A stretch of DNA of 64,000 nucleotides from Squalus acanthias (lineage: Eukaryota), in contig CM059432.1 in assembly GCA_030390025.1 (NCBI GenBank), positions 3,348,001 to 3,412,000 of the forward strand, given 5' to 3'. Each line of letters opens with the position of its first letter. The stretch's first letter is position 1. Below the pieces are notes generated by a model that saw only the letters and a program-made list of their open reading frames with translations, had not been told where the DNA came from and did no database searches. The position numbers and the translations under genes are program-made. Shown one piece after another: positions 1 through 64,000 of the stretch.

Positions 1-118
1 AGTGGCCAGAATCGGAGGAGCGCAGAGATCTCGGAGGGTTGTAGGGCTGGAGGAGGTTACAGAGATAGGGAGGGGGTGCGAGGCCATGGGAGGGGTTCGA
101 AAACAAGGATGAGAATTT
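1..118 (-). mobile_element. L2 LINE 3' fragment (cut by window edge)
   Basis: Reverse complement matches the L2 3' region repeated through the window (ctatctctgtaacctcctccagccc...ccgagatctctgcgctcctcc). Confidence 0.75.
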
Positions 119-482
119 GCCACATCTGGAAGTGAGATAATTCTTCCTAATGCAGCCACTGAGAAAAAAAAATCTTTATAGCAGACAGACAGTGCACCGA
201 TGCACGGTTGGTTCTACATAATATCCTTCAACCCAGTTCTGTCAGTTCTCTTCTCTAGGCCCCGACCTTCCCAAACTTCAAGAGTACTTGTTGTCTTATC
301 TCCCATGGTGCTTCAGTCCATATCCACAAAAGCAAATTCATTTCAAAAGTTTGGACCAGTTATACTGGCTCTACCAAACAAGGCAGGCTGAACACGCCGG
401 GGATCTTTTTTCTAGAAAGGAGAAGGCTGAGGGGTGACCTGATAGAGGTCTTTAAAATTATGAAGGGGTTCGAAAGGGTAGA

Positions 483-1272
483 CTTTGGTAGGAAGAATAG
501 AAAAACAGAATATTTTTTTAAATGCTGAGAAACTTTCAAATGCTGGTGTTGAGAGAGATTTGGGTGTCCTCGTGCAAGAAACACAGAAAGCTACTATGTA
601 GGTACAGCAAGCAATAAGGAAGGCAAATGGCATGTAGGCCTTTATTGCAAGGGGGTTGGAGTATAAGAGTACGGAAGTCTTGCTACAATTGTACAGGTGT
701 GGTCTCACCAAGCCCTGGAGTACTGTGCACAGGTTTGGTCTCCTTATCTAAGGAAGGATATACTTGCTTTGGAGGCGGTGCAACGAAGGTTCACTGGATT
801 GATTCCTGGGAGGAGAGGGCTGTCCTATGATGAGAGATTGTGTAGAATGGGCCTATACTCTCTGGAGTTTAGAAGAATGAGAGTTAATCCAGTGGAAACA
901 TACAAGATTCTGAAGGGGATTGACAGGATAGATGCGGAGAGGTTGTTTCCCCTGGCTGGAGTGTCTAGAACTAGGGGGCATAGTCTTAGGATAAGGGGTT
1001 GGCCATTTAAGACTGAGATGAGGAGGTATTTCTTCACTCAGAGGGTTGTGAATCTTTGGAATTCGCTGCTCCAGAGGGCTGTGGATGCTGAGTCTTTGAG
1101 TATATTCAAGGCCGAGATAGATAGATTTTTGGACTCTAGGGGAATCAAGGGATATGGGGATCGGGCGGGAAAGTGGAGTTGAGGTCGAAGATCAGCCATG
1201 ATCTTATTGAATGGCGGAGCAGGCTCGAGGGGCCGTATGGCCGACTCCTGCTCCTATTTCTTATGTTCTTAT
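483..1272 (+). mobile_element. CR1 LINE (subfamily A) 5'-truncated copy, ORF2 C-terminus plus 3' UTR
   Basis: ORF 697-1182 has CR1 ORF2 motifs LEYCAQVWSP, LEAVQRRFT, TRGHSL, FFTQRVVNLWNSL; tail ends ctcctatttcttatgttctt. Confidence 0.92.
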
Positions 1273-1517
1273 GACGTTTCCACTTGTGGGGCAATCCAAA
1301 ACTAGGGGCCGTAAATATACAATAGTCACTAATAAACCCAATAGGGAATTCAGGAGAAACTTCTTTACCCAGAGAGTGGTGAGAATGTGAACTCGCTACC
1401 ACAGGGAGTGGTTGAGGCGAATAGCACAGATGCATTTAAGGGGAAGCTGGATAAACACATGAGGGAGAAGGGAACAGAAGGTTATGGTGATGGGGTGAGA
1501 TGAAGAGGGGTGGGAGG

Positions 1518-2060
1518 CAACGTTCGCGCTAATTTTTCTTTTGGCTGCGCGGCCCGTTCAAATTTCCACGCATGCGCGCTTTTTCCATTTAAAAGCCGGT
1601 GAGCGGCCTACGCGAGACCGCCAGAGTGCTGCGTGGCCGTGTAGCTTAAAAAGAAAGACAGACTTGCATTTATATAGCGCCTTTCACGACCACCGGACGT
1701 CCCAAAGCGCTTTACAGCCAATGAAGTACTTTTTGAAGTGTAGTCACTGTTGTAATGCAGGAAACGCAGCAGCCAAATTGCGCACAGCAAGCTCCCACAA
1801 ACAGCAATGTGATAATGACCAGATAATCTGTTTTAGTGATGGTTGATTGAGGGATAAATATTGGCCCCGGGACACCGGGGAGAACTCCCCCTGCTGTTCT
1901 TCGAAATAGTGGCCGTGGGATATTTTACGTCCACCTGAGGGAGCAGACGGGGCCTCGGTTTAACGTCTCATCCGAAAGACGGCACCTCCGACAGTGCAGC
2001 ACTCCCTCACTGGGAGTGTCAGCCTAGATTATCGACTCAAGTCTCTGGAGTGGGACTCTG
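1518..2060. mobile_element. hAT-type MITE (CARTGTTCCCT-ended family) with a Deu-SINE nested in its right end
   Basis: Perfect 8-bp TSD gtgggagg (1510-1517 and 2061-2068); body similar to 36546-36693. Confidence 0.7.
1649..2056 (-). mobile_element. tRNA-derived Deu-SINE (SacSINE1-like) with L2-type tail, 5'-truncated
   Basis: Reverse complement matches the full copy at 11784-12255. Confidence 0.85.
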
Positions 2061-2617
2061 GTGGGAGGAGGCTGCTGTGGAGCAGAAACACCGGCACAGA
2101 CCAGTTGGGCCGAATGGCCTGTTTCCGTGCTGTAAATCGTATCTAATTATACTGGGTCCACCAAACTATATTAACAGAATGTGTGCGCATCACTCCAGAC
2201 TCAACTGCCCAAAAATCAATGACACAACTATTAATGTGTAACGGATACAGGTTCTTCCAATTAAGACAAACAGGTCCCAGCAAATAATTCTGGTCTTTGC
2301 CAAATCAAGATCAAATCATCCTGATAGCCACAACCTGTGACCTGTGACTGTTAGTTAATGCCAGTTTTCTTGTTCGGTAAGTGCACAGCCAGCAACAGAA
2401 AGATAAATCATACAAGAGGGGAAAACATGATTTAAACAAAATCTCAAATAAAAAGGAAATCACTTTTTTAAAATATATTAAAAAAAGATAGCCAACCATT
2501 GGCCATTTGCTTCGAGCACTAGATTACAACTGAGCTAAGCCAGGGTAGATGCGAACTGCGGCCTTTGAGCCAGGTGCAGCTTCCGAAGCCGAGGCAATTC
2601 AGTCCCCAAGTGCCCGT

Positions 2618-3246
2618 CATCGAATCTTACAGCACAGAATGAGTCCATTCGGCCCATCGTGCCTGTGCCGGCTCTTTGGTAGAGCGATCCAATTAATCTC
2701 ACACCCCCCCCCCCCCCCCCCCCCACCCATCCTGCTCGTTCCCCATAGCCCTGTTTCCTTTCCAGTATTTATCCAATTCCCTTTTGAAAAGGTCACTGTT
2801 GAATCTGCTTCCACCGCCCTTTCAGACAGCGCATTGCAGATCACAACTCGCTGCGTGAAAAACAAACATTCTCCTCATCTCCCCCTCTGGTCCCTTTGCC
2901 AATCACCTTAAATCTGTGTCCTCTGGTTGCCGACCTTTCTGCCACTGGACACAGTTTCTCCTTATTTACTCTCATCAAAACTCATGATTTTGAACGCCTC
3001 TATTAAATCTCCCCTTAACCTTCTCTGCTCTGAGGGGGAACAACCCCAGCTTCTCCAGTCTCTCCACGTCACTGAAGTCCCTCATCCCCGGTACCGTTCT
3101 AATAAATCTCCTCGGCACCCTCTCTCCAGAGCCTTGACATCCTTCCTAAGAAGTGCGGTGCCCAGAATTGAGCACAATACTCCGGCTGAGGCCCAAGCAG
3201 TGATTTATAAAAGGTTTAGCATAACTTCCTTGCTTTTGTATTCTAT
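2618..3246 (-). mobile_element. CR1 3' fragment, degenerate
   Basis: Minus-strand translations IEYKSKEVMLNL and FFTQRVVICNALSERAVEADS. Confidence 0.85.
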
Positions 3247-3477
3247 TCGTCCTGTTTTTGCACTGTGCGCGCCTGGAGGTTTCAAAGGGCAGAGTTGCCT
3301 CATTGATGAATAAATCCGAACCAGGACACCAGGGTCTGTCAGTAGCAGCAATTTGAGAAATGTGTCACAATTAATTGGAACATGGATTAACCCTTTATAT
3401 TGCCAAGGGAACTGATGCAGTAAATAAGGAGAAACTGTTTCCACTGGGCAAGAGGGTCGTTAACCAGAGGACACAGA

Positions 3478-3784
3478 ATCCCCACAGTGCAGATAGAGGC
3501 CATTTCGGCCCATCGAGCCTGCACCGACACATATCCCACCCTATCCCCGTAACCCCACGTATTTAATCCCCCCTAACACTAAGGGTCAATTTATCATAGC
3601 CAAATCAACCTAACCCGTACATCTTTGGACTGTGGGAGGAAACCGGAGCACCCGGAGGAAACCCACGCAGACACGGGGAGAATGTGCAAACTCCACACAG
3701 ACAGTCACCCGAGGCCGGATTCGAACCCGGGTCCCTGGCGCTGTGAGGCAACAGTGCTAACCACTATGCCACCGTGTTGCCCAT
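3478..3784 (-). mobile_element. HE1-type V-SINE, full length, single original tail
   Basis: tRNA head (A box tggcatagtgg, B box ggttcgaatcc), V-domain gtgtggagtttgcacattctccccgtgtctgcgtgggtttcctccggg; TSD gacacaga (3470-3477, 3785-3792) inside a CR1 fragment. Confidence 0.9.
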
Positions 3785-3979
3785 GACACAGATTAAAGGT
3801 GATTGGCAAAAGAACCAAGAGAGGGAGACGAGGAGAAATATTTTTACACAGTTCGCAAATCAAAAACTACATAAACATCATGAATCTTGCATTCAAAAAA
3901 TCACTGTATCTGACCCAAAAAAAAAAGCATTTAGTGCTAATGGGTCTCCTGTGGGGCATCTCTCACTGTAAATTGGTAA

Positions 3980-4520
3980 AACAGCACAGAAACAGGCCAT
4001 TCGGCCCAACTGGTCCGTGCTCCACACGAGCCTCCTCCCACCCCTCTTCATCTCGCCCCATCACCATAACCTTCTATTCCTTTCTCCCTCATGGATTTAA
4101 TCCAACTTCCCCATAAATGCATCTATACTATTGGCCTCAACCACGCCCTGTGGTAGCGAGTTCCACATTCTCACCACTCTCTGGGTAAAGAAGTTTCTCC
4201 TGAATTCCCTATTGGATTTATTAGTGACCAGCTTATATTTATGGCCCCTAGTTTTGGACTCTTTCCTCCTCCCCCACTCACAATTGGAAACATCTTCTCT
4301 ACGTCTGCCCTATCGAAGCCCCTTTCACAATTCTAGGCACAAAAGACATCAAGGGGTATGGGGAGAGAGCGGGAATATGGTACTGAGATAGAGGATCAGC
4401 CATGATCATACTGAATGGCGGAGCAGGCTCGAAGGGCCGAATGGCCGACTCCTGCTCCTATTTTTCTATGTTTCTATCTTGAAGACCTCGATCAGGTCAC
4501 CCCTCAGCCTTCTCTTTTCT
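3980..4520 (-). mobile_element. CR1-B 3' fragment with a plus-strand CR1 tail (about 4331-4475) nested in it
   Basis: Reverse complement of the CR1-B tail; internal gatcagccatgatc...ctcctgctcctattt tail on the plus strand. Confidence 0.75.
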
Positions 4521-4829
4521 GTATTAAGACGTCGAGACCGTACAGCACAATGGTCGCACCATGCAAGGGGAGCAGCTGTAGCGCAGGGATTCACTGCTGT
4601 CGATGGGCATGTTTTGGCGTGAACTGAAGGACATTTTCCACTGCTGGGGCGAACGATTCCTCTCTAATCCGGAAATAACTGGCTTCATTTCTCCCTGGTT
4701 TACTTATTTAAAAAGTGCGGCAGCAATTTGCATGCGTAAAGTATAACAGACGCGTTTCAAAATATTTAGATACCAACGGATCTCCTGTGGGCCGACTCAT
4801 GAATGGTGTGGAGGTCTGGAGCCCGAGGA

Positions 4830-5425
4830 GCATAGGAACAGGAGACCCCCACCATTCGGCCCCTCGAGCCTGTTCCGCCATTCACTTAGATCACGGCTGA
4901 TCCGTATCTTAACGCTACCTGCCCACCTTGGTTCCGTAACCCTTTATACTCTTACCCAACAAAAATCTATCAATCTCGGTTTTGAAATTTTCAATTGACA
5001 CACCCCCCCCCCCCCCCCCCCCCCCCACCACCACCTCAACAGCTTTTTGGGGGAGAGAGTTCTAGATTTCCGTTCCCCTTTGTGTGAAGAAGTGCTTCCT
5101 GACATCACCCCTGAACAGCCCAGCTCTTATTTTAAGGTTGTGCCCCCCCCCTTGTTCTGGACTCCCCCCACCAGTGGAAATAGCTTCTCTCTCTAAGAAC
5201 ATAAGAGATAAGAGCAGGAGTCGGCCATTCGGCCCCTCGAGCCTGCTCCGCCATTCAATAAGATCATGGCTGATCTTCGACCTCAACTCCACTTTCCCGC
5301 CCGATCCCCATATCCCTCGATTCCCCTCGACTCCAAAAAATCTATCGATCTCAACCTTGAATATACTCAACGACTCAGCATCCACAGCCCTCTCGGGCAG
5401 AGAATTCCAAAGATTCACCACCCTC
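4830..5425 (-). mobile_element. Two adjacent CR1 3' fragments
   Basis: ORF 5062-5430 contains RVVNLWNSLPERAV and GHNLKIRAGLFRGDVRKHFFTQR; two tails present. Confidence 0.8.
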
Positions 5426-5639
5426 ATCAACTCCTTTGACCATCTCTCAAGCTACATTTTCAAGTGTGCTGTTCTTTGCAAAGCATGATCCAATGGACAA
5501 GACACCAGATGCAATTCAGTTATACAGACGTATAAACTGCAAATGTCAACAGCAATATAAAATGAAGTGCAATTTCAACGATGGGATTAACCTGGCTCCT
5601 TGGCTCCTCTTACTCCCCAATTAACAGCTCATTTCAATA

Positions 5640-6222
5640 TTTTTGAAACTGTTTGGATGGAATACATTCCAGATCATAAAAAAAAAAATTGCTCCTCATC
5701 TTCCCCTCTGGCTCTTGTGCCAATTATCTTACATTCTTCAAACATTTTTTGTTTTGAAGCCACGTTTCTTTAGCTGCGCAGTGTTGCAGGTGCGTTCAGA
5801 GTAAAACTGGGTACAATCAAGGAAGCTGGGAAAGGGGGTGTGTGATACCGGCCGTGGAGTTCTTCCTTCCCCGGCCCGTCCACTAATAGTGACGTATGAT
5901 TTGAATAATCTGTAAACTCCCAGTTCTGACAGTAGAAGGCTGGTCGTGAAGTCATCTACATAGCGTGGATGGTTCACAATGGGTTGGTGAGACCTCTTTA
6001 CCCAGAGAGTGGTGAGAATGTGGAACTCGCTACCACGGGGAGTGGTTGAGGCGAACAGCATTTAAGGGGAAGCTTGATAAACACACGAGGGAGAAAGGAA
6101 TAGAAGGATCTGCTGATGGGGTGAGATGAAGTAGGGGTGGGAGGAGGCTGGTGTGGAGCATAAACACCGGCACGGACCAGTTGGGCCGAATGGCCTGTTT
6201 CTGTGCTGTAAGTTCTATGTAA
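5640..6222 (+). other. Composite: reversed CR1 fragment + ~245-bp unidentified core (about 5750-5994) + CR1-B 3' end
   Basis: Same three parts and both junctions recur inverted at 51455-52225. Confidence 0.8.
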
Positions 6223-6384
6223 ACGGTCTCATTGCAGAATCCTCTGCAGACCATGTCTGGATTTGATATTTTCCAAAAATTTAATTCAGAATTTCATCAG
6301 AACCATCTGCTACATCTGTGTTGTGACAATTAAATTCTGTACATTGCACGGTTTCTAAACCTGGAAATAAAAGCTACAGAGCTA

Positions 6385-7138
6385 CCCTCCCTGGCCACTG
6401 TCTGAGGCTGAACCAGACTCTTCGCAACCTCGGCGTCCTACTTGACCCAGAGGAGCACTTCCAGCCTCATATCCTCTCCATCACCAAGACCGCCTACTTC
6501 CACCGCTAACATCGCCCGTCTCCGCCCCTGCCTCAGCCCATCCGCTGCTGAAACCCTCATCCGTGCCTTTGTTACCTCCAGACCCGACTCTTCCAACGCA
6601 CTCCTGGCCGGCCTTGCACCCTCCGTAATCTTGAGTTCATCCAAAACTTGACTGCCCGTGTCCGAACTCGCACCAAGTCCCGTTCACCCATCACCCCCTG
6701 TGCGCGCTGACCTACACTGGCTCCCGGTTAAGCAGCGCCTCGATTTAAAAATTCTCATCCTTGTTTTCAAATCCCTCCATGGCCTCGCCCCCTCCCTATC
6801 TCTGTAATCTCCTTCAGCCCCACAACCTCTCCCCCCCCCCCCCCGCCACCAGAGATCTCTGCGCTCCTCCAATTCTGGCCTTTTGAGTATCCCCGATTTT
6901 CATCCCCCCACCATTGGTGGCCGTGCTTTCAGCTGCCGAGGCCCTAAGCTCTGGAATCCCACCTCTCTCTCTTTCCTCCTTTAAGACGCTCATTAAAACT
7001 CTTTGACCAAGCTTTTGGTCACCTGTCCTAATATCTCATGTGGCTCGGTGTCAAACTCTGTTCAATAACGCTTCTTTGAAGCGCCTTGGGACATTTTATT
7101 AAGTTAAAGGTGTTATAGAAAGGCAGGTTTTTGTTGTT
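6385..7138 (+). mobile_element. L2 LINE 3' ~750 bp
   Basis: L2 ORF2 motif NIARLRPCLSPSAAETLIRAFVTSRPDSSNALLAGL; ends in a (gtt)n tail. Confidence 0.88.
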
Positions 7139-7329
7139 GGACAGCAAGACAAGTGGAATCACTGATCACCCATCACAACAATAATAAAAGGATTAGTATT
7201 AGGAGGGGGTTGCTGCCCGAGCAGCTGGCTCTCGGTTGGTTAACCGGGTGACAGAGACCTTCAGTTGCACTCATGGATGTTGATCTCGTTTCAGTGCAAG
7301 TAGTAACTGGTTGACAATAACTGAAGACA

Positions 7330-7558
7330 TCCCAGCAAGCTCCCACAAACAGCAATGAGAATTTTTTTTTATTTTTTTAAAAGTGATGTTGGTTTAACAT
7401 CTCATCCGAAAGACGGCACCTCCAACAGTGCAGCACTCCACTGGAGTGTCAGCCTGGATTTTTTGTGCTCGAGCCTCTGGAGTGGGACTTGAACCCACAA
7501 CCTTCTGACTCGGAGGCGAGAGAGAGAGCGAGCGAGCGACCCACTGAGCCAGGGCTCA
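7330..7558 (-). mobile_element. Deu-SINE, internally deleted
   Basis: Head (gtgggacttgaacccacaaccttctgactc) and body segments match 11784-12255. Confidence 0.75.
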
Positions 7559-7827
7559 CAGCAAGATACCTGAACCAAATTGGAAATCAGCAACTGTATC
7601 CTTGTGCACTTTATGCGTAAGCGCACCTTTGTGTTCTGGCTCATTGTGCAACCAGTTTTCTTCTAGGAATCGTGCCAAATACAATAAATAGTTTGCGGCT
7701 TCATTCACCTCATCAATAAGCAATCTGTCAAAGACCAGCTGCAATAGCCTCACCTTTGCACGAAACTATTGATGCCAACTACAATGGGCAACGCAGCGAC
7801 GCTGGCAATCACTGACATACTCCAGTG

Positions 7828-8208
7828 GAGAGTTGCCAACCATCCAGGATTGCCTTGGAGTCTCCAGGAATTAACGGCTAGTCTCCAGGACACTGCTCCG
7901 AGCAACACCCGAGGAGAAAATTCAGAGGCAATGAGCGTTTTTTAAAAAAAACTTTGTGAACACTTTTGTTTACTTGTCAGAAAAATATTGGACGTGTGGT
8001 GGGGGGAGGGGCCGTTTGACTGACAGTCAAGAATCACCCAATCGGGTAATGAAGAGTCTGTTCGCTTTCCGATTGGCTGTGGGAAGGCGGGGTGCCGTGT
8101 GGACGGACGTCTCGGGCGACCAATGGCGGGAGAGAGTGGGGGGCGGGGCGGTTGGAGGTCATGTGGTGACCCCTCCCGGAATATGGCCAACGAGAGTTGG
8201 CAACCCGA
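7828..8208. mobile_element. Non-autonomous DNA transposon (MITE) with GGGTTGCCAAC-type TIRs
   Basis: gagagttgccaac (7828-7840) and gttggcaacccga (8196-8208) are inverted; related copies elsewhere in the window; no TSD visible. Confidence 0.7.
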
Positions 8209-8444
8209 TTCCGAGCATCCCATTGAGAACACTGATGTTCCGAAGGCCACTTCCAGCACAGCTGCCCAATGAAGCAAGGCACACAACTGTTCAAACAGAG
8301 AATGCTACTGTAATTAAGGGCTGCATCCAGAATGGAGATAGTACCGCACCTGTGCCAGCGAGTTGGCAATGCTGTTTCAGTATCGCCAAGAACTGAACCA
8401 ACAGTTTTCTGGACATCATGCCTTTTTGCATTTTCCATCGCTCT

Positions 8445-8951
8445 GCCACAAGTACAAATAATTATTGAAAAGGCTAATGGAATGTTGCCCTTTATCTCAT
8501 GAGGGCAGGAATACAAAGGGGTGGAGGTTCTGCTACAACTGTATAAAAAGCTCTGGTCAGACCCAGTCTGGAGTGACTGGGTTCAGTTCTGGGCACCGCA
8601 CCTCAGGAAGGATATATCGGCCTTGGAGGGGGAGCAGCGCAGATTCACCAGAATGATACCGGGGCTAAAAGGGTTAAATTATGAGGACAGGCTGCACAGA
8701 CTGGGCTTGTATTCCTTTGAGCATCAAAGAGTTAGAAGAGGTGATCCAATTGAGGTTTTTAAGATGATTAATGGAATAGACAGGGTAGAGAGAGAGAGAA
8801 ACTATTTCCTCTGGTGTGAGGGGGAGTCCAGAACAAGGGGGCATAACTTTAAAATTAGAGCCAGGCTGTTCAGGGGTGATGTCAGGAAGCACTTCTTCAC
8901 ACAAAGGGTGGTGGAAATCTGGAACTCTCTCCCTCAAAAGGTTGTTGAGGC

Positions 8952-8994
<43 letters not shown>

Positions 8995-9150
8995 CAATTG
9001 AAAATTTCAAAACTGAGATTGATCGATTTTTGTTGGGTAAGGGTATTAAGGGTGACGGAACCAAGGCGGGTAGATGGAGTTAAGATACAGATCAGCCACG
9101 ATCTAACTGAATGGCGGATTTAGCTCGAGTGGCTGAATGGCCTTGTCCTA
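8445..9150 (+). mobile_element. CR1 3' fragment with internal poly-G
   Basis: ORF 8521-9123: EVLLQLYK, VQFWAPHLRKDI, TRGHNFK, FFTQRVVEIWNSLP. Confidence 0.9.
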
Positions 9151-9465
9151 TTCTAGAGCACTACTTGAAATTAAACCATAACAGGGGGACCAGGCTACTA
9201 ACTGGCAAAGGGAAAGACCTAAAGACAGTAATACTGTGTGTGAAGAAGCACTTCCAAATATCTGCAATGGTCTTCTGGATAAGGTAGTGGAGGCAAAGAA
9301 AATGGTGGAACCACCCAAGAAACAGCAATAGAGAATCAGAGAATGATACAGCATAGAAGGATGCCACACAGCTGTAATTTAATTGGGGAGTGGGAAGAAA
9401 CGGTAGGCTTCAATGGAAGGGTAAGAGTTAGCTGGGCAGAATGGAATCCCTCAGCTGTGCTGTTT

Positions 9466-9780
9466 TTTCATTCATTCACGGGGATGTGGGCGTCGCTGGC
9501 AAGGCCCAGCATTTATTGCCCATCCCTAATTGCCCTTCGAGAAGGTGGTGGTGAGCCGCCTTCTTGAACCGCTGCAGTCCGTGTGGTGAAGGTACTCCCA
9601 CAGCGCTGTTAGGGAGGGAGTTCCAGGACTTTGACTCAACTCGATGACGATGAAGGAACGGCCAAGTCAGAGTGGTGTGTGACTTGGAGGAGAACTTGGA
9701 GGTGGTGGTGTTCCATGCGCCTGCTGCCCTTGTCCTTCTAGGTGGTAGAGGTCGCGGGTTTGGGAGGTGCTGCCGAAGAA
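9466..9780 (-). mobile_element. 3' end of a second CR1-group LINE family
   Basis: Reverse complement matches 35499-35985 and 58253-58812. Confidence 0.8.
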
Positions 9781-10021
9781 TATTAAGTGGGGGGTGGAAA
9801 TTACATTACAGTTTCATAAAGCTTTGGTTAGACCCCATCTGGAGTGATATTTCCTGGGCGATATAATCTGTTGAAATAACCCTTTGGTTACAAAGTGCTT
9901 TCAAGAGTCCAGAGGACATGAGAGAAGATGACATTATATGAATGCAATCCTTCTTTATGTACAACCTTCCGGAGAGAGATCGAGCCCCTATTTAAAATCA
10001 GTGGAGGAGAAGTTTTCTCCA

Positions 10022-10270
10022 GTTTTAAGATAATTGGCAAAAGAACCAGAGGGGGAGATGAGGAGAATTTTTTTACGCAGCGAGTTGTTGTGATCTGGAA
10101 CGCGCTGCCTGAAAGGGCGGTGGGAGCAGATTCAATAGTAACTTTCAAAAGGGGAATTGGATAAATACTGGAAAAGGAAATACATTTTCAGGGCTGTGGG
10201 GAAAGGGACTAATTGGAGAGCTCTTTCAAAGACACGATGGGTCGATTGGCCTCCTTCTGTGCTGTTATCA
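10022..10270 (+). mobile_element. CR1 3' fragment
   Basis: Translation FKIIGKRTRG...FFTQRVVVIWNALPERAV. Confidence 0.8.
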
Positions 10271-11001
10271 TTCGAAGAATTACTGCCTGCCTCTAAAATA
10301 CATAAAGTCACGCAAAGCTCAACAGTCAAGCAAAGCTCCACAGCATCTTCCTCATCGCTCCAGTGCCAACACAAAAAAACCAGCTGAGCGCCATCACAGG
10401 CCACGGTATCAGAGCATCCAACCACTTTGCAACAAAAAATGTTTTCTTTTCTGCGGCCTTGTAACAGCTGTTTCACAACAGCGACAAGACATCTCACAGC
10501 GGTGCAAAGGTCGTCCTTTAAAAAACAAGTCTAGCTGCTCTCCGACTCGTCTGGCCGCTGCCAGGCTCGGTGAACTCAACTCAACCTGCTCACTCCCGCT
10601 GTGCAGATTCGGCCGCATCACCCCCCCGCCCCCCGCCATCGACCACCGGGTGTTCCTGTCGCGTGGGTGCACACACACACACGACAAAAATGCGGAGGTA
10701 AGGGAAAAGAACCAGGGTAATTCTGAACATTGAATCCAGGTTGTTTCCCCCCCTCCCCACCCCACCCCCCCCGACAAGGTAGAATGTACAAGAGCAAGTC
10801 AAACTAAACAAAAAAGGCAAGTTAAATAAGGTTGCTACAGTCAATGTGAATCACCAAGGAGAATGAATCTCTGTGCTGCAGGTAATTTGATTAATTTCTT
10901 TGGCACTGCCACATTCCCGGGGGGGGGGGGGGGGGGGGGGGGAGACGAGACGACATTTCTTTTTCTTTTATAAAACACAGCGAGTTGTTGTGATCTGGAA
11001 T

Positions 11002-11426
11002 GCGGTGGCATAGTGGTTAGCACTGGTGCCTCACAGCGCCAGAGACCCGGGTTCGAATCTGACCTCGGGTGACTGTCTGTGTGGAGTTTGCACATTCTCC
11101 CCGTGTCTGCGTGGGTTTCCTCCGGGTGCTCCGGTTTCCTCCCACAGTCCAAAAATGTGTGGGTTAGGTTGATTTGGCTATGATAAATTGACCCTTAGTG
11201 TTTGGGGGGATTAAATATGTGGGGTTATGGGGATAGGATGGGATATGTTAGGGGGAATTAAATACGTGGGGTTACGGGGGTAGGGTGGGTTATGTGTACT
11301 GTGGGGATTAAAGCAGGGACAGGGTACTGGATTTGGATGATCAGCCATGATCGTATTGAATGGCGGAGCAGGCTCGACGGGCCGAATGGCCTACTCCTGC
11401 TCCTAGATTCTATGTTTCTATGTTTC
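11002..11426 (+). mobile_element. HE1-type V-SINE variant with internal duplication and a replacement CR1 tail
   Basis: Same head and V-domain as 3478-3784, then gatcagccatgatcgtattgaatggcggagcagg...ctatgtttctatgttt. Confidence 0.88.
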
Positions 11427-11783
11427 ACAGGCACGATGGGCCGAATGGCCTCCTTCTCGTGCTGTATGAGTCTCCAACAGCTCAAACTGGCTAAGCACTT
11501 ACATGTTCTGCTTTTCATAGACTGTAGGGCGAAGGCAGAAGAGAACTGCGCTCAACATTAAATCTATTTATGGAGCATGATGCTGAATATATAAATCCAT
11601 TCAGTACCTACACTCGCCGTACTTATATTCCCAGTTAGTAAACACAAGTACTTTCTTCGAGGCCATTTTTTCTTGTTTACCAATATGTTGCTCATCCTTG
11701 TTTTCAAATTCCCCCCATGGCCTCATTCCTCCCTATCTCTAATTTCCTCCAGCCCTACAACCCTCCGAGATCTCTGCGCTCCT

Positions 11784-12255
11784 GTGTCAGCCGTGGCTCA
11801 GTGGGTCGCAGCCTCACCTCGGAGTCAGAAGGTTGTGGGTTCGAGTCCCACTCCAGAGACTTGAGCACAGAAATCCAGGCTGACACTCCAGTGCAGTGCT
11901 GAGGGAGCGCTGCACTGTCAGAGGTGCCGTCTTTCGGTTGAGACATTAAACCGAGGCCCCCGTCTGCTCTCTCAGGTGGACGTAAAAGATCCCATGGCCA
12001 CTATTTTGAGGAAGAGCAGAGGAGTTCTCCCCGGTGTCCTGGGCCAATATTTATCCCTCAACCAACATAACAAAAACAGATTATCTGGTCATTATCACAT
12101 TGCTGTTTGTGGGAGCTTGCTGTGTACAAATTGGCTGCTACGTTTCCTACATTACAACAGTGACCACACTTCAAAAAGTACTTCATTGGCTGTAAGGCGC
12201 TTTGAGATGTCCGTGGTCGTGAAAGGCGCTGTAGAAATGCAAGTCTTTCTTTTTC
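11784..12255 (+). mobile_element. Deu-SINE (SacSINE1-like), full length, inserted in an L2 3' end (about 11690-12460)
   Basis: A box tggctcagtgg, B box ggttcgagtcc, central ccgtctgctctctcaggtggacgtaaaagatcccatgg, L2-like tail gaaaggcgctgtagaaatgcaagtctttc. Confidence 0.88.
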
Positions 12256-12705
12256 TCCAATTCTCTTGCGCATCCCTGATTTTCATCGCCACCCCCCCCT
12301 TGGCGGCCGTGCCTTCAGCTGCCATGGCGCTAAGCTCTGGAATTCACTCCCTAAACCTCTCCGACTCTCTTTTTTCCTCCTTTAAAGGTGCTCCTTAAAA
12401 CCCACCTCTTTGGTCAAGCTTTTGTTCATATGTCCCAATATCTCCTGGTGTCAAATTAAGTTTGCTGACCACAACAAACAACAACAAGTATTTATATAGC
12501 GCCTTTAACGTCGGCAAACGTCCCAAGGCGCTGCACAGGAGTGTTACAAGACAAAACATGTTGCCACATTAGGGCAAAAGCTTGGTCAAAGAGGTAGGTT
12601 TTGTGGAGAGTTGGAATAGTCAAGTCTAGACAACACTCCTGTGAAGAGCCTTGGGACCTTTTTATTCATCGAAAGGCGCTATACAAATGCAAGTTGCTGT
12701 TATAG

Positions 12706-13203
12706 AGTCATACAGCACAGAAAGAGGCCCTTCGGCCCATCGTGTCTGCGCCGGCCATCAAGCCCTGTCTATTCTAATCCCATTTTCCAGCACTTGGTCT
12801 GTAGCCTTGTATGCTATGGTGTTTCAAGTGCTCATCCAAATGCTTCTTGAATGTTGAGGGTTCCTGCCTCTACCACCCTTTCAGGCAGTGAGTTCCAGAT
12901 TCCAACCACCCTCTGGGTGAAAAAGTTTTTCCTCAAATCCCCTCTAAACCTCCTGCCCCTTACCTTGAAACTATGCCCCCTGGTTATTGACCCCTCTACT
13001 AAGGGGAAAAGTTCCTTTCTATCTACCCTATCTATGCCCCTCATAATTTTGTACACCTCAATCAGGTCCCCCCTCAGCCTTCTCTGCTCTAAGGAAAACA
13101 ACCCCAGCCCGTCCAGTCTCTCTTCATAGCTGAAGCGCTGCAACCCAGGTAACATCCTGGCGAATCCCCTCTGCACCCTCTCCGATGCAATCACATCCCT
13201 CCT
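12706..13203 (-). mobile_element. CR1 3' fragment, young subfamily
   Basis: ORF 12832-13287: ERVQRGFARMLPG...RGDLIEVYKIM...FFTQRVVGIWNSLP; near-identical to 17207-17635. Confidence 0.9.
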
Positions 13204-13494
13204 GTTGTTGTAGGTTTTACACTTGAAATGTTGACCTGTTTCAAGTTGTTGATGGGCCTGCTTTGTATTTCCAGCATGTTCCCTCATTATTGTCCTGTTT
13301 AATGTGTACCACTTGTCGTACCCACGGGCACCTGTCTCTTTTAGTTACGGCCACACCTTGGCTATAAGACACATTAACAACCGCTTAGCACAAGAGTCTG
13401 CGGGGGGGGGGGGGGGGGGAAATAGAAGTAGCGTAGAATGAGAAATTGTGTCGAACACACTATGTGCATCTCAAAAAAGAGAGGTACACATCCT

Positions 13495-14222
13495 CTCTAG
13501 GATTCCCCTCTACCGTGGTCGACACGGCCCTCGACCGTGTCCGTTCTATCTCCCGCACATCTGCCCTCACCCCTGCCCCTCCCTCCCGGAACCACGATAG
13601 GGTTCCCCTTGTCCTCACCTTTCACCCCACCAGCCTCCACATTCAACGGATCATCCTCCGCCATTTCCGCCACCTCCAGCGTGATCCCACCACCAAACAC
13701 ATCTTCCCCTCACCTCCCCTTTCAGCATTCCGCAGGGACCGCTCCCTCCGCGACACCCTAGTCCACTCCTCTACCACCCCCAGCACCCCTTCCCCTTCGC
13801 CCGGCACCTTCCCGTGCACGCGCAGGAGATGCAACACATGCCCTTATACCTCCCCTCTTCCCACTGTCCAGGGCCCCAAACACCCCTTCCAGGTGAAACA
13901 GCGATTTACTTGTACTTCCTGCAATTTAGTATACTGTATTCGCTGCTCACGATGTGGACTCCTCTACATTGGGGAGACCAAACGCAGATTGGGTGACCGC
14001 TTTGCGGAACACCTCCGTTCAGTCCGTAAGGGGGACCCCGAGCTCCCGGTGGCCTGTCACTTTAATTCACCGCTTCACTCCCACTCTGACCTCACCGTCC
14101 TCGGCCTAATACACTGTTCCACGGAAGCTCAGCGTAAGCTCGAGGAACAGCACCTCATCTTTCGTTTAGGCACGCTACAGCCCTCTGGACTCAATATCGA
14201 GTTCAACAATTTTAGATCATAA
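13495..14222 (+). CDS. PLE polyprotein C-terminus: linker, Cys motif and GIY-YIG endonuclease (no start codon; truncated)
   Basis: Open frame with RVPLVLTFHP, CTRRRCNTC, VYCIRCSRCGLLYIGETKRRLGDRFAEH, LEEQHLIFRLGTLQPSGLN. Confidence 0.88.
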
Positions 14223-14489
14223 CCTCAGCTCCCATCACATTTATATTTTATTTTATCCACCCTTTTATTTGTCCCCCCCACCTTTTTTTTCCCTCCTAGA
14301 AGCTGGCAGCTGTCCTTCATTCTGCCAGTAGATTTCACACTTCATTCAGCCTTAATCTGTCACATTAACACCACCTCTAGCTCTTAATGTCTCTTAATGT
14401 CTCTTCATCTCCTCTTTTGTTCCTTTATCCCCTCCCCCTTTTCCCAGCTTTACTCTGGCCTTAAATCTATTTGATTTCCAGCTCTTCCC

Positions 14490-14526
14490 AGTTCTGATGA
14501 AAGGTCATCGACCTGAAACGTCAACT
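14490..14526 (+). ncRNA. Minimal type I hammerhead ribozyme (PLE-associated)
   Basis: agtt-CTGATGA-a-aggtc(atc)gacct-GAAA-cg-TC-aact: helix I agtt/aact, helix II aggtc/gacct, palindromic ACGT helix III, predicted GUC cleavage after 14522. Confidence 0.8.
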
Positions 14527-15752
14527 CTCTTTCTCTCTCCACGGATGCTGCCTGGCCTGCTGAGTTTTTCCAGCGTTTTCTGTTGTTAGTACACATCCTA
14601 GCTCTGGGGTATGATTCGATGAATAAAGTATTGACCTTAAGTGCAGTTATCTATTTTAGGTTCTCATTTTACAACTTCCCAGCCTCCGATTTCAACACAA
14701 TGCTCGTGTCTAGTTGCTACGCTGTTGTCGCATACCTCCCCTCCCCTGTTCTGTAGCTTACACTGCCACCATGGTCTTAAAATTACATCTAATTAAGCCG
14801 AGATGAATGGAACTGTCTGAAATGTGCCCTTAAAAAAAAACCCGGCAGGAATTATAAGATGCTCGCTCTTAATAGCAGGCTGGGTCCTTCGGGTCCAGTG
14901 AGCTCCACTGGAAACAATACAGCATTCAGTCCCCCCGCTTTGCATACAGGGGGTGGGTCGAAGGTTATTCACATTGCAAAATCCTTCAGTGAGTCTTCAC
15001 AAAGGGACTAAACAGTATGTGGTCTACTTTGTTAGCATTAGAACAGCCCATTCATAGCGTGTGATGGGAGCCAAATTCTCCTCTTCTCCAACCCTTCCCC
15101 CCCTCCCCTCAACCACCTTACTGGGTTTTTAAAAAATTCCTGAGGGACACTAGCCAGCAACTCCACCTTTTGAAATGCATCCTTCAATTATCCGATTCCC
15201 CCATCATTTCTTTTCGGAGAAGATCAATTTCCATGTCACGGCGACAAAGTGGAGATGAAAGACGGGCTGTGGGTGGGGTGGGGTGGGGTGGGTGGGGGGG
15301 GGGGGGGGGGGAGAGGAGAGCAGACAAAGGCACTTGCATTTGCGTGAACTAGGCCGCATGATAAAGAGCAGTCTAAGCCCTCGTCACGTGAGCAGGAATC
15401 AATGCGCAATCAAGGTTCGAGAACTGGCAAAATACTCACGCCTGAAAAAACTCCGCACTGAACAAATGTTACTTTACCTCATGGCAGTACTAAAAGGGAT
15501 AATTGCGGGGGGGGTTAACAATCTAAAATCCCGCCTACCCCCCACCCCACCCCACCCACCATCTAACCTGGAATATTTTACCAGCCAGAGCTCTCAGCTC
15601 GCCAACTTGGTGGGACGTACTCCTGAGGTTTCACTGCATGACAACTTACATTTATATAGCGCCTTTAACGTAGTAAAACGTCCCAAGGCGCTTCACAGGA
15701 GCGATTATCAAACGAAATTCGACACCGAACCGCGCAAGAAGATATTAGGGCA

Positions 15753-15982
15753 AAAATAACAGAAAACGCTGGAAAACTCAGCAGGCGAGGCAGCATCCGT
15801 GGAGAGAGAAACAGAGTTAACGTTTCAGGTCGAAGACCTTTCGTCAGAACTGTCCTTTCGTTTCGACCTGAAACGTTAACTCTGTTTCTCTCTCCACCGA
15901 TGCTGCCTGGCCTGCTGAGTTTTTCCAGCGTTTTCTGTTGTTATTTCGGATTTCCAGCACCCGCAGTATTTTGCTACCGTAC
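15753..15982. mobile_element. Fold-back PLE mini-element (inverted terminal repeats)
   Basis: Inverted arms about 15755-15833 and 15861-15945; TSD gatattagggca / gatattggggca (15741-15752, 15983-15994). Confidence 0.85.
15815..15851 (-). ncRNA. Minimal hammerhead ribozyme
   Basis: Reverse complement agtt-CTGACGA-a-aggtc(ttc)gacct-GAAA-cg-TT-aact. Confidence 0.75.
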
Positions 15983-16679
15983 GATATTGGGGCAGGTGAC
16001 CAAAAGCTTGGTCAAAGAGGGAGGTTTTAAGGAGCCTCTTAAAGAGGAGCGAGAGGTGTAGCGAGGCGGAGAGGAGGGAATTCCAGAGCTCGGGGCCCAG
16101 GCAGGTGAAGACACGGCCGCCAATGGTGGAGCGATGAAAATCCCGCCTCCAACCGACCCACACAGCAGCCTTTTCTCCCCCTCCCACCGTCCAAAACTTT
16201 TATAACGGATAAACAAAGAAAATGGAAAAATAAATGTTTAATTCCCCTTATGATTTTTGCTCTCCCGCGGGGCGCTCGCAGCAGGGGGGGGATTAACCTT
16301 AAATTCCTGGAGGCTCCGGGGGCAACCCCGCCAAGCTCTCCATTTAATAATCCGCAGGCAGGTTGACTAGGAGCAGAATGTCGGCTAAATTAACCTTTCA
16401 ATTGAACGGCTAGAAGATACACGGAGAGAGAGAAAAAGACGTTTAATTAACGCTCAATGCTACCTTACAAAGGACAGTATATTTTGCATGCAATCTACAT
16501 CAAAACCACAATCGGATGCGGTGAACCGGTGGAACCCAGCAGTAGTCTTTGTTCCTCGTGTTAAACGGGTTACACGGCTCGAAGAAAGGCATGCTCAACA
16601 GCCACTCTCTTATCAGGACCAATTGTTCTCCGTCAAGACAATTCATTCCATCGGAATTTGAAACACTTCCTCCAAGAGA

Positions 16680-16984
16680 AACATAAAACATAGAAACATA
16701 GAATCTAGGAGCAGGAGTAGGCCATTCGGCCCGTCGAGCCTGCTCCGCCATTCAATACGATCATGGCTGATCATCCAAATCCAGTACCCTGTCCCTGCTT
16801 TCCCACACAGAATCCCCATCGAGCCTGCACCGACACATATCCCACCCTATCCCCGTAACCCCACGTATTTAATTCCCCCTAACATATCCCATCCTATCCC
16901 CATAACCCCACATATTTAATCCCCCCCTAACACTAAGGGTCAATTTATCATAGCCAAATCAACCTAACCCGCACATTTTTGGAT
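16680..16984 (-). mobile_element. V-SINE variant, 5'-truncated, carrying a remnant of the old tail plus the new CR1 tail
   Basis: Reverse complement ...gtgtcggtgcaggctcgatggggattctgtgtgggaaagcagggacagggtactgg...ctatgttt. Confidence 0.85.
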
Positions 16985-17206
16985 AAGTTCTAAGAAACAG
17001 ATCCGAGGGGAGGTACGCGAGAGTTCAGCCTCCAGAGTAAGCAAAAAAACAGAACTCCTGAGCAAACTCCCCCCCCACCCCCCATTAAATTTAAAAAAAA
17101 AAGGTTGTGTCGTTACTCCTGGCAATTGTCAGGTCGAAATTAAATAAAAGTCTCAGGAGCAGATTGCTGCATTGTATCTGGCCACAGGAAAAATAGTTAA
17201 ACCTCA

Positions 17207-17635
17207 CTGGACAGGCTGGGGTTATTTTCCTTAGAGCAGAGAAGGCTGAGGGGGGGGGGGGACTTGATTGAGGTGTACAAAATTATGAGGGGCATAGATA
17301 GGGTAGATAGAAAGGAACTTTTCCCCTTAGTAGAGGGGTCAATAACCAGGGGGCATAGTTTCTTCAAGGTAAGGGGCAGGAGGTTTAGAGGGGATTTGAG
17401 GAAAAACTTTTTCACCCAGAAGGTGGTTGGAATCTGGAACTCACTGCCTGAAAGGGTGGGAGAGGCAGGAACCCTCACAACATTCAAGAAGCATTTAGAT
17501 GAGCACTTGAAACGCCATAGCATACAAGGCTACGGACCAAGTGCTGGAAACTGGGATTAGAATAGACAGGGCTTGATGGCCGGCGCAGACACGATGGGCC
17601 GAAGTGCCTCTTTCTGTGCTGTATAACTCTATGAC
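17207..17635 (+). mobile_element. CR1 3' fragment
   Basis: ORF 17264-17560 with CR1 ORF2 C-terminal motifs. Confidence 0.9.
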
Positions 17636-17657
17636 TCAACGTATGTGGAATACAAAT

Positions 17658-18388
17658 AAAAGACTTGCATTTTTACAGTGCCTTTCATGACCTCAGGACT
17701 TCCCAAAGCACTTTTACAGCCAATGAAGTATTTTTCAAGTGTAGTCAGTCACTGCTGTAATGTAGGAAACGCGGCAGCCAATTTGCGCACAGCAAGCTCC
17801 CACAAACAGCAATGTGATAATGACCAGATAATCTGTTTTTTAGTGATGTTGATTGAGCGATAAATATTGGCCAGGACACCGGGGAGAACTCCCCTGCTCT
17901 TCTTCAAAATAGTGGCCATGGGATCTTTTACGTCCACCCGAGAGAGCAGACAGGGCCTCGGTTTAACGTCTCGGCTGAAAGACGGCACCTCCGACAGTGC
18001 AGCGCTCCCTCAGCACTGCGCTGGAGTGTCAGCCTAGATTTTGCGCTCAAGTCTCTGGAGTGGGACTTGAACCCACAACCTTCGGACTTGGAGGAGAAAA
18101 TTCTTCACTCACGCGAGGGTGGTGAACCTGTGGAATTCTCCACCACTGAAGGCTGTGGAGGCCAAGTCACTGAATATATTTAAGAAGGAGATAGATAGAT
18201 TTCTAGACACAAAAGGCATCAAGGGGTATGGGGAGAGAGCAGGAATATGGTATTGAGATAGAGGATCAGCCATGATCTCATTGAATGGCAGAGCAGGCTC
18301 GAAGGGCCAAATGGCCTGCTCCTGCTTTTCTATGTTTCTATGTTCCAAGAGGCGAGAGTGCTACCCACTGAGCCACTGGCTGACACCT
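17658..18388 (-). mobile_element. Deu-SINE with a plus-strand CR1 tail (about 18092-18346) inserted in its tRNA head
   Basis: SINE head resumes at gaggcgagagtgctacccactgagccac after the CR1 tail. Confidence 0.8.
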
Positions 18389-18748
18389 ACAAAAAGAAAA
18401 TCGGGTACCTCCTGACCAGAACTATTTCTGGGCATGTAGGCCCTATTCCATCACAGCAGCCTTTGACGAGAGGCATATATATATACCTCTCGAGGCAAAG
18501 GACGATATCCCTCTCAAGTAAAGGTATAAAATAAAAGGACATCGTAATGTAAACTTGCCACACTCCAAACAACAACTTGTATTTATAAAGCGCTTTTAAC
18601 GTAATAAAACATCCCAAGGCGCTTCACAGGAGCGTTATCAAAAAAGTTGACACCGAGCCACAAAAGGAGATATTAGGGCAGGTGACTTGGTCAAAGAGGG
18701 AGGTTTAAGAAGCGTCTTAAAGGAGGAAAGAGAGGCAGAGAGGCAGAG

Positions 18749-20564
18749 AACATAAGAACATAAGAACATAAGAAATAGGAGCAGGAGTAGGCCAATCGGC
18801 CCCTCGAGCCTGCTCCGCCATTCAATAAGATCATGGCTGATCTGATCCTAACCGCCAATCTACTATCTATCACAGAACCATCTCCTGCATCTAACAGAAT
18901 TGCACACACGAAATAGGAGCAGAATCAGGCTACACGGTCCCTGGGCCCGCTCCACTACCCACAGGGCCATGACCGATCCGAACCTAGACTCATGTCCAAA
19001 TTCCTGCCCGCTCCCCGTAACCCTTAATGCCCTTTACTTCGAGGAAACTGTCTATTTCTGTTTTAAATTTAATTAATGTTGTAGCTTCTACAGCTTTTTG
19101 TGGCAGCATATTCCATGGACCTACCACCCTCTGAGTGAAGTAGTTCCTCCTCATCTCAGTTTTGAAAGAGCAGCCCCTTATTCTAAGACTATGTCCCCTA
19201 GTTCTAGTCTCACCCGTCATCGGGAACATCCTCCCCGCATCCACCCGATCCAACCCCTTCACAATCTTATATGTTTCAATAAGATCGCCTCTCATTCTTC
19301 TGAACTCCAATGAGTAGAGTCCCAATCTACCCAACCTCTCCTCATATGACCACCCCCTCATCCCCGGGATTAACCGAGTGAACCTTTTTTGCACTGCCTC
19401 GAGAGCAAGGATGTCTTTCCTTAAGTAAGGACACCAAAACTGTATGCAGTATTCCAGGTGCGGTCTCACCAATACCTTGTACAACTGAAGCAATACCTCC
19501 CTATTTTTATATTCTATCCCCCTAGCAATGAAAGCCAACATTCCATTTGCCTTCTTAATCACTTGCTGCACCTGCATACTAACCTTTTGAGTTTCGTGCA
19601 CCAGGACCCCCAGATCCCTTTGCACTTCAGTACTCTCCAGTTTCTTGCCATTAAGATAATAAGTTGCTCTAGGATTTTTCCTGCCAAAGTGCATCACCTC
19701 ACACTTTCCAGTGTTGTATTCCATCTGCCAAATCTCTGCCCACTTACTTAGCCTGTCTATGTCCCCTTGCAGGTTTTTTATGTCCTCCTCACTCACTACT
19801 TTCCCTCCCATCTTTGTATCATCTGCAAATTTTGATATGTTACACTTGGTCCCTTCCTCCAAATCGTTAATATAGATTGTAAAGAGTTGGGGACCCAGCA
19901 CTGACCCCTGTGGAACACCACTAGTTACTGATTGCCAGTCTGAGAATGAACCATTTATCCCAACTCTTTGCTTTCTGTTGGATAGCCAATCCTCTATCCA
20001 TGCCAGAATATTACCCCCAATCCCGTGATTTTTTACCTTAAGCAATAATCTTTTGTGTGGCACCTTGTCAAATGCCTTTTGGAAGTCTAAATACACTACG
20101 TCCACTGGTTCCCCTTTATCCACTCTATATGTTACTTCCTCAAAGAACTCCAGCAAATTTGTCAAACATGACTTCCCCTTCGTAAAACCATGCTGACTTT
20201 GTCCTATTAAATTATGATTATCCAAATGTCCTGTTACTGTTTCCTTAATAATGGACTCCAAAATTTTACCTACCACAGATGTTAGGCTAACCGGTCTATA
20301 GTTACCAGCCTTCTGTCTACTGCCCTTTTTAAATAAGGGTGTTACATTAGCAGTTTTCCAGTCTGCCGGGACCTCAGCGGAATCCAGGGAGTTTTGAAAA
20401 ATTATTACCAATGCATCTACAATCCCTACCGCCACTTCCTTCAAGACTCTAGGATGTAAGCCATCAGGTCCAGGTGATTTATCCGCCTTGAGTCCCATTA
20501 TTTTACCGAGTACCACTTCCTTAGTGATTTTGATCGTGTTTAGCTCCTCTCCCCCTATAGCCCC
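18749..20564 (-). mobile_element. Young CR1, 5'-truncated, double 3' tail, inserted in an L2 (about 18570-20870)
   Basis: TSD-like cagagaggcagag (18736-18748) / cagagaggctgag (20565-20577); (tcttatgt)n tail. Confidence 0.92.
18990..20516 (-). CDS. CR1 ORF2 reverse transcriptase domain and C-terminus (508 aa, uninterrupted, lacks the endonuclease)
   Basis: [46 protein letters not shown]. Confidence 0.95.
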   Translation of the reverse strand: MVLGKIMGLKADKSPGPDGLHPRVLKEVAVGIVDALVIIFQNSLDSAEVPADWKTANVTPLFKKGSRQKAGNYRPVSLTSVVGKILESIIKETVTGHLDNHNLIGQSQHGFTKGKSCLTNLLEFFEEVTYRVDKGEPVDVVYLDFQKAFDKVPHKRLLLKVKNHGIGGNILAWIEDWLSNRKQRVGINGSFSDWQSVTSGVPQGSVLGPQLFTIYINDLEEGTKCNISKFADDTKMGGKVVSEEDIKNLQGDIDRLSKWAEIWQMEYNTGKCEVMHFGRKNPRATYYLNGKKLESTEVQRDLGVLVHETQKVSMQVQQVIKKANGMLAFIARGIEYKNREVLLQLYKVLVRPHLEYCIQFWCPYLRKDILALEAVQKRFTRLIPGMRGWSYEERLGRLGLYSLEFRRMRGDLIETYKIVKGLDRVDAGRMFPMTGETRTRGHSLRIRGCSFKTEMRRNYFTQRVVGPWNMLPQKAVEATTLIKFKTEIDSFLEVKGIKGYGERAGIWT

Positions 20565-20911
20565 CAGAGAGGCTGAGGGAGGGAATTCCAGAGCTTACAT
20601 TACAACAGTGACTACACTTCAAAAAGTACTTCATTGGCAGTAAAGCGCTTTGGGATGTCCGGTGGTCGTGAAGAGCGCTGTATAAATGCAAGTCTTTCTT
20701 GGGGCCGAGGCAGCTAAACGCACGGCCGCCAATGGTGGAGCGATGAAAATTGGGGATGCAGAAGCTGCCAGAATTGGAGGAGCACACAGAGATCTCGAGG
20801 GGGTTGTAGAGTTGAAAATTACAGAGATAAGGAGGGTCGAGGCCGTGGAGGGATTTGAAAACAAGGTGAGAAGTTATTGGTGCGTGTTAGGATACGGGCA
20901 GCAGAGCTTTA

Positions 20912-21372
20912 CATAAGAAATAGGAGCTGGAGTAGACCATTCGGCCCCTCGAGCCTGCTCCGCCATTCAATAAGATTATGGCTTATCTTCTACCTCATCT
21001 CCACTTTCCTATACTATCCCCATAATATTCAAAAATCTATCGATTGCTGTCTTAAATATACTCAACAACTGAGCCTCCACAGCCCTCTGGGGTAGAGAAT
21101 TCCAAAGATTCACCAGCACCGTCTGAGTGAAGAAATTTCTCCTCACCTATCTCCGAACTGGCCGACCCCTTATTCTGAGACTGTGACCCCTGGTTCTAGA
21201 CTCTCCAGCCAGGGGAAACATCCTCCCTGCATCTAACCTGTCAAGCCCTGTAAGAATTTTGTATGTTTCACTGAGATCACCTCTCTTTCTTCTAAACTCC
21301 AGAGAATATAGGCCTAGTCTACTCAATCCCCCCCCCCCCCCACCCCCATCCCAGGAACCAGTCTGGTGAACC
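20912..21372 (-). mobile_element. CR1 3' fragment
   Basis: Reverse complement of CR1 ORF2 end and tail. Confidence 0.8.
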
Positions 21373-21559
21373 TAGTGAATTATGAAGGGGTTCACCAGGG
21401 TAGGTGTTGAGATGATGCTTCCACTTGTGGGGGAGTCCAAAACTAGGGGCCATAAATATAAGATGGTCACTAATAAATCCAATAAGGAATTCAGGAGAAC
21501 TTCTTTATCCAGAGAGTGATGAGAATGTGGAACTCGCTACCACAGGGAGTGGTTGAGGC

Positions 21560-23700
21560 CTCAATCCATGCTAGTATATTACCCCCAATCCCATGAGCCC
21601 TAATTTTGTTTAATAACCTCGTGCGGCACCTTATCAAATGCCTTCTGAAAATCCAAATACACCACATCCACTGGTTCCCCCTTATCTATTCTGCTGGTTA
21701 CAGCCTCAAAAAATGCTAACAGATTCGTCAAACATGATTTCCCTTTCATAAATCCGTGTCGACTCTGCCCAATCCTATTATTTTCTGAGTGCCCTGTTAC
21801 CACGTCCTTAGTAATAGATTCTAGCATTTTCCCTACAACTGATGTCAGGCTAACTGGTCTGTAGTTCCCAGTTTTCTCTCTCCCTCCTTTCTTAAATAGT
21901 GGGGTTACATTTGCTACCTTCCAATCCACGAGAACTATTCTCGAATCTATGGAATTTTGGAAGATGACAACCAATGCATCCACTATCTCTATAGCCAGCT
22001 CTTGTAAAACCCTAGGATGTAGGTCATCAGGTCCAGGAGATTTATCGGCTTTCAGTCCCATTAATTTCTCCAGTACTGTTTTTTTTATACTAATTTCTTT
22101 CAGTAACTCATTCTCGCTAGACCCTCGATAATCCACTATTTCCGCAAAGTTTTTGCGTCTTCTTCCATGAAGACAAAGTATTTGTTTAATTTCTCTGCCA
22201 TTTCCTTATTCCCCATTATAATTTCTCCTGTCTCAGCCTGTAAGGGACCCACGTTTACTTTTGCTAATCTTTTCCTTTTTACATACCTATCGAAGTTTTT
22301 ACAGTATGTTTTTATGTCTCTCGCTAGTTTACTCTCATATTCTATTTTCCCTTTCTTTATCAATTTCTTGGTCCTCCATTGCTGAATTCTAAAATCTTCC
22401 CAATCCTCAGGCTTACTACTCTTTTTGGCAATATTATAAGCCTCTTCCTTTGATCTAATACTATCTTTAACTTCTCATTAGCCACGGTTGGACCACTTTT
22501 CCTGTGGGGTTTTTGTGCCTTAAAGAAATGTATTTTTGTTGTAAATTATGTATTAATTCTTTAAATACTAGTCATTGCTTGTCTACCGTCACACCTTTTA
22601 ATGTAGTTTCCCAATCTACCGTAGCCAACTTGCCCCTTATACCTACGTAGTTTGCTTTGTTTAGATTTAAGACCCTAGTTTCGGATTTAACTAAATCACT
22701 TTCAAACTCAATATAAATTTCTATCATATTATGGTCACTCTTCCCTAAAGGCCCCTTTACTACAAGGTTATTAATGAACCCTTTCTTGATGCACAATACT
22801 AGATTTAAAATAGCCTGTTCCCTAGTTGGTTCCTCAACATCCTGATCTAGAAAACTATCTTGCATACATTCCATTAATTTGTCCTCCACACTATTACTGC
22901 AAATTTGGTTTGCCCAGTCTATATGTAGATTAAATTCCCCCATGATCACTGTATTACCCTTGTTACATGCGCCTCTAATTTCTTGATTTATACTCTGCCC
23001 TACATTACAACTTCTCCTTTTCCATTTTGCCTATCCCTTCTAAAAGTTAAGTATCCTGGAATATTTAGTCCCCAACCTTGGCCACTTTGCAACCACGTCT
23101 CCGTAATGGCTATTAGATCAAACCTGTTCATTTCTATCCGCGCTATTAATTCATCTATTTTGTTGCGAATGCTTCGTGCACAGATATAGTGCCTTTAGCT
23201 TTGACATTTCTATTTTTCCCTGATGTCACCTTAGTCACTGATGTCTTATTTGCCTTTGTTACTCTCTCTGACCCTTCCTGACCCACTCTGCTTATTTTTA
23301 CCCAAAACTCTACCCTGCTCTAGAGCCTCGACATTTCTCTCGCTGCTTTTAAATTTACTCTTTCCTGAATCCTCCCACCCCCCCCCCCCCACCCCCATCA
23401 TTAGTTTAAAGCCCTGTCTACTGCCCTAGTTATTCAGTTTGCCAGGACACTGTTCCCAGCCCAGTTTAAGTGGAGCCCGTCCCAATGGAACAGCTCCCTC
23501 TTGCCCCAGTACTGGTGCCAGTGCCCCATGAACGCCCAACACCACTCTTTGAGCCACGCATTTAAACCTCTGATCTGTTTGTCCCGATGCCAATTTGCGC
23601 GTGGCTCAGGTAACAATCCAGAGATCATTAGCTTTGAGGCCCTGCTTTTTAATTTGGATCCCAGCTCCTCAAACTCCCTCAGCAGGACCTCATTCCTTTG
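21560..23700 (-). pseudogene. Degenerate internal CR1 segment: ORF1 SGNH-esterase end, APE endonuclease, RT N-terminal half
   Basis: ORF1 piece ELFHWDGLHLNWAG (23434-23628); endonuclease IMGEFN...GKSDHN (22572-22949); RT KSPGPD...[13 protein letters not shown] (21600-22136); many stops and frameshifts. Confidence 0.9.
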
Positions 23701-24542
23701 GATGGCATCAATGTAGAATCTGCTCGAAGAAATAAATCGGGGCCACGGTTTCCACAGCAGCCGGAGAGGCAGCTGGTGCTAGAGCGATTCACCAATATAA
23801 ATGCATCATTAACATTTGGACAAAGTTCACATCAAGGATTCAACTCGCTAGCAAGAGAGGGAGAGGGGCTGTACTTGAGGCTCTTGCAAATGACCCGGTT
23901 GAATAAATCGTGTCCATATTCACCTTGTAAACATTCCCAATATCCTCAACTGTGCAAATCCATACAAGGATTTCGCTCCTTTTATACAGATACCAATTTA
24001 AAATGATGCATTACTTCAATAATTAGCTTTGCAGCAGAATACACTTTACATTACAAATATTCTACAAAAGGCAAGCTGGGATCTAATTCCACGGAGGGCT
24101 ATCGAGCAGTGCGTTCCATTTCATCTTCACACTCTTGTGGCTCAGTGGGCAGCACTCTCTCTCTCTCTCTCGCCTCCGAGTCAGAAGGTCGTGGGTTCAA
24201 GTCCCACTCCAGGGACTTGAGCACAAAAATCCAGGCCGACACTCCCAGTGGAGTGCTGAGGGAGCGCCGCACTGTCGGAGGTGCCGTCTTTCGGATCAGA
24301 CGTTAAACTGAAGTCACGTCTGCTCTCAGGTGGACTTAAAAGATCCAACGGCCACTATTTCGAAGCAGAGCCGGGGGCGGGGGGAGAGTTCTCCCCGGTG
24401 TCCTGGGGCCAATATTCATCCCACAATCAACATCACTAAAACAGATACAATAGCAAAATACTGCGGATGCTGGAGATCCGAAATAACAGAAAACGCTGGA
24501 AAAACTCAGCAGGCCAGGCAGCATCCGTGGAGAGAGAAACAG

Positions 24543-24579
24543 AGTTAACGTTTCAGGTCGAAGACCCTTCGTCAGAACT
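24543..24579 (-). ncRNA. Minimal hammerhead ribozyme (minus arm)
   Basis: Reverse complement agtt-CTGACGA-agggtcttcgacct-GAAA-cgTT-aact. Confidence 0.75.
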
Positions 24580-24865
24580 GAGAAAAAAAGCAGGAAATGG
24601 AATAGATTTTAAAGCAAGTTTAGGGGCTGGGAAAAGGGGGAGGGGATGAAAGAACAAAAACTTCATCGAGAGCCATCCTTTGTTCCTTAACCTGTCCCAT
24701 TACCACCTCCTCTTGCCTTGAATATCTCTTAATGTCTCTCAATGTCTCTTAATCTCTCCTGCTTTCTATCCTATCACTGACCTTCCCTTTTGTTCTTTCA
24801 TCCCCTCCCCCTTTTCCAAGCCCCTAAACTTGCTTTAAAATCGATTTCATTTCCTGCTTTTTTCC

Positions 24866-24902
24866 AGTTCTGACGAAGGGTCTTCGACCTGAAACGTTAA
24901 CT
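24866..24902 (+). ncRNA. Minimal hammerhead ribozyme (plus arm)
   Basis: agtt-CTGACGA-agggtcttcgacct-GAAA-cgTT-aact. Confidence 0.75.
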
Positions 24903-25267
24903 CTGTTTCTCTCTCCACGGATGCTGCCTGGCCTGCTGAGTTTTTCCAGCGTTTTCTGTTGTTATTTCACTAAAACAGATTAATCTGGTCATTATCACAT
25001 TGCTGTCCGTGGGAGCTTGCTGTGCACAAATTAGCTACATTACAACAGTGACTACACTTCAAAAAGTACTTCATTTGCTGTAAAGCACTTTGGGACCTCC
25101 AGAGGTCACGAAAGACTCTATAGAAATGCAAGACTTTAAAAATAAATTGAACGCCAATTCCTATTCTTTCTGTACTGTATACGTTTCACACTAATCAACT
25201 TTCTGAAGTGCACCTTTATCTTGAGATCAAGTAGAGATTGGGGTCAATGTAGTTTTCAAGTATTTAA

Positions 25268-25770
25268 GAATTAGGAGCAGGAGTCGGCCATTCGGCCCCT
25301 CGAGCCTGCTCCACCATTCAATAAGATCATGGCTGATCTTCGACCTCAACTCCACTTTCCCGCCCGATCCCCATATCCCTTGATTCCCCATGAGTCCAAA
25401 AATCTAACCATCTCAGCCTTGAATATACCCAACGACTGAGCATCCGCAGTCCTCTGGGGCAGAGAATTCCAAAGATTCACAACCCTCTGAGTGAAGAAAT
25501 TCCTCCTCATCTCAGTCCTAAATGGCCGACCCCTTATCCTGAGACTATGCCCCCGAGTTCTAGACTCTCCAGCCAGGGGAAACAACCTCTCAGCATCTAC
25601 CCTGTCGATCCCCTCAGAATCTTATATATTTCAATGAGATCACCTCTCATTCTTCTAAACTCGAGAGTATAGGCCCAATCTACTCTATCTCTCCTCACAG
25701 GACAACCCTCTCATCCCAGGGATCAATCTAGTGAACCTTTGTTGCACCACCTCCAAGGCAAGTATATCCT
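25268..25770 (-). mobile_element. CR1 3' fragment
   Basis: ORF 25346-25585 TRGHSLRIRGRPFRTEMRRNFFTQRVVNLWNSLP. Confidence 0.9.
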
Positions 25771-25849
25771 TGATTCACTTAATATTTGTTTTTGAACACT
25801 TAAAAAAAAGTAACCATTTGACTTCTAAAAGCAATGCAAGGTAACCCTA

Positions 25850-26270
25850 TACCAGGTTGAGCCTATACTCATTGGAGTTTCGAAGAATGAGAGGTGATCT
25901 TATTGAAACATAAGATTCTGAGGGGGCTCGACAGGGTGGTTCCTCTGAGAGGATGTTTCCCCTAGTGGGGGAATCTAGAACTAGGGGGCATAATTTCAGA
26001 ATAAGGGGTCGCCCATTCAAGACGGAGATGAGGAGGAGTTTCTTCTCTGAGTGTCGTGAATCTTTGGAATTCTCTACCCCAGAGAGCTGTGGAGGCTGGG
26101 TCATTGAATATATTCAAGGCGGAGATAGAGAGATTTTTGAAAAACAGGGGAGTCAAGGGTTATGGGGAGCGGGCAGGAAAGTGGAGTTGAGGCCAAGATC
26201 GGATCAGCCATGATCATATTGCAGGCTCGAGGGGCCGAACGGCCGACTCCTGCTCCTATTTCTTACGTTC
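25850..26270 (+). mobile_element. CR1 3' fragment, head-to-head with the previous one
   Basis: ORF 25953-26213 TRGHNFRIRGRPFKTEMRR. Confidence 0.88.
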
Positions 26271-26561
26271 AAGGTGTCCCACCACCATGTTGTATGTTGA
26301 GAATCAGCAGTGCACCTCAGTAAAAAAAAAGCATTGTGGCTTAAAGCTATCAGCCAGATTCTGCATCCAAAGCAATAGTTTTAGACTGAATTCAGTGCCT
26401 TGAAGATCCAGCCCAAGATCCCCCTGCACCTTTTCACTCAGTCCTCTTGAGACTAGTCTTTCTCATAGAAGGAACGCTTTATGTAACCTCATTACACACT
26501 ACATCAATTGAATTTTCAGACCCTGAGATGGATAGATTTCGTGTTAGGCAAGGGTATTAGT

Positions 26562-26870
26562 AAAAAAAGACTTGCATTATACAGCGCCTTTCACGTCTTC
26601 CAGACGTCCCAAAGTGCTTTACAGCCAATACGCGCACAGCAAGCTCCCACAAACAGCAGTGCGATAGCGACCAGCCCATCTGTTTTTCATGATGTTGGTT
26701 GTGGGATAAATATTGGCCCAGGACACCGGGGGTAACTCCCCTGCTCTTCTTCGAAATGGTGCCATGGGATCTTTTACATCCACCCCAAGAGGGCAGAGAT
26801 GGGGTCTCGGCTTAGCGTCTCATCTGAAAGACGGCACCTCCGACAATGCAGCGCTCCCTCAGCACTGCAC
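26562..26870 (-). mobile_element. Deu-SINE fragment inside a CR1 tail (about 26500-26970)
   Basis: Matches the SINE body; CR1 resumes at agggttacagaacccaagg. Confidence 0.75.
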
Positions 26871-27330
26871 AGGGTTACAGAACCCAAGGCGAGTAGATGG
26901 AGTTAAGATACAGATCAGCATTGTTCTAATTGAATGGCAGGACAGGCTCGAGGGGTTGAATAGCCTATTCCTATAAAACAGAACTCTGCACCAAATACAG
27001 GTGCAATAAAAATAAACCGCTATTAACTTTAGTGTAAAGCTGATCACCATTCCACAATAAAATTAAAAAGCTCAGCACAAATCGACAATCTCCAAACGCT
27101 GGCAAGTTATCAAGAGCTGCACCCATTTTGACCAACTAGCTCTATGCAAAACCCAGGTACGTGAAGAAATGGATTCACACTCCTCTCTATCTCTGTAACC
27201 TCCTCCAGCCCTGCAACCCTCCGAGATCTCTGCGCTCCTCCAATTCTGGTCTCTTCTGAATCGCTGATTTCCATCGCTCCACCACTGGCGGCCGTGCCTT
27301 CAGCTGCCTGGGCCCTGAGCTCTGGAATTC

Positions 27331-27617
27331 TGTGGAAGCTACATCATTAAATAAATTTAAAACAGAAATAGACAGTTTCCTAGAAGTAAAGGGAATTAGG
27401 GGTTACGGGGAGCGGGCAGGAAATTGGACATGAGGCTGAGTTCGGATCGGTCAAGGCCCTGTGGGTGGCGGAGCGGGCCCAGGGGCCGGGTCCTGCTCCT
27501 ACTTCTTGTGTTCTTTAGATTGGAGGTTAGGATCAGATCAGCCATGATCTTATTGAATGGCGGAGCAGGCTCGAGGGGCCGATTGGCCTACTCCTGCTCC
27601 TATTTCTTATGTTCTTA
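27331..27617 (+). mobile_element. Double-tailed CR1 3' end inserted in an L2 (about 27185-27780)
   Basis: Same subfamily as 18749-20564 (aaatttaaaacagaaatagacagtttcct...ggacatga). Confidence 0.85.
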
Positions 27618-29169
27618 TTCTCTCCCTAAACCTCTCCGCCTCTCTCTCTCCTCCTTTAAGACTCTCTTTAAAACCTACCTCTCTGACCAAGCTTTTGGTC
27701 GCCTGTCCCAATATCTCATGTGGCTCGGTGTCAAATTTTGTTTGATATTCGCTCGCGTGAAGCGCCTTGGGACGCAAGTTATTGTTCGTAACACGGCCAA
27801 ATTCAGCAGCTACAAATGGTTGCAATACAGCTACCATACTGACATAACATATTTGGGCAAAAGTAAGGATTCCGAATGTAAAGTTACGGCGCTGATAAGC
27901 GTTGCTTTACAGATACAATTGTTTGCAAATGCCCATCAACAATGGGTGATGTTTCCACAATCCAGGCTTTATGTAACCTCATTAAAGAATGAAACCAAAG
28001 AGCACTTCAAAAGAACACTGGGGAAGCAGTATGATGCAAGAGTCGGGGGGGGGGGGGGGGGGGGGGGGGGGAGGTGCAAAGTGGCAGCTGTGTTAGTCCA
28101 GCGTTAAGCTAGACAGCAAACAATTGCTAAACTCCCCCAGCACTCAATCTACGGAATGCACGCAGGCCTCTGCTTAATAAACGCCTGGGTTTCTCCTTCA
28201 TTACCAGTTGCATGGACATGAAAGAAAACTGCCAAGTATGTGTCCACGTTAGAATGCGAAACTCGCTACCACAGGGCGTGGTTGAGGCGAATAGCAGAGA
28301 TGCATTTAATGGGAGGCTGGGGAAAACACATGAGGGAGAAAGGAATAGAAGGTTATGCTAATAGGATGAGACAAAGTAGGCTGGGAGGAGGGCCGCGTGG
28401 AACGTCAACACCGAATGGCCTGTTTCTGTGCTGTACATTTGGTGTAATTACCCAACTTTACAGCGCACTCTGATCCAGAATATTAAGTCGCTTATACAAC
28501 TGTAGCCCAAACTGAAACTGCTCCCTCCTGAAGTAATCTCTTCTGACAAGGGATTTAATATGGTGTCCAGAGTGCCCACTACTATTTGATGATGGATAGA
28601 CCAGTGCACTTTTAAATTGCTGACAGTCACAAGAAAGCCAAAAAAAGTAGAAATTCCACAACTGATTAACTAACAGGCATTGCATGACCAAGTGCACAAG
28701 TAGGCCATGTCGTCATGACAACCATTGATCAAAATCATTTCCCCATCATTCTTGGCCCGCTTTTCCCTTGGACCTCTGTGGGGCTCCTTGCCACCAAATA
28801 TCTTCCTCCAGTCAGAAAGGTTGAATGCTTAACTGTGATGATGCAAGTAGTTCCACAATCAGCCGAGTGGGCAATTTCAATTTTACCTCTACACACACTC
28901 GGCATTCTACCTCGGTCAAAACTCAACACAACGTTAACAAAGAGCTACACTGGACAGCACGACGCCTGAAGTACACTAGTTCTCTACTCCCCTTCTCCCC
29001 CGCCACCCATGTGCACATGCTGATCGCCACTTGTCTATACTGCCTCTCGTGGTCAGATTCTGGGAGACTAACGTCGTTTAAGCAAGCTCCCGGAGTGTGT
29101 TTTTTCAAATATTCATTTACGGGATGCGGACGTCGCTGGCAAGACCAGCATTTACTACCCATTCCTAAA

Positions 29170-29635
29170 ACAGTGGCTCAGTGGGCAGCACACTCGCCTC
29201 TGAGTCAGAAGGTTGTGGGTTCAAAGTCCCACTCCAGAGACTTGAGCACAAAAATCCCGGCTGACACTCCCAGTGCAGTACTGAGGGAGTGCTGCACTGT
29301 CGGAGGTGCCGACTTTCAGATGAGACGTTAAACCGAGACCCCGTCTGCTCTCTCAGGTAGACATAAAAGATCCCATGGCACTATTTCAAAGAGGAGCAGG
29401 GGAGTTATCCCTGGTGTCCTGGGGCCAATATTTATTCCTCAATCAACATCAGTAAAAAAAAACAGATTATCTGGTGTTATCACATTGCTGTCTGTGGGAG
29501 CTTGCTGTGCGCAAATTGGCTGCCGCGTTTCCTACATTACAACAGTGACTACACTTCAAAAGTACTTAATTGGCTGTAAGTTCTTTAGGACGTCCTGAGG
29601 CCGTGAAAGGCGCTATAGAAATGCAAGTCTGTCTT
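29170..29635 (+). mobile_element. Deu-SINE, near full length
   Basis: Matches 11784-12255. Confidence 0.88.
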
Positions 29636-29669
29636 TATTAAAAAAAAACTTGGTAGCGCTTTGATAGTT

Positions 29670-30590
29670 GCTTGCTTGGCCATTTTAAGAGGGCAGTAAA
29701 AAGCAACCACGTTGGTGTGGGACTGGAGTCACATATAGGCCAGACCAGGTAAGGACGGCAGATTTCTTTCCCCAAATGACATTAGTGAACCAACAACTTG
29801 CATTTATATCTTCTTCTTCGACAGTCCCTCGGAACCGAGGAGGACTTGCTTCCACATTAAAAATGAGTTTGCAATGACTGATGAGTCCAACGCGGGACCT
29901 ACAGTCTCTGTCACAGGTGGGGCAGACGGTGGGTGGGGTGCTTGGGTTGACGTGCGCTCCTTGCGCTGCCTGCGCTTGGCTTCCGCTTGCTCCTGGCGAA
30001 GAGACTCGAGGTGTTCGGCGCCTTCCCGGATGCGTTTCCTCCACTTTGTGCGGTCTTGGGCCAGGGATTCCCAGGTGTCGGTGGGGATGTTACACTTTTT
30101 TAAAGAGGCTTTGAGGGTGTCCTTGAAACGTTTCCTCTGCCCACCTGGGGCTCTCTGGCCGTGTCGGAGCTCTGAGTATGTATTTATATAGCGCCTTTAA
30201 CATAGTAAAACGTCCCAAGGCGCTTCACAGGAGCGATTATCAGACAGAATTTGTCACCGAGCCACAGAAGGAGATATTAGGGCAGGTGACCAAAAGCTTG
30301 GTCAAAGAGGTAGGTTTTAAGGAGCGTCTTAAAGGAGGAGAGAGAGGCGGAGGTTTAGGGAGGGAATTCCCGAGCTTAGGGCCCAGGCAGCTGAAGGCAC
30401 GGCCGCCAATGGTGGAGCGATTAAAATCGGGGATCAAGAGGCCAGAATCGGAGGAGCGCAGAGATCTTGCAGTTGGGTTTTTACACAGCTTCAGCTTCAT
30501 GGTATTGATGGCAGCTTCTGATTCCAGATTTATTTAGTTGATTTTTTTAAATACTTATAAACTGAATTCTAATCCACAAACTTCCATGGC
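29670..30590 (-). mobile_element. Third tRNA-SINE family (core tggttcactaat...ctgccgtccttacctggtctggcc), interrupted by an L2 and an RTE
   Basis: 29670-29792 and about 30470-30590 join; the latter resembles 49800-49914. Family name uncertain. Confidence 0.6.
29810..30178 (-). mobile_element. RTE-clade LINE 3' end inserted in an L2 tail (29793-30470)
   Basis: C-terminal zinc finger CPTCDRDCRSRVGLISH, (gaa)n tail, TSD tgcatttatat / tgtatttatat (29799-29809, 30179-30189). Confidence 0.85.
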
Positions 30591-31699
30591 GTGAATAGGA
30601 CGAAACCTTGCTCCCCCTCATCTCCAGCAACAGAATCGCAGAGCCAGGTTTTGATGGGTATGGGATTCTGCCAGAGGGCACTGCAGCCAGATTTTGACAT
30701 TGGGAGGCGGTGTGGGGGTGGGGGGGGGGGCGGGGGGAGTGCTTTTACAATCTTGCACATTAGCACCTTGAATCTGGGAACCTTTGCTACATTAGGTCCA
30801 GCCATTTCGGCACCTCTTTCAAAGGGGAGACGATGCATCAATCACGTGTGAACCCAAGGCAGAAAGAAAGAAGCAACAAAGACGCAAATTCCCAAGCAAA
30901 CAACACTTCTAACACGTTTACATTCAGGATGGTTCCCTGTGCAATCTGCAAACAATGCTGTCCGGGGATGGATTCTTTTAAAGTACAACCTTTTAAACTG
31001 CCCATCCACCCCCCACCCCCAATCTTATTACCAGTCTCAGCTTAACTGTGGCGAATCAATCTGCAATGGCTCCCACAGAGACAGGTTTACCCATTTGATC
31101 TGTGAAGAATTACGTTGCTACCATGGATTCCACTTAAAAGAAAACATGTGCCGTTTGAAGAGTCTCGCACATGAAAGGATCTCTTATAGGAGAAACACAA
31201 GCAAATGCTTACTCCTTCCCTACCCCCCCCCCCCCACCCACCCACCTTTCTCATTTGCCCACAAAACCCCGCCAACAAAAGGAGAGACGTTAGAAGAGGG
31301 CGATTTAGCTTTTTTTAAAAAAAGGATCGGATCAAGATGCCCAACTTGTGTGCGGCATCACAGCGTCGAAAGTGGGGGGGGGGGGGGGCGAGGGGTGTCT
31401 TTCCGCACCGGCAGCAGGAATACACGAGCACAAAGTGAGGTGCCCAGTTTATAGTCGCTGGTCAACCCGAACATTTCCAATTAAAGTCTAGCCGTCGGTA
31501 ATATAAACAAGACGGACTGGACCGCCCGCTGTGCGGATTTACGCAGACTTGGCATAACTGGCAGTCTTCTGCCGGCAGGATCGCCCTTTCAGCTGCATCC
31601 CAGGACAAAAAAAAACCAGGAACAACAATGGTTCTTATCCACTTCAATGGAAAGCAATCTAAAGAAAGCTGCTTTTGTATCGGAGTTAGTGGGGTGCTC

Positions 31700-32390
31700 G
31701 GTCGGATTACCAACCCCGATCCCTGGAATTGAAGATTTCTCTCCAGGGCACTGCTGCAAGCAATCCTGAAGAAAACCCCATCAGGGCATTAACTATTTTG
31801 AACACTTTTGCTTATTAAAGCATTGGAGATGGGGGATGGGGAAGGGGGGGGGGGGGGCGGGGAGAGAAGGCTCTCTGACTGGTTGAGAACCATTCAATCT
31901 GGTAATGAAGAGTCTGTTCCCTATCTCTGTAACCTCCTCCAGCCCCACAACCCTCCGAGATCTCTGCGCTCCTCCAATTCTGACCTCCTGAGCATCCCCC
32001 CGATTTCCATCGCTCCGCCATTGGCGGCCGTGCCTTCAGCTGCCTGGGCCCTAAGCTCTGGAATTCCCTCCCTAAACCTCGCCGCCTCTCTCTCCTCCTT
32101 TAAGACGCTCCTTAAAAATCTACCTCTGACCCAAGGTCACCCGTCCCAATATCTCTTTATGTGGCTCGGTGTGAAACGTTGTTCGATTACGCTCCTGTGA
32201 AGCGCCTTGGGACGTTTTACTACATTAAAGGCTCTGTGTAAATGCAAGTTGTTGTTGGCTTCTCGAATGGCGTGGGAAGGTGGTTCGCCGCGAGGAAGGA
32301 CGTGTCAGTAGACCAATGGAGGAGAGGCAGGGCGGTCATGTGATGAAACCTCCAGGAATCCGCCCACCCAGGAGTAGCCAATCCAAGGGC
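31700..32390. mobile_element. GGGTTGCCAAC-family MITE interrupted by an L2 3' end (31919-32256, plus)
   Basis: ggtaatgaagagtctgtt before, and ggcgtgggaagg...gaccaatgg...ggtcatgtgatg after the L2, align to 8045-8200. Confidence 0.7.
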
Positions 32391-32640
32391 TCGGGCCAGG
32401 GCGGTGACTCATCAAATATGCAAATCTCACACGCAGCCAGTGGCAAACCCGAAATAAACTTCACGAAGGCCGGCCAGCATAGGGATAGCAGGAGGCCCAG
32501 AAGACCCTCAAGCCCGTTCCGCCATTCAATGAGATCGTGGCCAATCTGTCTCTCAACTCCTGGGGCCAATATTTATCCCTCAATCAACCATCACTAAAAC
32601 AGATTATCTGGTCATTAGCACATTGCTGTTTGTGGGAGCC

Positions 32641-33210
32641 TTGGTGAGACCTCACCTGGAGTACTGCATATAATTTTGGTCTCCTTACCTAAGCAAGGAT
32701 ATACTTGCCATAGAGGGAGTGCAACGAAGGTTCACGAGATTGATTCCTGGGATGGCGGGACTGTCGTATGAGAAGAGATTGAGTAAACTAGGCCTGTATT
32801 CTCTTGAATTCAGAAGAATGAGAGGGGATCTCATTGAAGCATACAAAATTATTACAGGGCTTGATAGGATGGATGCTGGGAGAATGTTTCCCTTGACTGG
32901 AGAGTCTAGAACCAGGGGCCACAGCCTCAGGATAAAGGGTAGGCCATTCAGGACTGAGATGAGAAGAAATTTCTTCACTCGGAGGGTGGTGAATCTTTGG
33001 AATTCTCTACCCCAGAGGGCTGTGGAGGCTCAGTCATTGGGTATATTCAAGACAGTAAGTCGATAGATTTCTGACTAGTAAGGGCATCAAGGGATATGGC
33101 GATAGGGCCGGTGAATGGAGTGGAGGCAGAAGATCAGCCATGATCTCAGTGAATGGCGGAGCAGGCTCGAAGGGCCGAATGGCCTACTCCTGCTCCTATT
33201 TCTTATGTTA
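32641..33210 (+). mobile_element. CR1 3' fragment inside a Deu-SINE (32560-32640 + 34588-34720)
   Basis: ORF 32719-33066 with CR1 motifs. Confidence 0.9.
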
Positions 33211-34587
33211 TAGATACATAGATACATAGAAGATAGGAGCAGGAGTAGGCCATCCGGCCCTTCGAGCCTGCTCCGCCATTTAATGAGATCATGGCTGATC
33301 CTCCAATTCAGTATCCCGTCCCCGCCTTCTCTCCGTAACCCTTAACCCCTTTTGCCTGTAGAAATATATCTAATTCCCTCTTAAATATATTTAATGAGCT
33401 GGCGTACACTGCCCTCTGTGGCAATGAGTTCCACAGGTTCACCACCCTCTGAGTGAAGAAATTCCCCCTCATTTCTGTCCTAAATGGTTTAGCCCTTATC
33501 CTTAAATTATGTCCTCTAGTTCTGTTCTCACCCGCCAAGGGAAACATTCCTTCTGCATCTAGTCTGTCTAGACCGGTCAGAATTTTATACACTTCTATGA
33601 GGTCCCCTCTCAATCTTCTAAACTCCAGTGTGTACATCCCTAAACTACATAGTCTCTCCTCATAGGTCAATCCCGCCATTCCTGGTATCAGCCTGGTGAA
33701 TCGCCGCTGCACCCCCTCCATGGCAAGAACATCTTTCCTCAGATGAGGCGACCAAAACTGTACACAGTACTCGAGGTGTGGTCTCACCAGTGCCCTGTAC
33801 AGCTGCAGCAAGGTATCCCTGTTCCTGTATTCCAACCCTTTTGCTATGAAGGCCAGCATACCGTTTGCCTTCTTGATCGCCTGTTGCACCTGCATGCTCG
33901 CCTTCAGTGACTGGTGTACAAGAACACCCAGGTCTCTCTGTACTTCCCCCTCTCCCAATTTATTGCCATTTAAATAATAATTTGCCCTCCCGTTCCTGCA
34001 CCCAAGGTGGATAACTTCGCACTTGTCCACATTATAGTGCATCTGCCATTTATCCGCCCAATCACCCAGTCTGTCCAAATCGCTCTGGAGCTTCCTGGTC
34101 TCCTCCTCTGAGCCCACCCCCCCCTCCTAGTTTAGTGTCGTCTGCAAATTTGGAAATGCTGCATCCGACTCCCTGATCCAGGTCATTAATGTAAATTGTG
34201 AACAGCTGGGGACCCAGGACAGATCCCTGTGGTACCCCACTTGTTACTGCCTGCCATTCAGAAAATGAGCCGTTTATTCCAACTCTCTGTTTTCTATCTG
34301 ACAGCCAGTTCTCTATCCACGTCAATACTTTCCCCTTTATCCCATGAGCTTCAATTTTCCCTGCTAATCTTTTATGTGGGACCTTATCGAAGGCCTTTTG
34401 GAAGTCCAGGTACACCACATCTACTGGCTCTCCCCCATCTATTTTACCAGTTACTCCCTCAAAAAATTCCAATAGATTAGTCAAGCACGATTTACCCTTT
34501 GTAAATCCATGTTGACTCTGTCCTATCCTGTCCCCATTTGCTAAGTGCTCCGCTATTTCACCCTTAATGATGGACTCCAGCATGTTC
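33211..34587 (-). mobile_element. CR1 RT region plus tail, one frameshift, tail-to-tail with the previous copy
   Basis: ORFs 34062-34583 ([26 protein letters not shown]) and 33308-34117 are joined by a shift in a homopolymer near 34115-34125. Confidence 0.93.
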
Positions 34588-35498
34588 TTGCTGTGCGCAA
34601 ATTGGCTGCTGCGTTTCCTACATTACAACAGTGACTACACTTCAAAAAGCACTTCATTGGCTGTAAAGCGCTTTGGGGGCGTCCTGAGGTCGTGAAAGGC
34701 GCTATAGAAATGCAAGTTCATCTAAATGAGTACGGCTGTGAAAGTTAATACACTACAGTAAGAACATTTCCCTGTATTATGTCAAGAAGAATTGATAGCT
34801 TGTACAGGGCAAGTGGGATTGAAGCGAAGATTAAAAGTACAAATAATTAATACACGAAACATCTGAAAGTATTAACTAGTCAACGCACCAGTAGCATGCT
34901 GCTCATTATAACTTAACGGCTTTGATATCATTTAGAGTCGGAAAGGAATTTACACAATGCTGGTATCAATGAGCACTCGACTCACACCCATTGGGCAGAA
35001 ATATGAAAAGCAGCAAGAAATTCCTAGAACTGTGTTACAAGAGAAGTGGAAAAAGGTCCGTTTACAAGCTATTTAATTGCCGTACTGAACTTTTATAAAA
35101 TGTGTTCTGTAATGAAGCTTCTCCTGGTTTAATAAGTTAGTCTAATGCTTCCACATTGCTCATGAGCATGATCTAGCAGAATAATTTCCCCAGCACCACC
35201 AATTAATTTTGTTAATTTGAAGGTCCAACAATTTCAGTAGTCTCACGACCTCAATTCAGTATTACATATTAGACAGCAAGACTTGCATTTCGACAGCACC
35301 TTCAGCAACCTCAGGATGTTCCAAAAGCACTTCACAGCCAATGAAGTACTTTTTGAAGTGTAGTCACTGTTGTAATGTAGGAAACGCGGCAGGCAATTTG
35401 CGCACAGCAAGCTCCCACAAACAGCAGCATGATAACCACCAGATAATGTGTTTTTTTACAAATATAAAGTGATGTTGGTTGAGGGATAAATACTGGCC

Positions 35499-35985
35499 AG
35501 GATGAGTGCAGCTCCGACAACACAAGAAGCTCGACACCATCCAGGACAAAGCAGCCCGCTTGATTGGCACCCCATCCACCACCTTAAACATTCACTCCCT
35601 CCACCACCGGCGCACCGTGGCTGCAGTGTGCACCATCTACAAGATGCACTGCAGCAACTCGCCAAGGCTTCTTCGGCAGCACCTCCCAAACCCGCGACCT
35701 CTTCCGCCTAGAAGGACAAGGGCAGCAGGCGGATGGGAACACCACCACCTCGAAGTTCCCCTCCAAGTCACACACCATCCTGACTTGGAAATATATTGGC
35801 CGTTCCTTCATCATCGCTGGGTCAAAATCCTGGAACTCCCTAACAGCACTGTGGGAGTACCTTCACCACATGGACTGCAGCGGTTCAAGAAGACGGCTCA
35901 CCACCACCTTCTCAAGACGATTAGGGATGGGCAATAAATGCTGGCCTTGCCAGCGACGCCCACATCCCATGAATGAATTTTTAAA
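35499..35985 (+). mobile_element. Second CR1-group LINE 3' end inside a minus-strand Deu-SINE (about 35275-36095)
   Basis: KKLDTIQDKAARLIG...SLHHRRTVAAVCTIYKMH; tail gggcaataaatgctggccttgccagcgacgcccacatcccatgaatgaa. Confidence 0.85.
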
Positions 35986-36545
35986 AAGGACACCGAGGAG
36001 AACTCCCCTGCTCTTCTTCGAAATAGCGTCGTGGGGTCTTTTACATCCAGCCCGAGGGCGCAGATGGGGCCTCGGTTTAGCGTCTCGTCTGAAAGAAAGA
36101 TGATATAGTACGGGCCTTGCAGAATTCATTTCTATTTTAGCCGAGCGCTGCACAGTGAGTTCACAGAGATAGCCAAGCCATCAGCTGGAACCACATCAAT
36201 CAATACCTCACCACTTCACACTTATCCGACTGAGCGAAAAGGGACTTTCAGAAGAAGGGAGACAAAAAAGCAATCAGGAAATGAGATACTACTTCCTGGA
36301 GCCATTAACACGGATAGTAAAGAAGGGAATTACTTCCTGCAGGGGTTCAGTTACATAACCACCTCATCAAAAAAATACACTTCGCCAGAACATTAACACA
36401 ACAGCATGAGAAAATCTAAGTTTATTCCGAAGTGATTCAATAGTTTAAGATTTTTTTTAAAAAAAACAGAAAATGCTTTAAAAAAATACATACATGTCTA
36501 CATTTGAAGAGAAGATTTTGGGTGTAAAAAAACAAACGTCATATC

Positions 36546-36693
36546 CAGTGTTCCCTGTAATTTTGTTTGGCACTGGGCGGCCCCTTTAAGGGGCAGCGAG
36601 CGCCGTTCAAGATACTCCACATGTGCGTTTTTTTTTGCATTGAAAAGCTGGCAAGCTGATCCTGTGCAGCCGCACAGCTCACAGGGAACATTG
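36546..36693. mobile_element. hAT-type MITE, 148 bp
   Basis: TIRs cagtgttccct / agggaacattg; near-TSD gtcatatc / gtcacatc (right copy shares the terminal G). Confidence 0.75.
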
Positions 36694-36864
36694 TCACATC
36701 ACATCTCCGGGTGTCTCAAAGCCCTTGGATATAAGGAATGACTTGACATTCAGTCACTGCTATTATAGACAAATGTACTTCATCTATTTATTGGGTATAA
36801 CCCCAATAGTTTTATATATATATTGTGACAACACAACGTTAAAAAAAAATTAAACTGAAGTCCA

Positions 36865-37190
36865 GAGATTCGATCACAGAAATCTAGGCCGACGCTCCCA
36901 GTGCAGTGCCGAGGGAGTGCCGCACTGTCAGAAGTGCCATCTTTTGGATGAGACGTTAAACCGTGGCCCTGTCTGCCCTCTCAGGTGTGGACATAAAAGA
37001 TCCCACGGCCACTATTTTGAAGAAGAGCAGGAGAGTTCTCCCCGGTGTCCTGGCCAATATTTATCCCTCAATCAACATCACTTTTTTTTTAAATGCCGAT
37101 TATCTGGTCATTATCACATTGCTGTTTGTGGGACCTTGCTGTGCGCAAACTGACTCCTGCGTTTCCTACATTACTACACTTCAAAAGTAG
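36865..37190 (+). mobile_element. Deu-SINE fragment
   Basis: Matches the SINE body. Confidence 0.8.
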
Positions 37191-37234
37191 TCCCTTGCGA
37201 GAACTGATGAGGCCTCGGTTTGAAATCTCACCCA

Positions 37235-37769
37235 AAAGGCCTTTATATCGAGAGGACTAGAGTACACGGAGGTAGAAGTTATGCTGCAGCTACACAAAGC
37301 CCTGGTTAGACCACACCTGGAGTACTGTGAGCAGTTCTGGGCACCACACCGTAGGAAGGATATATTGGCCTTGGAGGGAGGGCAGCGTAGGTTTACCAGA
37401 ATGATACCCGGGCTTCAAGGGTTAAGTTACGAGGAGAGATTACACAAATTAGGGTTGTATTCCCTGGAATTTAGACGGTTAAGGGGGGGGGGGGTTGATC
37501 GAATTTTTCAAAATATTACGGGGAAAGGGCAGGGTGTGGGACTAGCTGAAGTGCTCTTGCGGAGAGCCGGCACGAGCTCGACAGGCCGAATGGCCTCCTT
37601 CTGTGCTGTAACCATTCTGTGATTTTAACAGACAGGGTAGATAGAGAGAAACTATTTCCGCTGGTTGGGGAGTCTAGGACTGGGGCATAGTCTAAAAATT
37701 AGAGTCAGACCTTTCAGGAGTGAAATTAGGAAACACTTCTACACACAAAGGGTGGTAGAAGTTTGGAAC
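37235..37769 (+). mobile_element. CR1 fragment ending abruptly at the VNTR
   Basis: [45 protein letters not shown]. Confidence 0.88.
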
Positions 37770-38482
37770 GGAGAGGGGGGGGGGGGGGAGGAGAAGACGG
37801 AGGGGGGGGGAGACGGAGGGGGGAGGGGGGGAAGACGGAGGGGGGAGGGGGGGAAGACGGAGGGGGGAGGGGGGAAGACGGAGGGGGGAGGGGGGAAGAC
37901 GGAGGGGGGAGGGGGGAAGACGGAGGGGGGAGGGGGGAAGACGGAGGGGGGAGGGGGGAAGACGGAGGGGGGAGGGGGGAAGACGGAGGGGGGAGGGGGG
38001 AAGACGGAGGGGGGAGGGGGGAAGACGGAGGGGGGAGGGGGGAAGACGGAGGGGGGAGGGGGGAAGACGGAGGGGGGAGGGGGGAAGACGGAGGGGGGAG
38101 GGGGGAAGACGGAGGGGGGAGGGGGGAAGACGGAGGGGGGAGGGGGGAAGACGGAGGGGGAGGGGGGAAGACGGAGGGGGAGGGGGAAGACGGAGGGGGG
38201 AGGGGGGAAGACGGGAGGGGGAGAGGGGGGGAAGACGGAGGGGGGAGGGGGGAAGACGGAGGGGGGAGGGGGAAGACGGAGGGGGAGGGGGGAAGACGGA
38301 GGGGGGGGGGGGAAGACGGAGGGGGGGGGGGGAAGACGGAGGGGGGGGGGGAAGACGGAGGGGGGGGGGGAGACGGAGGGGGGGGGAAGACGGAGGGGGG
38401 GGGAAGACGGAGGGGGGGGGGAAGACGGAGGGGGGGGGGGAAGACGGAGGGGGGGGGGAGACGGAGGGGGGGGGGGGGGGAA
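37770..38482 (+). repeat. G-rich 20-21-bp minisatellite, unit ~ggggggaagacggagggggga
   Basis: More than 30 tandem aagacgga-containing units seen directly. Confidence 0.95.
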
Positions 38483-38483
38483 G

Positions 38484-40459
38484 GTAGAGAGAGAGAGAGA
38501 GAGAGACACAGACAGAGAGAGAGAGAGACACAGACAGAGAGAGAGAGAGACACAGACAGAGAGAGAGAGAGACACAGACAGAGAGAGAGAGAGACACAGA
38601 CAGAGAGAGAGAGAGACACACACAGACAGAGAGAGAGAGAGACACACACAGACAGAGAGAGAGGAGAGACACACAGACAGAGTGAGAGAGAGAGACACAC
38701 AGACAGAGAGAGAGAGAGAGAGAGACACACACAGGACAGAGAGAGAGAGAGAACACACAAGACAGAGAGAGAGAGAGACACACACAGACAGAGAGAGAGA
38801 GAGACACACACAGACAGAGAGAGAGAGAGACACACACAGACAGAGAGAGAGAGAGACACACACAGACAGAGAGGGAGACACACACAGACAGAGAGGGAGA
38901 CACACACAGACAGAGAGGGAGACACACACAGACAGAGAGAGGGAGAGACCACCACACAGACAGGAGAGGAGAGAGAGACACACACAGACAGAGAGAGAGA
39001 GGAGACACCACACAGAGAGAGAGAGAGAGACACAGACAGAGAGAGAGAGAGAGACACAGACAGAGAGAGAGAGAGGACACAGACAGAGAGAGAGAGAGAG
39101 ACACAGACAGAGAGAGAGAGAGACACAGACAGAGAGAGAGAGAGACACAGACAGAGAGAGAGAGAGACACAGACAGAGAGAGAGAGACACAGACAGAGAG
39201 AGAGAGACACAGACAGAGAGAGAGAGAGACACAGACAGAGAGAGAGAGGACACAGACAGAGAGAGAGAGAGACACAGACAGAGAGAGAGAGACACAGACA
39301 GAGAGAGAGAGACACAGACAGAGAGAGAGAGACACAGACAGAGAGAGAGAGGACACAGACAGAGAGAGAGAGGACACAGACAGAGAGAGAGAGGACACAG
39401 ACAGAGAGAGAGAGACACAGACAGAGAGAGAGAGACACAGACAGAGAGAGAGAGACACAGACAGAGAGAGAGAGAGACACAGACGAGAGAGAGAGACACA
39501 GACAGAGAGAGAGAGACACAAACAGAGAGAGAGAGACACAAACAGAGAGAGAGACACACAGACAGAGAGAGAGAGAGACACAGACAGAGAGAGAGAGAGA
39601 CACAGACAGAGAGAGAGAGACACAGACAGAGAGAGAGAGACACAGACAGAGAGAGAGAGAGACACAGACAGAGAGAGAGAGACACACAGACAGAGAGAGA
39701 GAGAGACACAGACAGAGAGAGAGAGAGACACAGACAGAGAGAGAGAGAGGACACAGACAGAGAGAGAGAGAGACACAGACAGAGAGAGAGAGACACAGAC
39801 AGAGAGAGAGAGACACAGACAGAGAGAGAGAGAGACACAGACAGAGAGAGAGAGACACAGACAGAGAGAGAGAGAGACACAGACAGAGAGAGAGAGAGAC
39901 ACAGACAGAGAGAGAGAGACACAGACAGAGAGAGAGAGAGACACAGACAGAGAGAGAGAGACACAGACAGAGAGAGAGAGAGAGAGACAGACAGAGAGAG
40001 AGACACAGAGAGTGAGACACAGACAGAGAGAGAGAGACAGAGAGAGAGACACACACACAGACAGAGAGAGAGAGAGACACACACAGACAGAGAGAGAGAG
40101 AGACACAGACAGAGAGAGAGACACAGACAGAGAGAGAGAGAGACACAGACAGAGAGAGAGAGAGAGACACAGACAGAGAGAGAGAGAGAGACACAGACAG
40201 AGAGAGAGAGAGAGACACAGACAGAGAGAGAGAGACACAGACAGAGAGAGAGAGAGACACAGACAGAGAGAGAGAGAGACACAGACAGAGAGAGAGAGAG
40301 CACAGACAGAGAGAGAGAGACACAGACAGAGAGAGAGAGACACAGACAGAGAGAGAGAGAGACACAGACAGAGAGAGAGACACAGACAGACAGAGAGAGA
40401 GAGACAGACAGACAGACAGAGAGAGAGACAGACAGACAGACAGAGAGAGAGAGACAGAC

Positions 40460-40492
<33 letters not shown>

Positions 40493-40796
40493 GAGAGAGA
40501 GACACACACACAGAGAGTGAGACACAGACAGACAGAGAGAGAGAGACACAGACAGAGAGAGAGAGAGACAGAGAGAGAGAGAGACACACACAGACAGAGA
40601 GAGAGACACACACAGACAGAGAGAGAGAGACACACACAGAGAGAGAGAGACACACAGACAGAGAGAGAGAGACACACAGACAGAGAGAGAGAGAGAGACA
40701 CACAGACAGAGAGAGAGAGAGAGACACACAGACAGAGAGAGAGAGAGAGACACACAGACAGAGAGAGAGAGACACAGACAGACAGAGAGAGAGAGA
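38484..40796 (+). repeat. Compound (GA)n-CACAGACA tract, ~2.3 kb
   Basis: Seen directly; almost no T on the plus strand. Confidence 0.97.
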
Positions 40797-41073
40797 ATGG
40801 AACACTGTCTGAAATTTGACAGACAGTTGGCCATCCCTCAGTAAATGGCATATGGAATCACTACGAACAGTAGCAGTCCTTCTCTGCTGCTTATTGCAGA
40901 CCCCTTCCTGCTGCACCTGTTGTGTAGTGATGTGCAAGGGCTCCGCTGTATTAACCACACAGCCAAGTTCCCTCAAAGATGCTTTTGATATGGCACTCGG
41001 TTCTGAAAAACAGGACAGACCAGCTGGCAGTGAGCCCAGTGCAAAACCGCCGAGACTGGGCGACGCTGAACAA

Positions 41074-41115
<42 letters not shown>

Positions 41116-42315
41116 TGCCCGGCAGCGAAACAGTAAATGTGTGTTTATTTGTAACTTTTTGGTCAAGTAGCCATCAAGCCCAAGGACCAACATGTGACCT
41201 GCAGTCAGGTAACACAAGACCAACGCTATGGAAACCAGGCAGCACTAACACAGGTCTTGCACAGTATAAAAATACCGCTACCACCTGCAGTTACATATGT
41301 CTTTATCTCTCAAATGTGTAAAACAATGAAGTCACTGCCGCTGTGGCAGATAGGCAAACCTGGCAGCCATTTGAACTCAGCAACGTTCCTCCAATTTAAG
41401 AAAGATTTGCATTTCTATCGCGTCTTTCATGACCTCAGGACGTCCCAAAACGCTTTACTGCCAATGAAGTACTTTTGAAGTACCAACACTGTTGTAATGT
41501 AGGAAACGCAGTGGACAATTTGCGCACAGCAAACTCCCACAAACAGCAATGTGATCAGATCTCAAGAATTAGGAGCAGGAGTCGGCCACTTGGCCCCTCG
41601 AGCCTGCTCCGCCATTCAATAAGACCATGGCTGATCTTCGACCTCAACTCCACTTTCCCGCCCGATCTCCATATCCCTCGATTCTCCTAGAGTTCAAACA
41701 TCAATCAATCTCAGCCTTGAATATACTCAAAGACTCAGCATCCACAGCCCTCTGTGGTAGAGAATTCCAAAGATTCTCACACCCTCTGAGTGAAGAAATT
41801 CCTCCTCATCTCAGTCCTAAATGGCGACCCCTTATTCTGAGGACTGTGCCCCCTGGTTCTAGACACTCAGCCAGGGGGAAACAACCTCTCAGCATCTACC
41901 CTGTCAATCCCCCTCAGAATAATGACCAGATAATCTGTTTTTGGTTATGTTGGTTGAGGGATAAATATTGGCCAGGACACCAGGGAGAGCTCCCCTGCTC
42001 TTCTTTGAAATAGTGGCCGTGGGATCTTCTACATCCACCCGAGAGCGCAGACGGAAGCCTCGGCTTAACCGAAAGACGGCACCTCCGACAGCGCAGCTCT
42101 CCCTCAGCACTGCACTGGGAGCGTCAGCCTAGATTTTTTGCGCTCGAGTCGCTGGAGTGGGACCACTCTGAAGGATAGCCAAGCGTGATTGGACGCATTC
42201 CCCGAGAAGTTTCACTACGCGGCCTCCTGCCACTCACACTACCGATCGCCTCAATCTTCCATCCTCGCGGCCAGACTCGCCTTCCTACACCAAGACTCTT
42301 CATTACCCAATTGGA

Positions 42316-42782
42316 GCGTAAGCTCGAGGAACAGCACCTCATCTTTCGTTTAGGCACCATACAGCCCTCTGGACTCAACATCGAGTTCAACAATTTTAGA
42401 TCATAACCTCGGCCCCTATCACATTTATATTTTATTTTTTCATCCACCCTTTTGTTTGCCACCCCCCTTTTTTTCCCTCCCAGAAGCTGGCAGCTGTCCT
42501 TCATTCTGCCAGTGCATTTCACACTTCATTTAGCCTCAACCTGTCACATTAACACCTCCTCTTGCCTTGATCATCTCTTAATGTCTCTCTATATCTCTTA
42601 ATCTCTCCTTTTGTTCTTTCATCCACTCTCCCTTTTCCCAGCCCCTAAACTTGCTTTAAATCTATTTCATTTCCTGCTTTATCCAGTTCTGACGAAGGGT
42701 CTTCGACCTGAAACGTTAACTCTGTTTCTCTCTCCACGGATGCTGCCTGGCCTGCTGAGTTTTTCCAGCATTTTCTGTTATT
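42316..42782 (+). mobile_element. PLE 3' fragment with hammerhead (42685-42721) inserted in a MITE (about 42170-43000); duplicated at 46137-46608 (hammerhead 46508-46544)
   Basis: RKLEEQHLIFRLGTIQPSGLNIEFNNFRS; ttgga duplicated at 42311-42315 and 42783-42787. Confidence 0.85.
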
Positions 42783-43194
42783 TTGGATAATTCTTGACTT
42801 GTCTGTCAAACTGCTTCCTCCCCAATCTCCAATTTTATTTTAATATAACCAATCAACAAGGGTTCAATGAAAAAAAAATTTTTTTTATTTTTAAATGCCC
42901 CCTATGATTTTTCTCTCGGTGTTGTCGGAGACATGTCCTGGAGATTAATCTTCGATTCCTGGAGGCTCCAGGGCAATCCTGGGGGGCTGGACACCCCCAG
43001 CTCAAACTGCAGGTTAATTGATCAGTTAATCTATTTTTGGATTGGGGGGGGGGGGGGGGGGGGGGGAGGTGGTTAACGGAGGATTTTTTTTTTGTGGCCA
43101 GGACACCACTTCTTCAAACAGCCGCTCTCTTTAATGTTCACTTCGGGTATGTCACGCAGCTGATATCGACCCACTATCCACGGACGGAATCTTG

Positions 43195-43420
43195 ACCCAA
43201 CAGCAGAGGTCCCCTGGCTTCGACCTCCTGCGGAGACAGCGGACGGCGCTCAACCCAGTCCGCACAGGGGCCACGGGTGATGCGGCCGCCCGCTCCACAA
43301 GTGGAAGATGAGGGGCGGACCGAAGCGCGACGGTTCGAGTCCCGGACTGTGGAACACATCACATCAACCTGCCCACTCAGATCTGTGGTGGGAGGCACCT
43401 CAGGAGGCCATCGAATGGAC
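43195..43420 (+). pseudogene. Degenerate Vingi/Ingi-like LINE C-terminus (copy at about 47005-47230)
   Basis: With two frameshifts reads DPTAEVPGFDLLRRQRTALNPVRTGHG*CGRPLHKWKM...RTVEHITSTCPLR, resembling the PGFDLPR..W..LNR.RTG.G.C...C.CG..QT..HI...CP zinc-knuckle end. Confidence 0.55.
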
Positions 43421-43744
43421 AGCCAAACCAGACATCCCATAATAAGCTTTCCCCCCCGTCACACGTAACAACAACTATACTCCCGGTAACCACCGGAATA
43501 GGCAAATGGGCTGGACTAAAAACCGTACCATCATGCTCACTGATCACCGACACGCCCAACAACGCACAGCCCTGAAGCGTGAGCCGAGATTTTGTACTCC
43601 AGTGCAGGAGTGGCGCTTAAACAGCCATCCGACTCCGAAGCAAGAGTGAATCAAACGGACACTTAGCTTTCAAAATATTCCGTGCAACATTGCTGATGGT
43701 GCAATGAAAACCTCAACTACTGTTTATGCTCTTACACAAGAACA

Positions 43745-44015
43745 TAACATAGAAACATAGAAACATAGAATCTAGGAGCAGGAGTAGGCCATTCGGCCCG
43801 TCGAGCCTGCTCCGCCATTCAATACGATCATGGCTGATCATCCAAATCCAGTACCCTGTCCCTGCTTTAATCCCCACAGTACACATATCCCACCCTACCC
43901 CCATAACCCCACGTATTTAATTCCCCCTAACATATCCCATCCTATCCCCATAACCCCACATATTTAATCCCCCCTAACACTAAGGGTCAATTTATCATAG
44001 CCAAATCAACCTAAC
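43745..44015 (-). mobile_element. V-SINE new-tail variant running into the gap
   Basis: Near-identical to the reverse complement of about 11163-11426. Confidence 0.88.
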
Positions 44016-44320
44016 NNNNNNNNNNNNNNNNNNNNNNNNNNNNNNNNNNNNNNNNNNNNNNNNNNNNNNNNNNNNNNNNNNNNNNNNNNNNNNNNNNNNN
44101 NNNNNNNNNNNNNNNNNNNNNNNNNNNNNNNNNNNNNNNNNNNNNNNNNNNNNNNNNNNNNNNNNNNNNNNNNNNNNNNNNNNNNNNNNNNNNNNNNNNN
44201 NNNNNNNNNNNNNNNNNNNNNNNNNNNNNNNNNNNNNNNNNNNNNNNNNNNNNNNNNNNNNNNNNNNNNNNNNNNNNNNNNNNNNNNNNNNNNNNNNNNN
44301 NNNNNNNNNNNNNNNNNNNN
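44016..44320. other. Assembly gap (305 N)
   Basis: Run of n. Confidence 1.
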
Positions 44321-44883
44321 AGAGAGAGACACACACACAGAGAGAGAGAGACACAGACAGAGAGAGAGAGAGACAGAGAGAGAGACACACACACAGACAG
44401 AGAGAGAGACACACACAGACAGAGAGAGAGAGACACACACAGAGAGAGAGAGACACACACAGACAGAGAGAGAGAGACACACACAGACAGAGAGAGAGAG
44501 AGAGACACACAGACAGAGAGAGAGAGAGAGACACACAGACAGAGAGAGAGAGAGAGACACACAGACAGAGAGAGAGAGACACAGACAGACAGAGAGAGAG
44601 AGAATGGAACACTGTCTGAAATTTGACAGACAGTTGGCCATCCCTCAGTAAATGGCATATGGAATCACTACGAACAGTAGCAGTCCTTCTCTGCTGCTTA
44701 TTGCAGACCCCTTCCTGCTGCACCTGTTGTGTAGTGATGTGCAAGGGCTCCGCTGTATTAACCACACAGCCAAGTTCCCTCAAAGATGCTTTTGATATGG
44801 CACTCGGTTCTGAAAAACAGGACAGACCAGCTGGCAGTGAGCCCAGTGCAAAACCGCCGAGACTGGGCGACGCTGAACAAAAC

Positions 44884-44938
<55 letters not shown>

Positions 44939-47557
44939 TGCCCGGCAGCGAAACAGTAAATGTGTGTTTATTTGTAACTTTTTGGTCAAGTAGCCATCAA
45001 GCCCAAGGACCAACATGTGACCTGCAGTCAGGTAACAAGACCAACGCTATGGAAACCAGGCAGCACTAACACAGGTCTTGCACAGTATAAAAATACCGCT
45101 ACCACCTGCAGTTACATATGTCTTTATCTCTCAAATGTGTAAAACAATGAAGTCACTGCCGCTGTGGCAGATAGGCAAACCTGGCAGCCATTTGAACTCA
45201 GCAACGTTCCTCCAATTTAAGAAAGATTTGCATTTCTATCGCGTCTTTCATGACCTCAGGACGTCCCAAAACGCTTTACTGCCAATGAAGTACTTTTGAA
45301 GTACCAACACTGTTGTAATGTAGGAAACGCAGTGGACAATTTGCGCACAGCAAACTCCCACAAACAGCAATGTGATCAGATCTCAAGAATTAGGAGCAGG
45401 AGTAGGCCACTTGGCCCCTCGAGCCTGCTCCGCCATTCAATAAGATCATGGCTGATCTTCGACCTCAACTCCACTTTCCCGCCCGATCTCCATATCCCTC
45501 GATTCTCCTAGAGTTCAAACATCAATCAATCTCAGCCTTGAATATACTCAAAGACTCAGCATCCACAGCCCTCTGTGGTAGAGAATTCCAAAGATTCACC
45601 ACCCTCTGAGTGAAGAAATTCCTCCTCATCTCAGTCCTAAATGGCTGACCCCTTATTCTGAGACTGTGCCCCCTGGTTCTAGACACTCCAGCCAGGGGGA
45701 AACAACCTCTCAGCATCTACCCCGTCAATCCCCCTCAGAATAATGACCAGATAATCTGTTTTTGGTTATGTTGGTTGAGGGATAAATATTGGCCAGGACA
45801 CCAGGGAGAGCTCCCCTGCTCTTCTTTGAAATAGTGGCCGTGGGATCTTCTACATCCACCCGAGAGCGCAGACGGAAGCCTCGGCTTAACCGAAAGACGG
45901 CACCTCCGACAGCGCAGCTCTCCCTCAGCACTGCACTGGGAGCGTCAGCCTAGATTTTTTGCGCTCGAGTCGCTGGAGTGGGACCACTCTGAAGGATGGC
46001 CAAGCGTGATTGGACGCATTCCCCGAGAAGTTTCACTACGCGGCCTCCTGCCACTCACACCACCGATCGCCTCAATCTTCCATCCTCGCGGCCAGACTCG
46101 CCTTCCTACACCAAGACTCTTCATTACCCAATTGGAGCGTAAGCTCGAGGAACAGCACCTCATCTTTCGTTTAGGCACCCTGTAGCCCTCTGGACTCAAC
46201 ATCGAGTTCAACAATTTTAGATCATAACCTCGGCCCCTATCACATTTATATTTTATTTTTTCATCCACCCTTTTGTTTGCCACCCCCCCCTTTTTTTCCC
46301 TCCCTGAAGCTGGCAGCTGTCCTTCATTCTGCCAGTGCATTTCACACTTCATCTAGCCTCAACCTGTCACATTAACACCTCCTCTTGCCTTGATCATCTC
46401 TTAATGTCTCTCTATATCTCTTAATCTCTCCTTTTGTTCTTTCATCCACTCTCCCTTTTCCCAGCCCCTAAACTTGCTTTAAATCTATTTCATTTCCTGC
46501 TTTATCCAGTTCTGACGAAGGGTCTTCGACCTGAAACGTTAACTCTGTTTCTCTCTCCACGGATGCTGCCTGGCCTGCTGAGTTTTTCCAGCATTTTCTG
46601 TTGTTATTTTGGATAATTCTTGACTTGCCTGTCAAACTGCTTCCTCCCCAATCTCCAATTTTATTTTAATAACCAATCAACAAGGGTTCAATGAAAAAAA
46701 ATTTTTTTTTATTTTTAAATGCCCCCTATGATTTTTCTCCCGGTGTTGTCGGAGACATGTCCTGGAGATTAATCTTCGATTCCTAGAGGCTCCAGGGCAA
46801 TCCTGGGGGGCTGGACACCCCCAGCTCAAACTGCAGGTTAATTGATCAGTTAATCTATTTTTGGATTGGGGGGGGAGGGGTGGTTAACAGAGGATTTTTT
46901 TTTGTGGCCAGGACACCACTTCTTCAAACAGCCGCTCTCTTTAATGTTCACTCCGGGTATGTCACGCAGCTGATATCGACCCACTATCCACGGACGGAAT
47001 CTTGACCCAACAGCAGAGGTCCCCTGGCTTCGACCTCCTGCGGAGACAGCGGACGGCGCTCAACCCAGTCCACACAGGGGCCACGGGTGATGCGGCTGCC
47101 CGCTCCACAAGTGGAAGATGAGGGGCGACCCGAAGCGCGACGGTTCGAGTCCCGGACCGTGGAACACATCACATCAACCTGCCCACTCAGATCTGTGGTG
47201 GGAGGCACCTCAGGAGGCCATCGAATGGACAGCCAAACCAGACATCCCATAATAAGCTTTCCCCCGTCACACGAAACAACAACTATACTCCCGGTAACCA
47301 CCGGAATAGGCAAATGGGCTGGACTAAAAACCGTACCATCATGCTCACTGATCACCGACACGCCCAACAACGCACAGCCCCGAAGCGTGAGCCGAGATTT
47401 TGTACTCCAGTGCAGGAGTGGCGCTTAAACAGCCATCCGACTCCGAAGCAAGAGTGAATCAAACGGACACTTAGCTTTCAAAATATTCCGTGCAACATTG
47501 CTGATGGTGCAATGAAAACCTCAACTACTGTTTATGCTCTTACACAAGAACATAACA
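44321..47557 (+). repeat. Copy 2 of the duplication (GA tract 44321-44603 plus 44604-47557)
   Basis: Colinear with about 40520-43749. Confidence 0.95.
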
Positions 47558-48420
47558 GATCAGGAGCAGGAGTAGGCCGTTCATCCGGTCAACCCTGCTC
47601 CGCCATTCGATAAGAACATGGCTGATCTTCTGCCCGCACTAACCCTTGGTTCCCTTAGTGCCCAAAAATCTATCGATCTCCGTCTTGAACATACTCAATG
47701 ACTGAGCCTCCACAGCCCTCTGGGGCAGAGAATTCCAAAGATTCACCACCCTCTGAGTGAAGAAATTTCTCCTAATCTCAGTCCTAAATGGCCGACCCCT
47801 TATCCTGAGACTGTGACCCCTGGTTCTAGACTCTCCAGCCAGGGGGAAACATCCTCCCTGCATCTACCTTGTCAATCCCCTTAAGAATTGCAATGAGCAC
47901 CTCTCATTCTTCTTAAACTCTAGGGAACCTAGGCCTAGTCTACTCAATCTCTCTTTCTGTGTTTATATAGCGCCTTTAACATAGTAAAACGCCCCGAGGA
48001 GCGATTATCAAAATTGGACACTGAGCCACATATTAGGACAGGTGACAAATTTGGGTCAGCAAGTTACCTGTTAAGGAGTATCTTAAAAGGAGCAAAGAGG
48101 TTTAGGGAGGGGCGTTCCAGAGCTTAGGGCCCTGGCAGCTGAAGACACGGCCGCCAATGGTGGAGCGATTAAAATTGGGAATGCTCAAGAGGGCGGAATT
48201 GGAGGAGCGCAGAGATCTCGGGAGGGGGGGTTGTGGGGCCTGGAGGTGGTTACAGAGATAGGGAGGGGGGGCGAGGGCCATGATGGGATTTGAAAAGAAG
48301 GCTGAGAATTTTAAACAAAAATCGAGGCGTTGCCGGACCAGGAGCCAATCTAGGTCAGCGAGTACAGGGGGCGATGGGTGAAGGGGACTCGCGAGTTAGG
48401 ACACGGGGCAGCCGAGTTGT
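47545..48420 (-). mobile_element. CR1 3' fragment (47545-47955) followed by an L2 3' fragment (47960-48420)
   Basis: ORF 47639-47863 CR1 motifs; L2 tail tttatatagcgcctttaac. Confidence 0.8.
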
Positions 48421-48744
48421 GTGCTGGTTTTTAAATTTGCTGAACCTGCCCATTCATACTGCAGGATATAAATAAAAGGGAGTTGCGAGTGTATAAAAGG
48501 TATGCAAAAATTACAAATGCACTTTGCACCGACAGTCTCACCGTGGATCATCCCAATTTTAGAGGCAGGGTGTACAGGAGAACAATGTCGAGATGTGGGA
48601 GTGGGCCGAGAACTCAGCGAGCCCGAAAGCAGAACCAAAAGTCGCAGACCCCCATCACCAGCTTCCTTTACTTGTCTCACTTGGCCTCAGAAGGTCTGAG
48701 CTGAAGTCCTACCCAAGGCAGGGATTGGTCCCTCCAATAACCAA

Positions 48745-49085
48745 GAAGGGGGGGGGGGGGGGGGGGGGAGTCCAGAACAAAGGGGGGCACAACCTTAAAA
48801 TTAGAGCCAGGCCGTTCAAGGGGTGATGTCGGGAAGCACTTCTTCACACAAGGGGTGGTGGAAATCTGGAACTCTCTCCCCCAAAAAGATGTCGAGACTG
48901 TGGTGGGGGGGGGGGGGGGGGGTCAACTGAAAATGTAAAAACTGAGATTGATCGCTTTTTGTAGGGTAAGGGTATTGAGGTTACGGAACCAAGGTGGGTA
49001 GATGGAGTTAAGATACAGATCAGCCATGATCTCATTGAATGGCGGAACAGGTTCGAGGGGCTGAATGGCCTCCTCCTGTTCCTAT
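48745..49085 (+). mobile_element. CR1 3' fragment with poly-G runs
   Basis: Same subfamily as 8445-9150. Confidence 0.85.
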
Positions 49086-49390
49086 TACAGTCGAGGAAAC
49101 CCTGCAAAGTAAATAAGTTAGGACCAGATTTTTAAAAAATCTCTCAGTTGTAACGATATTGACCGAATGATTTACCTCTGTCCTGAAAATTATTTCTTGA
49201 AAGCACACACGGAAACTACTTAAGAAAAGTCGGTGAAAGTGTCTCAAACAGGTCCAGCTGTCGAGCAATTCAACGGATGAAATGCAGTTAAACACACTCG
49301 GGACAGATGCCAACCTCGGCTTCTCCCAACAGTCATACAGCTGCCGCTAAACAAGCTTCAATTTCCTGCAACAGCCTGTTCAGTGCTTCT

Positions 49391-49713
49391 CACACTCTCT
49401 CACACACACACTGACAGACTCGCGCACACACTCACTCCCGCACGCACACACTCACTCACACACTGACAGACTCGTGCGCACACACTCACTCCCGCACGCA
49501 ATCATTCACACACACTGACAGACTCGCGCGCACACTCACTCCCGCACGCACACAATCACTCACACACACAGACAGCCTCGTGCGCACACACTCACTCCCG
49601 CACGCGCACTCACACACAGACAGACGCGTGCGTACACACACTCACTCTCGCGCGCACACACTCACTCACACTCTCACACTCACACTCACTCACTCTCGCG
49701 CGCGCACACACAC
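49391..49713 (+). repeat. CA/CG-rich minisatellite, ~46-54-bp unit
   Basis: About 5-6 imperfect copies of cacactgacagactcgcgcgcacactcactcccgcacgca. Confidence 0.85.
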
Positions 49714-49914
49714 GGGAACGGTAGCGTGGTGGTTACGTTACTGGACCAGTAACCCTGAGGCCTGGACTAATGATCCAGTAGACGTGAGTTCAAATCCCAC
49801 CACGGCAGCTGGGGAATTTAAATTCAGTTAATTAAATAAATCTGGAATAAAAAAAGCTAGTAATGGTGACCATGAAACTACCAGATCATTGTAAAAACCC
49901 ATCTGGTTCACTAA
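49714..49914 (+). mobile_element. tRNA-SINE 5' half (third family)
   Basis: A-box-like tagcgtggtgg, B box agttcaaatcc; ends at catctggttcactaat. Confidence 0.7.
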
Positions 49915-50322
49915 TCTTCACCTTCACCGAAGCGTACAAGAGCATGGGCCTTACACTAAACATCCGTAAGACAAAAGGTCCTCTACCAACCTGCCCCCGC
50001 CACACAGTACTGCCCCCCGATTATCAAAATCCACGACAAGGCCTTGGACAACGTGGACCACTTTCCATACCTCGGGAGCCTACTGTCAACAAGGGCAGAC
50101 GTCTATGACGAAGTCCAACACTGCCTTCAGTGTGCCAGTGCAGCCTTCGGTCGCCTGAGGAAGAGAGTGTTTGAAGACCAGGACCTCAAACCCGGCACAA
50201 AGCTCATGGTCACAGAGCAGCAGTGATACCCGCCCTGCTGTATGCCTCAGAGACATGGACCATGCACAGCAGGCACCTCAAAGCACTGGCGAGGTACCAC
50301 CAACGCCGCCTCCGCAAGATCT
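49915..50322 (+). mobile_element. RTE-clade LINE internal fragment
   Basis: GLTLNIRKTK; NVDHFPYLGS; ASAAFGRLRKRVF. Confidence 0.85.
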
Positions 50323-50484
50323 CACACACACACTCTCTCTCTCTCTCTCTCTCTCTCTCTAAGGACCCCAACGAGAGGTAGCATAAAATGAATTGCAACA
50401 CTGCAGAATTGTGACATTTACACATCAACTGGACGGGTCCTCGATAAACAAAAATCAATCACAAATGGCGACATTTACAACAGA

Positions 50485-50803
50485 TTTCATTTATATAGCG
50501 CCTTTAACGTAGTAAAATGTCCCAAGGCACTTCACAGGATCGATGATCAGACACAATGTGACACCGAGCCACACAAGGAGATGTTAGGACAGGTGAGGTC
50601 GGTTTTAAGGAACCTCTCCGCCGCTCTCTCCCTCCTTTATGGCGCTTTTTGACTAAGTGTTTGGGTCCTCTCCAAATTTCTCCTTATGTGGCTCGGTCTC
50701 AAAAAAATTTTTTGGTCTTCTGATACTCCTGTGCAGCAGCGCCCTGGGACATTTTACTACATTAAAGGCACTATATAAATACAAGTTGTTGTTGTTGTTG
50801 TTG
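50485..50803. mobile_element. Two L2 tails head-to-head
   Basis: Minus tail about 50485-50612, plus tail about 50613-50803 ending (gtt)n. Confidence 0.75.
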
Positions 50804-50939
50804 AGCTGCTGGATTGATGAAAATGGCCGCCCTGCTGAAGGTTGCCAGCTTCTCTCGCCCCGAATCCCACAGCAGATCCTTTCTGTCGTCAACGCTGCAT
50901 TGGCCGAGCTCAAAGACTTGTCGAGATCACACTCAGTCA

Positions 50940-51300
50940 GGAGCATTCAAGATATTCAGGGGAGCAGATATAGAGAGAAACTATTTCCGCTGGTTGGGGA
51001 ATTCTAGGACTAGGGGGCGCAGAGTCTAAAAATTAGAGCCAGACCTTTCAGGAGTGAAATTAGGAAACACTTCAACACACAAAGGGTGGTAGAAGTTTGG
51101 AACTCTCTTCCGCAAACGGCAATCGATGCTAGATCAATTGTTGATTTTAAATCTGAGACTGATCGATTTTTGTTAACCAAAGGTATTAAGGGATATGGGG
51201 CAAAGGCGGGTATATGGAGTTAGGTCGCAGATCAGCCATGATCTCATTGAATGGCGGAACAGGCGCGAGGGGCTCAATGGCCTCCTCCTGTTCCTATGTT
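50940..51300 (+). mobile_element. CR1 3' fragment
   Basis: Same subfamily as 37630-37769, with intact tail. Confidence 0.85.
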
Positions 51301-51454
51301 CACAGCAAATCAGAATGTACTTGCGAATCGGTTGTACACCGTCCTTGACTGGAGCATCTGGCACACCAGATGGCACTAAATTTTAAATGGTCAGACGGAG
51401 CCTCCCTCGCACAGCAGGAAAATTGACTGATTAGATTTGCACAAGGCCAGTTTT

Positions 51455-52225
51455 ACATAGAATTAACAGCAAAGAAACAGGCCATTCGGTCCAACTGCTC
51501 CCTCCCGGCGTTCATGCTCCACACGAGCCTCCTCCCGCCCTGCTTCATCTCACCCCATCAAGGTCTCCAATTCCTTTCTCCCTCGTGTGTTTATCTAGCT
51601 TCCCATTAAATGCATCTGTGCTATTCGCCTCGACCACTTCCCGTGGTAGCGAGTTCCACATTCTCACCACTCTCTGGGTAAAGAGGTCTCACCAACCCAT
51701 TGTGAACCATCCACGCTATATAGATGACTTCACGACCAGCCTTCTAGTGTCAGAACTGGGAGTTTACAGATTATTCAAATCATGCGTCACTATTAGTGGA
51801 CGGGCCGGGGAAGGAAGAACTCCACGGCCGGTATCACACACCCCCTTTCCCAGCTTCCTTTATTGTACCCAGTTTTACTCTGAACACACCTGCAACACTG
51901 CACAGCTAAAGAAACGTGGCTTCAAAACAAAACTTTTGAAGAATTTAAGATAATTGGCACAAGAGGGGGGAGGCGATGAGGAGCAATTAAAAAAAAACGC
52001 AGCGAGTTGTTGTGATCTGGAATGCGCTGCCTGAAAGGGCGGTGGAAGCAGATTCAATAGTAACTTGCAAAGGGGATTGGATAAATACTTGAAGGGGAGA
52101 AATTTGCAGGACTATGGGGAAAGAGCGGGGGGCGGGCGGAAGTGGGACTAATTGGAGAGCTCTTTCAAAGAGCCGGCACAGGCACGATGGGCCGAATGGC
52201 CTCCTTCTGTGCTGTATGATTCTAT
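51455..52225 (-). other. Second copy of the CR1/core/CR1 composite (core about 51684-51932)
   Basis: Reverse complement of 5640-6222 including both junctions. Confidence 0.8.
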
Positions 52226-52311
52226 AACTGGTTCTGTTTCTTCCATCAGTCCCTGTGCAGCAGCGAGGAAAGCAGGGAAAAGAAGTTCTGTCGGAAGCCT
52301 GCCCTGGCTAC

Positions 52312-52830
52312 GGGCTTGGGCTCCCAACCCTCCAGGATTGCAAGATCAATCTCCGGGACACGGCTCCGAGTAACACCCGGGAGAAAAATCACAGGGGGCA
52401 ATAAAACCAAGTCTACGTTCCACCACTCACCCCCACCGTGACCTTGGAACTTTTAAGTTCTAAAAATACTCAGAGATGGGGAAAAGGAAAAAGGCTGTTT
52501 GAGCGGGTGGGGCGGTTGGTGGTCATGTGATATCCGAGCTCTCTGCGCTCCTTCGATCCTGGCCTCTTGCGCATCCCCCGATTTCCATCGCTCCACCATT
52601 GGTGGCCGTGTCTTCAGCTGCCTGGGCCCTAAGCTCTGGAATTCCCTCCCTAAACCTCTCCACCTCCTTTAACATGCTCCTTCAAACCTCCCTCTTTGAC
52701 CAAGCTTTTGGTCGCCTGTCCTAATATCTCATGTGGCTCGGTGTCAAATTTTGTCTGATAATCGCTCCTGTGAAGCGCCCTGGGACGTTTTACTGCGTTA
52801 AAGGTGCTGTATAAATACAGGGTGTTGTTG
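52312..52830 (+). mobile_element. MITE fragment (52312-52532) followed by an L2 3' end (52535-52830)
   Basis: ccaaccctccaggattgc...ctccgagtaacacccgggagaaaa matches 7837-7920. Confidence 0.7.
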
Positions 52831-53054
52831 TGATAAAAAACCTCCAAGAATACGTCCATCCAAGGTCGGTAACTCTAGCTACAGGGCAGGGTGGTGGTCA
52901 TTTTTTTGGTTAAATATATAACTTTTATATAGAGCACAGGAGCGAAGGATCGAGGTGGTCTGATGTTCAACTGACTCGGTCTAGAATGGAGCAGCGTGTT
53001 GGAATTTGCATCGTTAGTATATAAATGGAAGGTCGGTCGTTCTTACAATAGGAG

Positions 53055-53365
53055 CAACAACAACTTGTATTTATATAGCGCCTTTAATGTAGTAAAACGT
53101 CCCAAGGCGCTTCACAGGAGCGATTATCAGACACAATTTGACACCGAGCCACATAAGGAGATATTAGGACAGGTGACCAAAAGCTTAGTCTAAGAGGTCG
53201 GTTTTAAGGAGCGTCTTAAAAGGAGGAGAGGGATAAAGGGGTTTAGAGGGGGAATTCCAGAGCTCAGGGCCCAGGCAGCTGAAGGCACGGCCGCCAATGG
53301 TGGAGCGATGGAAATCGGGGGATGCGCAAGAGACCAGAATTGGAGGTGGGCAGAGATCTCGGAGG
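53055..53365 (-). mobile_element. L2 3' end
   Basis: caacaacaacttgtatttatatagcgcc tail. Confidence 0.85.
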
Positions 53366-54049
53366 TTTAACGTGTGCACTTGGACAAGGCGTTTCTACTA
53401 CAGGGAATAGGCGGTGGGGCGTGCGACACATCATTCTATCGCTTACGGCGTTATTAAAAAAAAACACCTCGGTTGCACCACGATCACAGGATCTAGGTGT
53501 GGTGAAGCAGTCTCATCGCAGCCCGGAGTAATCCAGTAATACCGACAGTGTTTGCCAGTTACTTACTGCTAAACCATCGGCCCTACTGCAGTCTGTTCTT
53601 AATTTGCATCGAACATTTTGTTAATCTAAAATGCCTTTTGTGAGGAGTCGACAGATAAAACCGATCGGCCTTGTATGTTTACATCGTGCACAGATGCACG
53701 GTATTTTTAGTGCTTCCAAAAACAAGCTGCTGTTTAGTAGCTGATGTTGCAAAGGCTTTGTTTGCCCTTGGTAACCTTTGTTTCACATGCTCTTTGGCTG
53801 GGACATTCTGGTTCATGGGCTCCAGAGAGAGAGAGAGATGATCAGCCATGATCTTACTGAATGGCGGAGCAGACTCGAGGGGCCGCATGGCTGACTCCAG
53901 CTCCGATTTCTTATGGAATAATGAAGAAGAACGCCTTATTTTCCTGCGCAGATTGGAAGAGCCAACCCGCGGCTCAGTTCCTTATTGTCTATCTCTAAGG
54001 TCTACAAATACAACCCAATTTCCCCCTCCAAAAAACAAGTTGTTCACAA

Positions 54050-54520
54050 GCAAAGAACGAACTTCTACCGCCCCTTTCACCACCTCAGGACGTCCCAAAG
54101 CGCTTTACAGCCAATGAAGTACTTTTTGAAGTGTAGTCACTGTTGTAATGTAGGAAACGCGGCAGCCAATTTGCGCACAGCAAGCTCCCGCAAACAGCAA
54201 CGTGATAATGACCAGATAATCTGCTTTTTAGTGATGTTGATTAAGGGATAAATATTGGCTCCGGGACACCGGGGATAACTCCACTGCTCTTCTTCAAAAT
54301 AGTGGCCGTGGGATCTTTTACGTCCACCTGAGCGCGCAGACGGGGCCTCAGTTTAATGTCTCAACCGAAAGACGGCACCTCCGACAGTGCAGCACTCCCT
54401 CAGCACTGCACTGGGAGTGTCAGCCTAGATTTTTGCGCTCAAGTCTCTGGAGTGGGACTTGAACCCATGACCTTCTGACTCAGACGAGAGAGAGTGCTGC
54501 CCACTGAGTCACAGCTGACA
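54050..54520 (-). mobile_element. Deu-SINE, full length
   Basis: Reverse complement of 11784-12255. Confidence 0.88.
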
Positions 54521-54669
54521 CACAAAGGTCACCTACGGGCCGCTCAAGAGAGGCCTGCAATCCAAGTGATCCCTCACCATGGGTCCTTCACATCTGGGGC
54601 CTGTGATGGTGGTTTTAATCAGGCAGGGGATGACCCACCAGAAAGACATCCCAAAAAACTTGTATCGAA

Positions 54670-56180
54670 ACTTGGTGACCTGATAAAGGAATTCAAAATT
54701 ATGAAGGGGTTCGGTAGACGCAAAAGCCTATTACACAAGATGAGGACTCATGGGGTTGGGGTAATATAGTAGCATGGATAGAGGATTGCTTAACGGATAG
54801 AAAACAGAGTGTGGGGATAAATGGGTCTTTTTCAGGTTGGCAGGCTGTAACTAGGGGTGCCGCAAGGATCAGTGTTGCGGCCTCAGCTATTCACAATCTC
54901 TATTAATGACATAGATGAAGGGAACGAGTGCAATGTATCCAAGTTTGCTGACGATACAAAGCTAGGTGGGACAGTAAGCTGTGAGGAGAACACAGAGTCT
55001 GCAAAGGGATATAGATAGACTAAGTGAGTGGGCAGTAAGGTGGCAGATGGAGTATAACGTAGGTAAATGAGAGGTTATTCACTTTGGTAGGAAGAATAGA
55101 AAAACAGAATATTTTTTAAAATGGTGAGAAACTTTCAAATGTTGGTGTTCAGAGAGATTTGGGTGTCCTCGTACAAGAAACACAGAAAGCTAGCATGCAG
55201 ATACAGCAAGCAATAAGGAAGGCAAATGGCATGTTGGCCTTTATTGCAAGGGGGTTGGAGTATAAGAGTAAGGAAGTCTTGCTACAATTGTACAGGGCCT
55301 TGGTGAGACCACACCTGGAGTACTGTGCACAGTTCTGGTCTCCTTATCTAAGGAAGGATATACTTGCCTTGGAGGCGGTGCAACGAAGGTTCACTAGATT
55401 GATCCCTGGGATGAGAGGACTGTCCTATGATGAGAGATTGTGTAGATTGGGCCTATACTCTCTGGAGTTTAGAAGAATGAGAGGTGATCTCATTGAAACA
55501 TACAAGATTCTGAAGGGGATTGACAAGGTAGATGCTGAGAGGTTGTTTCCCCTGGCTGGAGTGTCTAGAACCAGGGGTCGACATTTAAGACTGAGATGAG
55601 GAGGAATTTCTTCACTCAGAGGATTGCGAATCTTTGGAATTCTCTGCCCCAGAGGGCTGTGCATCCTGAGTCTTTGAGTGTATCCAAGGCTGAGATCGAT
55701 AGATTTTTGGACTCTAGGGGAATCAAGGGATATGGAGATCGGGCAGGAAAGTGGAGTTGAGGTCGATGATCAGCCATGGTCTTACTGAATGGTGGAGCAG
55801 GCTCGAGGGGCTGAATGGCCGAATCCTGCTCCTATTTATGTTTTTAGAAGGTGTTTCCACTTGTGTGTTTGGGGGGGGTGTCCAAAACTAACTATAAATA
55901 TATAAACATAAATATAAGATAGATAGTCAGTAATAAATCCAATAGGGAATTGGGAGAAACTTCTTTACCCAGAGAGTGGTGAGAATGTGGAACTCGCTAC
56001 CACAGGGAGTGGTTGAGGCGAATAGTAAAGATACATTTAAGGGGAAGCTTAAAAAAAAGAGAAAGGAATAGAAGGACATGCTGATGGGGTGAGATGAAGA
56101 GGAGGCTGGTGTGGAGCAGAAACACCGGCACGGACCAGTTGGGCCGCATGGCCTGTTTCTGTGCTGTAAATTCTGTGTAA
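54670..56180 (+). mobile_element. CR1-A (about 54722-55845) nested in a CR1-B 3' fragment
   Basis: ORF 55159-55599 CR1 motifs; CR1-B resumes at agaaggtgtttccacttgtg. Confidence 0.88.
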
Positions 56181-57579
56181 TCCGCTCAAAGATAAGGAGC
56201 GTGGGACTAAATACATTTTACTTGGGCGCACTGCCATAGGTTACTCGGGAGGAAGCAACATTTTTCAAAAACAAGCAACTCACTGGCGGGCAGGATTCCA
56301 TCCCCCTCCCAAACAGTCTAAATAGCCGTCGCCGCAGTCGACAATGCCCCCGTTTATTTTTGGTCAAAGGCAAGTTTGAAAAGGCGCACACACAGGCTGA
56401 AGCCAAGTCTTCTGCTCAGCTTTTTGTTTTCCTCTTTAATATCATCACACGCAGATAAGAGTGTCACGTCACGTCGCGTCGCACCCACTCAGGAACTGAA
56501 CGCTCAGCCACCCCTGCTTTATTTCACCTCACAGCGATGCGAGTGAAGGCAGGCCCATTTGACCAAAAATAATTTAATTTTTTTTTAAAAAGGCCCCAGT
56601 GTCTTCTTGCACATCGCTGGCTATCAGCCTCTTGAAAAATTCCACACACTGGTCCAAATGAGCAAACAGGCATATAAACGCTGACTGAGGCAGAGCTTAA
56701 ACGTTACAAATCCATTGGAGAGAGAGAGAGAGAGAGAGAGAGAAAAAACCTCTAATTGCCGACAGAGAGGTGTTATTAGGAGCGCAAAAAAAACCCCCAC
56801 ATTAGCTTGGAATAAACTCCCGAGAATTAGTCGGCATGAGAAATTTGGAGTGGCGTGTAACATATTGTCTCTTTTTGAGGGGGGGGGGGGGGGGGTGGGG
56901 GCAACATTGTCCAGTTTAAACAACCACAAAAACCATCTTAAGGTCTCGACAGAATTCAACTTCGACCGAAATGTCCGCACCAGCGTTTTCTTTTTTGCTC
57001 TCGATCAAAAGTTCCACAAATGTGCAGCAACCTTAAACGAGATGAAGTCTGGTCAGGAGTCAGACGAGCTATTAAATTCTCGGCAACACACTGGAGAAGG
57101 GTTCCGAACGGCCAGCTTCTGTTTAGACATGGGGGGGGGGGGGGCAAAGAGTTTGGATTTCCAGCGCTGGCAGTTATTTGCTTTTTCTTTTGTTGTTTGC
57201 CAAGTCCGGGTCTGGATTTTCTGTCACACAAGCACGAGGTTTCACCAAAGACCCATTCGCACGCCAAAGAAAGGGATTTGATAAAAAGGGAAGGGGGGGG
57301 GGGGGGGGGGGAAAGAGTTTCATAAATTAAAACCTTAGTTTATTATCAAACTTTCGTGCTAGGGAGTAAACCGGATTTAGGAACTGGATTGCTAAATTTT
57401 AGAAAATCAGATGCACAACCCAAAGATAAATGTCCATTCATCAAACCAATCTGCAAAGTTGTTTTTTTGGTCCCTCGTTCCCAACCTTAAAACAACATTA
57501 CACTGCTGCTAATCTCCTGTTGCGGTAAGCTTTTCCTTTTAATAACAAATTCTTAAACCTTTGTCCCCCCCAACCCCCA

Positions 57580-58945
57580 GGGTATTAAAAGATGGTGAGG
57601 CAATTGTAGATGCTTTAGTCACGGTCTTTCAAAACACATGATTCAGGAATTGTCCCCTTGGATTGGGAAACTGGCAATGACACTCTGATATTTAAGAAGG
57701 ATGGTAGAGCGAAACCATGAAATTGTACGCCCATTAGTCCAACGGCAGTTACTAGAATCTGTTACAGTATTAGGGACCGAGTGACTAAGCATTTGGACAA
57801 ACATGAGCTGATCAGAGGATTTGTAAAGGGTGAGTCATGTCTAACGAACCTAATGTCGAAAGCAGGTCACTAACGTGGCAGATAAGAGATTGTCTTTGGA
57901 TGTTATTTGTATGGATTTCCAGAAGGCATTCAATAAGGTTCCACACAAGAAACTATTCGGAAAAGTCAAGGCGCGTGGATTTGGATCAACCTATTGGCTT
58001 GGACAGGGAATTGGTTCGGGGGGTACGTGACAGAGAGTAGGGATAATGGGTATGATCTCCAATTGACAGGATGTGACTAGTGATGTCCCCCAGGGATCTG
58101 TACTGGGGCCCCAGCTTTTCACTATATTTATCATTGACTAAGTTAGATGGCACAGTAAGTAGTGTAGACGGGAGCAGAAAGTTGCAAAAGGGACATTGAT
58201 AGATTAAGCGAGTGGGCAGAACTGCGGCAGATGCAGTTCAATGTGGGGATAGTGCGAGGAAAGTGTCTCACCTCCTGACTCCCCAAAGCCTTTCCACAAT
58301 CTACAAGGCACAAACCAGGAATGTGATGGAACACCCTCCACTTGCCTGGATGAGTGCAGCTCCGACAACACTCAAGAAGCTCGACACCATCCAGGACAAA
58401 GCTGCCCGCTTGATCGGCACCCCATCCACCACCTTAAACATTCACTCCCGCCACCACCGGCGCACCGTGGCTGCAGTGTGTACCATCTACAAGATGCACT
58501 GCAGCAACTCGCCAAGGCTTCTTCGGCAGCACCTCCCAAACCCACGACCTCTACCACCTAGAAGGACAAGGGCAGCAGGTGCGTGGGAACACCACCACCT
58601 CCAATTTCCCTTCTAAGTCACACACCATCCTGACTTGGAAGTATATCGGCCGTTCCTTCATCGTTGCTGGGTCAAAATCCTGGAACACCCTCCGTAACAG
58701 CACTGTGGGAGTACCTTCACCACATGGACTGCACCTTCTCAAGGGGCAACTAGGGGATGGTCAATAAATGCCGGCCTTGCCAGCGACGCCCACATCCCAT
58801 GAACGAATAAAAAAGTCATCCAAAGGGACCCAAGGGACAATGGGACCCAACAGAGTATTTTCTAAATGGCGAGAAGCTTGGGACTGTGGATAAACAGAGA
58901 TTTCAGAGTCAATGTACAGAAATCACAAAAACTAGTGGACCGGTT
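57580..58945 (+). mobile_element. Old degenerate CR1 RT region interrupted by the second LINE family (58253-58812)
   Basis: gatttccagaaggcattcaataaggttccacac (DFQKAF.KVPH), gtcccccagggatctgtactggggccc (VPQGSVLGP); ORF 58212-58616 for the insert. Confidence 0.8.
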
Positions 58946-59582
58946 CAGTGAGGTTTAAACCGAGGCCCCATCTGCTCTCAGGTGGACATAAAGATCCCAT
59001 GGCACTACTTCGAAGAAGAGCAGGGGAGATCTCCCAGTGTGTCCTGGGGCCAATATTTATCCCTCAATCAACATCACAAACAAAAAGCGGATTATCTGGC
59101 CATTATCACATTGCTGTGGGTGGGAGCTTGCTGCGTTGCATAGTGGGATTTTTTTTGTTTTAAATATAAAGAAAATGCAATGAGCTCACTTTCCTGACAA
59201 TTGTATGTGTACAACGACCCCCTGCAGTTTGGGGAATTGCCAATGCTTGGCTAAAAGGCACTGCGGCCCGTAGAGTCGATCTAGTTCCAGGTGAAGCATC
59301 TCTGGACTTAGTTGCTTCACCGAGACAGCCAGGCCTCCCTAAAACATTCTCCACTTGAATCCCGGTCCCCATTTGGTGTCCATTGAGGCGTCACCATCCT
59401 TTGCTCGTTGAAGTAGTAGAGGGATAAATATTGGCCCGGGACACCAGGGGAGAACGCCCCTGCTCTTCTTCGAAATATTGCCTTGGGATCTTTTACGTCC
59501 ACCCGAGAGAGCAGACGGGGTCCCGGTTTAACGCCGCACCTGTACCTGTCCACTAGTTCTTAGTGATTTCTGTCCATTGACT
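58907..59582. repeat. Inverted duplication of a CR1/Deu-SINE junction (arms 58907-59065 and 59419-59582)
   Basis: agtcaatgtacagaaatcacaaaaactagtggacc versus the reverse complement of tgtccactagttcttagtgatttctgtccattgact, each fused to the same SINE position. Confidence 0.8.
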
Positions 59583-59825
59583 GCTAAACCTACTACTTCC
59601 ACTTGCTGGGAAATTACGATGGTGCATAGCAAAATTTGCAGCCTTCTCGCTGGATATCGGTTCTAAGTGACCAATACACTGCATCTTCTATTGTTTAAGT
59701 TTCACTAATTTTGGGTTTTAACAAAACGTAAAATGTCTTGACTTCTGATCTGCCAGTAAGGTAAGCCATGGCTGCCATTTTTTAATTTTTCAGTTCAGTA
59801 CAAAAAGGGGTTGCTGTGGTTAATC

Positions 59826-60830
59826 ATAGAAATTTACGGCACAGAAGGAGGCCATTCGGCCCATCGTGTCTGTGCCGGCCGACAAAGAGCTATCCAGCCT
59901 AATCCCACTTTCCAGCTCTTGGTCCGTAGTCCTTGCAGGTTACGGCACTTCAAGTGCACATCCAAGTACTTTTTAAATGTGATGAGGGTTTCTGCCTCTA
60001 CCACCCTTTCAGGCAGAGAGTTCCAAACCCCCACCACCCTCTGGGTGAACAAAGTTCTCCTCAACTCCCCTCTAATCCTTCTACCAATTACTTTAAAGCT
60101 ATGACCCCTGATTATTGACTTCTCTGCTGAAGGAAATAGGTCCTTCCTATCCACTCTATCCAGGCCTGCTCATAAGTTTATCCATCTCAATCAAGTCTCC
60201 CCTCAGCCTCCTCTGTTACCCCCGTTAGCACCCCTCATGCTGCGGACAATCTTTGGTTCCTACGCCAACATGTGGAGGAAGATTAGTTGCTGGGAGTATA
60301 CGCACCAAGGCGAATAGCACGGGCGAGTTTGAGGGGAAGATAGATTAAGTCCGTGAGGGAGAACGGAATGGAAGGATCTAGAATCATAGAATCTCGCAGC
60401 ACAGGAGGAGACCATTCGGCCCGTCGTGCCTGTGCTGGCTCTTTGAAAGAGCCGTGTGTTTAGTCCCACAGTGCTGCTTTATGTCTATAGCCCTGTAAGC
60501 TCCTCATCCTCAAGTACCTCTCCAACTCCCTGCTCATAGAAATTCATAGATTCACAGCAACTTACAGCACAGAAGGAGGCCAACTGTTTTAAAATTATTG
60601 ATGGAATCAGCTTCCACCACCTTTTCAGGTCGAGCGTTCCAGATCCCGACAGCTCAGTAAAAACATCCTCATCACGTTTAAAAAGTACTTGGATACGCAC
60701 TTGAAGTGCCGTAACCGGCAGGGCCACGGTCCAAGAGCTGGAAAGTGGGATTAGGCCGGGGTGGCTCTTTGTCGGCCGGCACAGACACGATGGGCCGAGT
60801 GGCCTCCTTCTGTGCCGTAAATTTCTGTGA
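59826..60830. mobile_element. Cluster of CR1 3' fragments, including an inverted pair of one subfamily (59826-60215 minus, 60672-60830 plus)
   Basis: ORF 59834-60154 CR1 motifs; matching tails. Confidence 0.8.
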
Positions 60831-60939
60831 TTTCTCCTCATCTCGATCTTTCGCCGATGATTTGGAATCTATGACCTCTGGTTACTGACCCACTCGACAG
60901 AGGGAATAGTTTTTAATCTATCTAACCCGCTCATCATAA

Positions 60940-61160
60940 AAGAAAGAAAGACTTGCATTTCTATAGCGCCTTTCACGACCGCCTGGACATCCCAAAGCGC
61001 TTTACAGCCAATGAAGTACCTTTTTGAAGTGTAGTCACTGTTGTAATGTGGGAAACGCGGCAGCCAATTTGCGCACAGCAAGCTCCCACAAACAGCAATG
61101 TGATAATGACCAGATAATCTGTTTTTTGTTATGTTGGTTGAGGGATAAATATTGGGCCAG
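60940..61160 (-). mobile_element. Deu-SINE 3' half
   Basis: Matches the SINE tail. Confidence 0.85.
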
Positions 61161-61644
61161 GATATCTTGAAAACGCCCATTAGGTCACCTCATGTGTGCT
61201 GATGGGGTGAGATGAAGAGGGGTGGGAGGAGGCTCGTGTGGAGCAGAAACACCGGCACGGACCAGTTGGGCTGAATGGCCTGTTCCTGTGCTGCAGACTC
61301 GATGTACAATAGGTAAAGGCACCAAGTGAAACGTCAAGCGAGTTTCTGCTGAGCCTTTTGTAACACCCGCAGATGTTCACCAGGAAGTGCATCATTTAAA
61401 ATAATAAACCCCCAAAAACTGATGATAAAACCAGATTCCATTGTAACTGTTCATATCTTTGACACACTGCCTGAAAGATACACACAAATAGCTCAGCAAA
61501 GCTCGCATTTAGTGAAGCAATTTTAAAAAAGAGTAAATTTCAGAAGTAAACAGATGGGCAGATACGCTTGAGACGCCCCAACGGTCAAAATCTTATCACA
61601 AAAATGGGTTTCTACTGTTTCTGTGCTTTTTGTTTTATTTTTTT

Positions 61645-62175
61645 ACATAAGAAATAGGAGTAGGCCATTCGGCCCCTCGAGCCTGCTCCACCATTCAATA
61701 TGATCATGGCTGATCTGATCTTTTGGCCTCAACTCCACTTTCCCGCCCGCTCCCCATAACCCTCGACTCTCCTGTTTTTCAAAAATCTCCGCCTTGAATA
61801 TATTCACTGACCCAGCCTCCGCAGCTCTCTGGGGCAGAGAATTCCAAAGATTCACGACCCTCTGAGAGAAGAAATTCCGCCTCACCTCTGTTTTCAATGG
61901 GCGACCCCTTATTCTGAGACTGTGACCCCTGGTTCTAGATTCCCCCACGAGGAGTACTTTTTACGCAGCGAGTTGGTTTTGATCTGGAACGCGCTGCCTG
62001 AAAGGGTGGTGGGAGCAGATTCAGCAACAACTATCAGAAGAATTGGATAAATACTTGAAGCGAAAGAATTGGCAGGGCTATGGGGAAAGAGCAGGGGGGG
62101 AGTGGGACTAATCGGAGAGCTCGACCAAAGACAGGCACGATGGGCCGAATGGCCTCTTTCTGCACTGTAAGATTC
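61645..62175. mobile_element. Head-to-head CR1 3' fragments (61645-61947 minus, 61955-62175 plus)
   Basis: ORF 61643-61948 CR1 motifs; second tail ends cctctttctgcactgtaagattct. Confidence 0.82.
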
Positions 62176-62377
62176 TAATGAGGTGTTTCGTGCCAACATT
62201 AAGACAATCCGGTATCTTTGTCCTCGGCAAGCTTAATTTAAGAGAGGGCGCTATTTGTAATCTCACAAGGGGAGAATGGAAAGTGAACGTCTTAAAATAA
62301 AACTAATTTGATCAGGAAGTCATTGTGTTTTGTTTGAGGGATGAGAGTAGGGGGAGCAGGAGTCTACTTTTTTTTTA

Positions 62378-62605
62378 ATTCGCTTATGGGATGTGGGCGT
62401 CGCTGGCAAGGCCAGCATTTATTGCCCATCCCTAGTTGCCCTCGAGAAGGTGGTGGTGAGCCGCCTTCTTGAACCGCTGCAGTCCGTGTGGTGAAGGTGC
62501 TCCCACAGTGCTGTTAGGGAGGGAGTTCCAGGATTCTGACCCAGCGACAATGAAGGAACGGCCGATATACTTCCAAGTCAGGATGGTGTGTGGCTTGGAG
62601 GGGAA
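62378..62605 (-). mobile_element. Second LINE family 3' end
   Basis: Reverse complement of 35760-35985. Confidence 0.82.
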
Positions 62606-63719
62606 CAATGTTAACTGCACACGGTGCAAAGCGAGGATGCAGCATTAATTTGAGGGTATCAGATGTCTTTTCACAGGATCAAATAAAGTCAGGTCACACT
62701 CTCTCCTAATTTGAACTGATGGGCTTGTGAGGAGATCCCTTTGGAGCCAGGCACTGGAATGTGCTTCATTTGTTGTTCCACCCCTCCCAGCCACGCTGCT
62801 CCACCAGATATTTTGACCCGATATACCTTAAGCCGTAAACTATGAACCGTTAAAATACAAAGTGCAAATTTCTTGCCAACTGACACTTCACAAAACCGAA
62901 ACTACATGCGTGAATAGTGAGTCTGGGGTTTCGGACACTCGTTTCTCAATTACATTGATTGTAGTGACTGAATCCAGGGACAGACTTACTCCCGAACAGG
63001 GCAGCCGAGTTTTGGATGACCTCAGTTTATGTAGGGTGGAATGTGGGAGGCCAGCCAGGAGTGCGTTGGAATAGTCGAGTCCAGAGGTGGAGGGCCATCG
63101 TAACGGAGCCAACACTGGCCTCGTAGATGTCCACATAAGTTTTCCAGCTGCGGTATTATGGGATAGCTGTTAGGAGCAAGAAACCTTACACACAGGGTGT
63201 CCAAGCTCGTGTCCTTATGCCCACATCGATTTCTACCGCGGACCCTCACAGTTCACACGCATCGCTTGAATTGATGTTCACATTAATTCATACTTATTCG
63301 AAGTCGCTGATATGAACACATCTTTGAAATTTTGATTTAGGATTTATCCACCAATGAGGGACCAGCACGGAAGAAAAACCCCCTTTCCAAAGTCTCCAGG
63401 TTAACAAAGCTCACAGATCAAAGCAGAAAAAGAATAAGCACAAATGGGACCACATCGCCTGGGTTGTGAAGGGCAAATTGTCAGGGTTCAGGGGCTGCAT
63501 GTGACTCTCCCCATCCCACCGACTTCTCCCCTACCTCCAAACCACCCCCCTACTACCCCCCCCCTCCCCCAACCCAATGGCGCAGAAAGCAAATGGAGCT
63601 AGCGCCACTTAAAAAAAAATAAGCAGCTTTGGAGGACCACTTACATTAAACAAAAAAAATACAAGCCCGTTTTAGCTGAAACTGCAGGCAAGCCCCAAAG
63701 TTTTCTGAAGTGAAACAAA

Positions 63720-64000
63720 ATCTGACACCGAGCCACACAAGGAGATATTAGGACAGGCGACCAAAAGCTTGGTCAAAGAGGTAGGTTTTAAGAAATGTCT
63801 TAAAGGAGGAGAGAGAGGCGGAGAGGTTTAGGGAGGGAATTCCAGAGCTCGGGGCCCCGGCAGCTGAAGGCACGGCCGCCAATGGTGGAGCGATGGAAAT
63901 CGGGAATGCGCAATAGCTAGAATTGGAGGAGGGCAGAGATCTCGGAGGGTTGTAGGGTTTGAGGAGATTACAGAGATAGGGAGGAGCAGGGCCATGGAGG
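63720..64000 (-). mobile_element. L2 3' fragment
   Basis: Reverse complement of the L2 3' region. Confidence 0.85.

Follow-up and report, generated by a model that had tools for sequence, protein, structure and literature searches.

A 520-bp fold-back insert of two truncated PLE ends in Squalus acanthias, with a minimal hammerhead motif on each strand

In complex insertions of endonuclease-bearing (EN+) Penelope-like elements (PLEs), a 5'-truncated copy sits inverted at the 5' end, and a tail of 30-40 bp is often confined to one end; the study that describes them calls the formation of PLE tandem and inverted structures unresolved (PMC8557442). Inverted pLTRs with short extensions are presented as routine in PLEs (PMC8969392), and Pen2a_Av shows an inverted pLTR with a 31-bp tail and a 9-bp target-site duplication (TSD; PMC3846280). 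A CX2-5CxxC linker marks the Neptune and Nematis types, and Penelope and Poseidon have no such linker (PMC8557442). In Schistosoma, dual minimal hammerhead motifs (min-HHRs), about 100-700 bp apart and on opposite strands, are read as truncated PLEs (Cervera and De la Pena 2014, PMC4209133); the same account reports no cleavage by single minimal motifs and low cleavage by dimers. The protein of the Anolis PLE PAc nicks and extends both strands and has two start sites, whose spacing is the tail; its ribozyme is inactive without the protein and dispensable for insertion in vitro, and in the cited portion of that study no RNA-seq ends are reported at the cut site (PMC11167929). Non-LTR retrozymes, by their published descriptions, consist of units repeated head to tail, carry at least two hammerheads on one strand and release circular RNA (PMC7229834; preprint 10.64898/2026.07.22.740005).

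The window, that is, the whole stretch of 64,000 nucleotides analysed, shows an insert of 520 bp (24447-24966) within a repeat which, from its Pol III A and B boxes, we take to be SINE-like. The repeat content resembles what is typical of a cartilaginous fish. The insert is formed by two 5'-truncated PLE ends, placed head-to-head, with a tail on one of the arms. The locus contains:

24130-25140, plus strand: host repeat, interrupted by the insert, with an A box at 24138-24149 and a B box at 24194-24204
24433-24446, no strand: left TSD, 14 bp (12-14 bp, as 2 nt on the right side overlap the end of the element)
24447-24659, minus strand: short arm, a 5'-truncated PLE end of 213 bp including the tail, reading leftwards
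24447-24481, minus strand: tail of 33-35 nt, placed by alignment, short arm only
24543-24579, minus strand: minimal type I hammerhead motif, which if folded would be expected to cut between 24547 and 24546
24659-24660, no strand: head-to-head (5'-to-5') junction, 0-1 nt of microhomology, filler absent
24660-24966, plus strand: long arm, a 5'-truncated PLE end of 307 bp with a tail-less 3' end
24660-24787, plus strand: loop of 128 bp, more of the long arm's 3' UTR and templated from family sequence
24866-24902, plus strand: minimal type I hammerhead motif, GTT triplet at 24896-24898
24967-24980, no strand: right TSD

The left and right copies of the TSD, TCACTAAAACAGAT, are identical at 14 of 14 positions; the first two bases of the right copy (TC) match the element too, which gives a TSD length of 12-14 bp. 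Random pairs of positions 521 bp apart, with a slop of 5 on either side, show a flanking repeat of at least 12 in none of 2969 cases and of 11 in one of 2969. The rejoined empty site is crossed unbroken, with the target present once, by 13 of the 18 BLAST matches among the host-repeat copies of the window (two of the 13 come from one duplicated segment), and, because the rejoined flanks, with one 14-mer, are unbroken in paralogous copies, this is a genuine insertion into the host repeat. Eight of the 15 contig joints listed, out of 1290, are empty-site joints with sides of 18-37 letters; they most likely derive from paralogous host-repeat copies and give no sign of polymorphism at the locus. 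The longest ATG ORF in the insert has 60 aa and the longest stop-free frame 66 aa. Around the insert, ARAGORN found no tRNA gene, and a search for a host gene, run on 141 of the 161 frames of at least 45 aa that are mostly unique and on one further frame (142 in all), gave a single Pfam match, a LINE endonuclease fragment; short exons would escape this search. Two other regions, 33162-33270 and 25270-26000, contain inverted pairs of another abundant repeat, presumably CR1-like LINE 3' ends, which form long hairpins, and a G-rich 21-mer array of about 3 kb, followed by an AG/AC microsatellite-like tract, occupies 37804-40796.

Three other copies of the same PLE family are found in the window, one of them duplicated:

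13484-14599, plus strand: non-inverted 5'-truncated copy of 1.09 kb, 11-bp TSD, tail absent, with an uninterrupted ORF end containing the linker and GIY-YIG
15741-15994, no strand: second fold-back, an insert of 230 bp (15753-15982) with a 12-bp TSD (11/12 identical) and the tail on one arm
42315-42783, plus strand: non-inverted copy with the last ORF codons, the 3' UTR and the motif, duplicated at about 46.1-46.6 kb

The arms of the insert are 86.5% identical to the 14.5-kb copy with GIY-YIG and 94-95% identical to that at 42.6 kb, which adjoins the end of the ORF. Their terminal sequence is linked to the GIY-YIG ORF: they align with the copy at 14.3-14.6 kb, which continues from a PF01541 match (E 1.1e-4, 22.9 bits, cut-off 22.6) in the 13484-14599 copy, and also with the copy at 42.3-42.8 kb, which holds the ORF end. 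The frame at 13437-14219 shows a CX4CxxC linker, CTRRRCNTC, at residue 127, and two cysteines inside GIY-YIG, VYCIRCSRCGLLYIG; these are seen in the related copy, not in the insert. By the criterion in PMC8557442, the linker and the two cysteines point to a putative EN+ PLE of Neptune or Nematis type as the source. PLE reverse transcriptase is absent from the copies in the window, and the Neptune-type label comes from the linker motif. The copies at 42.3 and 46.1 kb count as one insertion because they lie within a direct duplication of 2.56 kb (41200-43749 and 45023-47557; 2557 columns, 97.9% identity), which is either a true tandem or the result of placing two haplotypes next to each other in the assembly. 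A gap of 305 N, at about 44.0-44.3 kb, and long AG/AC-rich repeats are found near this duplication. Summed contig depth reaches 10^6 on the arms vs 3.5 on the unique flank (runs X2 and X6), a sign that the family is very abundant, with depth giving no copy number. The comparison covered four of 21 runs, all of contigs; run X16, which may be RNA, shows no cover on the unique flank, and this speaks neither for nor against transcription.

The arms align at 24482-24659 and 24788-24963 over 178 columns with 96.07% identity, and differ at six places: three substitutions, two 1-nt indels and one 3-nt indel. One arm carries the tail in the insert, as at 15.8 kb, and the copies ending at about 14588, 42782 and 46609 lack it, so that both fold-backs (2/2) and neither of the independent non-inverted insertions (0/2) show it, in a small sample of four insertions in all. 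The initial annotation had described, from the letters alone, a 520-bp insert of PLE origin with a perfect 14-bp TSD, inverted arms of about 180 bp, no ORF and a terminal extension, found on a single arm in this insert and at 15.8 kb and lacking in the non-inverted copies; the coordinates, the TSD identity and intact empty site, the alignments, the ORF lengths and the match of the arms to copies carrying the GIY-YIG ORF end bear out this description. Loose ends of family contigs in run X6 cluster at 24967-24969 (455, 295 and 335 records), and the other tail-less copies in the window end within a few bases of the end of the long arm; ending without the tail at this point is common to the whole family. 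Both outer ends of the insert sit at the two usual 3' end positions of the family, and the outer limit of the tail is read, by analogy with the Anolis element (PMC11167929), as a probable distal start site of reverse transcription. Near the tail-less end the arms differ in length by GTT/GTTGTT (24954-24966 vs 24481-24491), as do the arms of the 15.8-kb copy and the copies at 42.8 and 46.6 kb, and this difference may stem either from slippage that has recurred or from two templates at the source. Just past the hammerhead begins a short open frame, with MLPGLLSFSSVF at its start (24506-24447, minus strand; 24920-24966, plus strand), which extends across the tail and could mark where the PLE ORF begins, as happens in other pLTRs.

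The loop aligns with the 3' UTR of the 14.3-, 42.5- and 46.3-kb copies and is covered by very many family contigs. A family contig of run X1 aligns at 24660-24751 and departs from the window sequence exactly at 24660; therefore the loop is templated and the junction lies between 24659 and 24660. An internal junction had been marked earlier: it exists, and it is best drawn one base to the left of that mark, at 24659/24660. At 24646-24667 a 6-bp stem, GATGAA/TTCATC, surrounds it, from a hexamer found twice in the 3' UTR. The junction of the 15.8-kb fold-back is unlike it and shows a 9-nt filler resembling nearby sequence; that copy contains one whole and one half hammerhead motif, and both of its breakpoints are at or in the motif.

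Long inverted repeats, lack of an ORF and a flanking duplication would also be expected of a MITE-like DNA transposon or of a fold-back artefact of assembly or library, readings to which we give next to no credence: the inverted repeats are PLE 3' ends, offset by 33-35 nt on one side and not flush, the TSD length varies among the family insertions (11, 12 and 14), which fits target-primed insertion, and an artefact would not yield non-identical arms or paralogues with an intact empty site. Two successive insertions, the later one landing inverted at the 5' end of the earlier, would account for arms that differ at six places and are hardly credible either, given a single TSD that encloses both arms, the absence of another duplication where they join and the recurrence of the one-TSD layout at 15.8 kb; moreover, the two substitutions of the right arm (24818 and 24843) are rare in the family, fitting later mutation. 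The MITE, the artefact and the two sequential insertions were rejected on the offset PLE ends, the one TSD, the variable TSD lengths and the intact empty site.

The two hammerhead motifs are mutually identical and 286 bp apart. Both arms show AGTT-CTGACGA-A-GGGTC-TTC-GACCT-GAAA-CG-T-T-AACT: a 4-bp helix I (AGTT/AACT), the core CTGACGA...GAAA, an extra A, a 5-bp helix II with a G.U base at 10.1-11.1, a CG palindrome which replaces helix III, and a GUU triplet. Compared by hand with the text of PMC4209133, they show the CUGANGA and GAAA boxes, the short helix I, the extra base and the palindromic 15.2-16.2 without helix III of min-HHRs; the numbering of the minus-strand cut was likewise set by hand from the description given there. 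The G10.1-C11.1 pair of min-HHRs was not found: both arms show G.U, and the 14.5- and 15.8-kb copies show A-U. Rfam gave no hammerhead family among 12 matches at E<=1 or two at E<=10. Sub-threshold miRNA matches in Rfam fall on the 33162-33270 hairpin, and the miRNA-family matches were rejected as generic hairpins below the gathering score. A canonical type I hammerhead was also rejected, as helix III is absent, the minimum free energy structure is an inactive hairpin and no curated model matches. The claim of complete, intact hammerheads on both strands is thus correct in the positions and overstated in the wording, since the motifs are minimal, without helix III or an Rfam match. The nearest same-strand motifs outside the insert are 8.7 kb away on the minus strand and 10.4 kb on the plus strand.

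Folding was predicted at equilibrium and with protein absent. For the lone motif the prediction favours an inactive hairpin at -9.1 kcal/mol vs -5.9 for helices I and II; a same-strand dimer of two motifs, from one hand-written structure only, reaches -8.5 kcal/mol vs -22.9 for the inactive dimer. Helix II has a predicted probability of 0.24-0.46 in a lone arm or in a non-inverted copy, and in the whole insert, on both strands, the predicted probabilities of helix I and helix II are 0.0 and mean pairing with the opposite arm comes to 0.999-1.0. Whichever strand is read, the complement comes first and the sense motif follows in the downstream arm. The annotation had proposed that any read-through transcript meets a ribozyme and also forms a long hairpin. 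The first part finds no support, as a transcript would contain the complement before the sense motif, for which more than 99% pairing with the opposite arm is predicted; the second holds in silico, with a predicted long hairpin of about -340 kcal/mol. If transcribed through, the insert RNA would form a dsRNA stem of about 180 bp, a property generic to any inverted repeat. Because the motifs would be masked by the opposite arm, no self-processing and no unit-length or circular RNA is predicted, and one motif per strand cannot release unit-length RNA. Pol III terminates at four or more T, and the plus-strand motif is preceded by T runs at 24607 (4), 24788 (4), 24812 (4) and 24858 (6); transcription by Pol III from the host repeat would run into these four before reaching the motif. 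The ribozyme motifs of the insert are most likely inactive passengers.

We read the insert as the dead-on-arrival product of one integration of an EN+ Neptune-type PLE by dual priming, with a probability of roughly 0.8. A single integration with two primings in opposite orientation had been suggested at the outset, and it agrees with the one shared TSD, the tail on the short arm and the loop continuous with the tail-less long arm. The GIY-YIG endonuclease would nick both strands, 12-14 bp apart, and each 3'-OH would prime reverse transcription on a PLE terminal repeat, in two RNAs or in the two pLTRs of a tandem RNA. One priming would take place at the proximal start site, giving the tail-less end, and the other about 35 nt further out, giving the tail. 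Both cDNAs would stop early, after 307 and 213 nt, and would then be end-joined. The hammerhead motifs, at about 65 nt from the PLE 3' end, are for that reason present in the insert and would be carried along as passengers of that end. In L1 twin priming both target nicks prime reverse transcription, which leaves an inversion inside one TSD, and the two cDNAs span different parts of one RNA. The insert differs in that both cDNAs span the same 180 nt; therefore two templates or a tandem template would be needed. The two-strand nicking and extension known from Anolis concern a Poseidon element in vitro, and the joining of two cDNAs is not demonstrated in the cited portion of that work (PMC11167929).

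The same dead-end product might have arisen by self-priming, in which an antisense template or first cDNA folds back and is copied into the sense arm and the tail, and the endonuclease then resolves and integrates the hairpin. A model of this kind is proposed in PMC3846280 for head-to-head PLE repeats with junction palindromes; here the 6-bp GATGAA/TTCATC stem flanks the junction, and other listed junctions of the family are near-palindromic within the hammerhead. However, the would-be snap-back 3' end, TCTCGATGAAGT, is unlike the needed ACTGACCTTCCC, no complement is present at the start of the short arm, and the loop has 128 nt. A simple snap-back of the target-primed first strand is a poor fit because the tail-less arm cannot template the tail and the cDNA end is unpaired; a target-primed first strand without the tail would call for an extra trimming step. 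In the model of PMC3846280 the intermediate is free and the endonuclease trims it afterwards. We consider self-priming unlikely.

Whether such a fold-back propagates as a unit bears on the choice, left by the annotation, between a self-propagating ambisense element and a dead-end product; the latter is the best explanation, and the former has no support in the window, where two fold-backs show two different junctions and two different TSDs. The 23-nt junction is found once in the 64-kb window at up to five mismatches. Family patterns gave no matches in viral, metagenome and genome contig collections, which is no surprise for a repeat of vertebrates. In the contig tables, which list 32 of 328,260 pieces and 15 of 1290 joints, three of these 15 are other arm-to-arm junctions inside the hammerhead: 24574>24872, with a depth of 894.6 in run X2, 101 in X6 and 41.1 in X1, and 24561>24875 and 24561>24903, with 623.5 and 641.9 in X6. 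Their peak depth is about 175-250 times that of the unique flank, and none is the junction of the insert; they have sides of 25-27 letters, 88% likeness and one to three contigs per run, and such joints are often repeat-derived. A carrier repeat holding multi-copy junctions, a hairpin that makes this site a junction hot spot, or hairpins formed in the library could each explain them.

A self-propagating non-coding ambisense element would have both strands transcribed, would be primed at the PLE ends by the protein of an autonomous element and would rebuild the same junction from complementary cDNAs. Each strand of the insert does terminate in a PLE 3' end, pLTRs alone are described as enough for mobilisation in trans in a rotifer (PMC3846280), and the three high-depth joints could be counted in its favour, but these joints differ from the junction of the insert, have short sides and carry a contig depth that gives no copy number. 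The junction is single in the window and the second fold-back differs; the ribozymes are minimal, one per strand and, by prediction, masked; no minus-strand promoter was identified, and the plus-strand Pol III boxes are followed by the four T runs before the motif. For this insert we hold such an element to be extremely improbable. The broader proposal, that some PLE fold-backs of the lineage are re-mobilised whole and form an ambisense non-coding retroelement family with the insert as one member, is a long shot; if it were true, the high-depth hammerhead junctions would be such families, or the hairpin would set the points at which cDNAs stop and join. Main texts of the open-access literature searched report no self-propagating PLE fold-back; supplements may list such structures.

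As a dead-end product of dual priming, the insert would have a value that is mechanistic and modest: within 500 bp, tiny fold-backs keep a record of where both primings and both truncations took place and of how far apart the nicks were, and a genome-wide tally of them could separate dual priming from self-priming. Junctions common to independent loci would make a new kind of non-coding retroelement, and nothing in the present analysis demonstrates this for the insert.

The insert is already known in kind, as both its layout and opposite-strand pairs of minimal hammerheads are in print. It shows the 5' truncation, the adjacent inverted copy, the one-end tail and the TSD of EN+ PLE insertions, and resembles those of Arkhipova et al. 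2013 and Craig et al. 2021, with a head-to-head truncated copy, a one-sided tail and a variable TSD (PMC3846280, PMC8557442); its tail of 33-35 bp and TSD of 12-14 bp compare with the 31 and 9 bp of Pen2a_Av (PMC3846280). Unlike the EN+ PLE insertions described in the cited portions of these studies, both copies are truncated past any ORF and the junction shows no long palindrome. As in the metazoan PLE min-HHRs (PMC4209133), the motifs have a short helix I, the extra base and the 15.2-16.2 palindrome, and form a pair 286 bp apart; unlike them, they show G.U at 10.1-11.1 instead of the conserved G-C and a helix II of 5 bp, and are known here from sequence. The insert shares with metazoan retrozymes (Cervera and De la Pena 2020; Li et al. 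2026) its short length, its non-coding nature, its PLE derivation and the type I motif; a non-LTR retrozyme was rejected, as the insert is head-to-head, with one minimal motif per strand, predicted to be masked, and no same-strand pair. In mechanism the insert resembles PAc, an Anolis PLE of Poseidon type (Frangieh et al. 2024, PMC11167929), in which both strands are nicked and extended and the tail equals the distance between two start sites; the family of the insert differs from PAc in having the CX2-5CxxC linker, and the mechanism proposed here would be transferred by analogy. By these comparisons the insert is real and well preserved, an ordinary PLE leftover and a clean textbook example of its kind.
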